A DNA stretch of 64,000 bases from Bigelowiella natans CCMP2755 (GCA_000320545.1 ADNK01001386.1:124001-188000), one strand, 5' to 3'; positions 1 to 64,000 are shown, numbered from the stretch's first letter. The notes: a model not told the origin generated them from the sequence alone. Numbers and translations are program-made.

Positions 1-1794
1 TCCTCTCAAGCAGCAGCAGCAGCAGCAGTACCTGTGCCGATTGCATTGAATACAGCTTGAAGCACATGATCACAGCATGCATTGTTGACGTCACTGACAG
101 CACTTTGTGGTGCTTTGCCAGAACGTAACCAACCAGACGCATGTACTCGTCTCCCTCCTTCTTGTCTGTGATGATGTATAATTCAAAGGTAATATACTCA
201 AGACGGATGATGTAGACTTAGGGGGGGGGGAAGGGGGGGGGGGGAGGAGTAGTGAAGCCATATTTACTCTCCTTCACTGTATCTGTCTTTTGATGAGGGA
301 AAAGACATGTGAAAATCATTCCTACCCATGCCGAACGCTATGTGCAGGCCTTGTGAGCATACAAGCTCCACGACGGTGTTGAGGGCGTCGGGGTGCATGC
401 TTTCCGAATTCATCTCTCCCAAGTATCTACACGATGAGACAATAAGTAAACAACAGCAGCTATGAGAATAATAATCAAGATCGAAAACGCAGATATAATA
501 AATAAAAGGAATGGAATCATTATCTACCTTTTTTTGTACTAGTATTGCTGCTGCTACTACTACTACTGATATGCCATCATCATCACCACAATCATCATCA
601 TCATCTTTCTCTTTCTCTGCTTCCATTACCTTATCGTGGCTAAAATGACATGGTCTTCTCCGCTCATCAGGCACGACGTCATCGCCGCACCAGTAACAGC
701 GCCTGCAACTAGAGCACCCTGAAGAGGAGGCGGCAATTACAATCCGAAATTGGAAAATGAAGGAATGTGGGGGGGGAGAGGGGAGCCGCAGTGAATGTTT
801 TAATAACATTCTACGACGCGGGGTTCGTGGCGTAAAATACGTTCCGTTGTGAGCTATCATGCATTTTAGTAGTTTTTGTATTCCTTCCTCCCCCCTTACT
901 ACATAGTGTACACCACCACCCACCCTCCTGCGTCTATATCTATAGTGGGTCTTGGGGAGACGACGAGACTAGGAAAACGACGAAAAAGAACCGACGGCGG
1001 CAAGGTTGATCATGGGTGGTGTATATCATGCGGCCGTTTAAGCACCATGTTTTTGGTTGTATATTGTTTTGAAGATCATCAGAAGGGGGGGGGGGTATTA
1101 ATATTATAAGATGATGAAACGATAACAGACGCCAGAATTTGACCCAAACACGCCATTAAATAAACAAAGTCCCCATTGTGCCAGCAGAGCATCAACACGT
1201 CATTTTTGTTGTGATCATTCATCGCGAAGATGGCCGCAGTTCGCGTAAAAGTCGAATTGTCAATAATCTCGCATCCATGCTATTACGCTGTTTTCGCACT
1301 GCTGCTGCTGCTGCTGCTTGTGTCTAGTAGTACTGAGTATATACCCCATCGTTTGTCATTGATTTGAACTTATCCAGAATTGACTTGAAATTCTGAATAG
1401 ACGATGATGACGATGAGGGAGGAGGAGGAGGAGGAGGAGAATTTATATAAGTAAATATACATTTATGAGATCGATCGATTGTTGCACATGGCTTCCCTTC
1501 TTTTACCCCTTTCTAACCCTCGTCTCTTTAATTACCTGTACGAACACTAAGTTAGTTTTCTTGGCCACATCTGCAGACAGTCCAGAAGGGGTCGTCTTGA
1601 CGATGTGAGCTCCTATACACACATAGGTATCAGTTTTCTTGAAGGGAAAAGTCTGCACGACGTGTGTTTCATCGATATTCCCTACAGAACTCGAGATTGG
1701 TAGAAGTAACATCGTAATACCTTGCGGTAAGACTGCGATGTCCTCGTCCAGGGTGAGGCCAACCTACACATGCAGTAGGGATAGTTGTAGCAGT

Positions 1795-1856
<62 letters not shown>

Positions 1857-1999
1857 GTGTTGTTGTGCTAGTCCACGTGGGGAAACAGAGCTCTAATTTT
1901 CATTTAGACAGAAGCATATACGCACGCCATGAGGCTGAATACGTCTTCGTTGCGGTTGCAACCTCCATCAGGGTTTGGCTACTACTACTGCTGCTGCTA

Positions 2000-2031
<32 letters not shown>

Positions 2032-3172
2032 ACTGCAACCACCTGTTGTATAAAAACGCCGGTCGCAGCGGCTCTTTCCACCATGAGCATCATTGGATTG
2101 CTGTCACTGCCCTTCGCACGCACAAACTCGGCGGAGTATTTGCCTTACAAAAAGCACGTTGTGTCGCTGCATGAGAACACTTCGTACGCAAGATGACTAA
2201 TGCCGATAACGCTTCTTCATATTTCTACACCTGTGACGCTATTGGTTACGCTCTCAAAGCCGTATGGCAGGGGCTCCGAGGCAGGTTCGTAGACACCGAT
2301 CGTTGTGATGGGGGTCAGTGCGTTATTGTCCGCGTGCTGGTGGCGGTAGCTCAAAGTAGCCTGTTAAGCCCCAATTATTTATTAGCCATTTGAAAAAAGT
2401 TTACCAGCATCGCCTATCGCCATCATCACCATCGTTTACTATGATCTCCACGGTGAGGGTGGGTAGTGGCATTCTAGTCTTTCATGCAATTCTCAAGACC
2501 TCTCTCTCTTTGCCGCAGAGCAAACTGGGCTTTCCAAGGAATGTTCTTGGAATTAGATTGTACTTCGACTCTTTTGGTAGCTCTTTCTTCGATAGCTATA
2601 AGGGGTGTTACGTGAATTGTTACTACACGTCCTTTTTGTGTGTCGGTAGTAAAATCGTTGCAGTCTCACCAAGCCTCCGCCCCCCTTCCCTCTCTCTCTT
2701 TCTACATTCTTTATTTGCCAATAATCTTTCAGCAGACAACTAACCTTCAATCCAATTTCGTAGATAGGAGCTTTAACTTGACCTTTTGGACCCCAACCCT
2801 TGTTGTCCACCTCGAATAACGAATGCCCCCCGCTCTCTAGATCTGAACCACAAGGACGATGGTGAGGAAAAAGGAATTCGAACAGCAGACAGAGGCTCAT
2901 TGGATTTTTTTGCAGTTGTCTGCGGGATTTCTATATTATTTTTTGCTGATGTTCATAAACGAGTAAGGTGCTCTGTGCCAAAAAGAAAAAGTCCAACTAC
3001 TTATGGTTTCCTGAAGTTCCTTCACGAACTGGGATTTGTAGGGGAGAGATGACGAGAGTGCATCGATCAGGCCTTTCAGCCCTATAGAGCGCACGAATTT
3101 ATTCAAAAGGGGTTATCGTTTTGCACGGAATCGTTGAGCGTTAATTCTCTTACCGTCCTTTGAAGCCGACAT
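1..3172 (-). CDS. Multi-exon protein with several MABP (MVB12-associated beta-prism)-like repeats followed by a helical region; runs off the window's left edge
   Basis: Hand-spliced exons give repeated MABP-like motifs: APIYEIGLK; KYNLIPRTFLGKPSLLCG; TPITTIGVYEPASEPLPYGFESVTNSVTG|KYSAEF; DEDIAVLPQG|NIDETH...KTTPSGLSADVAKK. GT-AG introns are phase-consistent, e.g. the 39-nt intron near 1680-1718. Start ATG (MSASKD) at 3172 is tentative. Confidence 0.65.
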
Positions 3173-3349
3173 TTGACGTTCGTTGCTATCTGCATTCGAG
3201 AATCATCAAGGGGGACAAGGAGGGGGGAGATTATTTCAAATCCGCCTACATATTCCATTTCTAATCTACATTAGAACCGAAATCTTTCAAACAGGACCAA
3301 AGATCTACCACAATCATCGAATCCATAATAACTAGCATTCCGAAAAAAG

Positions 3350-3853
3350 ATGGTAGAATGCTGCCAGTTTGTTGAAATAAAACTGCAAAAGAATGTCGTT
3401 GTTGGTTCAAACCATCCACAGTATGTGGTACAACGCCATACAGGCGTTACATTGGGTGTTGGTTTAGGTAGAGGACAGAGAGGGAGAAGGACCGGGAGGG
3501 GCAGAAACACCTTGGTCAGTCGGCTGTAAGTAGGATTTATCTTCTGCGTCTTAATATATTCTTTGTCGTTCTTCAGAAAAACCGTATTATTTCCGACAGA
3601 AACTTGAATGTAGCGGGGACAACCGGTAATTGACAATGGCACTCAGATATGTGATTAAAACAGATTATGCGACAACCAAAAATATGTCTTTTTCGAGGGA
3701 TCCGGGACGTACCGTTACCACCAAATCGGTGTCGCTGCACACAAAAACGTCTCGCAGACTGTGAGACAGAAATCTCGGAAAATATCGGAAAATAACCCCA
3801 AGAAATGGAGAACCCGGTATTTCATGTATTGTCAACCCTGCGACAACGCGTGA
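3350..3853 (+). CDS. Possible short spliced hypothetical protein
   Basis: Canonical donors at 3526 (GTAAGT) and about 3626 (GTAATT). One splice solution gives KLECSGDNRLCDNQKYVFFEGSGTYRYHQIGVAAH...YCQPCDNA*. No family recognised and the 5' end is unresolved. Confidence 0.25.
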
Positions 3854-3983
3854 AGTAGGTCTCACAATAAGAATGCCCACCAATTCTGACAAATCAGGAA
3901 TCCTAGGAAATCCTCGCAGGAATTTACGAATTGATGGGTGCACAGTGATAATAATGATGGTCGACTGACAAGCGGAGGTGCTC

Positions 3984-4347
3984 ATGACAATGCAGGGATC
4001 GCGTGGTGGCCGGAGCCCCATTTTCTTCTTGCTGGTTATGAGTTCATCCTTAGGGTTCCATCAACAGGATAGGGATGCTCTCGAAGGAGAGACACCGGCG
4101 ATTGTCGCTTTTTATGAGACTTTCAGTGAGGCTACGTCGGTGGACAGCAGAGTAGTGGTGAGCTCCAATTCTAAAATCGACGCTTCCCGAGCACGTCTGG
4201 AACTTGGAGGACATTGTGAAGTAGTTAATCTAGACGGGGAGGCGTGGCTTGAAGCGGAGCAGCTGTACGGACCGTGTCAATTTCACGCCTCATTAAGGTG
4301 AATCGAACGTGCTTTGGAACTACTCGATCCTTGTGGTTAATTTGGCA

Positions 4348-4385
<38 letters not shown>

Positions 4386-6067
4386 TCATAAACTTAGGAA
4401 CCAAAATATTCATCGCAGTTGCTTTTGATTTTTTGCATGTCTCCCATTTGTAAGGCTTCGTAACGTGTGCCGAGGCCAGCTTAGAATAGCTGTGGGATCA
4501 TCGGGAGAGCTCGAGCCGCAAGACTATTTCTTTGGTATGGATGCGTATGAACAAAGATTGAGAAATTGAAATATGTTTTCTGTGATACTTCAACGTTTGT
4601 TTGATTGCGTCTTCACCATCTAGGTACTTACTCCGTCGATATGCACTCCCCCGTTGTCTGGCAGCAGCTACGTGATGATTTTTCCAATGGTGTATACTCT
4701 TCAGAACTCCTCTCGTTTGAGAAGTATAATAATGAGGGAGGAGAAAGAACATTGTTCTCCATTCGTCTGCAGGTGGAGCTTATGGCTGGAGGGTTCCAAA
4801 AGGAGGAGGGCAAAGAAAGCATCAGATTCACAAATCTTACTTTCGAGGCGTATCCTTGTAGCATCATCAACGAGAATGGCAAAAACGATGGAGCGGCTAG
4901 CATGAATATATCATCGTCAAAAAGCATCACCTTGAGATTGTTTTTCTCCTCTGTCTTCCTTCTTCGTAGTATTAGCTTGTCAGGCACAAGCTCATCACCT
5001 ATGGCGATAGTTTATACGCTTGTTATAGGAGCGATTGCTACAGCCCTAATATTACGATTCTTCCGCGTCCCTCAGCATTCCCATGCTGAAGCAATGAAGA
5101 TAGATCAGAAGAAGATAGAAAAGGCAGAAAAGATTTATAGAAAGGGGGTGGGGAAGAAGTCGGGGAATGAGGGTGGGCAGGATGCAAGCAAGGAAATGAT
5201 TCATGGAGAAAATGACGACCGAGACGCAACTCCTACCAGATTCGTACGCAGCATGAGCTCTCATGTACCATTTGTCGTGAAGTCTGATGAGCATATGGCA
5301 GGACAGGTGCGGGCAGATAATCATAGCCCGGCCAGCGATTCTCGGGGGGGGGACGAGCGCGTACCGTTGGTCCCCCGAGCAGTGAGTACTGACCTTAACA
5401 GTACGCGGTCTTATCATCGTAATCACCATCATCATCATTCGCCAAAAAGTAGCCGTGACCACGACACCTTATTAGACCAGTGGTGGCATATGAACCCAAA
5501 GTCTGTACAGTTCAAGGAGTGCATCGGCTCTGGCCACTTTGGGGACGCATGGCGCGCTCGATGGAAGCATGAGGACGTCGTCATTAAGACTCTGCGAGTG
5601 GAAAAATGGACGCCTCAACTCATAGCCGGCTTTAGGTATTAGTTTTGTAAATAAGACGCCTAAATTTTGCTGTTACCTCCCCTGCCGACTCTATCATCAC
5701 CCACCTCCTACTTGCTCGGTGATCCCTGTCTAAGCTGTGATAAATGCAACTTCATATATGTTACATATCTGTAAAATTATGTGTACGCAGGGAGGAGGTT
5801 CGTCTCCTGGCTCGACTTTCCAACCATCCTCGCATCGTTCGGTTTTGTGGCGCTGTGACAGTTCCGCCCACGCTCATGCTGGCCACACAGCTGATGCCAT
5901 TCGGCAGCGTCTATGACAGGCTAATTAAACCAGGCTATCGGCTATTGTTGGGGAGAGAAGTAGCAGCAGGAGAAGAAGCCGATGGATGGGGAGGAGGAGG
6001 TGAAGGGGCAAGGGGTAGATTCTCCACTTCAAGGGTGCCGCGGTCCTCGTCGTCTTCTCACTCGACG

Positions 6068-6099
<32 letters not shown>

Positions 6100-7359
6100 C
6101 CTGATGAGTCCGTCAATGGTGCTGCGAGTGATGCACGATGGGGCTGTGGGCCTCTATCACCTCCACAGCCATTCTGCAGACCCAGTTACACACTGTGATG
6201 TGGCTGCTAGGAACTTATTGCTGGATGCAAACATGCGCGCGTACGGTTCAATCATACAACTAAGCACTGACATGTCCCTCTTTCATCTTCAAATATGAAG
6301 TGAAATTACACATAGCTTCAATAACTGCTGCTACTACTGCTACTATCACTACCACTACTATGCGCCTGGGACATTAGTTCAAGGTCATAAACTTTCTATG
6401 TTTTTCCTGTTTTTCCTTGTTGTGGGTTATAGGTACTTGTCCGACTTTGGCATGGCAAGGGTGATCATCAGGCACAGCAACGATAGCAAAACAGGGCAAG
6501 GAAGAAGGAAAGGCTGCGAGGAAGGGAATGAGGAGGCATCATCATCTCCTCCTACTAGTTCGTTGGTTATTCCTTATCCCTGGTCCGCTCCAGAGACTCT
6601 TTCGAAACTTGAATTCTCCATTGCTTCGGACGTGTACATGTTCGGCTGCATGATGTATGAGATCGTATTCCAGACAAAGCCTTGGCGGCATAAGCCTTCA
6701 GCAAAGGAGGTCGTCGTCACGTGAGGAGAGGGAAAGGAAAATAGTTAGGATGAAGCGTGTGGTGGTGTCAGACTTCTTGTGCTGCTTTCGCGTGGAGTTT
6801 ACTCTCTGCTTACTACAAGCACAGTGTGTATACTTGTAAGAATGAGAAAAAGAAGGTGGGGAATCACTAGATAACTGATGAACCTGTTTTGTTTCTATTT
6901 CCCCTCTCTCATCCTGAAGGTGCGAAAGAGCGTTCTGAAAGGCGCCCGGCCCCCAATGCCTCCTCCTTCCTATAATATTAAAGAAAAAATCGTCCATTCA
7001 TCGCAATTTAAGCGCAGATCTTCTTCCAATTCTACAAGGACTGCTTTGTGCGATTATCTTCTGCAGGATACGATTGCCACCAAATCTTCTTCCCTGTCGC
7101 CTCCGAGCACACCTCGGAAAGTTACATCATTTTATGGCTTTCCGCAGCAATTGGCCGCTCTGATCCAAGCATGCTGGGCATCTGATCCGGCGGAAAGGCC
7201 TAATATGCATGCTGTCACCGTGGCATTAGGGGAAATGCTTCGAGATGCCAAACACTTTGAACAGCACGGTTATACTAGCAATTTTTGTACTGATGGTAAT
7301 GATGATGAGTAGGAGGGCTAGAATACATGCGCATATGTGAGTCCTCTCTCTCTCTCTCT

Positions 7360-7422
<63 letters not shown>

Positions 7423-7915
7423 TGTACTCGTATGTTCGTACATTTTTTCGTGTGTGCAGCTAAAAGCAGTGAGTGATACTTTTTTATGCCTGGTGATGGG
7501 AAACGGATTGTTGTATTGCAACGTTCGATGGGATCATCTGACCTGCTGCAATACATACGAAGGCATTGGTGAATACACGAAAAACAAAGATACGAAGTTG
7601 GGAGAGGAGGATACAGTAGGAGGAAGAATACAAGCGAATACAAAATCTTCTGTAATGGATAATGATGAGGATGGGGCAACTTACGGTACTATGAACTTCA
7701 AAGACTTCGGTAACATTCACCGTAATGAAATGGAAGCAGCGCGTCATGATGGTGCAGATTCTTCATTTTCTATTACAAGGATGCTAAAGAGAAACAAAAT
7801 TCCTCCGAATTTGCGACAGAGATCGATTAATAGATTATTAGATGGTGCTTGCGACGAAGAGTACGAAGCATACGCTAAGCTCTCCTCGTGCAATGAAGAC
7901 TTCAATGATGAATAA
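3984..7915 (+). CDS. Single-pass receptor protein kinase, TKL/tyrosine-kinase-like
   Basis: Signal-peptide-like MTMQGSRGGRSPIFFLLVMSSSLG; in-frame spliced ectodomain (ASLR|IAVGSSGELEPQDYFFG|TYSVDMH); TM MAIVYTLVIGAIATALILRFF starting at 5001. Kinase motifs IGSGHFG, VVIK, HCDVAARN, DFG, PYPWSAPE, SDVYMFG, CWASDPAERP. The C-terminal tail 7563-7915 is joined by a predicted intron 7296-7562; otherwise the stop is at 7312. Confidence 0.85.
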
Positions 7916-8199
7916 AAAACGACGTAGCGGTCGCTACATGCTAAATTTAGACATCAGGAACATCCGTCCGGGCGGATGGAGAAACATAATAAAGCTTACA
8001 TTGCTAGATGGGACAGCGCTAGAGCGCATGCTATATAGGGACTTAGAAGTCCATACGTGTACGCGTGTATGTAAACACATGTACCCATACTTCATGTTGT
8101 TGTGCACTAGAAAAAGCACACGTGCTCTTTTTGGCACATATGAGGTGAAAGGTACATGTGAACTATTATTCGATACACATGTCACAGACACATACACGC

Positions 8200-8700
8200 A
8201 CAGTGTACTCTAGCACTTATTATAAGTCCATGTAGCTAGCATGCGCTGTGGCCCTGAAGCAGTCGATCTCTTTCTGTGCAAGGTGCACAACTATACAACA
8301 GTATATATACGTATACAGTGACAACAACATATGCATGCATGGTGTACACACAACATTGCCTATAGTTGACAATGGCGTTGCGTGTTGTCTAGCTAGCTAG
8401 CTAGCTAGTATGTGCACGACAAGTGCATGGTCCACACGTCCACACACCATCTAGCCATCATCGATTGTCATGCTGTGTGCGCATCATGACATAATGCACT
8501 ATACTGCTGCGATGTGATCATATGTTACACAACTGACAATGATGGATGGACACGTACAGCAACATCATGTGTGTCACATGCAATATAGCGCATGCATTAC
8601 ATGTCCATCATTTACATGCATGCGTCTTATCTATACTTACGTACTAGCTAGCTAGAGACTAGCTGTGTGAGATGTATACGTGCGATGCACATGGGCTAAA
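8200..8700. other. Purine/pyrimidine-alternating, palindrome-rich convergent spacer (kinase / E2)
   Basis: Dense TAGCTAGCTAGCTAGCTA, ATGCATGCAT, GTAC and CATG words; no coding signal. Confidence 0.6.
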
Positions 8701-8866
8701 CGGAACAGAGCTCCGAAGCCATAGTCTTGTAGCCATTATTAGTGCATTAGTCATTTCATTCATAACTAAATTTCAAGTTGTGTCGCACCCTTCGGGGAGC
8801 GGAAGGGTGCTCAAAAACTTATGATTTTTTACATGTATGTGCTTGCAAAGCCACCTCGAAAACGCA

Positions 8867-9471
8867 TTAACTAGCGTATTCTTCGACCCACTTTGCTGCA
8901 GTTGACTTGAATTTTTCCATATCCTCTTGCATGCATTTAGCTACTTCGGAGTTGATTGCATCTCCACAGTCTGGGTTGTTGATCAGATCAATGATAAATT
9001 GAATGACCGATTTCGCGTTCATACTGGAGCTCCAGGTGTCTTTCAGACCCTGAAAGCATATCTGCCCCTTGGAGTCTATGTTCGGATGGTAAATCTGGAT
9101 AGGTGGCTGATTTAACCTCTTAAATTATCGATGAAACAAGTTTACACCTACCTTAGTGCTACATTTGATCTTCTTTGGAGGGTGTCCGGGATATGTATCA
9201 GGAAACTCAACATTGAAGAAGAACATGCCACTCTCGTATGGAGTACCGTCCTGTAGTGTGATCGAAACAAACCTTTAGAGCAGGTGCCCCCTGTTTACAG
9301 TTTTTATCTCTAGTTCGAAAAAAATACAGGTACCTTGCCGAATATCAAGATTTGCCAGTGCAAGGGCTTTTTATCTTCCAGAGGGTCGGAAATCTCGAAC
9401 TCTTCACTCTCCTGGTTTTTGAGTTTGTTATACTCTCCCATCAAAGTTTTCTCTGCCTCGTTCATTGACAT
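8867..9471 (-). CDS. Ubiquitin-conjugating enzyme E2 (UBE2D/UBE2L3-like)
   Basis: Three exons: MSMNEAEKTLMGEYNKL...HWQILIFGK|DGTPYESGMFFFNVEFPDTYPGHPPKKIKCSTK|IYHPNIDSKGQICFQGLKDTWSSS...AAKWVEEYAS*. The HPN motif and catalytic Cys are present. Confidence 0.93.
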
Positions 9472-9539
9472 TTTCGGGCTGTTGCATATAAATTTGATAG
9501 GTTAGATTACGAACATGAACATGGACATGACTTGTTCGA

Positions 9540-10340
9540 ATGGAAAACAAGGTAGCAGAATTCTATTGGTGGATTTAGTTCGCGTTCGGGGGGTGCTACT
9601 CACTCTTTAAAGCTTTTTGCTTTCTGATTCGCAAGAGGGTCTTAAGTATAAGAAATCATCAATAAAACTGTACTACGTTAATTGTTGAGACAACAACATC
9701 TACATGTCTCGTAGGATATTTCTTATTCATTTTCTGGCTTACTTAAAGTTGAATGTGCGGATATTTTCACTCTCTGCCATTTTCAGTACTATTTTGGCGA
9801 AAGAATAAAGAAAGAAATTTACGGATATCAGTACATATTTCTCTTGCGTCTATCTGAATCGAGTTTAACATATGAAATATCTGGTTAATTTCGAGATTTG
9901 CAAATACGAATTACGTTTCTTGTCAGATTCATTCCTGATCTTACCGCAAAGCAAATTGCGAGCGTTGCGATGATTCTCAGCTATTTATTTATTCCTGGGC
10001 GATCCTACAATGAGGTCCCAGCACTGAAATCATGGTATGTTTTGTAAATATTTTGCACATTTTAAGCGATTTTGATGTAAAAATGTCTATGGGAATGCCT
10101 GCAACGAGATCAGTATCAAACTGAACTTCGGTCACCATGTCGCAGATTTGCTTTAGGGTGAAGTTCTTTGGTTCATTACAAAATGCCTGGAATTTAGGTC
10201 TGCTTTTACCCCAATCAGCAGATAATGATAAAAATCCACCTACGATCAGATTCAAATGACAAGGATATTCAGACTTAGCCTATCCCGATTCTAGTCGCAA
10301 AAACAAACAAGACCATTTTACGAGGAGTGAGAAGAACTAG
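9540..10340 (+). CDS. Small (about 110 aa) hypothetical protein with one hydrophobic segment
   Basis: Phase-consistent chain of short GT-AG introns gives MENK|GLKYKKSSIKLYY|DISYSFSGLLK|YYFGERIKKEIYGYQ|FIPDLTAKQIASVAMILSYLFIPGRSYNEVPALKSW|VKFFGSLQNAWNL|DLAYPDSSRKNKQDHFTRSEKN*. No family recognised. Confidence 0.45.
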
Positions 10341-10399
10341 ATCTACTCATATTACTGTATTTATTAGTCATGCATGTATGAGGGTAGTAAAACCATGAT

Positions 10400-10793
10400 G
10401 ATCTCACAAATGATATGTCGCAGGATATAACTCCCATAAAGAAATCCTTGCGACATCACAGTCGGATACAGATGTGCTGAATTTTGTTGCACATTGTAAC
10501 TTCTGAGAGCCTAGAGATTTGAGGCATTCATGCTTCACTCAGAATGCTGAAACAGCCACCTCCATTGTGAGTACTCATCGCACGGTAACCAATCAGATGC
10601 AATGTTTTGGTGGCCCACAGTTGCTCTGGGCAAGGATCAAGAATGGGGGAAGATTATTCAGAATGTTTTCCGGCAACAACTGGGAGCATACTAGAACTTC
10701 ATCTGAGGGAGTACTGGCTCTTAGATCGCTGTCGTCGTACCTCTTGGCTATTCCATAAAGGTATTGAACGAAATATAGACCAGATATAAACAT
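10400..10793 (-). CDS. Possible small spliced gene, unresolved
   Basis: Short open frames (GIAKRYDDSDLRASTPSDEVL; ALRSYNVQQNSAHLYPTVMSQGFLYG) lie between a small palindromic spacer near 10365-10385 and the Mpv17 start. No consistent model was built. Confidence 0.2.
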
Positions 10794-10845
10794 TTGTAAA
10801 TATTTTACTGATGCCTACGCCGGCTTAGCAAAACCGCAAACATAC

Positions 10846-10892
10846 ATGAGCAAGCACATAAACAAGTATTTGTCTTACCCTACAACTTAGAC

Positions 10893-10932
<40 letters not shown>

Positions 10933-12478
10933 TGTGTTGAGCTAAAACACGTATAAAGTTTGAGATGGATGTGTATACTAATTCCAGGTATCCATTCCGA
11001 TTCGCTTGCATTTTTACAAGTTTCAAGACCTGTTCTGCGGATATTCTCGTCCAAAAGTTTATGGAGGGGGCTGAGGTGAGCCATAGATCGATAGATAAAA
11101 TTCTTAAGAAGGGGGATCAGGTAGGAGGGGGGTGGATACATCAATGAGAAGATAAACCGGAAGAAGCTGAGATGAGTACATTTGTCCGCGAATTGGTTGT
11201 TTTGCTGATAGATAAGATTGGGAGGAGGGGGATGCGTTAGCTCACCAAAGATAACAACTATTGTGACAATTCCCAGAACGTAAATTGGAGACGATCCGCT
11301 GTATTTTCTACATTTGGCTTCTTCTACCAGGGCGCCTTCCAGTACTCGATAATGACCGAATAGCTTCCAATTATTATCTTCTGTATTGTATCTCACTAGA
11401 TTTTAAACTAGCACCCTACAACCAACTCAGGTATATTGTATTAATCCATATCGTGGCAAAACGGCTACTCCCTAATGCAGGTACTTGTCACATCAATAAA
11501 TAATGCGTACGAACTAGTTAAGTGTCGTGCTACTTCCTAATTTCCTTTCTAAGCCCTTGCCTACCACATATTTAATTTCGACGACAACAATGCCACAATA
11601 TAACTATCATCAGCCAAGTACGCGGCTCTACCCATAAGGGAAAAGATCAAGGACCTTAATGGGAGCTTGCAGTTGCTTGCGTACTGTCACTAATACTAAT
11701 ACTACTGCTGCTGCTGCTGCTGCTGCTGTTAAAACCACCGAGTAAACAACGAGCAACACGAAAAATAACAACAACAACAAACCATATGATGAATTACTTT
11801 ATCATGCGAATTGTCCAATTCGATCTGCTCAATAGCACTTTCTCTATAACTACGATTCACGCAGCAGAGATAATACATTTAAAATATGGGATTGGTACAC
11901 TAAAACATATATTTACACACACATTCATTTATAATCTGAACATATATGCTCCTCTTCATATTTAGGCAAGTTGGTATAGCGAACTTCATCATGGATCCCT
12001 TCTTCTGTCTTCCTACCTACTACATTACGAAAGAGGTGGTCGTTGTGACGATGATGATGATCATGCAACTAGTTAGATGTAGTAATGATAAACCCACTGG
12101 ACGCACGCCCTCATCATCGTCATTTGCTCTGTTGGTGTATACATACAGGCGATTTTGGGGGGCATGGAATCAACAGCAGAATCGGGCCAAAACCGTATCA
12201 AGAACGCCTTGCTTAAGTATTTACAACGAGAAGAAATTAATGCACGCATGGACGCCCTCTCTTCCCACATACACTAACACGTGTTTAAACTGCTACTACT
12301 ACTACTACTACTACTACTACTATACTACTGCACTACATCCTTTTGTAGCACACCATACGCTTGCTATGTCATGATGACAGCAGGTCTCATCCAAGAAACA
12401 CTTGTATGCATTAATCTTCGCTTAAAATTATCCGCAGATATAAGGAGAATGCCCAAGAAGATCTGATAACATCGTACG

Positions 12479-12522
<44 letters not shown>

Positions 12523-12967
12523 AGACACACATAGAGATAGATAGATAGAGAGAGAGAGGGGGGGGGGGGGGTGGGAGATGTGGAGCCACTACGAAGAAGT
12601 AACCTTTTATCACGTCCGATGATAAGTCATTGAAAACTATGACAATGAGAAGATTTCTGAAAATAAGATGAGACTTTTGTTATGGGGCATCTTTGCCTCA
12701 TTGATTGATGATTTATCACCACAACTTCAGGTGGAAGATCTGGATACCTGCGCACTTCGTCAATTTTGGTGAGCTATCGACTTTTCATTCAAGAAGATGT
12801 TATTGGGATGAAATATTGACGACGACGAAAATGACGATTCCGTAAGCTGGAATCGATTATGAAATATATGTGCTACGACAAAGAAAGATGATCATTTGTC
12901 ACCTATTCTTCCCTGTATCATAGAGCTCATTTGTCCCTATTGCCCTTGGATGTGTGTGTGTGTGTGT

Positions 12968-13007
<40 letters not shown>

Positions 13008-13081
13008 TAACAGCAATTATGCCGCTGCACCTTCGTGTGCCCTTTATAAGCGTGGTATTCTCTCTCTTCTCTCTCTTCTCT

Positions 13082-13127
<46 letters not shown>

Positions 13128-13401
13128 CCTCCCTCCTCTCTCTGTCACACGCACACACACACATACTCACTCAATCGAACTGCACAAACTCTCAAATATG
13201 AGTCAATATCAACATGTTTAAGGAAAGAATGACATTCAGGTTTAGCATGCACTTTATACTTGTGCTAGCTTCATTTGAAATGAAGTGTAGCCGGTCTCGG
13301 CAAGTATAATCTTTGTTGTCGTTGCTTTCCATCTGGTGCAGGTTTCTTTCGGATATTGCGTCGTGTTGTCTGTAATGAGGGGTGCGAAGGAAAAGCATTA
13401 G
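10846..13401 (+). CDS. Mpv17/PMP22 family membrane protein
   Basis: About 10 small exons: MSKHINK|YPFRFACIFTSFKTCSADILVQKFMEGAE|NVNWRRSAVFSTFGFFYQGAFQ|YIVL...|AKYAALPIREKIKD...|QVGIANFIMDPFFCLPTYYITKE|...|YKENAQEDLITS|WKIWIPAHFVNF|AIMPLHLRVPFISV|VSFGYCVVLSVMRGAKEKH*. Confidence 0.88.
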
Positions 13402-13749
13402 ACAATTCAGTAGCCAACGAAAAATGATAAAATGATGACAATAGCACAGCATGGAGACATATGCAGCCACGGCAACATTTCGATTTCGATAACTTGACTA
13501 TACTTAGAGGACATATGCGACTACAATCGTCCTACACTCCAACAAAACAAACAAGTTGAAAATCAAAAAGAGATGGCCTTCTTCAAAACATCAAAAATCA
13601 CAAGAGAGAGGACAATACCTAGTCCTGGATAAATGAATAATCATTATCTGCTAGCATGCACCTCGAGCAAGCGCCTTATTGCCTGCTGCAGCCACGCCTG
13701 TATCATTGCAGCGCGCTTGAGACAGAAACGACACCGACGCGGTACTACA

Positions 13750-14270
13750 TGATGGCAAGACGACGGATGCATATAATGCATGCATGAATCAAATTAAATT
13801 TGTCCAATGGTCATCCTCATGTAGCTCTATAATAGACATGTATATCATATATATCATATTATAATATATCTTATACTCTGGAGCTGTTAGAGTCATAGCT
13901 GTGCAGTATACAGCTTGATGGTACGGTCCCTGGAGGAAAAATCTGAACGATCAAACTAAAAAACATTTCCAGGCGGTGCACAAACGTGTGTAGCACAATT
14001 AGACATACGTATATTAGCGTGTAGTTAGGTAGCCTCATTCATGCCCTATAGCACACACAGCAACATGCAATGACACACATGCACATACACAGCAAACACA
14101 CGCCATATATAGCTCATCATGCACCCGCTGCTTACGTGCTATAGTGCCACTACTGCCTTCATTCGCACGCTACGTGTGCTCGCTGCATGTGCATATGACA
14201 GCCAGCGCCGCACAGTGGCGACGACCAATTGTGATCGAGTCGGATGTAATTAAATGATTAATTAAATCTT
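13750..14270. other. Purine/pyrimidine-alternating convergent spacer (Mpv17 / GIDE-like)
   Basis: ATGCATGCATG, GTAGCT, ATATATCATATATATC and CACACATGCACATAC tracts; non-coding. Confidence 0.55.
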
Positions 14271-14412
14271 TTCAATGGTCATCTTTATGCACGATGCTGG
14301 TAATTGTATTACATTGCTTTCGCTCCCACATAAATCACTGATTGCACACTTTATGTAGTATATGGTGTGAGTGCATGCGTGGGTGCGTGCGTGTGCGTGT
14401 CTGTGTGTTGTG

Positions 14413-14443
<31 letters not shown>

Positions 14444-14470
14444 ATTGGTGTGTAATCAATGCTTGCACTG

Positions 14471-14777
14471 CTACTGTTGAGAATAAGCTGGAGGTTGGTC
14501 CGTGACGTAGTTCTGAGGAGGTTGCTGCTGCACGACTACACCTTCTTGTGGGATATACCCCGAAGCCACTACGACCGGCTGTACTTGCTGCGCCACATTC
14601 ATTTGCTTCGCGTCCACTGCCATTGGCGGCTTTGGAAGTTGTACTCCAACGGGGGCCACTTCCGTTGTTGCAATAGCAGCATCCGAATCAGAGATGAAGA
14701 TTGCTCCGCCACTGATGATGGACAAGAGGGGGAGATAGATGATTAGCCGGCTTATCGGTTCTCAAATAAATCACCAT

Positions 14778-14824
<47 letters not shown>

Positions 14825-15386
14825 ATATCTCTTCCTCATTCCTACAACTGCTCTTAACTACGTGCTAATACTCAGATACACGTGGTCAAGGGACATTACA
14901 ATGCTCCTTACTATATTTTTTCCTGGTTCTTACAAACCTCTTCACCATATCCTTGAAGATCTGAATCTGTCTTTTCTCGAGTCCCTGTCCTTGCAGCTGC
15001 GTCTATCATATCAAGAAGAAAAAATAAATGGAACTGAGATACATGAAACGTGTGACGCAGGCTGATATCTGCTGCTACTACCTCATCTGCAGTATTCTCA
15101 TAGCACGCGTTCAGTCGAAGAACATTTCCAGCTCCATTTTGGCAGTCACCGACGACCGCAATCTTTCTCTTGGAGTCGACGAAAGAGCAGGTATACCTAT
15201 AGGACCACCTCTCGTTTAACCGTCCATATCGTCCATTTGAAGGACTGTTTCTGTTTCCTCCCAAGGCCATGGCTACTGCGCCCACAACGTTTGCCACTGC
15301 AGCCATTCCTGATGGTCTATCCTTGCGAGGATAGCTTTTCACAAAAGCAGCAACCTGCATAAATGGTGGTGTGTGTGTATGTGTGT

Positions 15387-15430
<44 letters not shown>

Positions 15431-15469
15431 TTTTCACAAAAGCAGCAACCTGCATAAATGGTGGTGCGT

Positions 15470-15509
<40 letters not shown>

Positions 15510-16346
15510 ATGCGTGTGTGAGGTCTGCCTACTTCTCAGTAGCGTCAAATACTATTTCAATGTATCATACACCGCAACTGCATTAAATATACGTCTTCGT
15601 CTAATTGGAAATCATGATAGGAAAAAAAGGCACACCTGAGGGTTAAGCTGTCCGGCTGGCATGCCATTCCCACGAATATTATTCTTCGTATCAATTTTAG
15701 ACTGTTCCTGGCTTCGGCAGTCGACAATCTGAAGTGAAAAGTCAAAAATGTAGCTTAGAAATGGATCATATTGCTATGAATAATGTTGATACATGGGATA
15801 AGTCGGGTGCCACCTGCGGACGCTCAGGAGTACGTGCATGTGTTATGTTCGTGTTTTAGTATGCGAGTATAGACTTACGCAGAAGGCCGTGCCGTCAACA
15901 AGACGAAATTCAGTGCCCACTTCGGCAGTGTATATTGTCTTTGTCTCGCTTTTTTGGCGCCTTCGTCTATATGTATTTCCGTCCTATAAAGAGTCGATGT
16001 ATTAAGCCAGTTTGAGTTGTGGGGCAACGTTCAGTGTAACTTCGCCTACCTGGTCCCTATGCTCATACTCCTCTTCCCAGCTGCATTGTTCATATATTTT
16101 GATGCAATACCACACCACTGGATAACCGTTTACAGGGTGCAAAATGACTTGTCCCTCGAGATTGACAGGGTAGCTGAGAAAGATATTAATCAGATTTGGC
16201 ACGTACGGAGATACGTAGGGATGGGAGACTGACCCAATAGCCTTAGATACGCCCCCTGCTTCGAGTTTCGAGACTGGGTAGGCATTCAGTGCCTCCATTA
16301 TCTTAGCCACCTTGGCCCCTTCGCTCATACAGCAGATGCATCCCAT
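14471..16346 (-). CDS. GIDE (E3-ligase N-terminal)-like domain protein with an acylation-type N-terminus and C-terminal PPAY
   Basis: MGCICC start; [32 protein letters not shown] and [12 protein letters not shown]|IVDC resemble the GIDE-domain pattern (G.V, P.S..PCV.Y, F.L.DGTG...VD). Gln/Val/Pro-rich tail ends QPPAYSQQ*. Confidence 0.6.
15334..15466. repeat. 38-bp direct repeat (15334-15371 and 15429-15466) separated by a (TG)n tract; it duplicates a splice acceptor
   Basis: GCTTTTCACAAAAGCAGCAACCTGCATAAATGGTGGTG occurs twice, identical. Confidence 0.9.
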
Positions 16347-16941
16347 CGTGAATGGAGGGTGTGCACTCGAATAGTGGGTATTTGCAGTTTAAGCTCGGAA
16401 GAATAACGCCGTTTTTATCCAGAATACATCCTAATTTGATGTCGCCTCGCCCCTCGTATCATACATGTACGACCGCTGTGGGAGCGCTCACATTTTGGGA
16501 TATTCCTAGATCTACGGCGAGGCAAGAAACGGAAGCAAACGAGGCAAAAAAGGGATGGGATTTTGAGTAAAAATAGTACAAAAATCGAAATATGCAAACA
16601 AATACGGGTATGACATGCGGATGGTAACGACTGGCAACAGCCAGAGCTGCCAGGGGAATAGGAAGAAGAACGGCAGCTGTACACGACGCGTATTTGCATT
16701 GCTGCATTTTCATATTCACTTGTTCATCTGCTATCTAATCGCCAGTTCGCATAATTCCCCTCCCTGTGGGAGATTCTTGCGTTCGGTAGGACGTGCGACA
16801 TATCGAAGGCTTGGGGTGCTCCTCATTGCCTTCTTCCGGCCATCGAAGTAAACACTTGTTGTTCTCTACCAGACACCTTTTACATACTGCGCGAAACCTT
16901 GTCTGTGGAACACCAGATGCATCCTATTGCCTCAAGATAAG

Positions 16942-17641
16942 ATGGTATCGAAGTCCTCTCACACCCCTCAGTGGTCCTTCTGGACGGCACCGCTTCTGAT
17001 TGGAATTCTGAGCGTTGGAGCAGGCTATTTGGGATGGGGCTCCTTTTGGTTTCCGAGAGGGTCAAGTGGGCGAGCAGCGGAGCGATGTGGAATGGGGTCG
17101 AATGAACTAGAATTGAATGGGAGCTGGGACGAAAAGCAAGGCTTTGTGTCATGCTTGAGACCCACTTCCAAGCAATGTCAGAAAATGAAGACCAAACATC
17201 GGACGTATCAATATAAGTATGTGTGCCACAACAAGTCTTGCATCGAGCATGGCCATAGGATGAGGGATGGAGGGGACTTTTTGCCGCTCGGTGATCCCAA
17301 ATCCGACATCGCGACAAGCTATGAGGACTTCAAACAAGAGAATTGCGAAGAAGTCTACGAGCATATTACCGACGTCACGCACCTCCCCACGCCAATTCGG
17401 GAGTTTCAGTGCGATGAGGAAAATTTCAATGCTGCGGTGAAGTTAGTTCAACAAGGAATAAGGTATAGCAGACCACTTGTCCTTAAAGGATGTATGAAGG
17501 ACGTTCCAGCCATCAAGAAATGGATTGAGCCAGGGTAGTTTTATTCATCCTACTCTATAAGAATACAATCCATTCTATTGACGCTGTATTCCATTGTAAA
17601 TGTGCCACTCTGGGTGCGAGTGCATCTGCATGTGCGTGGTC

Positions 17642-17716
<75 letters not shown>

Positions 17717-18887
17717 AAATGTGAGTTTGTCGTGTTTGCTATAGTTTTTCACTAATAGAAGACTTTCGTCTCGTTCTTAGATATCTGGAAGGGCGGGATG
17801 AATTCTCAGCTTTATTCTCTGAGGACGTCAATGCAGCAGGGCAGCGCATTGTTCCCGAAGATCTACTCGGCGATTTACTGCCATCTGCAAACTCCTCGGA
17901 TCTGAGCACCCCCTTCACAGAATTCCTCCGGAAGTTTCGCCATAAGAACTATGTGTGGACCAGCAAGGGCGGCCGCCGTGCGCGCACACACTTCGGCACA
18001 TTTCCCAACCTCCATCTGATGGTCTCGGAGCAGAAGACATGGTGGATTGCCTCGCCCGCCTTTGCGAAACACCTATATATTGATTTCGTTGACGAGGAAT
18101 GCCCTGGCATGGTCTCGGGGTCCAAGAGCTTTGGTTGCGACGACTTTGGCTGCTACCAGTACATACCTTTCTGGGATCGGGAGGTGTGCATCTCTCGTTG
18201 GCCGCGTGTAAAAGACGTGCAATGGCAAACAACGGTGCTCTCCCCCGGCGATGTACTGCTCGTGCCAGCCTTTTGGTTCCACAATGTGTGGCATCATCCT
18301 GTGACGCGTAAGGGCAAGAACATCGCTGTGACCTTCATCCGCCAGCAAATGGTAGAAGTCGTAGTAATATATACGGTAGTTTGGTAGTTTTAGAGAAGAG
18401 AGAATAGTAGATGTGCTAGTTGGTGGTCAAAGTTATCTTTATTGCAATTTCATATAAATAAATAAATATATATATATATATATATATATAAACATATAAC
18501 ATAAATATTTATATATAACATTTCAAGGGCATACTAAAAAACAAAAATTATGGTACGTCGTAATTAAGTATGGTACACGTCGTATGTGCATCAGTTGCTG
18601 AAATGCTTTGGACATATCGTAGAACATGCCGGATTCCCGCTTTTCCGAAGATGTCATCAATTTTTATCGGTGAGAACCAAAGGATTCATTCATTCAGCCC
18701 AATCAGTAGCAGCGGATGACAAATAACAACTTTTCGTGAGTTGACGTTAATTTTTTCTTTTCCCTTCGTCAGAGATCACGTGGAGGGATCCGTTCGAATA
18801 TCGAAAGTAGATTCTATTGCATACGGAAGAGCCCCGGATAGGCGTAAACGCAGTGATCAAAGTCGGAATAATGACGGTTTAGACTGA
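16942..18887 (+). CDS. JmjC / cupin-like 2-oxoglutarate Fe(II) oxygenase with an N-terminal signal/anchor
   Basis: Hydrophobic N-terminus WSFWTAPLLIGILSVGAGYLGW; PLVLKGC..VPAIKKW; WTSKGGRRARTHFGTFPNLHLMVSEQKTWWIA; VLSPGDVLLVPAFWFHNV. The last two exons (18613-18887) are inferred from phase. Confidence 0.85.
17646..17714. repeat. (TA)n(TG)n compound microsatellite in a JmjC intron; representative of dozens of intronic (AG)n/(CA)n/(AGT)n/(CAT)n/(AAG)n tracts
   Basis: Directly visible. Similar tracts at 7345-7425, 12953-13004, 39890 region, 45585-45648 and 54366-54405. Confidence 0.95.
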
Positions 18888-19099
18888 AATTGTCCCCGGA
18901 TCATCGTGTCGCAGGGATTTGCAACTCCTGCGGGCAAATTTACACAATCGATCTTAATGTAGTCACTGCAGCAAGCGACGTAATTATTCCTAGTCTACTT
19001 TCAGTAGAGAGTAAAAAAATGCATTTTCATAGAATTGTATGTAAAACACCTCAGAAAAAAAGTTAGTCCTTCTTTCCAAAAGCAATAAAAATGAAACAA

Positions 19100-19950
19100 T
19101 AGCGCAAGCTCCTTGAACAACATAAACACGCCGCCAGCTAGCATAGCTAATGGCTAGTGTGACTTCGGCATCAGTCTATCAACTCATCCTAAGCATGTTT
19201 ATGCTAAGTATGTAAATGCCTAGTCCTCTGCGCACGTACGCCTTAGCGTTGATTGAACTGAGAGATGCATCATCCGCGCGGTACATATATCCCACATTAA
19301 CACAAGTCTAATAAAGAACAATATTATCAATGGAAGTACTGCTGGGCTTATTAGGGTATCAACGCTGCGATGCGGTGGGAATGCCATGAGTTTCCGGACG
19401 ACTGACTGCGTGGCGCCCGAATCATCTCTACAGCAGCTGCATGCATGTGACCTGCTTAAGATTGCATAGCTGCGCATTGAGCATGCATGCACGTACAAGC
19501 TGACGACGGTGCGCACTACATCGTGTAGCCGCAGTAGCTTATAGTTACATCTCACTGGTGTTGCGATTTGTGATCCGCAATATATTTCACTGATTCATTT
19601 GATGCGCAAATATACCAACAATGCTGCCTTAAGCTAGCTAGCTCGGCATGCCATGGACTGCTAGCAAACCTGAGGCACCGTTAGACTATGCAAGCCGCGA
19701 TACGATAGTCATTGAGCAGAATTTATTTATTATGTGCTAATGGCGCTAAAACACCTTGCATATTTACATATTGCTACAGGATTAAACCTTGCATCGTTTC
19801 CATAAGCGAATGAATCGAATGCATATATATAAAAATCTGGCTAACAATGATCGAGTTGCACCTCTCAAAGGTGTAACATTTATTTTTGTTCTTTACAACC
19901 TCATGCAGCGGTAGCAGCATATGAGTTTCGATATTTACATTTCCGGGTAC
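19100..19950. other. Purine/pyrimidine-alternating convergent spacer (JmjC / PPTC7)
   Basis: CAGCTAGCATAGCTA, GCATGCATGTGA, AAGCTAGCTAGCT and GCATGCATGCACGTAC; no protein-like frame. Confidence 0.6.
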
Positions 19951-20029
19951 AGATCAGCAAGCAAGCTTTTCCGTTCTAAATTTAATGAAGATCCTGAGGC
20001 TCAAATGAGTGAAACTAGCCCCCACTTAC

Positions 20030-20166
20030 TTACAATCTACTCCGCCTCTTGATAAATTGGCGATCTGCTTCTTTCCGATTTCCACTCTCCACGTCGTTGC
20101 ATGAGCCATGTATTTTTCCATGGTCGTCATCATCATCATCATTGTCGACTTGGCACCTACTACCAT

Positions 20167-20200
<34 letters not shown>

Positions 20201-22157
20201 GCTACTGCTACTGCTACTACTTCTACTTGATGATGGGAAAATATCATGGTCGTTGTCGCTGTTGAAATCGTCTTGCTCATCCACAAATGCTATCACAACT
20301 GAAGTGTCGTCTAACTTCCCACCGACAAATAAGTAGCCATCTCGTGCAGCCGCTACAGAGAAGGGCGATCGGATGGTGGCGCTTTGGCCCAGTTCCTGTG
20401 CAAAGAGGGCAAGGTTTCTTGCCGACTGCTGCGCACTCATCTCCTTTTTGCGACTCTGTTCAACTACGCTAATGATATCGTCATCAAACACATTGTCAAA
20501 TAGCCCATCCGTCCCCAGCACAACAGCATCCCCAGCTTGTAGCTCTAGCTCGTAGAGGTCGGCCATGGAAGGTGAGTCGTTGTCCTTACCGGATCCAATC
20601 TGGAATGGGAAGTTGAACGAGTGCTGCTGCGGGGGCGATTTTATCAACATTTTGCGGTCTCGGATGACTGCAAAGCCGCTGTCGCCGAGATTCACAGCGC
20701 GCATGCAGGAGCCATGGAATGAGGCCAAGCATACAGTGCAACTACCGGGGTCATTCGTCGCCTGGTGTGCACGGACTAGCACCTTGGGGCAACGGCACAA
20801 CCGCCACCAAATAAGAAGAAGAAGAAGAAGAAGAAGAAGAACAACAACAACAACAACAACACAGTTTTAGCTTCTACGACGACAAGCTACTCTGCAGTTT
20901 GGGTCGACTGACAGCAATTCCTTAATTTCAGGTTTTGTTTATTTTCGCAGCTGTATTTATCATTGATGATGCAAAACGAGGATGGTAATGTTTTTTACGT
21001 CAAAAGCAGTCATATCGTTTGACAAACTATTTCACATTTGTAACCATCTGTTGTTGTTTTATTTTTTTCTGTCTCCATTTTCTGTCTGTTCGTCAGCCTA
21101 CCTTCAACAACCCCGCTACCGAGGGGATCCAGAGGGGGGGGGCACTGCTCTCCTCCGCTATGGCGTCGGCATCTTCTTGTTCTTTGACCTTGTTTGTGAA
21201 GATGGTGGAATCACCGTTTTCACGGAAGAAACTTGAAACCTTTTGAGCATTGATCATAAGGCTGCGAGCGTAGAGACCTGCCGACGGGGATTGATTAGTG
21301 AGAATTGTTCTCGTAGGGGGTTATTTCATCATGAGCGGGCGCGTGTGATACGTGTGTGCAACGGGTTCTTGTGTCACGAAGATGGTAGGTTAAATAATGA
21401 ATAAGCATGGTATTTACGAGCACGAAGAATGTTCAAGATCTACCGGCATCAATGCCTTTCTCCGCCCAGCCCCCGACTCCATCAGCGACGCCAATCATCC
21501 CCGATTTAGTGCACACGAATGCTGCATCCTCTCCCTGTTCATCATAGTTGTAGGTTGAAGCAGTGAAGCCAAGGTCTACATTAGGGTAAGCAAACCGAAG
21601 TACGCACGCATGACATACCCCGTTCCTCTTATCTGGGTGCGGCAGGATAGAAACTCCGAAATCGAATCTATCGTATGTGGGGATAATCATGATCGAGTCT
21701 TTTGTTCAGTAGCTCCACAATAAGCGCGAGCGACATAACAAACCAAGTTGGCAGACCTAAGTTTCCGGTTTGGTTTCTCTTCAAATTTTCCAGACTTAGG
21801 TCCTCCATGCATAGCACGACGCTTAATGCGTGATACCCCCCCTCGTCGTCTACGAGGTGTCATCGCAGCAGCGGTGAAGCTGGTGGTGGTGCATCTATTT
21901 GCCCTGGTGGAGAGCAGTCTAGGTCGATGCCGCTGCGAGGCCATCCATCGGAGACACGAGTAAGATGAAGACGTCCTGTTGGTATATACCAAGCTTCTCA
22001 TTCGAGCAGGCCGAACAAACCACGAACAAGCGCCACAAAGTAAAAAGCGCTGGTTGTTATGAGACCTCCCCTTCCCCGCTCGAACACGCGCAAATTCACC
22101 AGCAGGTAAATACATATTCTTTCCAAACTTAAATCTCCGAATCGAAAAGAATTTCAC
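20030..22157 (-). CDS. PPTC7: PP2C-family phosphatase, PTC7/PPTC7 type, with a basic N-terminal extension
   Basis: ILPHPDK, GEDAAF, GVADGVGGWAEKGIDAG|LYARSLM, GSCTVC, NLGDSGF, QQHSFNFPFQIG, GTDGLFDN, GGKLDDTSVV. The 5' start is uncertain. Confidence 0.92.
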
Positions 22158-22983
22158 TCTGAAATGGATACAAGGAAGGTGTAGGGGAGGCGGGCTGCGA
22201 CCTCATTTCGTCTCCGTCTCCGTCTCCGTCGCCGCCACGAACCCCTGGAAATTGCAAATCATAAAAGTTGTTCGTCATCCCGGGGATTGAATAGATTATT
22301 TGCATTTTGGGACCCAATAATAGCTGAAATCAGGAGCTCAGGACAGATTTTAGATCAAATGCCAACTCTCAGGAAGGCAACGCAGCCGGCGCCACTGGAA
22401 ATAAAACGTCCTGTGAATGCCGTTCATTTTGTTGGAGAACAACGAGAAAGCCCTTGTTGAACTCAAAAAATTCCCAACATTTGATAACGCAAAAAATGAG
22501 ACAAAATCTGCGGTGCGACAACGATTATACAGTGAAGGATTAACAGGAGTACCGGTAGTTCCTAGGCTGAATTATTCTTAGGTCTTATCATCAGAAAATA
22601 GCATCATGTAACTACTGCAACCATGAGCGACTGTGCTTCCATCGGAACGATTTACCACCCGTTTTGCCTGTGATAAATCGGTTGGTTGCCCATGTCGCAG
22701 GAGGTTTATCTCCGGTGTTTTTCCTGACACGTGTCACGCAAGAGTTGGAACGGAAAACGTGTGCCTCAGAGACATCTTCCGAAAAGTGAGTGACGAGCTT
22801 GGAAGCATACGATCACAGGTCTACGTGTAGTAATGGCCCCTGCCAGTCAAAAAACGAGACTCGAGAGATTTCGTTGATGCACCTTTCCTTTGATTTTACT
22901 CGCTCATCTTGGTTCGGCGCAACGCTTTCCTCTTTCATCAACAGTCTACACTCTGATTCTAAGGCTCCTCCCTCGTACCATCG

Positions 22984-25171
22984 ATGCTATGCTTTGCTGC
23001 CTTCATCGTTATTCAAAGATGCTTCCTTGTTCAGTCGGCAGTGATTGGTGAGTTTGGGGTTGAAGCGGTTACACAGACATGGAAGTATGTTTCCTTCTCG
23101 CAGCCATTCACGAACCCTGTTGTCGTAGCCGGCGATCCTACGCTAAATAAAGCCGAAGTGGCAACTACAAACATCAAGCAGGTTGACACCAACGGTTTTT
23201 GGGTACGACTAGCGAAATCCCCAAGCCACGATGGTATTCATATAAGTGAAAATATCTACTACATTGTTGTCGAGTCCGGTACCAATTACGTGTCCGACGG
23301 CACCATGATCCAGGCTGGAACTTTCACAACCAACAATACGTATCCGGAAAACTTCCCGCCCTTTCAACCTTTCCCGATCGCTTTTACAGCGACGAATCCA
23401 ACAGTTTTAACGCAGCGAACGACCGCAGAACTGGATGATTGGATGGTTACTCGCCTCGTAACGGAGGGGAAACTCGGATTTCGAGCCGGGCTTCAGCATC
23501 ACGAGAGTACCAATAGTGGTCCGAAGCCTACCGAGACTATATCGTGGGTTGCCGTCGATACTAAAGCAGAATTTGGAAACGGTATGTTCGGCTCTGGAAG
23601 TAAATGCTGTCCCGCGTCACCATGCAATGGAAACACGGCATCTTACGGTGAGGAAAAATCTAGAAATAATGAGTTTGGTACTGCTGAAACTGACCGGGGA
23701 AGTGGATGGATTTGATGCTTACATCTATCTTTAACATTCTTAACACTTCCTTAACGACCCATTTGTAACTGATAGGTACACTCGCGTTCGGGGCGACTTT
23801 CAACTCATCCGTGCCAATCGTAAAGCTTGGTGGCGTGGCTTCCGCCATACCGGTCAATGCTCGCTTTCATAAATCTGATACAGGGTTAACGCACATATGC
23901 GGCATGGAGGATGTATCTGTAAACTCTGTTCAGAATCACCCTAGTAAGTCAAATAAGGATGTGCTTGCTTTTATGATGCGCCACTTTCCACAGCAAAGAC
24001 AGAGTTTAGTAATTACTAAAATGAGAATGATGATAATGGTGATGATAAAAATGAAAGTGGTGCTTTGACGGTTTTGATATGAAGCATAACCTTTCCTTTA
24101 ACAGACGAGGGCGTTGCATGGATCGTGCGTGCAGGGATTGGTACAATCGAAGGCCACTCCATCACAACATCCCCAACATCATCACCAACGGAAGAGCCGA
24201 TGCCAGCATGCCCGTATTCCACTCTCTTCATCTCACAGATCCAAGAGTCGGCAACAAATCACAGATACATCCAAGTGTACAATCCCACCTACCGTGCTGT
24301 GGACGTCAGTCGCTTCTCCTTTGCTGTATGCAACAACGGCTGCTCAGATCCAGACGCCTACGACTACACTATCCACTTTCAGAGCTCGTTTCCAAAATCA
24401 ATCCTGCTGCCTCGGCGGGTCTACACCATCTGTGACACTGGCTTCGCACCGACAACGCATGGGTGCAGCGAGTTCCAAAGTATGAGTTTCGATGGAATGG
24501 ATTACATTGCCCTCATGAATATTTCGCACTGGCAAAACGGGAGCGCTGCGAACGTCATCGATAGCATAGGAATCTTGACAGAGTCTGACCCTGGATCGGC
24601 TTTTACCGTGTGTGGCGTGCACGAAGAGGAGGTATTGAAACCTCGCTGCCAAGTCATCTACACAAAAACAATGACAATAAATACGCACTTCATCCTTTGC
24701 TCTCGATGTTGATAAGATATTTAGTCTTATTTTTGGTCGTATTTTCTTTTCCCACTGTACCGTCAGGGCGCAGGCATGGATCTGACCACAGGTCTACTTC
24801 AGCGCTCAAGCATTGTCTGCTGTGGAGCCACCAGTGACAACGCTGAATTCAACTCAACGTGGGATAAGAGCTATTGCTCATGGAATCAAAAGTACGATGA
24901 GTCCAACCTGACCATTAAAGCTTACACAGGTCCCACATCCTGCCCTCTGGATTTCGCCACAATAATGCATTTCAGTAGTGAAAAAGAGGAGCTTGCCGAA
25001 CAAGTATTTAGCGACAGCGATGGTTTTTGGAATGAAAATGTCTATCGATTGGGTTTAGGTAGCATAATTTTAGCATTGTTTTTAACCTTCATTATTAGCG
25101 TTGTGTATTACATCCTCATGAATAGCAAAAACTATAATAGACATGGAGGTAGCGCTATAACGATTTTATGA
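22984..25171 (+). CDS. Type-I membrane/surface protein: signal peptide, prokaryote-style H-lectin-like beta repeats, lamin-tail domain (LTD), C-terminal TM
   Basis: MLCFAAFIVIQRCFLVQSA leader; WKYVSFSQPFTNPVVVAG...GFWVRL...DGIHISENIYYIVVESG repeat; LFISQIQESATNHRYIQVYNPTYRAVDVSRF...SFDGMDYIAL...VIDSIG...DPG (LTD-like); TM LGLGSIILALFLTFIISVVYYIL. Four exons, phase-consistent. Confidence 0.7.
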
Positions 25172-25189
25172 AAGACTTAAATAAGAGCT

Positions 25190-25640
25190 CTTTTTATGTC
25201 GAGTAGTAAAAAGACTGTCGATTACGAAGATGTACATCCAATGCATCTACTGCACATGTATATCACCAAATAAACGCTTGCCATGTACGTGCCAAGCATC
25301 GCCGTCATTACTCATACAAGACAGTGAATATTTAAATTCTTTCAACTGTCATCCTAATATAGCTATGCAATGCTGTGGCTACAGTGCATAAATTATACTG
25401 TTTGTTTTCGCTATTATGTACTTCATTCTGTTATAAGAAAGCATTCATGTTGTACGTGCATTGCGCGCAGCACGCGCGACATTTTTTCGTTGCACAACTT
25501 ATATGTATTCATGCACAGTTCCGACCGGCAGTCGTTCCTGCAATGTCATGGCTTTTGTACCGGTAAGCTTTACATGCATAAATCACATCATTGCTGCGAG
25601 AGTGAGTTTTCCAAGCTCAACCAAAAAAATAATTTGTTAT
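25190..25640. other. Purine/pyrimidine-alternating convergent spacer (LTD protein / RWD protein)
   Basis: ATGTACATCCAATGCATCTACTGCACATGTATAT, TAGCTATGCA and GTACGTGCATTGCGCGC. Confidence 0.5.
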
Positions 25641-25648
25641 ATTTAAGA

Positions 25649-28399
25649 TCATGTCTTCAGAGCATTGTTGAAGATAAGACTAAAGGCATGACCACAACCC
25701 GCATTTTTCAAGAAACGTTGTAGCTCCCCCAAATCCGTTAGATCCTTTCGTTTATGAGTTCCGCTGAGGCAAGCCATCTCCACCTCCGAGAAAGAATCAA
25801 AACATCGAGATTCTGATGTGATGCTTTCATGATGTATCAATTTCATTTTCCTTGATGATGGAGCAACCGAGGCAAACAGCTGCGTTCTAGTAATTCTTAA
25901 GAAATCGTTGATGCTGGACTCTGGCCCTACATGATAACGAAGCAGAGATGTCAACCAATAAAGAAGACACGAAGTATTAGACCAATACGCTGATCTTACA
26001 CTTCACTAGTATAGAAGAAGAAAACCATGTGGATCAAACAAAATTTCAACTGTAAACTTAGCGCTTCTCGGTGTCGGTGTCAATGTCATCAGCACCATCA
26101 ATTTTGTACGCTGTCATGCTGTTGGCTCATCGCTAATCGCTAAAACCATTATCGATGCGGAATTTCGAATATGTACAATGTGTGGGTATTGCTTTGTATG
26201 CTTGCTTATTGGTTCTCGACACTACTATTGCTTACGAGCACTACAACAATAACAACAACGACAAGCAGTGCTATTTCTACTACCACATCGACTACCCTCT
26301 AAACATGCTACTCCAGGCTTTCCAGGCATCAGGAAACCAGTGAGCCCCTGAGCCATAAGGGGAAACAACAACAACAAATCTAAGTTAATAATGACGAAGG
26401 GAAGGTATCACCAGTCTGCTTTCAATGCTATCATCGCCACGACCGCTGCGGTTGGCTAATACTGCTGATGATGGTATTCATCTTAAGGCGATTACGATGT
26501 AGGACTTGAATGTGCCACCGCAGCACCTCGTAAGGTCACGAATATATACCTTTTCGCCAGCGCACCTGACGAAGGCCTTGATGATTTTGCGAGTGTAAAA
26601 CCTGGTATTATTCGAGGAGGATGATAATACCATTATTTACAAAAACGAATAGTAGTATGGTAGATTGTGAGATGGTTGTTGTCATCACCCTATAAACCAT
26701 ATCCACTGACGCATATGGAGTAACTCTTCTTTAATCGTTGCATTTTTCTTTTTCGCGGTTTTTTTTCTTTCGCCATCATCGGAGGAGGCAGCTTCGCCTT
26801 CCACAGTACTATTCATTAATATTCCTGTAGTGGTCGAACAATAATAATAATAATAATAATAATAACAAGAGAGATATGACATACAGACTAATAGCTATCC
26901 AATAATAAAAAAATAGAATATATAATACCAGATTTTTCCTCATTGCTCTTAAAGTTACTTGTTCTCATTGACGCCTTTTCTTCTTTTGGTCCTGTTGTGG
27001 ATATGTGCGCACCGCATTTACATCATTTATCACCGTCATCAGCAGCACTTCTCCATCTACTCAGCTGATGCCCCTTCTAGCAATTGCCGCTCACAAGTTA
27101 CGATCTATATTATAACCCACCGCACACTGCAACTACCACACCACCATCACACCACAATTTGTCTCGCAATCACGCTTCTTTGTTTAACATTCCAGCCTAC
27201 TATCACTTCTTCTGTCATTATGACCACTTCCAGGGCTGCGTGCTTCTCCACCCTCTTTAGTGCCACTTCCACTACAATTTCGTATGATTTCTTCTCCGTT
27301 TTCCTGGATGATCGGCAAAGACATTATCTATGGCAAACATGGGTGGTAGCTATACGAACGATGAGTCAGTCTTGCACCTGAAACCATAGAACCATATCGT
27401 ATAAGCAATTCTCTCCTTTCCAAGGGTGCAACAGTTCTGATTGATAGAGAAAGATTAGACACAGCAGGATATATCATTTAGGATTGCGCGTGAATTGCTC
27501 ATCATGTATCGATCAGCATTCGCATGCCAATCTATAACCTCACGTCAAGCAACAGAGGATGAGGATGAGGGGAGGAGGAGGAGGAGGAGGACAAGAAAAG
27601 GGAAGGCAGGAGGCAGCACAGAGAAATAGTACATGCTACCTGATTCTTTGAAAGCATCGTTGATATTCTTGAGCGTGGTTCTGCTCAGAGTTGAATGATG
27701 CAACGTTGTTGCGACTACCCCCGGAGGAGATGCTTCTGGGTATGTGGAAGGAATATCGAACAGCAGGGCCAGACCCAGAGTTTCTAGCTCCAACCGAAAC
27801 GATATTGACTTGTTTTTAGAATCCTCGGAGCTGGATAGGATCACCAATTACGTCACGCGTTCTGCAGAATTTAATTCATCATTCGTTCGACGTACATTCT
27901 GTTGCAGGAATACATCATCTCCAACGCCTCGATCTGTTTCAAAAGTAGAGTAACATAAGAACGCCTTATAAAAATAACAGAGTTAATCCGTATCTCTGTT
28001 CCTGAAATCGTATCTGTGTCCATACTGCCCAACTACAATACCTCGGCACGGCGTTCGTCGTCCTCCATTTTCGATCGAATTTTGAACTTCGGTTGCAGCT
28101 TCTCTGATATGGTTGAGCGACACGCTACGAGTGTTGTCGCAGGCAAGTATTGCCACTGTATTACAATCGCTGCGTACCTATGGTCCAGTTCTTTTCCCCC
28201 CTACGACAATGAATTTTTAACGTCGTACCAGGTAATTCCCCTTTATCTGCTAAAATTAGGTCGACCTCTCGGCAGAGAGAAAAGAAGCTGTGGGCCTCCT
28301 GCCCAGAGGAAAAGAAGAAGAAGGAGGAGGAGGAGGAGGAGGTCATTGCAGCTCAGGCTGTCGTCATGCATGTACGGCGCTATCGGCTCCCTCAGCCAT
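25649..28399 (-). CDS. RWD-domain protein with a possible C-terminal ubiquitin-like fold
   Basis: Exon ISFRLELETLGLALLFDIPSTYPEASPP matches the RWD FPxxYPxxxP core. Last exon YHVGPESSINDFLRITRTQLF...KLIHHESITSESRCFDSF resembles a Ubl/PB1 fold. Middle exons are only partly resolved. Confidence 0.5.
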
Positions 28400-28506
28400 C
28401 ACATAATACCTTGCTATTTTTGGCACTATTCTGCTTTTCTCAGCGACTTCCTTGGCAGGTTTTGAGAGAGCATAGTACATAGTGTGCGTAAGTAGCGGTG
28501 GGGGAG

Positions 28507-29477
28507 ATGGAGTTCGGACGTCTCGGCAAGCACTGTATCGTGTGTAAAACAAAAGGTAGCCCCAGAAATTATATAACTGCACACATCATCGCACTGGAAG
28601 ATATCCACCGGCTGATTGTCGCTGAATTTTTATCGTCTATCTTCAGACTTCCTACCATTCAAATGTGACCACTGCGGAAAGATTGTCTGCATCGCACACA
28701 GAGAGCAGAAGAACCACAATTGCACCGTCGATATCACTCAAAGGGTGAGTGAAAAATTACCAAATGTTCGATTTTTTACGTTGCCTTCATCGATTTTTCC
28801 ACTCATGCTCTTTCCTCCCCATCTCCCCCTCTCTATCTCTCGCCCTCTGTGTATGTACACGCACATACACAAAAACATTAGCAAATAGGTAGAGAGGGAG
28901 GGAGAGAAGGAGAGAGGAGAGGGAGAAAGAAATTCATCGCTTATTGGTCTCTAAATGGTAAGCTTGTTGATACGAAAGAATACATCGCCCAAATGCCCAC
29001 TCTGCAACAAATTTATCAAACTGGACCTTAACGAGGCGCCAGATAGAAAGGTTGGTTAATAATATCTTGTTTACTAGCATGCCTTAAACCAACTCTCTTA
29101 TTTTTGGATGATAGATGGATGAGCACATAACAAGCGGCTGTGTTAGACACACCCTCGATTTAGAGAAAACGAAGAGGAAAAAAGAAAAGGCGAAAGCGCC
29201 GAAATGCGGACTTCCAAGTTGTAAGAATAAAGAAGGTCCTCGAAAAATTATGTAAGAATATAAGATTATCACATTCTCATCCTTCAAACTCTTCTCCTGT
29301 CCAAATAACAGGCTACGAACTTGTTAGATGCAAGCTCTGCCACAGAAGTTTCTGGTATGTATCATGACTTGTTTCTCCCATCAACAAAATATGCAAAAGT
29401 TCATGCGATTTCTCTATCAGCACGATGATCAAACATCGGGCTGATGACAGCACAGCACTGATGTTGCATGATCATCC

Positions 29478-29511
<34 letters not shown>

Positions 29512-30809
29512 TACGATAATCGTCTTAAACCATCAGCCTGACACATCGCCATGCAGAGGATCATCGCTGCCCGCGCCTTGGCTTCGAAAAGAAACGGTAG
29601 TACTTTCCCCGTGGGTAGGTTGTCACACTAGCATCATCATCATCTCTATATTACTATTGTTCATCAGGCGCGAGGTCTCTTCGAGGGAGAAGATAAGGCT
29701 TGCACACCAGAAACGACTGAAGGAGGTTACAAATCCAAAAGGAGCAGACAAGGTGATAGTAGTGATAGTAGTAGTAGTAGTATTAGTAGTAGTAGTCGTA
29801 GACTAGTAGCACCTTGGTTAAGTATTGTTCTCCTCTCCCTCTTTTTCTCCTTCTCTCTACTAATTGTTATTACCCCATCGTCGTCGTATTGAATCAAATA
29901 ATGGGTTTTAAGATTCCGAACGAGCGCCAGTTTTACCTCGAAGTGGAGGCGAAGAAGAACAAGATAAAGCAGAAAACTATTTGTTTTGACAAGAACTGGA
30001 CTATTGGTAGGCCGTTTGTAGTAGAAGACAGAGGGGGAGAAGGCTGAGTGGTTGCGGACAGGAGTGGGTGTTTGTAATCGCAGAATTTTACATATCTCAT
30101 CTTTCAAGATGGCATACCTGACATACGCACATGGATTAAAAGCTGGTGTAATAATTCAATCTTTCAATTGCTGTTGGCTATTCCGATCATACACTGCTAA
30201 CGGATTCATGATCATCATTATCGTGACTCGCACAGGGAAATGCATTGATGTTGCATGTGAGGCAATGGGAATAGAAAATCGCAACAACGATCCCCAGGTA
30301 TTATGAAGGTCAAAGATGATGCTTCATGCAGATGTGATACTGTGTATGGTGATGATGAGATGTGAGTATGATTAAATCACTTGATGGTCTCATATTAACT
30401 GTGCTCTGTTATACGATTCGCAGGCGGAGAAGACGCACTTTATAGGAAAAAAGAACAAGGCGATGTTTCCATTCGATATACCGCTCTATCTTTTGGTATT
30501 ATTAATACAGTAATTGAAGCACAGATGCCAAAAAATACGAGTACACATGCCAAGCTCTGTCACATTTCTAGTTTTTTCCATATGTGATCAACATATTTTC
30601 ACAGCAAATCGGTTTATTGCCTCCATTTTTTTCCTTTCCCCCTCTTCCTCTCTCCTCCTCTCCGTGCTGCCCTAAATTCATTTATTTGTATTATTATTTT
30701 CGTTTCATCTTGTACGTCTTCTCATCTCCCTTCTACTTCTCACTCTCAACCAAAGGTTCCAGCGCTATCTCCTGGGGACACCGTGTTTTTGGGGTCTGCT
30801 CTTGCATAG
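28507..30809 (+). CDS. AN1-type zinc-finger protein (ZFAND1/ZFAND2-like) with a C-terminal ubiquitin-like domain
   Basis: MEFGRLGKHCIVCKTK|DFLPFKCDHCGKIVCIAHREQKNHNC; PKCPLC...DEHITSGC; second AN1 (CGLPSC...VRCKLCHRSFC...HRC); IPNERQFYLEV...FDKNWTIG|KCIDVAC; ends LSPGDTVFLGSALA*. Confidence 0.88.
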
Positions 30810-30849
30810 CAACCAAGATTCACGAGTGATTTATGATTCCGTATGGTTT

Positions 30850-31800
30850 TGGCAAAGAGTTGCCGTCAAGTATACAAGTCAAGTGCAATCCATATTTGTT
30901 TTGCACATTAGTCAATGCTATGATCCGAGCACATTAATTTATTATTGCGTCGCATACTGTTCTAATCAACAGATATAGCTGCTCAAAAACCGCAGCGCGC
31001 TATAAGTATCTAGCCTCATTTCTTCCAGCAGTGATGTATATCGTGCTCAGTAGTTGGGCGTGTTCTAAACAAGTACGTATGCTTGCATCGCAGCGCTAAT
31101 ATATTTTTTTTAATGCAGTATGTAAGAAAGTTCCTAAAGACACAAAGATATCGAACATATTTAACGTTATCGATTACGTCGTCTCTTTATGCTAGAAAGT
31201 GGAGGGCATTATTATCATTGCTAGAAAGCTATTACGTTTTCTCTTAAACGTCGTCGTACTACGAGGCGTGCACGACGTATTATATTGCTGCATGTAGCGG
31301 TGCGTGATCGATGCTAGTCACATAATCGTACTACTGTACTACTGTGCTATCTAGCTATATCACAGTGGAATCGGCTTCATAGTCTTTCTTGGCCATATTT
31401 AACATAGACAGTTGTCTAGTTGTGAGCCATGCTACATTCATTATTTGTAGCAGATAACCCTAGCTTGCGGCTTTATTTGCACAGCTACATTAGGATGAAA
31501 ACTGCATGAATTTTTGAACTTATTCATTACACATTCGTCTCACACCTTGTTGTCTAGCTTGTGCCCAGCGCATCAACATGCTGCATTTGCAAGAGCGATA
31601 CACTGAACTAATTCTACGTAAGCGGTAGAAGCTACAGAAACCACACACATACTCATGTACTACGTACTCATTATGCCCAAAAGTTCAAAACCACTGAATA
31701 GGGTGGTAGGTGTGGTGCTTGCATTGAGGAAGTGCGGACTTCACATTCGATCAGCTAGTGATATTACAAACACAACGTCCTGCGCAAGCGCATGCTAGCA
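30850..31800. other. Purine/pyrimidine-alternating convergent spacer (ZFAND / carrier)
   Basis: CTAGCTATAT, GCATGTAGC, ATGCTAGTC, TACTACGTAC and GCATGCTAGCATAC; non-coding. Confidence 0.6.
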
Positions 31801-32217
31801 TACATCAGAAGGCAGGGACATTTTAGTCATAAGACATTCACTGATATTAGCTATAATGTTAAAGTAAAGTATTTCATACTACAGTTCATACTCCGGTACG
31901 CGGATATCGTAGAAGCTCTGATTTGTGAGCTTACGACCGCCTCCCTGTTTCCTCCTGCATTAATGCCTTACTGGACTAACGGCGAAAGAGAGAAATATCC
32001 GGAAGATAGTTCTTCTCTGATGGTTTCAGTGGGCGAACGCGGGAGGTAGTTTATGGGTGTTATTGACGATATGACAATGATAACGATAAGATGACGATGA
32101 CGATGATGATGATGATGATGATGCTGATTATATTGATCATGGGCGCATTCGGTCCTGAGTAGTTTTGACTGCTGCTGTCGCCAACTCAACTGCCAGCTGC
32201 CAGCTATCACTCATCAT

Positions 32218-34272
32218 CTACGACGGGGGAGGAAGAGCTGGAACATGCATAGCCATAGAGTGTAGATGGTCTACTGCTCCGGCAGCCAAGCCATATGCCG
32301 TGAGGAATGCCGAGTGGCCCTTGGCGGTATCGATGTTGGGAACTATCTCGTTGATCTGGTCTAAGACTCGGAACATAATCGCCGTGCGGACGCCCTCGTA
32401 GGAGGTCCTCTGGATGGCAAGAATGAAGCCAACCACCAGCCCGTTCCACAGCATGCGGTAACCGAGACCGGCGAAGAGCCCTGGAAGCCCCTCTTCCTTG
32501 GAGATTTTCTTCAGGCAGTCAACGATCCCATCGTAGCGCGGGTTCTGACTCGGAGGCGGTGCCGCGTTCCGTACGAACTCCACCATCTTCTCCTCCTTCG
32601 ATCGCACCTCCTCCTCCTTGCTGATGCGCTCCTCGTCGCTCATCCCGGAGAAGATGTTCTCGGCGAAACCAGTGGCTGCCGCGAATAACCCACCGCCTCC
32701 GCGCGCAGGCAGGATTTCCACTACTTCCACGCCCAGGCTCTCTGCATACGCCGCTGCCTCTTGTACCTTGGTCTTGGCGGTGGCCTCAGCTTTCTCTGCT
32801 GCCTCCTTTTCCTCTTTCTTCTTCCCCCTCTTGCTGGTAATTTCGATGGCCTCGGCGGTGGCCTGGGCGGCTGCGCGGCCTGCCTCTATAGCAAGGTCCC
32901 ACTTCGTTGCACGGTCGATCTCTATCTCGACATCGCGCTGCCGTTGGAGAAGAAGCCGCGTGCGTGCTACATCAAGCGGTGTCGTCAGCCCAGAGGCCAC
33001 CACAGCCCCGATCGTGAAGAAGATAAGATCCGCCTCGTATGTGATGGGTGTGTGAGGGGTTGTTGTGCAAGACGAGGAACACCCACACACGGCCGACGAT
33101 CTGTGGCAGTCCACGAGAGCCAGGATGGGATATATGCGCAGCAGCTCTAGCACACCAGGAAGGAGAGGCCATGTAATCATCGGTCTTCTCACGGAACCCA
33201 CGTTCCTCCAGGATGGCGGTCTGGCGCCGGGTCTTGAGCACCTCCGAGGGCGTTCGCACAAACCAATACATCGCCTCCCCGCACGCAACGGCGAAAAGCG
33301 TGGCCGCCGAGCGATAGTCGAGGGCGATGGCAGCGGCAGCGGGGCCAATGAGAGCGGAGAGAGCCGCTATCCAGGTTGCTATCTTTGTGACGAGAATGCC
33401 GCTGACACCGGTCGTCGCCACGGACTTCGTAGCTACCGCAGCCCCGCCTACACCTGCAGGAGCAGCCTGTAAGAGGTTACGCTTGACCACATCGCGTACC
33501 GCCCAGTAAACAGCCCCCTGAGGTGCGGATGTGAGCAGTGCTATGTTGAGGCCATCCCACGGCTTCGTAAATACTTCAGGGGGGATCATCGATGGCTTAT
33601 TCTTGAGCTCACTCTCCTTGGTCTCGTCCAGCCTCTCCTGCAGCGCTATCTTTTGCAGCACTTTCACACCACGCATTGTGCGCCGGGGGGTTCCGAAACC
33701 AGTGGACATTCTGCGGTATATAGCCGATGGAAGGAAAGAACAAATCAACTCAGGGATTCGTAGATGTGGTTTGGAGGGAAGAACAAGAAAAAGAAGAAGA
33801 AGAGGAAGGAAGAAGAACGAGAGAGAGGTAGATGATCAGTATGGATGAGGAGATAATTAATAACGGTACCGGCGAGGACTGACACGCACTTTTCTTCTTG
33901 CTGGTCTCAGCTGCTCATCCACCGTCTTAATCTTACGCGACAGCGTTTCGATCCTGTCCTGACGCTGCTGCTCAAGCTCCTCCTCTGTTGGAGGTTTTGG
34001 CCGCTGATATGCCTGGAGACGCGTCTTTATCGTGTCCAGCGGATGTAGGAGAAAGATACGAGCAGCCTCGACGAGCGCTCCGGCAACTAGACCGGCCGCA
34101 ACAACCTCAGAATCTGAAACGCGGCGCTTTAGGACACGGAAGTTTGTGTCTTTGCTCCCAGCCAGCTTTGCGATCCACGAATTGGTAAATCCTTTCTGGC
34201 TACGCAGGATCCAGTACTCATTGCCATCGTTAGGGTCAATCTGTACCTCGGCCACCTATGACGTCCACGGAG

Positions 34273-34315
<43 letters not shown>

Positions 34316-34793
34316 AGAGCAACGAGGTGAGATGTAACGATTTTATTCGATAGTATTTTTTCACCAGCAAATCGCCACCTTCGCTACACTTTAGTTCTTA
34401 TTTTCACTACTCCTCCCTACTCATTCATTAGCTTCATAATTTCACTATAAGATATCCATGATCAGATATAAAGTATTAAAGCATACCGTCTCGACAGCCT
34501 GTCGCTCCGCTCTAGCTAGGGCCCTAATACTGCGGTCAACTGTGGAATCAGACGTAGCTGGATTCTTCAGCAATCCGATGGCGTTTTTCACTACGTCTGG
34601 AGGGTAGACAAAGGCAGGGATGCTTAGTCCGACGACGGCGGCACCTGTGTAATAATGCAAAGGGGAAGAGTGAGTCTTTGATAAGAAAGGTCTGTGATGA
34701 GAGAGGCTGATATGTGGCAGTGTATGATCAATGTATCACTTAGGCAATGCTCATTACATCGCTCAGTAGATATGGAGAATAACAATATAATGT

Positions 34794-34836
<43 letters not shown>

Positions 34837-35486
34837 ACACTGTTTCACAGAAGACAGACATGTTTACTATGGAGGAGAGGAGGTAGAAAGGCGGTGTGGT
34901 GTATCTTACCAGCAAGAAAATTTCGCCTTCCCTCCCTCTTCTTGTTCTCTAAGCGAGTAATCTCCTCCTCCCCGTCGATATTCTTCACAATAGTTTGGAT
35001 ATCTTGAGAAACATCGGCTTTCTTCGCGCCCTCCTCCTCTGTCTGGGGGGGCTCGCCGCCAAACTCAGGTGTCGCAGTGGAAAACGCTTTCAAAGTATTT
35101 GCCATTCGTCTACTTCTCTCTTGCCGTAGCCGATACGACTTTGTACCCTGTCGCAGGCGCTCATTCGCAGTCTTGGAGCACACTGAGGAATGGCCGTAGA
35201 TGGACGAGATTCGCGACAATCTTCCATTTCCTTCGTAGGACTCACAAGGAGCCAACGATGATGATGATGATGATGATGATGATGATATCGACGATGCTGA
35301 CGACCTGCTAGGATGCGCTACCAAATTGGGTGAGGACGCGGAGTTGGACAAGATGGTGGCTAGCCTAGGTGGTTTGTGGTTTCCGATTATCATGACGGCT
35401 GCGGAGGCGAGTACTAGGAGAATTCGAGTCCCACATGAGCGACGGTTGGATATCGAGTTGCTGCCTAATCGCTGAGAATCTGCCAT
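32218..35486 (-). CDS. Mitochondrial-carrier family (SLC25) transporter, SAM-carrier-like, with a bipartite (signal + transit-like) leader
   Basis: Three signatures: PLDTIKTRLQ, PSEVLKTRRQ, PLDVARTRLL. Also YDGIVDCLKKISKEEGLPGLFAG. Leader RILLVLASAAVMIIG is followed by a Ser/Arg-rich segment. Long charged insertions are present. Confidence 0.9.
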
Positions 35487-36071
35487 GGCTCGAGAGACCA
35501 AATTCATCGGCCTCCTTTTCTATCCCGTTCCCCTACGTTATTGGCCTCGCCTATTGCAGCGACTTCCTGTCAAAGATACAAGACAGAAAGATGTTTTATT
35601 TAATGCTTCGTTTAGTGGTGGTTTTTGGCAATTACAGCAGCAATATTCCGAAAGTATTCGCACTAGTTCGTTACGAAGGGGAACCCACTTTCACGTAGCA
35701 ATTATGACATCGCGATTTCTATCCTTTGTCGAATAATCGAGGAGATGCCAACACTGAATTTCTTCTATCTAAAATTCTTCTATAAAAATGTTCCCTGTTG
35801 CACGAGTAATGCTGCTATTGATCGGTGTTGACCATATGTGCTTTAATAATCAGTACTATGTACTATAGACGGATAGTCATATTTGGTTCGCGTATACTTG
35901 CGTATATTCGCATTCCCTAACGCCGAAACCCCTCCCTGCACCGTACCCAACAAATTAAGCGGCCATGACAGCCCTGGCTGTGTGTGGCAAAACCCAAGTA
36001 CAAAATAATCTCCACCACTCACAAATTAGTTGTATTTTGCATATGATGATGTATTCCTGAGTAGCACCTGC

Positions 36072-36404
36072 TCATGGAAGAGGAATTGTGAGGCAGGTGG
36101 TGCACAGGATCCCGCCCATCGATCCTTGGAGTTCGGTTTCAGCTTTAGTATATTCGCGACGGTAGACCAGCGAACTCGTAAGAATACCTTTTTGGATTAC
36201 GACAACGAAATATAGGATGACGAGGTAAAAAATACGTTGATTGCAGCCTTGCGACCAAATCTCCGCCTTTTGAAAATCGGCTGGTGGAGCGGCTCCATCG
36301 GCGTGTTCTTCAGACTCAATACGTGACTTTTCTTCCCACGCAACTAAACCATTTTTCTCCTCAATTTTGTTGCCGATCGAGGAAATATGCGAACAAACGT
36401 GCAT
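36072..36404 (-). CDS. Possible small hypothetical protein
   Basis: Protein-like ORF segments EEKNGLVAWEEKSRIESEEH and VYRREYTKAETELQGSMGGILC; no family recognised. Confidence 0.2.
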   Translation of the reverse strand: MHVCSHISSIGNKIEEKNGLVAWEEKSRIESEEHADGAAPPADFQKAEIWSQGCNQRIFYLVILYFVVVIQKGILTSSLVYRREYTKAETELQGSMGGILCTTCLTIPLP

Positions 36405-36842
36405 CTTCCACCTTCATTAGTGAGGTTACCTCCAATCCCGGGATTCGAATTTAGTCGGAATGCATCTGTGGTGCACATGTAAACCCAAAGAGGTGCCCTG
36501 TGACGTTTCCGCCTAATAGACCCCTTTTAGTCGCAAAAATCGCTCAAAGCTACACAAATGTATCAGATTTTGAATGAAACATTAGTGCTGAATTTTCGAC
36601 ATGATTGCAGTTCGGAAGCAAAGTCGTTCTTTGAAAACATACTGTAAAAATGTACAAAATTTTGCTTTCACTGACACTGCCGTGAGAACTTGTACAATCT
36701 ACTGTTTGATTTTGCAATTTTACCCAAAACTCTTGTCAACTTCTCGTCTTTGAGTCAGGGATGTCTGTACGCTAATCACACAACTTGAGCCTGAATCCTT
36801 CTTTTGTGCTAAGAACCTTGGTTTTAATCGATGCGACATGTA

Positions 36843-37990
36843 AAAACTGTCAAATTTGACACAAAATGCAGATGACAGAACCACCCACTTCCATCCATTC
36901 CGCATCTCTTTGCACCATGGCATTGACTGTGACTCCAGACTCGGTGTTGCACACTTTTGGAACGGATGCCCCAATCATTGTGGCATGCTCTTCAAACTCA
37001 CTGTTTGTTGATTTCACATTTTTGGTGAGAGAATCAAGCATTGCTAGATTGCCACGTGCCAGCGTCATCCAGAGCGTGTTGATCCAGTGAGCGTGTTGCA
37101 AGTCGATCGACTGTGAACGAAGTGAAGAAGTCCGGTTTCGTGCACGATGAACACCTTGTCACAATCACGATTCCTCTCCCAAATTGATCGCAGCCAACGA
37201 CGGAAATTGGCGTGCTCTTCTGTGATGCGGATTCACTTCAGATGGACTCGATTGTCCTTGCTTCCCAGCTTCGCTGCGGGGCTTCGCGCCCTGCTGGCCT
37301 GCCACAGTGGTCGTCCGTCAATCTGAGTTGCAGTGCAGTGCTGTGGCCGGCGAGTGCTGGAGTGTGCAACGAACCCTCAAGTTTTTTTTGGTTCTGGTTG
37401 ATTGGGGAGGACACGGATGAGTCAGCGTGTTGCCACACGCCAGCTAGCCAGCACGATGTCATCGATCCTTTGGCTTGATTGCCAGATTGGGACAACATTG
37501 GGACATCCGTTCCATCAAGTTTGACCGACCGGTCTGACGGAACCAATTCGTTCATTCTGTCATCCAGTCTTGGGCAAACACTCATCTCTTCTTTCGCTTT
37601 TTCTTCGTTCACTTTGTTCATCATTTTTTCCTTCTTCGCGTGGGATCAGTCAGTCAGGTGGGCAATGTCGGAATGCCAGAATGCCACACTAGCACGTCTG
37701 TCTGCACTGCAGATGCAAGCGCAAGCTGACTGCACAACATTGCACCTAGCCAGTTAGCTAGGCAAGGACATGTGTCTGTGAATGTGTGCACGCTCAACAC
37801 ACAGTAGCTCGTCACATGTGTTCTTTGCATGTCAGAAGTGCATCCATGCTGGCATGTTTGTTCACACGTTGATGGACGCACGCCGCTCACACATGATCGA
37901 CGTGCCGCACGTGGCAGGCACGATGCGTCCAATTCCGTGCCACGGCACACAGATTTGGACAACAGCTCAAGTTCGCTCGTGTTCACCGAA
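36843..37990 (-). pseudogene. TpA-depleted island containing intronless, stop-interrupted relic reading frames (possible decayed mobile or viral element)
   Basis: 7 TA dinucleotides in about 1150 bp by manual count. Frames are nearly Tyr-free and His/Cys-rich, e.g. PQHCTATQIDGRPLWQ...K*IRITEEHANFRRWLRSIWERNRDCDKVFIVHETGLLHFVH. No introns or microsatellites. Confidence 0.5.
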
Positions 37991-38258
37991 ATACGATTTG
38001 ACATGATGTCTGCACGTGCGTGTGCGCGATCACTTATTCGTCTATTTTCATGATCAAAGGATGCACAAACCAATCTGTCAGAGAAAATAGCTTTGTGTCG
38101 AACATGCGTTCATTTTCTCTTCCTTTTCTAGTCTACAAAACAGCCGTTGCCACTTTTCTTCTTCATTATTGTCCCTCGTAATGCACAGCCGTGCGTAATA
38201 AGAAACGCTGCCTTTGTAGGAGGTTGCGACCACCATCAATTCTCAAAAAATCAAATTA

Positions 38259-39602
38259 TTACTTTCTCATTAGGAGGTCGACGCGATAGTATTTCTTCTT
38301 AGTGCTTTGAAGCCGAGATGCAAAAATCCAGCAGCTGCAACCATGAGACTTATAGAATGGAAGGATCTCTTTGCCAGATGGAGAGACGCCTTCTTCTCGC
38401 TGCAAGAGCATAATATAAGACCGAAGCATAGCAATTTCTACTACGTATTCCAAGATATCTGTTCGTTCACACAGCTACCGTCGCTCAAATACGTAATATC
38501 AAATTTAAAAGCTTATTCTCCTCTGCATTTAAATCTCCATTATTTTCGTTTTTATGATAAGAGAAATATTACCTCTTCGGTTTCTTATTCTTTGAGGAAT
38601 CCTTCCTCCAAACCTAGATGAATACCATTAAAAAGATTGATGCGAGTCGGCGGCAATAATGTTTCTCTATTTTCATTGTCGAACATGCAGAAAGATGTGT
38701 CTCGCCTCTCATCATACATGATGGTCGTGAACAAGTCATAGGGGAGGAGGAGGAGGGGGGGGAAGGTCAGAATTTACCAGTTGATGATCTCCAATATACT
38801 GCGTTTGGAAGGCAGCTTCGCAGTAAGAGAAGTAAAATTCATACCTAGACCATTAACAGAGGAAAAATTAATAATGGTGTAGTGAGGAACGCATAAAAAA
38901 TAAGCATTCCTGACTATGACGATCATTGTAACTTTCATGGTTACAGATAAAAAAGCATGTAGCTCCCATGCCCCCCCCCCCCCCCCCCCCCCCGTGCATG
39001 CTTACATGCGGATGAAGGTGTCGTCGAATAGCTTCTTCGATCCAGTTGTTTGCCTCATTTTCTTAATTTTCTCCTGATTCTCTATCAAGCGAATGCGCCA
39101 ATCCCTTACAAAGCAGAAACAAATCACCACCACCAGAATCATCATCAGCTGTGCAGCGGCAATAAACACGAGGAGGAGGGGAGAAGTTGATGCTACGACT
39201 ACTACGACTACTACCAAAATTGTTCTTTCTCCATTATTATTTATCATTATTGTTACCTCAGTGTCGGTGAGTAGGACAACCCAATGTCTTCTTCGTGCTC
39301 GAGAACCTGTGGGTAGTTGTCCGGTCAAAATCGTCACCATTATTCCCACAGCAGTAGGCCAATTTTATCAGCAGCAAGACAAGGCAACAACGCAAGAACG
39401 CAACACAAATCATGTAAGGAAGATTGCGTGTGCGAAGACTACTGTGTATAAACTATCCCTCGTTCTCCTCTCCCCCCCCTTCTCAACGACGATTCCAGAA
39501 GTATATCTGTGCTCCTACGACAGAATCTAATCTATCTCGATGACAACAACCCAAGGATAGCGACAACGATGAATGATGAGCACTCACAGACACATACACA
39601 CA

Positions 39603-39642
<40 letters not shown>

Positions 39643-39857
39643 ATACGTTTACAAGTTTAATGACCAGATCGGTACTCTTGCATGCCTGCACGCACGCCTG
39701 TACAGATGGCAGATGCGACCCTGGAAATATGTATCTGGACAACAAGACAACCAAACGCAATGATGCGGAAAAACAAGGAGGTGTTTGTTGGCATCGAGGA
39801 GTGATGGAATGTTGGAGAGAGAGAAGATTGTGGGGTGTGCGTGCGTGCGTGTGTTTG

Positions 39858-39898
<41 letters not shown>

Positions 39899-40302
39899 AC
39901 GGATTGTTTATATTTATACACCTTGCAATGAAGTCGGAACCCAAGCGATTTTTGTAGGATTGATAGCGCCATTCTGGAGTTGTGATGACCTGGATAACAG
40001 CCCGCCCCCCCTCCTTCAGTAGTCGATGAAGTGACTCGTGGTAAACTCCAAGGTACTCTTTCCCCACCGCCTCAAGCATCTCGATAGATACGATAGCATC
40101 GAATCCTACAAGTGGAAGCAAGGAAGCAAGGAAGAAGAAGAAGAAGAAGAAGAAGAAGAAGAGGTGGGTGAAGGATGAGTGATAGAGTGAGAAGTGTTGA
40201 CAAGATAGTAGCAAAACTCACCGTTTTGTGGGGGCTGCAGCTTTCGGTAGTCCTTCTCGACGATCGTCACTAGATGAGCGACTCCAGCCTCCTGCAAGCA
40301 AA

Positions 40303-40371
<69 letters not shown>

Positions 40372-41383
40372 CTCTTGAAATCAACGAACCTTGACTCTTG
40401 CTTGTGCTAGCTTAAGCTGCTCTTGCGAGATGGTGACACCCTAATGAGGAGGAGGAGGAGGAGGAGAATATGAAGGGAAAAGAGAGGAAGAAGGACAATT
40501 CAGGATAGCGCCACGAAGGAAGAGTAAAGTAATACACCCATCATTGCTGCTGGTGTATGACTTAACCGTCTATGCAGGTATAAGATATTATCCCTCTGTA
40601 GCTGCTTCTCTATATATAAAACCCCTTATTTTGGTCCTATTCACGTAATATTCTTACTACTGTCACTACTGCTATTACTGACTACTACTACTGCTCTCTC
40701 CTCCCCCACCGTGACTCTGCAGCCTTTTGTTGTAGCAGCCCTGATGGCAAACTCTCCCCAACCACAACCAATTTCCAACACATGATCGCCTGATATATGC
40801 ACGCACGTTGTGAGACGTAGTAGGTTGGTTAGCACCAACAGGAAGTCGGAAGGGAGGCAGTGCAGAAGAAAAGGGGGTGACGAACCGACCTTCTTTTATC
40901 TTCGCCTTCTCGATGATCATATCCAATTTGGCCAATTGTGCTTCCTGGTACCACGATTAAAGTCGATCGTCATTTCGCGGAAGCAGCAACATAGATATTA
41001 GGTTTTTTTTTTTTCTTCTTCTTCTTCTACGCTGGAGCAGCCCGGTGAAAATTGTATTTGTCGCATTACATGTAAAATAATACAGTAATGTAAATGCACA
41101 TGTTTGGTTGTTGTATCGTTGCCTTTAATGGCAAACACCTCGATAGATTCCTTGCCGGTTTTATAAAAAGCGCTTGAGTACCTTTAAAAGGGAGAGGAAG
41201 GGAGTGGGGGGGGGGGTGTAAAGCGAGATACGGCTACTATTCGTTCATATCCATCATCATCATCATCATTGTCATTGTCATCATTTTCACCACAAAATAA
41301 ATTACATCCAAGAAGGTGCGAGTAGAACGTTGAACAGCTCGTTGGACACGTCGTAACTCTCTGCAATGTTCTTCTTAGATCCT

Positions 41384-41418
<35 letters not shown>

Positions 41419-42606
41419 TGAGGAGGAGGAGGAGGAGGAGGAGGAGGAAGAAGATTGGTAGAACTTTGAGAGTGCACACATCCGGCGACATATCCTCCTC
41501 TCCCTCCCCCTCCACCTCTTTCCTGAAGTGTGCCGTACCTTTCAAGGTGTTTGACCGTGTTTTATGGTATATCCATGATCCTATGGACCCTGCTACTGTA
41601 AGAAGACTACTTCCTCGCATTGACTGACAAGACAGCATAAACGATATAAATCACAACAATGATGATGGAAAGAATATAGCATGTTCTTTTGCCAAGAGAG
41701 ACCACCCTTCCAGCAGCACCAGGGGCAAAATAACCATCGTATATTTCACACAAGGGGCATTGTTACAGCACCGATTGTGATCTCATCATCATTCCCATCA
41801 TCATCATCATCATCATCGTCGTCGTCGTCGTCGTCGTAATAACAGATTATCCATCCTTCATATCTAGAGGAGGGTGCTACCTTCCACATCTTTTCGCCTT
41901 GGTTATTAAGAATGGCAAGCTCGATGAGGTCGGTCAGCTGATCGGACTTACGGATTATGAGGGGTTCCATGTTTGGATCTTTGCGAGCGCCAAATCTAGG
42001 TCACAACGATAATCATTGAGGCAGAAGGGGGAGGAGGTGACTTGATAATACTACGGCTACTAGTGCTGCTGCTGCTGCTGCTGGTGCTGGTGGTGATGGT
42101 GGTGATGGTGGCGATTGTTATAGTAATAACACCGAATATATGGATGCTTGATGATGATGATAATGATGATGATGATGATGATGATTTTGGTGATGAACAT
42201 AGAAGCTGGAACCAGATGATTTACATTTGAACAACAAAACAACTGTCAGATTAGCAAGAGCAAAGACTATCACCGATGTCGATCCCTTGGCTTTGAACCC
42301 TGCGTCTCAAAATCGTGACTCATCCATGCTTCTCCAAGGCCAATGTCAGCACTTTTCACCACCTTGCAATAATGTACAAGAGAGGAGGAAGAGAAGGAGG
42401 AAGAAAATGTTGGATGGAGAACGCTGATGATGATGATGACGATAGTGCCGAATAATGAATAAGGTAGGCGGCGGGAGGAAAAAACACAGAGAGACTGGTG
42501 TATTTGGACAGTGAATTGAGTGATTTGCGTTAGGACTTGATGAACCCAATGAATGACATTCCCCCCCCCCCCCGCTTCCATCTCAAACACCATCACCACC
42601 ACCACC

Positions 42607-42643
<37 letters not shown>

Positions 42644-43011
42644 ATCAATGAAATAATATTCGGACTAGCCTCCACTACTACTACTACTACTACTACTACA
42701 ACTACAACTACCACTACTACTATTACCTTGACAAAGAAGTCCATGTTCTTTATGTAGAGGGTTACGTTCGGTGCGGAGGAGGGGCGAGATGATTTCTCAT
42801 CATTATTACTACCATAGCTACTACTGCGTAATGCCTCTCGTGTTTGACCATAAAACCTTTCGCGCCCTATGTATTAATGTGTTAAAAATGCCTTTATTGA
42901 GTATCATCAAGCAGTAGCAGAAGCAGCAGCAGATGTAACAAATGCGTAATTCACATAACATGAGACAGCGATTGTATAATCATCGATCTTCAATGGCTTC
43001 TATCGCTTCTA

Positions 43012-43056
<45 letters not shown>

Positions 43057-43654
43057 CTAATATATGTATTACCATTAGGAAGGATTAGGAGAAGGCTACC
43101 ACGGGTGATACACTGTTGATAACGAACAGGGTGACGGTGATGGTGACGATAGCACACAAACAAACAAACAACAGCAGGAGCAAAACGGAGAACAACATCA
43201 TGCCAGTAATAACACAGTGTGTTGGCGAGTATGTTTGTTCTCTACCCCCTTCCCCACTCTTCCCTTCCCCTCCTTCCTCTACTCCCACCCCCTCCCACAA
43301 CAAAGCAGCCAAGACAAAGACAACACCGTTCTTGCAAGGAGATCGAAGGTTCGGAGGCAGTACGACTGCAGCATGGTGCTCTCTGGAGTGAGGGACCTTA
43401 TTGTTATTTTGACAGTACCACCCCCACGACCACCAGCAGAAGTTGTGTTAGTAGTTGCTGGTAGTTTTTCTTGCAGCAGTAGGGAGGGGAGGATAAGCGC
43501 TTCAACTTGACTTTCGGACATATGAGATAAAGGGAAGATATGTACGACTACAGCAGCCGCACCATCAGATCTCCAGCCTCCTCCTCTTCCATCACAAGTA
43601 GTAATGTCTTTAGAGTAGAAGTGTGTATGCTGCTGTCTGGGGATAACCATCTGT

Positions 43655-43685
<31 letters not shown>

Positions 43686-44835
43686 CTACCGCGGCGTCCA
43701 TGGGATCTTTACCCCCGGCATCGACTGACAGGCCTGCACTGCGCTCCAGATGCCATCCTGATCATGGATGATGACACTTCAACGACGATTTTTCTTCTTT
43801 AGTAGACTACTAGGATATAAAGATAGCAACGTCGTCTTGGTGGAGGAGGCGTGCTACCTCGTGGAAGCCATACTTACACCATGCTCCGCAAAAATAGAGG
43901 CTGCGCTCGCCCTACGACATCGATATGATAGAAATGTTCATTAGTGACGACGACGATGGTGGATGACGGCAACTAAAAGGGGTGATGAAGGTCATGGTGA
44001 ATCATATCATCATCATCATCATCATCATCAACAACAACAACAACAACAAATATGACTACTTGTAGAGTGGGGATCTTGCTCTGGGCTTCGACTGCAGGGC
44101 CAGTAAGCAGCGGGTGGGCGAGATGAAGCTTTCGGATGATCTTGTCCTTCTCTGGAGGGAACGATGCATTCAACGTGCAGAAACGATGACCGCACTTATC
44201 CCCTAGATTCTAAAGTAACCAGGGAGAAACCAGAATGACGCTTATCGATTTGGCTTGAGACAATAACAAAATGAGGGATTTTATTATCTGCTTGCATTCT
44301 TTTTCTTCCTCTTTCTCTTCTTCTTCTTCTTCTTCTTCTTCTTCTTCTTCTTCTTCTTCTTCTCATAATTAATGTCGTCAGTCTCTTGACTGAAACATCT
44401 CCAAACTGCCTAGTTTGACGATGCAGCAGGCACGAACAACATCCACCAGCGGCAAGAACAACCTGGAGGTGGTTGAGCCAATAGGAGACGAATACAGAGG
44501 CCTCAGAGTCTTCGTTCGTCAATTCAGAGTCATGCATGACGTTCCATGATGCCCAATTTGACCGCCCCCGAGGCATTAAACGTGGGTCAGAGTGCTGAAT
44601 GCATCGGTCAGTCATCGAGAGCAGCATATCAGTTTATTCGTAATGATTGACACAATAAGAAGTAGTGAGTCCATCATCGCAGCCGCCACACAGCACACAT
44701 TTATCGTACCAGATATATCTCGTTGTTTTGATACTTTATAGCACCAAGAATGCTCCTCTCTTTATCAGTTGCTTCATCCCCCAGAATCGCTAGCGCTTGG
44801 TCAGGATGGCATGCAAATACCACCTAAATGGCATT

Positions 44836-44871
<36 letters not shown>

Positions 44872-45168
44872 GCTATCCTTCTCCATGGTCCTAACAACAG
44901 TCTTCAAGCTACAACAGCACCGCCATCATCGATCGATCCCTTCCATTCATCAACAGCAGCATATACTACATATCAATCACACCTTGTCAAACGTCTGCTC
45001 CGAGCCATCCTTCTCCGTAACACGTACACGCCTCTTGCCGTCCTTCTCGGCGAGCACCTTGACTTTGCTAACTGAGCAGCTTGTACGTGCATGACCGAGT
45101 TTCGACTTGTTGAGATGCTGCAGCACCGCACCCACATAGCTTTGGCCTAGTAGCCATCATCACCATCC

Positions 45169-45206
<38 letters not shown>

Positions 45207-45579
45207 GTATATAATGTCCAAAGAGCGAAAAAGAAGTAGAGGAAGGGAGGAAAAGTAAGCGGTACCTCTCTTCTTTAAAACACGCCAGCATGGCCTCTCG
45301 CCAAAGGGATTGAGCATGCAGTGGTTGCTGAAGAACTACCGACCGAGGGGGAGGGGAATGGGGAGAGATTATAACGAATAGTAGTAATGATGGTGATGAT
45401 GAGGAGGAGGATGGTGAAAGGGTGTTGATAAGTAAGATAAATGGCGATTGGCTTCTTTCCTACCTGGACAAGGGTCTTGATAGGAAATTGCATGACAGCT
45501 GAGTTTGGAGCACTCCATATTGCCTGTATTGTGTATGTGTATTTGTGTGCACATGTGTGTTTGTTTGCCTGTCTGTCTG

Positions 45580-45654
<75 letters not shown>

Positions 45655-45766
45655 AACGAACCGCGCTCATCGGCAGGAGGTACCACAGGAGAAACACCCT
45701 TGAATAACCGTTCTTTTGGAGATATTCCTTCACCTTGCGAAGAAGGAAAGTGGTAGTAGAAAGAGA

Positions 45767-45806
<40 letters not shown>

Positions 45807-47505
45807 TGAATATTACATCCCAGAAGACGACGACGGCATATCATTTTCTATCTATTCTTCCTCTTCTGCCCCCTCACGTAGGTGCTGCTGCTCACACTGC
45901 TGCTGCTGCTACTACTACTACCCTTTCTCATTTCAAACCGCCATGCCCAGCTGTGAGAGAATAATATCGTTCCACACATTTTGTCGTCGTCGTCGTCATC
46001 GTCACAGCTACTACTGTTATTGTACCGAGACATTCGCCTCTTGCGACGCAGCCTCACTCTTTGGATCCAACAGCCGCGGTGCAGCTCTTGAGAAACGAAT
46101 AACATCGTATATCATCCGCCAAAATTTAGGTGAAGCGACGTTCTTCCACTGGCTAAACACTGTGTTGAGACTATGAGAGGCCCACTCCAACGATCCTGAA
46201 TATGTCAGGAATAGGCAGCCATGGTGGTGGTGATGATGACGATGATGGTAATGTGAAATCATCACATCAATTCAACGGACTCAATGGAAGACGCTGTGAT
46301 AAAATCGACAATTCTTCTTGGCATTTCATTGCGCACTTCCTTCTTCAAAGTGCTCACACACTGTTTTTTTTAATGGATCAGATAGTTACATCCCTCCTTT
46401 CGAGTTGACAACTACCGACAACTATTGACCTTGATCGATGCTAACGCTGAACGACATGTCGGACTCCTCGCTGTTGATGGCACAGCGGCGATGCACACAC
46501 ACACACACACACACACACACAACAGCAGGCAAAGTATTCAAATAACAATTCAATCTTCTGAATATACCCTACTACTCAAACACAAGCATACATCTACACA
46601 CCCCACACATACTCGCACATACTCGCACATACTGCACACCACCAACACACACATGCACAGAGAGAGAGGAGGGGGGAGGGGGGGCAGAGACTGCCAGACT
46701 CAGGCACACACAAATAGTTACCTCTCTACCTCCAATTGGTCGAAAAAGGCAGTGAGATGTGGGTAGTTCTTCAAGTTGAAGACCATGAATCTAATATCGG
46801 GAGGCAAGAAGAAGGTTAGTCTTTTTTAAGTTGAAGACTAAGAATATGATATCATCGGAAGTTAAGAAGAAGAAGGATTTCATAATAAAGTCTTCATGCA
46901 TGTACCGCAGTAGCAGTAACCTTCTTGGCATCATCTCTAAGACGAGGCAGGTTTTTGAAAGGTAGAAGAGGTGAATAACTCGTATTAGTTTACGAATTTT
47001 TAGTTGGTAAATTGATTTGTTCCACATCGACCTACCCTAAATCAACGGGAGGTGACGCTGTCTTATCTGTCAGTGTGTGGCCACCACAATAATCGTTCTT
47101 CTCGTAAATAGTCACCTAACGCATCCGGAAGCATAAAATCATCGACTTTCCAACAAATATTACAGGTGACCTTAGCCACCAACTACATTATTTCCCCCAA
47201 ATCTCGTCGTCACCACCACTGCCACTACTACCCTAAAACAGCACAACCACCACCCTAGCCCTTTTTAGCTTCAGCTTCATCATCATAAGTTGCTGTATGC
47301 TATACCCGGTGCCCATTTTTCGTTAGGATGTAAGAAGTAGCGAGTCCTGCAATGCCAGAACCGATGATAGCGATACGCTCCTGAACAAGTCCAACCGGAA
47401 AAAATGAAAGCCTCAACAGGGAGAATCTTAAGCACCAGCACACACGTATCCGTAAATCGCAGCAGCTAAATCAACCTGATTCCTATGAAACTTAGATTCT
47501 GACAT
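38259..47505 (-). CDS. Fusion of an FAD-dependent amine-oxidase-like domain (COG2907 type) and a SAM-dependent cyclopropane-fatty-acyl-phospholipid synthase
   Basis: [27 protein letters not shown]|[50 protein letters not shown]|DG; then [64 protein letters not shown]. More than 20 small exons; the last exon and 5' end are approximate. Confidence 0.92.
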
Positions 47506-47605
47506 CGATAATCCAGCTGGGTACTTCTATTTATTTGAGAAGAAGAGCATACGAACAAACACGGGGAAATTGTATAAGAGCGAGGCTCTGCTGGCAGTGG
47601 CAGCA

Positions 47606-47646
47606 CTCAGCACTAGCAGCACTAGCAGCACTAGCAGCACTAGCAT
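47606..47646 (+). repeat. 9-bp tandem repeat (GCACTAGCA) x about 4.5
   Basis: gcactagcagcactagcagcactagcagcactagca is visible upstream of the fusion gene. Confidence 0.85.
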
Positions 47647-48407
47647 CACGGAAACACACGGTAAACAGCAAGCAATTGGCCCAAATCCAATCAACATTGA
47701 TGTAGCAAGTTGGAGAATTATCTTGCATATTTAATCAGTCATGGGGTGTTGCGATTTTCGGAACCCATCACCTGCACAGAATGGGGGAGTGTGCAATCGA
47801 GAGAGGGGGTAAACTAGGCGAATTGAATTGCCGCTTTATCCAGTTTTTCGAAATAGCCGGTTGAAAACGGGAGAAATGGCCTGTATTTCCAATGAATGCA
47901 ACAGGCTACGAGGCAGTCACGATTTTAATGAATTCTGTGGATCCACAGCGTCCCTCTTTCTCAGAAAGGAGAATTTCCAAGCACCAACCGGCTTGTCGCT
48001 TTTTCAACAACGACGACTCTTTTTTTCCTTTGTCGTAGAGCGAAAACCCGATGCTCGAAGCATTTTGCTAATCGGACGCCCCAAATTTGCCTACGACTCG
48101 TAGGCGTTGTGGAAAAAGAGGCTTAAGGTACCAGATTTTTTTTAAGATTTGTGCAATATTATCGGGAAAATTACCACTGTAAAATAAAACAATGTTCCGC
48201 GAAAAGGGAAGTGAAACAATAAACACTGCAACACTTTCAATGAGAAATGACTGCGCCAGTTCTAACCTGCTAGATTTATTTTCCATCCGAACAAAAAGTA
48301 AATAGCCTGTAATTCAATCGTACGTCTCAACAAGATGCTGAGCTTATTGCTTACTTCTCAGCAGCACTCGTCAAAGCAACGCTCAACGGGGCGCGAGCTC
48401 CAAGAAA

Positions 48408-48977
48408 ATGGCCAGCAGTAGATACTTTAGTAAGGTCATTTATATCACATTGCAATCAGCAATGATATATCCACGCCTAATTGATGCTTCCTTTCCAGAG
48501 GATCTGGGGATATAGGCTGCTGCGCACAGTACGAACACGTTTCCTATGCACGGAGAAGACCAAAAGCCTAGAAAACTGCGGCAAGATCTTGGCTTCATCT
48601 TTTTGTGGTAATAAAGGATCATGATGCGAACGATAAATGATGCAACACATAAATCAGTATCGGTGGTGTAAATCTTGTGTGATAACTCGATTCTTTGTTT
48701 TTATCTTATTGTGATGCTGGTAGTGGCTGGTGTTGCATTCGCCACTAGCAGGGCTGCTGCTGCTGCAGGAGGAGAAAAGGGAGTAAAACCAATCGTATCC
48801 ATACCGAGACAGCAATACCAAGGTTCGAATTTCAACCAATAGAATACTATGGGATGAAGTAACTTTTTAGTCTGCTTATGGGTAATGATTCGCCACCATG
48901 CTCCTTGTTTAGTCTCCTCTCATCCTCGCTACTCTCCAAATTTCTCAAAGCGCTCAAATACACACACATACACATAT

Positions 48978-49046
<69 letters not shown>

Positions 49047-50378
49047 GTAAATATGTGGTGTGCGTGTTTTGAAAGGGTGCTGTGTAAATTTGACTTAGAT
49101 TCCAACATTCATAGGTGTTTTCAGATTGCTATTCTTCCCCCCCGTAACTGTCGCGCGCGCAGAATCGGAAAGTGAGGAAGAGGATGGAAGCGACAGAAGG
49201 AGGAAAAGACAGAGCGCTGATACGAAAAGAAAACGTTGTCGAGCATGTGCGGATGATGGGTTTCTCGAGAATGCCCTAGCAGTGATGAGTGCGACAGGAA
49301 GCAGCAGCACATCCTCCAAAAAGGTCGAAAGTAGACACTGAAAAGCAATGTGTACTGTAGCGCAAGAGATACAGGGATAGCAAGAGAAGTATCCATGCAT
49401 TCTTATCGTGAAATGGTGATATTATATTGGCAAGTAGGAATGCCCTCCAAACTCAGCGGTACTAGGAAGGGCCACGTGGACGTATCTCCATAGCTTAGCT
49501 GCATACTACCCTGACGAACCATCGAAAGAGCAAATATCCAAGATGAATAGGTGGATTGATATTTGTTGGCATTGGAAGGAAGCGCCTATCGTACAAACTC
49601 TTACCTATCCGTAAATATAAGACTCGATTCCCGGACTTCTTATGTTTTGCATGTTTTCCTGCTATAGATGCTTATAACTAAATTTGGATTTGGATTATTG
49701 CTTCTTTTCCTCCTCTCAATCTTGTTCTCCTTCTTCTTCTCTCACTACGAATGCCACCACCACTACAACAACCACCAATACTACTACTACTACTAAAGGC
49801 TACACTACTGAAATCAGGTTCATCTACACATTCTCTGAGACGTACCCTTGCGAATATTGCGCACATCATATGCAAGAGTACCTGAAACAAAATCCTCCAC
49901 GAGTGAAATCAAGGTACTCGGACTGTGGAAAGCAGGAAGAGGGGCGAGGGAGGGGGGCATACAAGCATATTGCCTCGTTCATTCACTTACATAAGTTTCA
50001 ACTCTACGAAAAGAGAAGGAATCCTTGATACTATTGTTTCTCTTCCTCCGCCTTACTCCCCCCTATTATCGTTATCATCAACACTTACAGATCAGAGTTC
50101 TCGCAATGGATGTGTAAAATGCACAATGAGGTACAGCCTACGCGCGACAATTCTCTGGTCGCTCTCATTCCAAAAGCGATCCACGGGATATTTCTATGCT
50201 TGCTGCATGTATGTCATCTCTCCTGTAGGACAGGACAGTTGTTCTCTTCACTCTGAATTATGATGAATGTCTGGTGCGAATCTCTCAGGTAAATTCCAGA
50301 CTTGGAAAGGCACAGTTTGACTGCGCAAAGGTTGATGAAAGATGGTTGGATGGTCCGTCCGATGGTTCTTGTGACTAG
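48408..50378 (+). CDS. ERV1: Erv1/ALR FAD-linked sulfhydryl oxidase with a long N-terminal extension
   Basis: CRAC shuttle motif; [28 protein letters not shown]; YPCEYC; WMCKMHNE|[12 protein letters not shown]; [12 protein letters not shown]. The upstream exons are inferred from phase. Confidence 0.93.
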
Positions 50379-50499
50379 GAATGTGAGCAGACGAGGAGGA
50401 AAGGGAAAACCAGAAAATGATAGGATGGCACCATATCTAGATGTGGCTTTTGCACGATGTCAAAATTTAAAAAACATTGCATAGTAAGCTCTTCTGAGG

Positions 50500-51050
50500 A
50501 ACTCTGGTTTTGCAACTGTCAATGACAATAAATTGCATTCAAGTCGTTCATTTTATTACCCGCATACATGTGCCGCATATATTCGATTTTGGTCGAAAAA
50601 TAACAACGAACCTATGTTATTTTAGTAATGCTAGATTGGTCGACGTACCCATCCTCATCACATATATACTTTTAGACTTGCTGTAATGTATCAAGATACA
50701 TTCGCGGCTAGCTAGCGAGGTGATATTCGCTTACATGCATTTAGAGCCACCACCATTATTATTCTCAAAGTGACCATCGACGCAAGCTTTATACATCGAC
50801 TATGACTAGTTTAGTAATAATGACACACGATGCTGCATGTAGCTAGGTAGGATCGCTGAGACTGCGCGTTATTGCGCGGTAGTAGAAAAGTTTCAAAAGA
50901 CGAGTTTTTGCTTTGCTTAATTTGCAGCATGGTAACACGGCAGCACGCAATCTACTATCTCTACGAATTATAGGTCAATGAAGCGTTAAGTATCTGGCCA
51001 TGCAATATGAGTCTGCCAGAAGCGTACAATTTATGTGCTTCGCCTTTCAC
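50500..51050. other. Purine/pyrimidine-alternating convergent spacer (ERV1 / 7TM-RGS)
   Basis: GCATACATGTGC, GGCTAGCTAGCG, ACATGCATT and GCATGTAGCTAGGTAG. Confidence 0.55.
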
Positions 51051-51057
51051 CATCACG

Positions 51058-53476
51058 CTAAATCCAAGTCGAGAAACGTGTCACTTTGCTTCGGTCTGTA
51101 GCATGTGTCGGTGAGGAGGAGAAAGGAATCCCTGAATTGGCTTCTGGTTGATGACTAGTGTAACTACGCTGCTGTCTCTCTCCTGCACCAACTTTCCTCA
51201 GTTTTAATAGAAAGCGCGCGTGGGAGTCGTACTGCATAGTCCGAAAAGCTTCCATTTTGGCGCTTTCATATATACGCCCAATTTGCTGTATCATCCTGAT
51301 CAATGATCTCCCCTCTTCTGTACAGTGTTGGGAGTGTACTGTTGATGATAGTGCATAATGATGATTGATCCCGGTTGCATAATCTGTCGTTGTCGACGAT
51401 GCTTTTTCGTCAGTCATTAAGGCGCTGTTAATCATTGTCCTCATAATCATATTCGTTGGCGCCCTCCCTTCTAGATGGTGCAAAAAGAAGAGGCAACAAA
51501 TACTAGATTAAATACTGAGAGGGTATAATTTACAAAAAAATCGGTTGTGTCTAGTATTATCAAAGGTCACACTTCCCAAATTGATATCATTCATCACTGA
51601 TGTCAGTAAGTAAAACCTTCGTTTCACATACATAAAGGACGATATTCTCTCTCTGACGTGCTTCATTTCCCCCATCACTAATAACCTGCAGGTACTGCTG
51701 CTGCCATCTCCTTTTGCTTTTGATTTTTGTTAAGAGAAACACGACGACGGGTCTCACTGATATTGTTGGTCGTAGTACTTCTGCTGAAGCATCTGCTCTT
51801 TTCATCAGCGTCGTCATACCCGACAATATCCCTATCGTCACAGCTTATCCCAGCAGCTGTACCAGTCGCCGCGCTGCACAAGCGAAGATGATTTCGAGAC
51901 TGCTGATGCTGGCACTCCTCCTGCTGTTGCTGCTGCTGAGATTTCTTCGGCGAATAACCACGGGTGTTAGAACCGTACTTAATCACAGAGGCGATAGAGG
52001 CAGATGTAACTTTGTTGCAAAATATCTGGATGAAATGACTCCAATCTCGAGCGTACTCTATCGTTATACAACTTCTAGAATTGATCCTTCTACTCACTGC
52101 TTCTTTAGTATAAACACCACGATTATGCTGCTGCCTCTGCTGCTGGTTTCCTCTAATCCAAGGAGCAGAAAGGGTAGCAGTATCTTCCCACAAGCCGCTA
52201 AATAGATGGAAACGATTACGATTTTTGGGCATTTCATTTTTGTGTTCGACTGTGCTTTGCTTCTTCTTCTTCTTCTTCTTCTTCTTCTTCTTCCTTGTTG
52301 TTGTCGTTCTAATTGAAGAAGCGGCACCATCCTTTCTTCCGTCACGGCTACCTCGCTGGCCTCGCCCGCTTCCTTCTTCTCTATTTTCGAGACAATCAAT
52401 ACAGGGGGCACGATTATCGGCCGTCTCAATAGCATTACTATCACCCCCCCCATCCCCAATCGACGCCGTTGTAAATTGTTCTCTTTTTTTGGAAGATGAT
52501 ATACAATACTGTGAGCTAAGAGAAGCAGGTATAGCAAGCGGTTGAAGTTGCTGCTGCTGTTGTTTCGATGCGCTCACACCTGGTGACTCTGGAATAATAA
52601 TTGCCTTCTTATTATCATCATACTTATCCTTTGCTTCTGCTGCTTCATCATCATCATCTTCTCCTTCATCATCATCATCATCTTCTTCTTCTTCTTCTTC
52701 CTCTTGCATTGTACTTGCTGGAGTGACACGATTGGCCGTCATCTTCACATCCAAGGTCTGGCCTAGAACCTTGCGCTGTCGCCATTTATCATCAACGCTT
52801 CAGATATATGCTCCAACAATGGCAAATAAACAGTGAGATGTGCGTGATCGATGACTACCGTGTTGGACTGTATCTTCGTATCGATCTTTGCCATAGCTGG
52901 GTTCTGACGACGAGGATGATAAGGATAATATGGAGAACCCTTCTTAGGAAGAGCTTGGTCTTGTCGTTGCCTTCTCTCTTCATTGTTACTATCAAAGCCA
53001 TTATGCTGGCTCCTTAGCTGTCTTAAGCCTGTCAGATACTCGCTATGATTCCAGGTCTGGAAAAATCTGGAAGGAAGAGAGGTAGGAAGTATAAAAAAAA
53101 ACATCATCATCATAATACCGATGACACCCAGAAAGTAGTACAGCAGATATTCACAACCTATCTAGTTCCTTCAGAGCATCCGAAGAAATGTTGATCTTGT
53201 AGTGATCATTACCGGCGTTGAGATTTACATATTTGGTGTAAATAATCTCTGCTATGTCATAAAACCTAATGAATTGCCTCCTCAAGTAGGAGGTGCTCAT
53301 CGCATTACTATTTCCAATGTCGCAGCTATTTTTCTTGTATCTACACTCGCCTATAGCGCCTTCTTCTTTTGCCAGTAAATGCGATGGTACAATGTCAGCT
53401 GTAGCAGTATTCTGATGATGGTAAAATTTGCAACTACCACGACTCTGTATTGATAACGGGGAAAAGCCACCATTAA

Positions 53477-53508
<32 letters not shown>

Positions 53509-54365
53509 TTGGTACGATCCTTCTGATCCTGCTGTTCTCGTATATTTTCGGAGGACAACTCCTCTTCAATCAGTGCTTGCAGCATAAGCACCTCCATGAA
53601 GAAATCTAGAGACTCACTGCACCTAAATGGTTATGGTCCTGGTGAGTGATTTGACGATGATGACGATGACAATGGTGCGGTAACAGATAAACATTACACT
53701 TAACTCACCATTCAGCTGACAGATGGTTCCTGAACCGCTGCAGTAGCACAGGATGTGTGAGTGTGGTGAGAATGCTTTCATTTTGGCGCTGATACTTCTT
53801 TGCAACATCAGTCTCAACCTCCTTCAATCTTGCTCTAGTTAGAGCAAGTGGTGTGTAGGATTGAGTGAACCACATCGGCCACACAATGAAGATCAAGTAC
53901 ACCGTCATTTGCAGAACGGCGGTCAACGCCAGAGGGATTTTCTTGGCGCGGAATGTGGTTGTGATAAGGAAGAGGACTACAATGCCGAGAGTTCCCGACA
54001 GGGACCAAACTTTAATGCGCCATAATATCTGGTAAGGGTCGTCAATCGACTTGACCTTGGAGACATAGTGCACAAATGGCACCATCACGATGTACCATAT
54101 CCCAGCAGTCAGTGAAGCACTGCGAATCGTGCATTCTTCACGTTTTTCCAGAAGTATCTGAGCCAAACCTTCGGGATCCAAGAATACGGTCAATAGTATG
54201 ATAGTAAATACTGCAGCACATATCTTTTGCACACGCCTGCCGCGTAGAAACCAGGCAATGCGTGCTATTCGTTCAGACTCGATACTCGTCAGTCCTTCAT
54301 TGTACGTGTCTGGGAGACTATTGAGAACGTACTGTTTGCTGCATACGCGTAATTGTGTCAGAGAG

Positions 54366-54409
<44 letters not shown>

Positions 54410-54922
54410 ACCTTCATGGTGCCATCATCTTCGTAAATATCAATAAGAGTCATTTTAGCAAATTGTAATACCTAAGATTTCATACCTGGAGTGCACTTGA
54501 GCCAAGCGCTGCGTGAATCTAAGCGTCTGGTGAACGAGAAGCGATATCGAGATAGCAGCGCAAAGCTGGGAAAATATGACATACGCAACGCAAGGGAAAT
54601 CTTGTTCTGCTCCGTAGTAAATGAGACCAGGAAAGGGCAGCAGCAGGATGGAAACCAAGAGAATCGATACTTGATTCGGATGAGCTAACATCTAACGATA
54701 GATAGATGCAAAAATGAGGCATTTCGTCGATCAATCGTTGGACTGCAACGAATGAGTACAAACCACCTGGATTCCCATGAGATCCCGATGGTGCTTAAGT
54801 ATAGCTCGCTGTGTCACGACCGATGCGCCTAAGTAGCTAATAATCAGAAAGCTCACAACAGCCCAGCCTGTCGCTAAAATAGGGTCATTTCCAGGCTGCG
54901 CTCCCCCTCTTCGGTCATCCAT
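51058..54922 (-). CDS. Seven-transmembrane protein fused to an RGS domain (7TM-RGS)
   Basis: Seven hydrophobic segments (TGWAVVSFLIISYLGASVV; VSILLVSILLLPFPGLIY; CVAYVIFSQLCAAISISLLV; ICAAVFTIILLTVF; LTAGIWYIVMVPFV; VWSLSGTLGIVVLFLI; LALTAVLQMTVYLIFIVWPM). RGS motifs: ILTTLTHPVLLQRFRNHLSAEW|CSESLDFF, IIYTKYV...KINISS, IYESAKMEAFRTMQYDSHARFL. Confidence 0.82.
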
Positions 54923-55726
54923 GATTACGATATCGTAACAAATGTGCTGCTTGCCACAAAAAAGCTAACATAACCTGGCCAATTCCTCACCGAACATGGG
55001 CTCGGCCTTGTTGTCGAAAAGAAACGTAGGCGAATGTCAGAAAAAGCAACTGCCACGAAAATGATGAGCTTTTGTTTTCCGAGGTATTGCGGATCTAGAG
55101 CTCTTCCCAGCGCCACCAGTTTTGAGGCATCGCTCCGTTATTTTAAAAAGCGACGACGTTTTAGCATGTCGTAGCGATGAAAACAAATGCCTTATTCACG
55201 AATACTGATTTGATTTTCCCGCACAAAATTACAGCCGGCTACATCTGAGATACAAAGTTTAACATCCTTGTTGTGTTAGTTGAGAGAATAAGTTGCTGAA
55301 TCCAGGGCACTCCAAATGTGCGACAAGCACCACAGACCACACAAGAGATTCCCGCCAAATCAACCCATTTAGGTCCCGAAGCAGAAGGATCACTCTCCTC
55401 GCCTATCCCTCGTTATTCTCGACTAAGAGCCTATTCTCCTTCCTCGCACTTTTCATCTTCACTCTACGCTCCTCGTTCAATAGGAGTTTCTTTTATCAAG
55501 ACCGACGCCCTTTCAGGTTCTAATAAGCTTGAAAAAATGAGAGGAGGAGAAACGTGGGCGAAAGTGCGTGGTGGGTGCGCCTTGATAGGAAAGTTTCTGA
55601 ACTCGATAAATAAATTTATGAAGATCTGCCCCAAAATAACATCTAGTATTTCCCTTGGTATCATATTTGAAAAGTTTTCGTGGCGGACAAAATAGGACCT
55701 TAGCTCCTACTTACGGCACACCAGTC

Positions 55727-58058
55727 ATGAAAAGAGGGCACGAGAACGTTGACGGCCATAAAAGCAAAAAGGCAAAGGTATGTTACAGAATTTCGGAGAA
55801 TGAAGATTGCTATGTCAGTCATTTCTCTATCCTTTTCCTACCCTTTCCCTCTTGTCTCCCTCCCAAACAACCTCTCATGATTAATTCAGGCCGAATTTCA
55901 GCCAAGCCTCCAGAACAATAGTTCCCGTATGCATCCTAGAAATATCTATAGTGGTAAAGAACCCGACTATAAGGAATTGGCTCAAAAGTTCGACTTCTTT
56001 GCTACTCATATGCGGTAGTAGCTTCGCCAATGCCTCTTATGCATAAAATGCAGCTAGGCTCTTCTGTCATCTGTAGCCGAACTACTAGTTGCAAAGAATA
56101 TCAAATCTTATGTGAACATAGCACGGGCGGTGCTGGAGAAATTTTATCACACAACTAGTACGAAATGTAATATACTGTTACTTGTTCTTCTGTACAATGA
56201 TTGTGTTGACTGCATTGGCAGCGTCAACCCGGATACGGGCAGGCCATACATTCGTTTCAATGACCCAAAGGCAACGATTGCACTTACGCGAGCATTGCTG
56301 AAGAAAGATTTCAATCTGGAATGGCAAATACCTCCAGGAAGGTCCCGCTGATTGTGAAAAATGGACTATTCAGTCAAATCGGGGTTTTACATTTGAGGGT
56401 GAGAGGGGAGAAGACAAAGAAAGCAGTGAGAGAAATTATAAAACATATGTTGTTTTAGTTTAAAATTGTTGATCTGAGGCCTCTTGGTGAACAAATTGCA
56501 TAGGTTATGCCCTCCCGTTCCAAATCGGCTGAACTACGTTCTTTGGCTTCAAGGTACAGTCAGCAAACGCCCGCGGAAAGAATAGTGAACCCATTATCAC
56601 CATGCATTAGCTTATTGCACTACTTTATGCAGTAGACGAATACGTTGTACACCGATTTTTCACTCTTCCTAAGTTGGTATTTTCTCAACACAGATCTGCT
56701 AAAGCTGAACAAGCCTTCGAAAGAAAATCAGCCTGTAGTAGGTATTGACATTGGAACGGGCGCAAACTGCATTTATCCGCTCCTTGGTACCTCGCTTTGC
56801 AAGTCGTGGTCTTTCATCGCGACAGGTCTTACTCTTATTTCAGCAGCGTCTTCATAGTGTAGTCACTGTCGTGTTCGTGGTATTCCTTTTGATCTCTTCT
56901 TCTCAGATGCTGATGAGAAAGCCTTAGAAATTGCAAAGATGAATGTAGATGCCAACCATCTGCAGTCACGCATTCAGCTCAGGAAGGTCGATCAAAGGTC
57001 GCTACTACTGCCAATCCTTATTGAAATGCATGCATGTATTAATCTTCACACCCATCAAATATTCAGTGCCAGGCTACAGGCTGCTTTGAAATCAGAAGAT
57101 GGTGATCAAATCGCGTTTTGCATGTGCAATCCGCCATTTTTTGGATCCACGCTTGATATCAAACAGGTGGAAGAAAACGGCCAACGCCATCATCATTATC
57201 ATCATTGTCACTGTAATTTTTTATCATTAATTTATTCTTAACAGACAAACGACGCAACGCTAGTTGGCACAAAGGAGGAACTCGTGTGCGAGGTAAAATA
57301 TGATTTCCAATATCATCACTTTGACAATCATGATCATAATTATACCAGCCAATATCTTAATAAGCCCTAATTAGTTACCTACTACCCTCTTTGCAGGGTG
57401 GGGAGGAGAAATTTGTAGAGGGCATAATACAAGATTCCATAAGACTGAAGCACCGTGTACGTTGGTATACGACGATGCTGGGGAAGAAAAGTTCAGTCAA
57501 AACTGTTCTTAGAATGTTACGTGAGGCAGATGTCAAGAACGTTGTCACTACTGCCTTCCTACAGGTAGGCTGTGGATAGAAATACGAAGAAAGGGTAATA
57601 GGAAGGAGGGAAGAAAGAAAAAGATTAATAGGATGATGGCTGCCACATTTTTCATCTAAAGCATGTAAATTATCAATCATGTCGTTTGCTCCAGACGTCG
57701 CTATTTGCAGTATCGTTAACATCTGCCTAATGATGAGGATTGATTATCTATCGCTTAATTATTATTATTTTTTTTAATTATTAGGGAAGGACTTCTCGTT
57801 GGGGTGTAGGATGGTGCTATGAACCTGCCCGAATCCAAGACACCGCATTACGCGCTTCTGTGAATCACAATGTATGCACAGCAGCAGCAAGTAGCAGGAG
57901 CAGTGTATTCTCACCATCTTGAGCAGTTTTATTCGTCATCATTTTCGTCAACTGCACGATAATAAGATATAATGCGTAATAGTTTTTTTGGAGTTTTGCT
58001 GTAGGAATAGCAAAGACAATAACTACTTCTCCCTCGGGATCGATGTATTCTTACTCTC

Positions 58059-58102
<44 letters not shown>

Positions 58103-58529
58103 CTCTTTTCTAGGTCGCAATGGGGAAGAAAAAGGCGAAGAAGCAGAGCAACACGGCAACTTCAACAGCCGTGTTTCATGTTGACTTTTGCTTCGACGAG
58201 GAGAAAAAGAGTACATCTGTGGTCGCCTCACGCCTTAAGGTGATATATGAACGCTATCGTTCACTACTAAAATGTCTATCATCATCATCAAGATTGTCAA
58301 CATCATCCATAATCATTCTGTTCGGTTGTAGGACGTAGTCGCGGCATGGAAACAGAAAGGCATCGCTATTGACCATTTTAGTTGTGAAGACCAAGGAGGA
58401 AAAGCCAAGATTGCCCTCAAAACCCAGGTACAGCTAAGAGTGAGAGGGGGATGTCTACAGTGACAATAACAATTACAACACTATGTTTTGTATAATACTA
58501 TCTTGCGAAAAATATACAGGAGAAGGAGT

Positions 58530-58580
<51 letters not shown>

Positions 58581-59281
58581 TGGGGCTGTACGTGATCTTC
58601 TTCCTAGTGTGATGATACATACTCTCTTTCATATATATTCTCAGCAGTCTGTGGCGCTTGGACTGAGTCTTACCTGGAAGCCCACTCCGAAAACGGCAAC
58701 GTCAAGTGGTAATACTATGTCGTGCATCAATCCTTCACACTATTCAAAGCAGCAGCCCCCTGTGTATTATTCTCTTTATCCTGCTTGCAAGCATGTGCGC
58801 AGAATTTGCGGTCAACAAACACCTGATTATTCATTATCATCATCATCATGATGCTCAAGAGGTCATAATCGTTCGCATAGAAACGCGTCGCATGCAATAG
58901 CAGGGCAAGATTCTTTTCGAACAAGCTACTATCCTGCCTGAGACAAAATCACGAAATACACACGCACGTAACAAAATAATCATCCTCATCATAGATGCAT
59001 TTGCTATTAGATGGTGACGGAGGAAGTGCGACTACCGAAGATATCGTGGTGATTTCATTGGAATCAGCTATACCGGAAGGTCCAGGAAAACGAGATTTTC
59101 TCTTGTTTTCGGATCAGATAAAGGTCAATTCTTTACCGTGTGCATACAAGTTGAGTTCTCACTTCCGCTCATTGCATTTCTCAATTATCTTTCAATCTTT
59201 CCCTCTCAGGCTGATATTCAGAGAAGCAATCGACGATGGAGACGCTTGCTGAAAAAGAAAGCAGTCCAGGGTGGTAATTAG
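55727..59281 (+). CDS. METTL16: METTL16 / RlmF-family RNA N6-adenosine methyltransferase
   Basis: MHPRNIY, FNDPKATIALTRALLKKDFNL, LCPPVPNRLNYVLWLQDLL, GIDIGTGANCIYPLLG, FCMCNPPFF, GGEEKFV, RWYTTMLGKKSS, Q|GRTSRWGVGW. The C-terminal exons are approximate. Confidence 0.95.
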
Positions 59282-59479
59282 CACAAGCGCTATGGAGCTG
59301 TAATCAATGGACACGCGGGTTAATGGGGCAGAGCCTACAGTATCAGAGGACACCCTGCCTACAACTAGACCTCGAGAATGGCATGCCTAGAATTCAATAT
59401 GATCAATGTTCTTAATGTCATCGCCATCGTATCAGACTTCCCTTTGACTGTAATATTCTTGATGATCCATTGCATGTAC

Positions 59480-59733
59480 ATGTCTCTAATATCGCAGTAG
59501 CAGTGCGACACCGCGTCTACTAGGCTTACTAGCTTAGCTAACTAGCTGCACATGCCAAATAACTTGCGCAATGACATATACAATGCAGCTTAACAACTAT
59601 GTGCATGATCACATCGTGCCCATGGCAATGAACAAAAATCTGGTATTTAGATCCAGAGGCGCGCGCTGTGTGATTTTGCGACAATGCGCTTCGTGTTCGT
59701 GTGCGTCTCGCTGAATGTGAATCGCTGCACACT

Positions 59734-59774
<41 letters not shown>

Positions 59775-60010
59775 TGTGTGCCCATGTCAAGCACAATGTG
59801 CCTTTCGTGCGGGCATAGCATGGGATCGAGTCTCCATACATAGCATTGTGGCTATAGGCTTGCATAGTGCGGCCAGAGCAGGCTAGGTGGAAAGGCTAAC
59901 TTTAGATGTTCATGGCCTCTACATTCCATCACTGCATCACTGCACTCTATGACACTTCTTGCACAAAAACCATCACATGATACGCCATCTTATCCACCAT
60001 CCATCCATTC
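59480..60010. other. Purine/pyrimidine-alternating convergent spacer (METTL16 / DTW)
   Basis: GCATGTACATG, TAGCTTAGCTAACTAGCTGCACATG and CATCACTGCATCACTGCAC, plus a (TG)n tract. Confidence 0.55.
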
Positions 60011-60122
60011 TGATACATGCTGCTAGAATATTCGGGAGGTTTTGTTGGACCGAGAGGTTGTGAGGTGATACCATCAGGTGGGTCGCAATAACACCTTGCT
60101 AATTTGCCATCGCTTACTCCTA

Positions 60123-62835
60123 TTATGTCTTAAGCTTGTCCCTCTCCTTTGACTCTTGTATTTGTTTCGTTGGCTGCGTGATTTTAGCGGCAGCCGTATT
60201 CGGAGCGCATTTGCCATTGCGGCTGCGACTACTTAGACTACCTTTGTATCCCTTCCGTTTCCTTTTCGGCACCGATGGGCAAACTGGCTTATTCGTTTGT
60301 GCATAAAAGCTGCAGGATCAGCAGGGGGGGGGGGGGGAGGAAATCATATTACTTGCAGTGATTCCTTGATCAGTCGAGTCAAGTATAGAAATCTGTTTTG
60401 AGTTGATTGATCCAAAATTGCTACTTCGCATTTGCTCACAACCTTTTTCCAGCAGTATCAAGTGCATCACCAAGAGGCTTCAGAACTTCCTCAGACTCTC
60501 CAAACTACAATTGCATGCGTGCGTAAGTATGGTAGAGTGTGTGGGGGAGAGAGGGGGAGAAGAGAAAATTTCCTCAACTTCAAACAGAAGTGAGAACAGT
60601 AGTAGCAGCATTAGCAGCAGCAGACATTGCCGATGGTGATACATCGTGAGCACCTCGGTGAGAAGATGGAGAAATGCACTCATAGTTGACACCTGTCCCT
60701 CCACGTGGTGTTTTCTGAATTAGCAGTCAGTACCAGCATATAACCAGGAGATTAATGAACATAATGAGTCGTACTAGAGTCAGACAGGTAGATAAATATG
60801 AAGAAGTCGCTGCAAAATCACACCTCATGTTGATGAATTTAGCTCTTGAAGAAGACGACAACTTAATCCTTGGTATCCAGTTAGGAATCTCAAGGTTCAT
60901 TTTCCCTACGCAATAGAGTTATAGCAGCCCCAATCAATGACGCCACGATGATGGTCTAAGTGCAAAATCTCCCGAATAAAAACACCACGACAAGCAAGAC
61001 TACAGTCTTTACGTGTCGTCGTCGGTGATCAATGTTCGTAGAAGGAACTGTGGAGCACGCAAATAAGTATACTCTGAGGAAATCTTCACGATTGTCATCT
61101 AATTCAAATTGCACAATATTACGTGCGTCTTTCCAGGTGCCGTCAACTACGACAATGGTCGTTGCTGTTCTACTTGTTGTCGCTGCAGTCGATACCGCAG
61201 CAGCGGTATTCGAAGTGAACCTAGTTTGCTCATCTTGTGTGTAATTTGTTTCTGCTTCTCCCAGCTCGGATTCCTCTCTGCTGCCTACTACGTCTATGTT
61301 TAACATGCTGCTGTTTATTCTTCTTCCAGGTGACTCGATCAATCCTCTCCTTTGCTGCCGTTGCGAGAGAAGAAATTGCTCGCTCGTGCGCGCTACCTTG
61401 GAGTCAGGGAAGAGGACGCAGCAATTCCCCTTATTCGTCATCCGGATACGCTGGAACCGCTACCATAAAATACGCACAAGTCAAGGCACCAACGAGCAGG
61501 GTAAGTGAAAATTATTTTGCTCCGAATGAGTAAAACGAAAGGTGAAATTTCCTGCAGGTGACATCTTCATTCTCCTAAGTGGTTGAGAATGCCGATAAAA
61601 TATTGACCATTCTGCGACAGGCCAGAACCTTGTTGCAGCATGATATACGTTTGTTTGCTGCGTTCTTACTGTCATCAAACGAGCTCGTCACTCTATATTT
61701 GGTGCTCTCGTACAGGCTACCTCTTGCAATTGATACTCAGAATTAATCAGGCCGTAGATATAGGTTTCCACGTTCGCAAAAGTTAACGGGATCAGTCGCG
61801 CAGTGCTGAATGACCATTTTCACAAAAGATTCTGTCAGTTAATCCAGCTTTCCAGATCTAATGGTGGATTATCAGCACTATAGTGTCAACGTGTGTGCTT
61901 TCATTAGTCATGCGTGGTGTGTGTGTGTGTGGGTGTGGGTGTCATTCCGAATATTTTGATGTTACTACGCATGCAGAGATACTTGCTTGCCAGTCTCCTA
62001 GCCACTTCTCTGTAGTGAATAAATAGGATGACTCTGTAGCGTTGGAGATGGCTTTGGACGACTTTAGCTTTCACGCCAGCAAAATAAGTGCACAGGCAAT
62101 ATTCCTAATAGCAGAGAACGACGGAGAAGACACAAACGACGACAATGATAACAACAATATGTGTCTAAGCAAATATTTGAAGACTTAAAACACGGTGCTG
62201 GTTGTCTGAATGAAGTGTTTCGGCGTTTATAAAGTTCCAGAAATAATTTTCGAATATTCATGATATATGCTCATGTGCACACATGAGAAAAGTCAAAGAT
62301 TTCATTTTGCAGTTAAATCACGCATAAATTACCTTAAGAAGCCAGCATTTGGGACACTTGTTCGAGGAATAGTTTTTTTTCCACGTGTCCATCTCCTGAT
62401 TATAGCATCGATGTAAAAATGTGATACCCAGTGTAACGATAATGAGAAAGGCAAACAATAGCCGCTTGTGCTCATTTCCACATCGACTAACAACGCTGGG
62501 AGAAAAGCATTTTCAAGTACGCAGCAAGAAGGCTACCTTCTTAGCAAAGTGGAAAAATTTGAAACGCCCAAACGAACGCTTGAAGGCTTTGCAGGCCTAA
62601 GGAAGTTTGGAACATGCTTAAGCTGTTTTCGAGATCGAGAACGTTGTTATCGCCCTCCCCTTCGTTTAAAAGAATCTGCAGTTGGGAGAGTAGAAAATAT
62701 TACCATGTGCAGACGGCACAACGACCACGAACCCTCCAACATTTGCATTATGAATCTGACTATCCTTGGATCCCCCAGGGCTCGTAGCGCAAGGATGGAG
62801 GTCGCCTGGCCATGTTTAGCAGCCTCGACCTCCAT
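60123..62835 (-). CDS. DTW-domain protein (tRNA-uridine aminocarboxypropyltransferase, TapT/DTWD-like)
   Basis: KCPKCWLLK|EYCLC zinc motif; ILFIHYREVARRLASN|TARLIP; IVVVDGTWKDAR (DxTW motif); RKHHVEGQVSTMSAF. Confidence 0.85.
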
Positions 62836-63879
62836 TTTTTAGCATGCCACGGTGTCGTCTCGGAATGTTCGGATGCACCTGTTCTTGTTGTTGTTTGTTG
62901 TTGTTGTTGTTGTACTCATTCTGTTCCTCAGAGTTAGATGTTCTTCCGATCAGAAGGGTGTCTTTACTTATAGCTGTGGCAGTCAAGAATGCGACTAGAA
63001 CAACTCACTGTGAACAATTGTCGTTAGGTAGTCAAATGGTGCGATTTTACTTAACTAAACCGTGAACAATGGTTAATGAATACAACAAAATCGGCAAATT
63101 ACCAAAATAAGTTGCTGCTAGATCTAGATCGATAGTGGCTCGTGCCAACCTTGTCTACCAAGTCTGTGTCAACGCTCTCTTCCTTCACCTTTTTTGTGTT
63201 TTTTTTCCTAAAAAAACCTAAAAGAACCAGCCTGCTCGTGCTGGTAACGTTGTCATCCCATTATCTGCTTGTATCAGGAATTGTAATGCCCAATTTCATA
63301 TAAGACTTCAAGATTTCATTGTCTTTGTTGGAGAATAGCATTTGATTTTAGTTCATTCTCGTAAGATTAGTAACCTGTATAATCTTACTTGACTGTTTTT
63401 GTTCACTCTCGTAGTGGCCGTAACTGGATTATCTGACGACGACCCCCTGATCTGATCTGTCTCACTCCGCACAGACCCACTGCTCTGGCTCGCTAAGAGG
63501 AACACGGGGAGGAAGAAGAGGCAACAGATTCCAGAAGACAGACTGCAGATAGAGACTGCAGATAGCAACAGTACCTAGCACTTCCAGTGATTGCTCACGC
63601 CGCGTGTGGGGATAAGGAACCTTGTGGTATATCTATCTCTAGTCGAGACCTCGCAGCAGTTGCCTAGATCCAGAGAGTCTCATGAAGATTGTAATTTTAT
63701 GATTAGAGGGCGGGATGTTGTTGCTTCGTATTTGTTGTTGTACCTCATCCTCCTCCTCCTCCTCCTCCTCCTCCTCCTCCGCCTCCTCCCCTCCTTTTCC
63801 TCTCCCCTTTCGCTGACTGTGTTGGCCAAATTTCTATCTGGTGCTACAGTTCACATATTTGGAAAAAAAGAGATAAAAA

Positions 63880-63986
63880 ATGTCGAAAGGACTCTATATT
63901 GCTACTTTCGATTTTGAGAGTGTTGAGGAAGGCCAATTGAGCATCAAGGAGGGGGATATCATAATCCTCATAGAGAAGGATGACAG
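63880..63986 (+). CDS. First recognisable exon of an SH3-domain protein (continues beyond the window)
   Basis: MSKGLYIATFDFESVEEGQLSIKEGDIIILIEKDDS followed by donor GTGAG; matches the SH3 ALYDF...ELS..EGD.I.....D..GW pattern. Confidence 0.85.
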
Positions 63987-64000
63987 GTGAGACTGGACAT

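What the first reader, a model, noticed from the sequence alone, without database searches (positions are those of the whole stretch)
17950..18300. JmjC oxygenase with H-x-G instead of H-x-D: candidate halogenase-type iron site
Seen: RTH-F-G-TFPN (codons 17989-17997) aligns with the JmjC/cupin-8 motif PLH-Y-D-PYHN. The downstream Asn, the 2OG-binding Lys (EQK) and the distal His (WFHNV) are retained; only the carboxylate ligand is replaced by Gly. Established: Fe/2OG halogenases (WelO5 and BesD use HxG, SyrB2 uses HxA) free this position for halide binding. The protein also has an N-terminal signal/anchor. Inference: a secretory-pathway halogenase-like, or otherwise re-tuned, JmjC enzyme.
Basis: partly seen in the sequence, partly recalled or inferred. 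Interest (0 to 1): 0.7.

Follow-up and report, generated by a model that had tools for sequence, protein, structure and literature searches.

The report
Secretory JmjC oxygenase lacking iron-binding aspartate
The marine alga Bigelowiella natans expresses a membrane-anchored JmjC-type iron enzyme in which the usual iron-binding aspartate is a glycine that selection has kept since before two algal genera split, so it is a natural two-histidine oxygenase: most likely still a hydroxylase, only possibly a halogenase.

Summary
Codons 17989-17997 read His-Phe-Gly in exon 2 of an expressed four-exon gene. This gene is B. natans protein model 74723 (441 aa). It carries a Cupin_8/JmjC domain, and the Gly aligns with the iron-binding Asp of TYW5, JMJD7 and FIH.

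The Gly is neither an error nor a recent change:
- DNA and transcript assemblies agree on it.
- The Chlorarachnion reptans orthologue, an environmental orthologue and a B. natans paralogue all have Gly, encoded by GGC, GGA, GGG and GGT.
- All 24 other family members aligned at this column have Asp.

Both His ligands, the Asn and the 2OG-binding Lys are kept, and the HxG branches are no longer than those of the HxD sisters. A decaying pseudo-enzyme is therefore unlikely.

Several features point to the secretory pathway:
- N-terminal signal or anchor segments.
- Invariant cysteines and a conserved Cys-x-Asn-x-Ser/Thr-Cys motif.
- Thioredoxin-fused relatives.

The halogenase reading rests on the motif alone. 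Human AspH, an ER enzyme with a natural HxG...H site, and the FIH D201G variant are both hydroxylases that do not halogenate.

My best reading is an active two-His protein hydroxylase (0.5). Pseudo-enzyme gets 0.25 and halogenase 0.12. I class it as a new variant of a known kind.

The parts
16652..19054 (+). Transcribed unit: four exons and three GT..AG introns
   Evidence: Transcript contigs of runs X15 and X16 lie on 16652/16661-17534, 17781-18351, 18623-18669 and 18773-19051/19054 with no mismatches.
16942..17534 (+). Coding exon 1 (residues 1-197 plus two bases of codon 198): signal anchor and Cys-rich N-terminal region
   Evidence: This is the first in-frame ATG. The context is GATAAGATGG and the 5' UTR holds a single 7-codon upstream ORF. 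The joined translation equals database protein P0120, JGI B. natans model 74723.
16972..17052 (+). Hydrophobic signal-anchor segment, residues 11-37
   Evidence: Hydropathy maximum of 1.47 over 19 residues. Orthologues and paralogues also begin with hydrophobic N-termini.
17224..17241 (+). Conserved C-x-N-x-S/T-C motif (C95-H-N-K-S-C100), which holds an N-glycosylation sequon
   Evidence: The alignment shows CHNKSC, CHNVSC, CRNRTC and CRNRTC, and KNKAC in P0007. L006 reads CHNISC.
17535..17780 (+). Intron 1 (GT..AG), containing (TA)n(TG)n microsatellites
   Evidence: Splice joint seen in X15 and X16; sequence.
17781..18351 (+). Coding exon 2 (residues 198-388): Cupin_8/JmjC catalytic core
   Evidence: Pfam Cupin_8 E=3.8e-15. 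The AF2 model has pLDDT 90.6. The top fold matches are FIH, JMJD5, JMJD7 and TYW5.
17989..17997 (+). His268-Phe269-Gly270: proximal iron ligand, with Gly in place of the facial-triad Asp
   Evidence: The Gly codon is GGC here, GGA in C. reptans, GGG in L006 and GGT in the paralogue L002.
18007..18009 (+). Asn274, equivalent to FIH Asn205 (His+6)
   Evidence: Nearly invariant column N215 of alignment A2. The FIH numbering is from my own knowledge.
18034..18036 (+). Lys283, the predicted binder of the 2OG C5-carboxylate (His+15, as FIH Lys214)
   Evidence: Invariant in A1 (K283) and nearly invariant in A2. It aligns with the 'GKK' Lys of TYW5 and the 'GEK' Lys of JMJD7.
18100..18156 (+). Family-specific Cys-rich insert, C305-P-G...G-C317-D..G-C322-Y323
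   Evidence: These columns are invariant in A1. The segment aligns with a Cys-free stretch of JMJD7.
18280..18282 (+). His365, the distal iron ligand in 'PAFWFHNV'
   Evidence: Invariant in A1 and nearly invariant in A2. It aligns with FIH 'YWWHHI' and TYW5 'LWFHNV'.
18352..18622 (+). Intron 2 (GT..AG), retained in some assembled transcripts
   Evidence: The joint is seen in X15 and X16. P0002 and P0122 end in ...QQMVEVVVIYTVVW, which is read-through to the TAG at 18385-18387.
18623..18669 (+). Coding exon 3 (47 nt)
   Evidence: It encodes NMPDSRFSEDVINFY, which is conserved in relatives.
18773..18887 (+). Coding part of exon 4, with stop codon TGA at 18885-18887

Best explanation
The gene encodes a 441-aa type II-anchored protein whose catalytic domain most likely lies in the lumen of the secretory pathway. 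It belongs to a small, Cys-rich, JMJD7/FIH-like branch of the Cupin_8 (JmjC) Fe(II)/2-oxoglutarate oxygenases found in marine protists.

In the common ancestor of one chlorarachniophyte subclade, the facial-triad Asp mutated to Gly (GAY to GGY, a single transition). The Gly has been held by purifying selection ever since. That subclade contains this gene, its Chlorarachnion and environmental orthologues, and the B. natans paralogue 136262.

The product most likely remains an active oxygenase whose iron is held by only two histidines, His268 and His365. 2OG would bind through Lys283 and Asn274. The vacated coordination site would be filled by water, by chloride, or by a substrate carboxylate.

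By analogy with AspH and FIH D201G, the default reaction is hydroxylation of a side chain of a luminal or secreted protein.

Shown here: gene structure, expression, fold family, the Gly and its conservation, and retention of the other site residues.

Inferred: luminal location, catalytic competence, the reaction outcome, and a protein substrate.
For: Real and expressed:
- DNA and spliced transcript contigs are identical to the window.
- The protein is present in MMETSP and JGI records as B. natans model 74723.
- Environmental metatranscriptome contigs carry 5 synonymous changes and 1 conservative change in the coding sequence.

Gly under selection:
- THFGTF is present in C. reptans P0119/P0123, which is 53-56% identical overall.
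- It is present in environmental contig L006.
- The paralogue P0004/L002 has H-L-G.
- All four Gly codons are used across these sequences.
- All 24 other family members have Asp at this column. No second clade-specific substitution accompanies the change.

Not degenerating:
- His268, Asn274, Lys283 and His365 are invariant in the four HxG sequences.
- Root-to-tip paths from the clade node are 0.59-0.68 for HxG members, against 0.79-1.06 for the HxD sisters.
- A truly degenerate relative, P0009 (Q-I-T), has a path of 1.60.

Fold:
- The AF2 model has pLDDT 90.6, with the site strands at pLDDT 96 or above.
- The best structural matches are FIH, JMJD5, JMJD7 and TYW5.
- The best profile match is JMJD7, E=8.7e-36.

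Precedent that a two-His site can be active:
- FIH D201G is catalytically viable, whereas D201A is not (PDB 3d8c and 2ilm; PMC6817910; PMC10915816). This matches the Gly-specific constraint seen here.
- AspH is a natural HXG...H hydroxylase anchored in the ER.

Secretory location:
- N-terminal hydrophobic segments in all full-length clade members.
- Invariant cysteines and an N-x-S/T sequon.
- Relatives P0013 and P0018 are fused to thioredoxin (PDI-like) domains.
Against: - There is no biochemical evidence of any kind.
- In other 2OG oxygenases, loss of the carboxylate usually inactivates the enzyme. Examples are PAHX D177A/G and FLS D230G.
- I could not inspect the coordinates of the model. 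I therefore do not know whether a second-sphere residue holds a water, as Asp721 does in AspH, or whether a halide pocket exists.
- In chlorarachniophytes a signal peptide can also lead to the plastid or the periplastidial compartment, so the destination is not settled.
- Monophyly of the four HxG sequences has weak support (69/30).
- Only three lineages plus one paralogue were sampled.
Confidence: 0.5

Rival explanations
1. It is a catalytically dead pseudo-enzyme. The Cupin_8 barrel is kept as a binding module, for example a chaperone-like or lectin-like protein of the ER, as has been suggested for JMJD8. The Gly simply abolishes tight iron binding.
For: - Loss of the facial-triad carboxylate inactivates most 2OG oxygenases that have been tested (PAHX D177A/G; FLS D230G and 8 of 10 plant 2ODD D-to-G/A mutants).
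- JMJD8 is an ER-lumen JmjC protein with a non-canonical residue at this position, and its authors suspect it is not a hydroxylase.
- B. natans keeps an HxD paralogue (P0003/P0127) that could carry the ancestral activity.
- The family contains at least one clearly degenerate member, P0009.
Against: - A dead site should drift. Here both His ligands, Asn274 and Lys283 are invariant across paralogues that are only about 39% identical.
- Gly itself is fixed while its codon changes, with four different codons used.
- The branches are not lengthened.
- The one true degenerate, P0009, lost several site residues at once and sits on a long branch.
Confidence: 0.25
2. It is a true Fe(II)/2OG halogenase in the JmjC fold. 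Chloride or bromide, both abundant in sea water, binds iron at the site freed by Gly270 and is transferred to a substrate radical.
For: - The HxG...H motif is necessary for all known Fe/2OG halogenases and is strictly conserved here.
- The organism is marine.
- Natural Asp-to-Gly switching after gene duplication is how the plant halogenase DAH arose, next to HxD paralogues. The paralogue pattern here is similar.
- The title of Chaplin et al. 2018 reports that chloride supports O2 activation in FIH D201G. I saw this title only in the reference list.
Against: - The motif is not sufficient. AspH (natural HXG...H) and FIH D201G hydroxylate and do not halogenate.
- Single D-to-G/A changes rarely give halogenation, and when they do, hydroxylation still dominates.
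- No JmjC/Cupin_8 halogenase came up in the literature searched here.
- No homology to SyrB2-, WelO5- or BesD-type families was detected.
- No clade-specific second-sphere changes accompany the Gly.
Confidence: 0.12
3. It is an artefact: a sequencing or assembly error, a wrong gene model, or a strain-specific recent mutation.
For: None found. Some gene callers give shorter models: P0121 and P0122 start at Met51, and P0002 and P0122 retain intron 2.
Against: - An independent DNA run and two transcript assemblies are identical to the window.
- All cluster members carry THFGTF.
- Orthologues in another genus and in an environmental sample carry Gly with different codons.
Confidence: 0.01

Closest known systems
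JMJD7, (3S)-lysyl hydroxylase (PDB 5nfn, 5nfo, 4qu2, 7yxg)
   Same: It is the nearest solved relative by profile search, E=8.7e-36 over about 280 positions. It shares the Cupin_8 double-stranded beta-helix and the same H...N...K...H spacing. It acts on protein side chains.
   Different: JMJD7 has the canonical H-x-D (LHKDHYEN). It has no signal anchor, no Cys-rich insert (C-P-G...G-C-D..G-C-Y) and no CxNxSC motif. It is cytosolic or nuclear (my own knowledge). JMJD7 itself was not in my trees. There the family sits on a very long branch (1.9-4.0 substitutions per site) from its nearest Cupin_8 search hits, so orthology to JMJD7 remains untested.
FIH D201G variant (PDB 3d8c)
   Same: It has the same fold subfamily, and FIH is the top Foldseek hit. 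It has the same H-x-G...H two-histidine site, and it is catalytically viable as a hydroxylase while D201A is not.
   Different: It is an engineered human cytosolic enzyme. Here the Gly is natural, old and selected, and the protein carries secretory-pathway features.
Human aspartate/asparagine beta-hydroxylase (AspH)
   Same: It has a natural HXG...H two-His iron site. It is a type II ER-membrane-anchored 2OG oxygenase with a luminal catalytic domain. It hydroxylates disulfide-rich secretory proteins and does not halogenate.
   Different: It belongs to a different 2OG-oxygenase family with TPR domains. No Pfam Asp_Arg_Hydrox match was found here. The resemblance is convergent.
Fe(II)/2OG halogenases (SyrB2 and CytC3 with HxA; WelO5, BesD and plant DAH with HxG)
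   Same: The carboxylate ligand is replaced by a small residue. For DAH, the change arose as D-to-G in a duplicated eukaryotic hydroxylase gene.
   Different: They belong to other 2OG families, not JmjC/Cupin_8. Their substrates are small molecules or carrier-bound. Halogenation also needs second-sphere and substrate-positioning features that cannot be shown here.
JMJD8, and the animal 'secreted JMJD5-like' family of Iyer et al. 2010
   Same: These are JmjC-only proteins of the FIH/TYW5/JMJD5/JMJD7 clade that carry a signal peptide. JMJD8 is in the ER lumen and has a non-canonical residue at the Asp position. The secreted family has conserved disulfide cysteines and is predicted to hydroxylate cell-surface proteins.
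   Different: JMJD8 has H-x-H, not H-x-G. Both are animal families. This one is from chlorarachniophytes and other marine protists and has its own cysteine pattern.

Membership tests
Cupin_8 / JmjC Fe(II)-2OG oxygenase superfamily | Significant match to the Pfam Cupin_8 (PF13621) model | tested here: met
   67.2 bits for the whole protein and 56.9 bits for exon 2, against a cut-off of 27.4.
Cupin_8 / JmjC Fe(II)-2OG oxygenase superfamily | Double-stranded beta-helix fold closest to JmjC hydroxylases | tested here: met
   The AF2 model has pLDDT 90.6 and pTM 0.90. All of the top 50 Foldseek matches are FIH, JMJD5, JMJD7 or TYW5, with E about 1e-12.
Cupin_8 / JmjC Fe(II)-2OG oxygenase superfamily | [quoted passage not shown] | tested here: not met
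   His268 and His365 are present, but the carboxylate is Gly270. It is a fold member with a variant metal site.
Cupin_8 / JmjC Fe(II)-2OG oxygenase superfamily | 2OG-binding Lys on the strand after the HxD, and Asn at His+6 | tested here: met
   Lys283 and Asn274 are invariant or nearly invariant and align with the TYW5 and JMJD7 residues.
Fe(II)/2OG halogenases | HxG/A...H motif, with an open site for halide | tested here: met
   H-F-G...H365, conserved in the orthologues and one paralogue.
Fe(II)/2OG halogenases | Homology to a characterised halogenase lineage (SyrB2/PhyH-like, WelO5-like, BesD-like, DAH/2ODD) | tested here: not met
   Only Cupin_8 and JmjC models match in Pfam. No halogenase appeared among the sequence hits to solved structures or the listed top 50 fold hits.
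Fe(II)/2OG halogenases | Halide bound to iron and halide-dependent C-X bond formation | not testable with these tools
   This needs biochemistry or crystallography.
AspH-type two-His hydroxylases (Pfam Asp_Arg_Hydrox) | Sequence membership in the AspH family | tested here: not met
   No such Pfam match at E<=0.01. The similarity lies in the site type and the cellular compartment only.
JMJD7 orthologues | Groups with JMJD7 to the exclusion of other Cupin_8 families | tested here: inconclusive
   JMJD7 is the best PDB profile hit. JMJD7 itself was not in my trees. There the family is separated from its nearest Cupin_8 search hits by a branch of 1.9-4.0 substitutions per site, and it has its own signal, cysteines and insert.
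Secretory-pathway luminal enzyme | N-terminal signal or anchor, plus luminal hallmarks (paired cysteines, N-glycosylation sequon) | tested here: met
   Hydrophobic N-termini in P0120, P0123, P0004, P0007, P0127, P0006, P0129 and L006. Invariant Cys residues and CxN-x-S/T-C. No dedicated signal-peptide predictor was available. Plastid or periplastidial routing is not excluded.

The most novel reading that the evidence does not exclude
This is the first JmjC-fold halogenase, or an obligately halide-dependent oxygenase. It would act on proteins or glycoconjugates inside the secretory pathway of a marine alga. It would have evolved by a single Asp-to-Gly switch after gene duplication, in parallel with the plant halogenase DAH.
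Probability: 0.12. Interest if true: 0.9.

Novelty: new variant of a known kind. Interest (0 to 1): 0.55.

Why it matters
Two-histidine iron sites in 2OG oxygenases are known from bacterial halogenases, from one plant halogenase, and from one human hydroxylase (AspH). In the JmjC fold they are known only from an engineered FIH mutant.

This gene family offers a natural, evolutionarily stable JmjC example. An HxD paralogue in the same genome serves as a built-in control, which makes a clean system for two questions. What does a two-His site buy an enzyme? And what else is needed for halogenation as against hydroxylation?

It also points to a family of Cys-rich, signal-bearing Cupin_8 enzymes in marine protists, some of them fused to thioredoxin domains. 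I found no description of this family in the two paper searches aimed at it. Its members are candidate luminal protein hydroxylases outside animals.

Tried and rejected
1. Sequencing error or recent mutation: rejected.

2. The single-ORF gene model ending at 18387: rejected. Transcripts splice at 18351/18623 and 18669/18773, giving a conserved C-terminus. The 399-aa form retains an intron.

3. The word-index protein search was nearly blind here. It returned 1, 2 and 3 hits and missed the known paralogues. The family picture therefore rests on the exhaustive representative search, which is clustered at 50%, so closer orthologues are hidden.

4. The metagenome contig scan gave only two loci. I could not survey other chlorarachniophyte transcriptomes such as Lotharella, Gymnochlora, Partenskyella or Norrisiella.

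5. I looked for a compensating carboxylate or other clade-specific change next to the Gly. None was found. Glu281 is shared with the HxD sisters, and by my reasoning from FIH geometry it points away from the metal.

6. Modelling the metal site: not done. The structure tool returns no coordinates and has no 2OG ligand.

7. Taxon names for other family members: the cluster look-up gave none.

8. Hewitson 2008 and Chaplin 2018 are not in the held library. I cite them only through papers that describe or list them.

9. No hand-joined spliced protein was sent to any search tool. Whole-protein queries used the database entries P0002 and P0120 that the tools returned. Exons were joined only inside a script, to check that the translation equals P0120.

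Full report
**What is there**

The window is eukaryotic DNA with GT..AG introns and microsatellites. Cluster look-up identifies the gene product as Bigelowiella natans JGI model 74723 (P0120, 441 aa), a chlorarachniophyte alga protein.

Transcript contigs from two runs (X15, X16) lie on four exons: 16652-17534, 17781-18351, 18623-18669 and 18773 to about 19054. They show no mismatches. The CDS runs 16942-17534, 17781-18351, 18623-18669 and 18773-18887, and translates to exactly P0120.

Its apparent C-terminus, VEVVVIYTVVW, is read-through into intron 2. Some assembled transcripts do retain that intron (P0002, P0122).

Codons 17989-17997 are CAC TTC GGC, which is His268-Phe269-Gly270.

- Exon 2 alone hits Pfam Cupin_8 at E=3.8e-15, and JmjC more weakly.
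- phmmer aligns THFGTFPNLHLMVSEQK with TYW5 THYDVMDNLLIQVTGKK.
- A family profile aligns the same column with the Asp of JMJD7 LHKDHYEN.

Asn274, Lys283 and the distal His365 (PAFWFHNV) are in place. A DNA assembly (X1) and the two transcript assemblies agree with the window across the whole of exon 2.

Environmental metatranscriptome contigs (X18) do not cover the Gly codon. Elsewhere in the coding sequence they carry five synonymous changes and one conservative change, F13Y in the anchor. This pattern is consistent with purifying selection.

**Is the Gly conserved?**

- An exhaustive HMMER search of 1.84 billion representatives found 118 relatives, 38 of them at E<1e-10.
- In the aligned motif, only the window protein and P0004 have H-x-G.
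- P0004 is a second B. natans gene, model 136262 at G000:C2256, with C-H-L-G-T-F-D-N.
- A third B. natans paralogue, model 131568 at C2954, has the canonical T-H-F-D-N-F-D-N.
- The Chlorarachnion reptans orthologue (P0119/P0123, 53-56% identical) reads RTHFGTFPNLH.
- An environmental contig, L006 (57% identical), reads RTHFGTFTNLH.

The four Gly codons are GGC, GGT, GGA and GGG. The residue is therefore held while the codon drifts. In the family alignment the column is G in 4 of 4 clade members and D in 24 of 24 others. No other column is diagnostic in the same way.

Within the B. natans genome I could align 15 distinct Cupin_8 motif exons. Eleven are HxD, two are HxH and two are HxG.

**Phylogeny**

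A careful maximum-likelihood tree places the sequences as follows.

- The family sits on a long branch from its nearest Cupin_8 relatives.
- Within it there is a well-supported clade of eight (100/95).
- That clade holds the HFG trio, the HLG paralogue, and an HxD group (P0003, P0006, P0008, P0009; 95/89).

In the best tree the four HxG sequences form one group, but support is weak (69/30). A single Asp-to-Gly event followed by duplication is therefore the simplest reading, though it is not proven.

Root-to-tip paths from the clade node are 0.59-0.68 for HxG members and 0.79-1.06 for the HxD sisters. The one clearly degenerate relative, P0009 (Q-I-T at the motif), has a path of 1.60. The HxG genes do not behave like genes released from constraint.

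**Structure**

AlphaFold2 with a 42-sequence family alignment gives pLDDT 90.6 and pTM 0.90. The strands carrying His268/Gly270, Lys283 and His365 have pLDDT of 96 or more.

The Foldseek top 50 are all FIH, JMJD5, JMJD7 or TYW5. They include the FIH D201G and D201A crystal structures. The profile search against PDB sequences ranks JMJD7 first at 8.7e-36, followed by JMJD5, TYW5 and FIH.

I could not inspect coordinates, so the metal site itself was not modelled.

**Location**

All of this is inference from sequence.

- Residues 11-37 form a hydrophobic stretch after a short polar N-terminus, which looks like a type II signal anchor.
- Orthologues and paralogues likewise start with hydrophobic signal-like segments.
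- The family has invariant cysteines: C-P-G...G-C-D..G-C-Y in an insert that lacks them in JMJD7, plus C-x-N-x-S/T-C containing an N-glycosylation sequon.
- Two more distant members are fused to thioredoxin (PDI-like) domains.

Together these argue for a luminal or extracellular catalytic domain. One caveat applies. In chlorarachniophytes a signal peptide also begins the route to the plastid and the periplastidial compartment (my own knowledge), and the C. reptans orthologue has a basic linker after its signal.

**Mechanism and comparison**

The motif is necessary for Fe/2OG halogenases, but the literature shows it is not sufficient.

- Human AspH has a natural HXG...H site and is anchored in the ER membrane. 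It hydroxylates EGF domains and does not halogenate, even with added halides or pseudohalides (PMC12816917, PMC13168262, PMC6817910).
- FIH is in the same fold subfamily as this protein. It stays catalytically viable as D201G but not as D201A (PMC6817910, PMC10915816).
- Single D-to-G/A swaps rarely create halogenation. They failed in FLS and in 8 of 10 other plant 2ODDs, and in the two that worked hydroxylation still dominated (bioRxiv 10.1101/2024.12.09.627616; 10.1101/2023.05.25.542349).

The strict requirement for Gly seen here mirrors the FIH result. It argues for a working site that needs the space for a water, a chloride, or a substrate carboxylate.

I therefore rank the readings as follows.

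| Reading | Probability |
|---|---|
| Active two-His oxygenase, default hydroxylase of a luminal or secreted protein | 0.5 |
| Pseudo-enzyme or binding module | 0.25 |
| True halogenase | 0.12 |
| Artefact | about 0.01 |
| Other outcomes | remainder |

**Novelty**

I found no paper on this B. natans protein. A search for 'JmjC', 'halogenase' and 'HxG' turned up no natural H-x-G JmjC enzyme.

Secreted or ER JmjC proteins are known in animals. JMJD8 has H-x-H, and there is a 'secreted JMJD5-like' family.

This is best described as a new variant of a known kind. It is a natural counterpart of FIH D201G, convergent with AspH, in a protist secretory Cupin_8 family that I did not find described in those searches.

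**Limits**

- Only three lineages plus one paralogue carry the evidence for conservation.
- The word-index search was almost blind.
- No signal-peptide predictor was available.
- No model coordinates were available.
- There is no biochemistry.

Noticed in passing
window 18352-18387 (start of intron 2): Several database proteins for this gene (P0002 at 399 aa, P0122 at 349 aa) end in ...QQMVEVVVIYTVVW. This is read-through of the unspliced intron 2 up to the TAG at 18385-18387. An intron-retaining transcript therefore exists in assemblies. It would remove the conserved C-terminal helix NMPDSRFSEDVINFYR.
   Followed up: partly
window 17650-17716 and 18447-18503: There are (TA)n(TG)n and (AT)n microsatellites inside introns 1 and 2. 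Short-read contigs of the DNA run break at both. This may relate to the RY-alternating DNA that another note on this window describes in intergenic spacers.
   Followed up: no
window 16917-16940: The 290-nt 5' UTR holds a single upstream ATG with a 7-codon ORF (MHPIASR). It is out of frame and ends just before the main ATG at 16942.
   Followed up: no
proteins P0013 and P0018 (relatives from marine assemblies): Members of the same Cys-rich Cupin_8 family carry an N-terminal thioredoxin domain with WCxxC (Pfam PF00085, E=3e-7 and 4e-11). This recalls the pairing of PDI with collagen prolyl hydroxylase.
   Followed up: partly
protein P0009 (relative; ENA contig of 42.9 kb): This is a degenerate family member. 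Its motif is Q-I-T-S-A-D-T instead of H-F-D-T-F-D-N, and it sits on a long branch (0.96, against 0.15 for its sister). It is a likely true pseudo-enzyme and a useful contrast to the HxG clade.
   Followed up: partly
L014 (G000:C2665:37387-41115) and L024 (G000:C451:51829-55404): Two other B. natans Cupin_8 genes have H-x-H at the same position (PMHHHMY and PLHFHNY). This is the variant reported for the ER-lumen protein JMJD8.
   Followed up: no
L003/L004 (G000:C2954), protein P0127: The HxD paralogue has a Lys/Arg-rich insertion of about 20 residues, KDKDKDKKRKKKKRRKKKKQKR, directly after the distal-His motif. The other family members lack it.
   Followed up: no
L006:590-615: The environmental orthologue contig has a frame shift just upstream of the catalytic core. 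For that reason its gene was called as a 146-aa fragment (P0005). It may be an assembly error or a real lesion.
   Followed up: no
window 20030-20800, minus strand: This is a 256-aa ORF with PP2C-like motifs, judged by eye (GDSGFAV..., LGTDGLFDN). It ends in a run of about 25 serines followed by an acidic run. It converges tail-to-tail with the JmjC gene.
   Followed up: no
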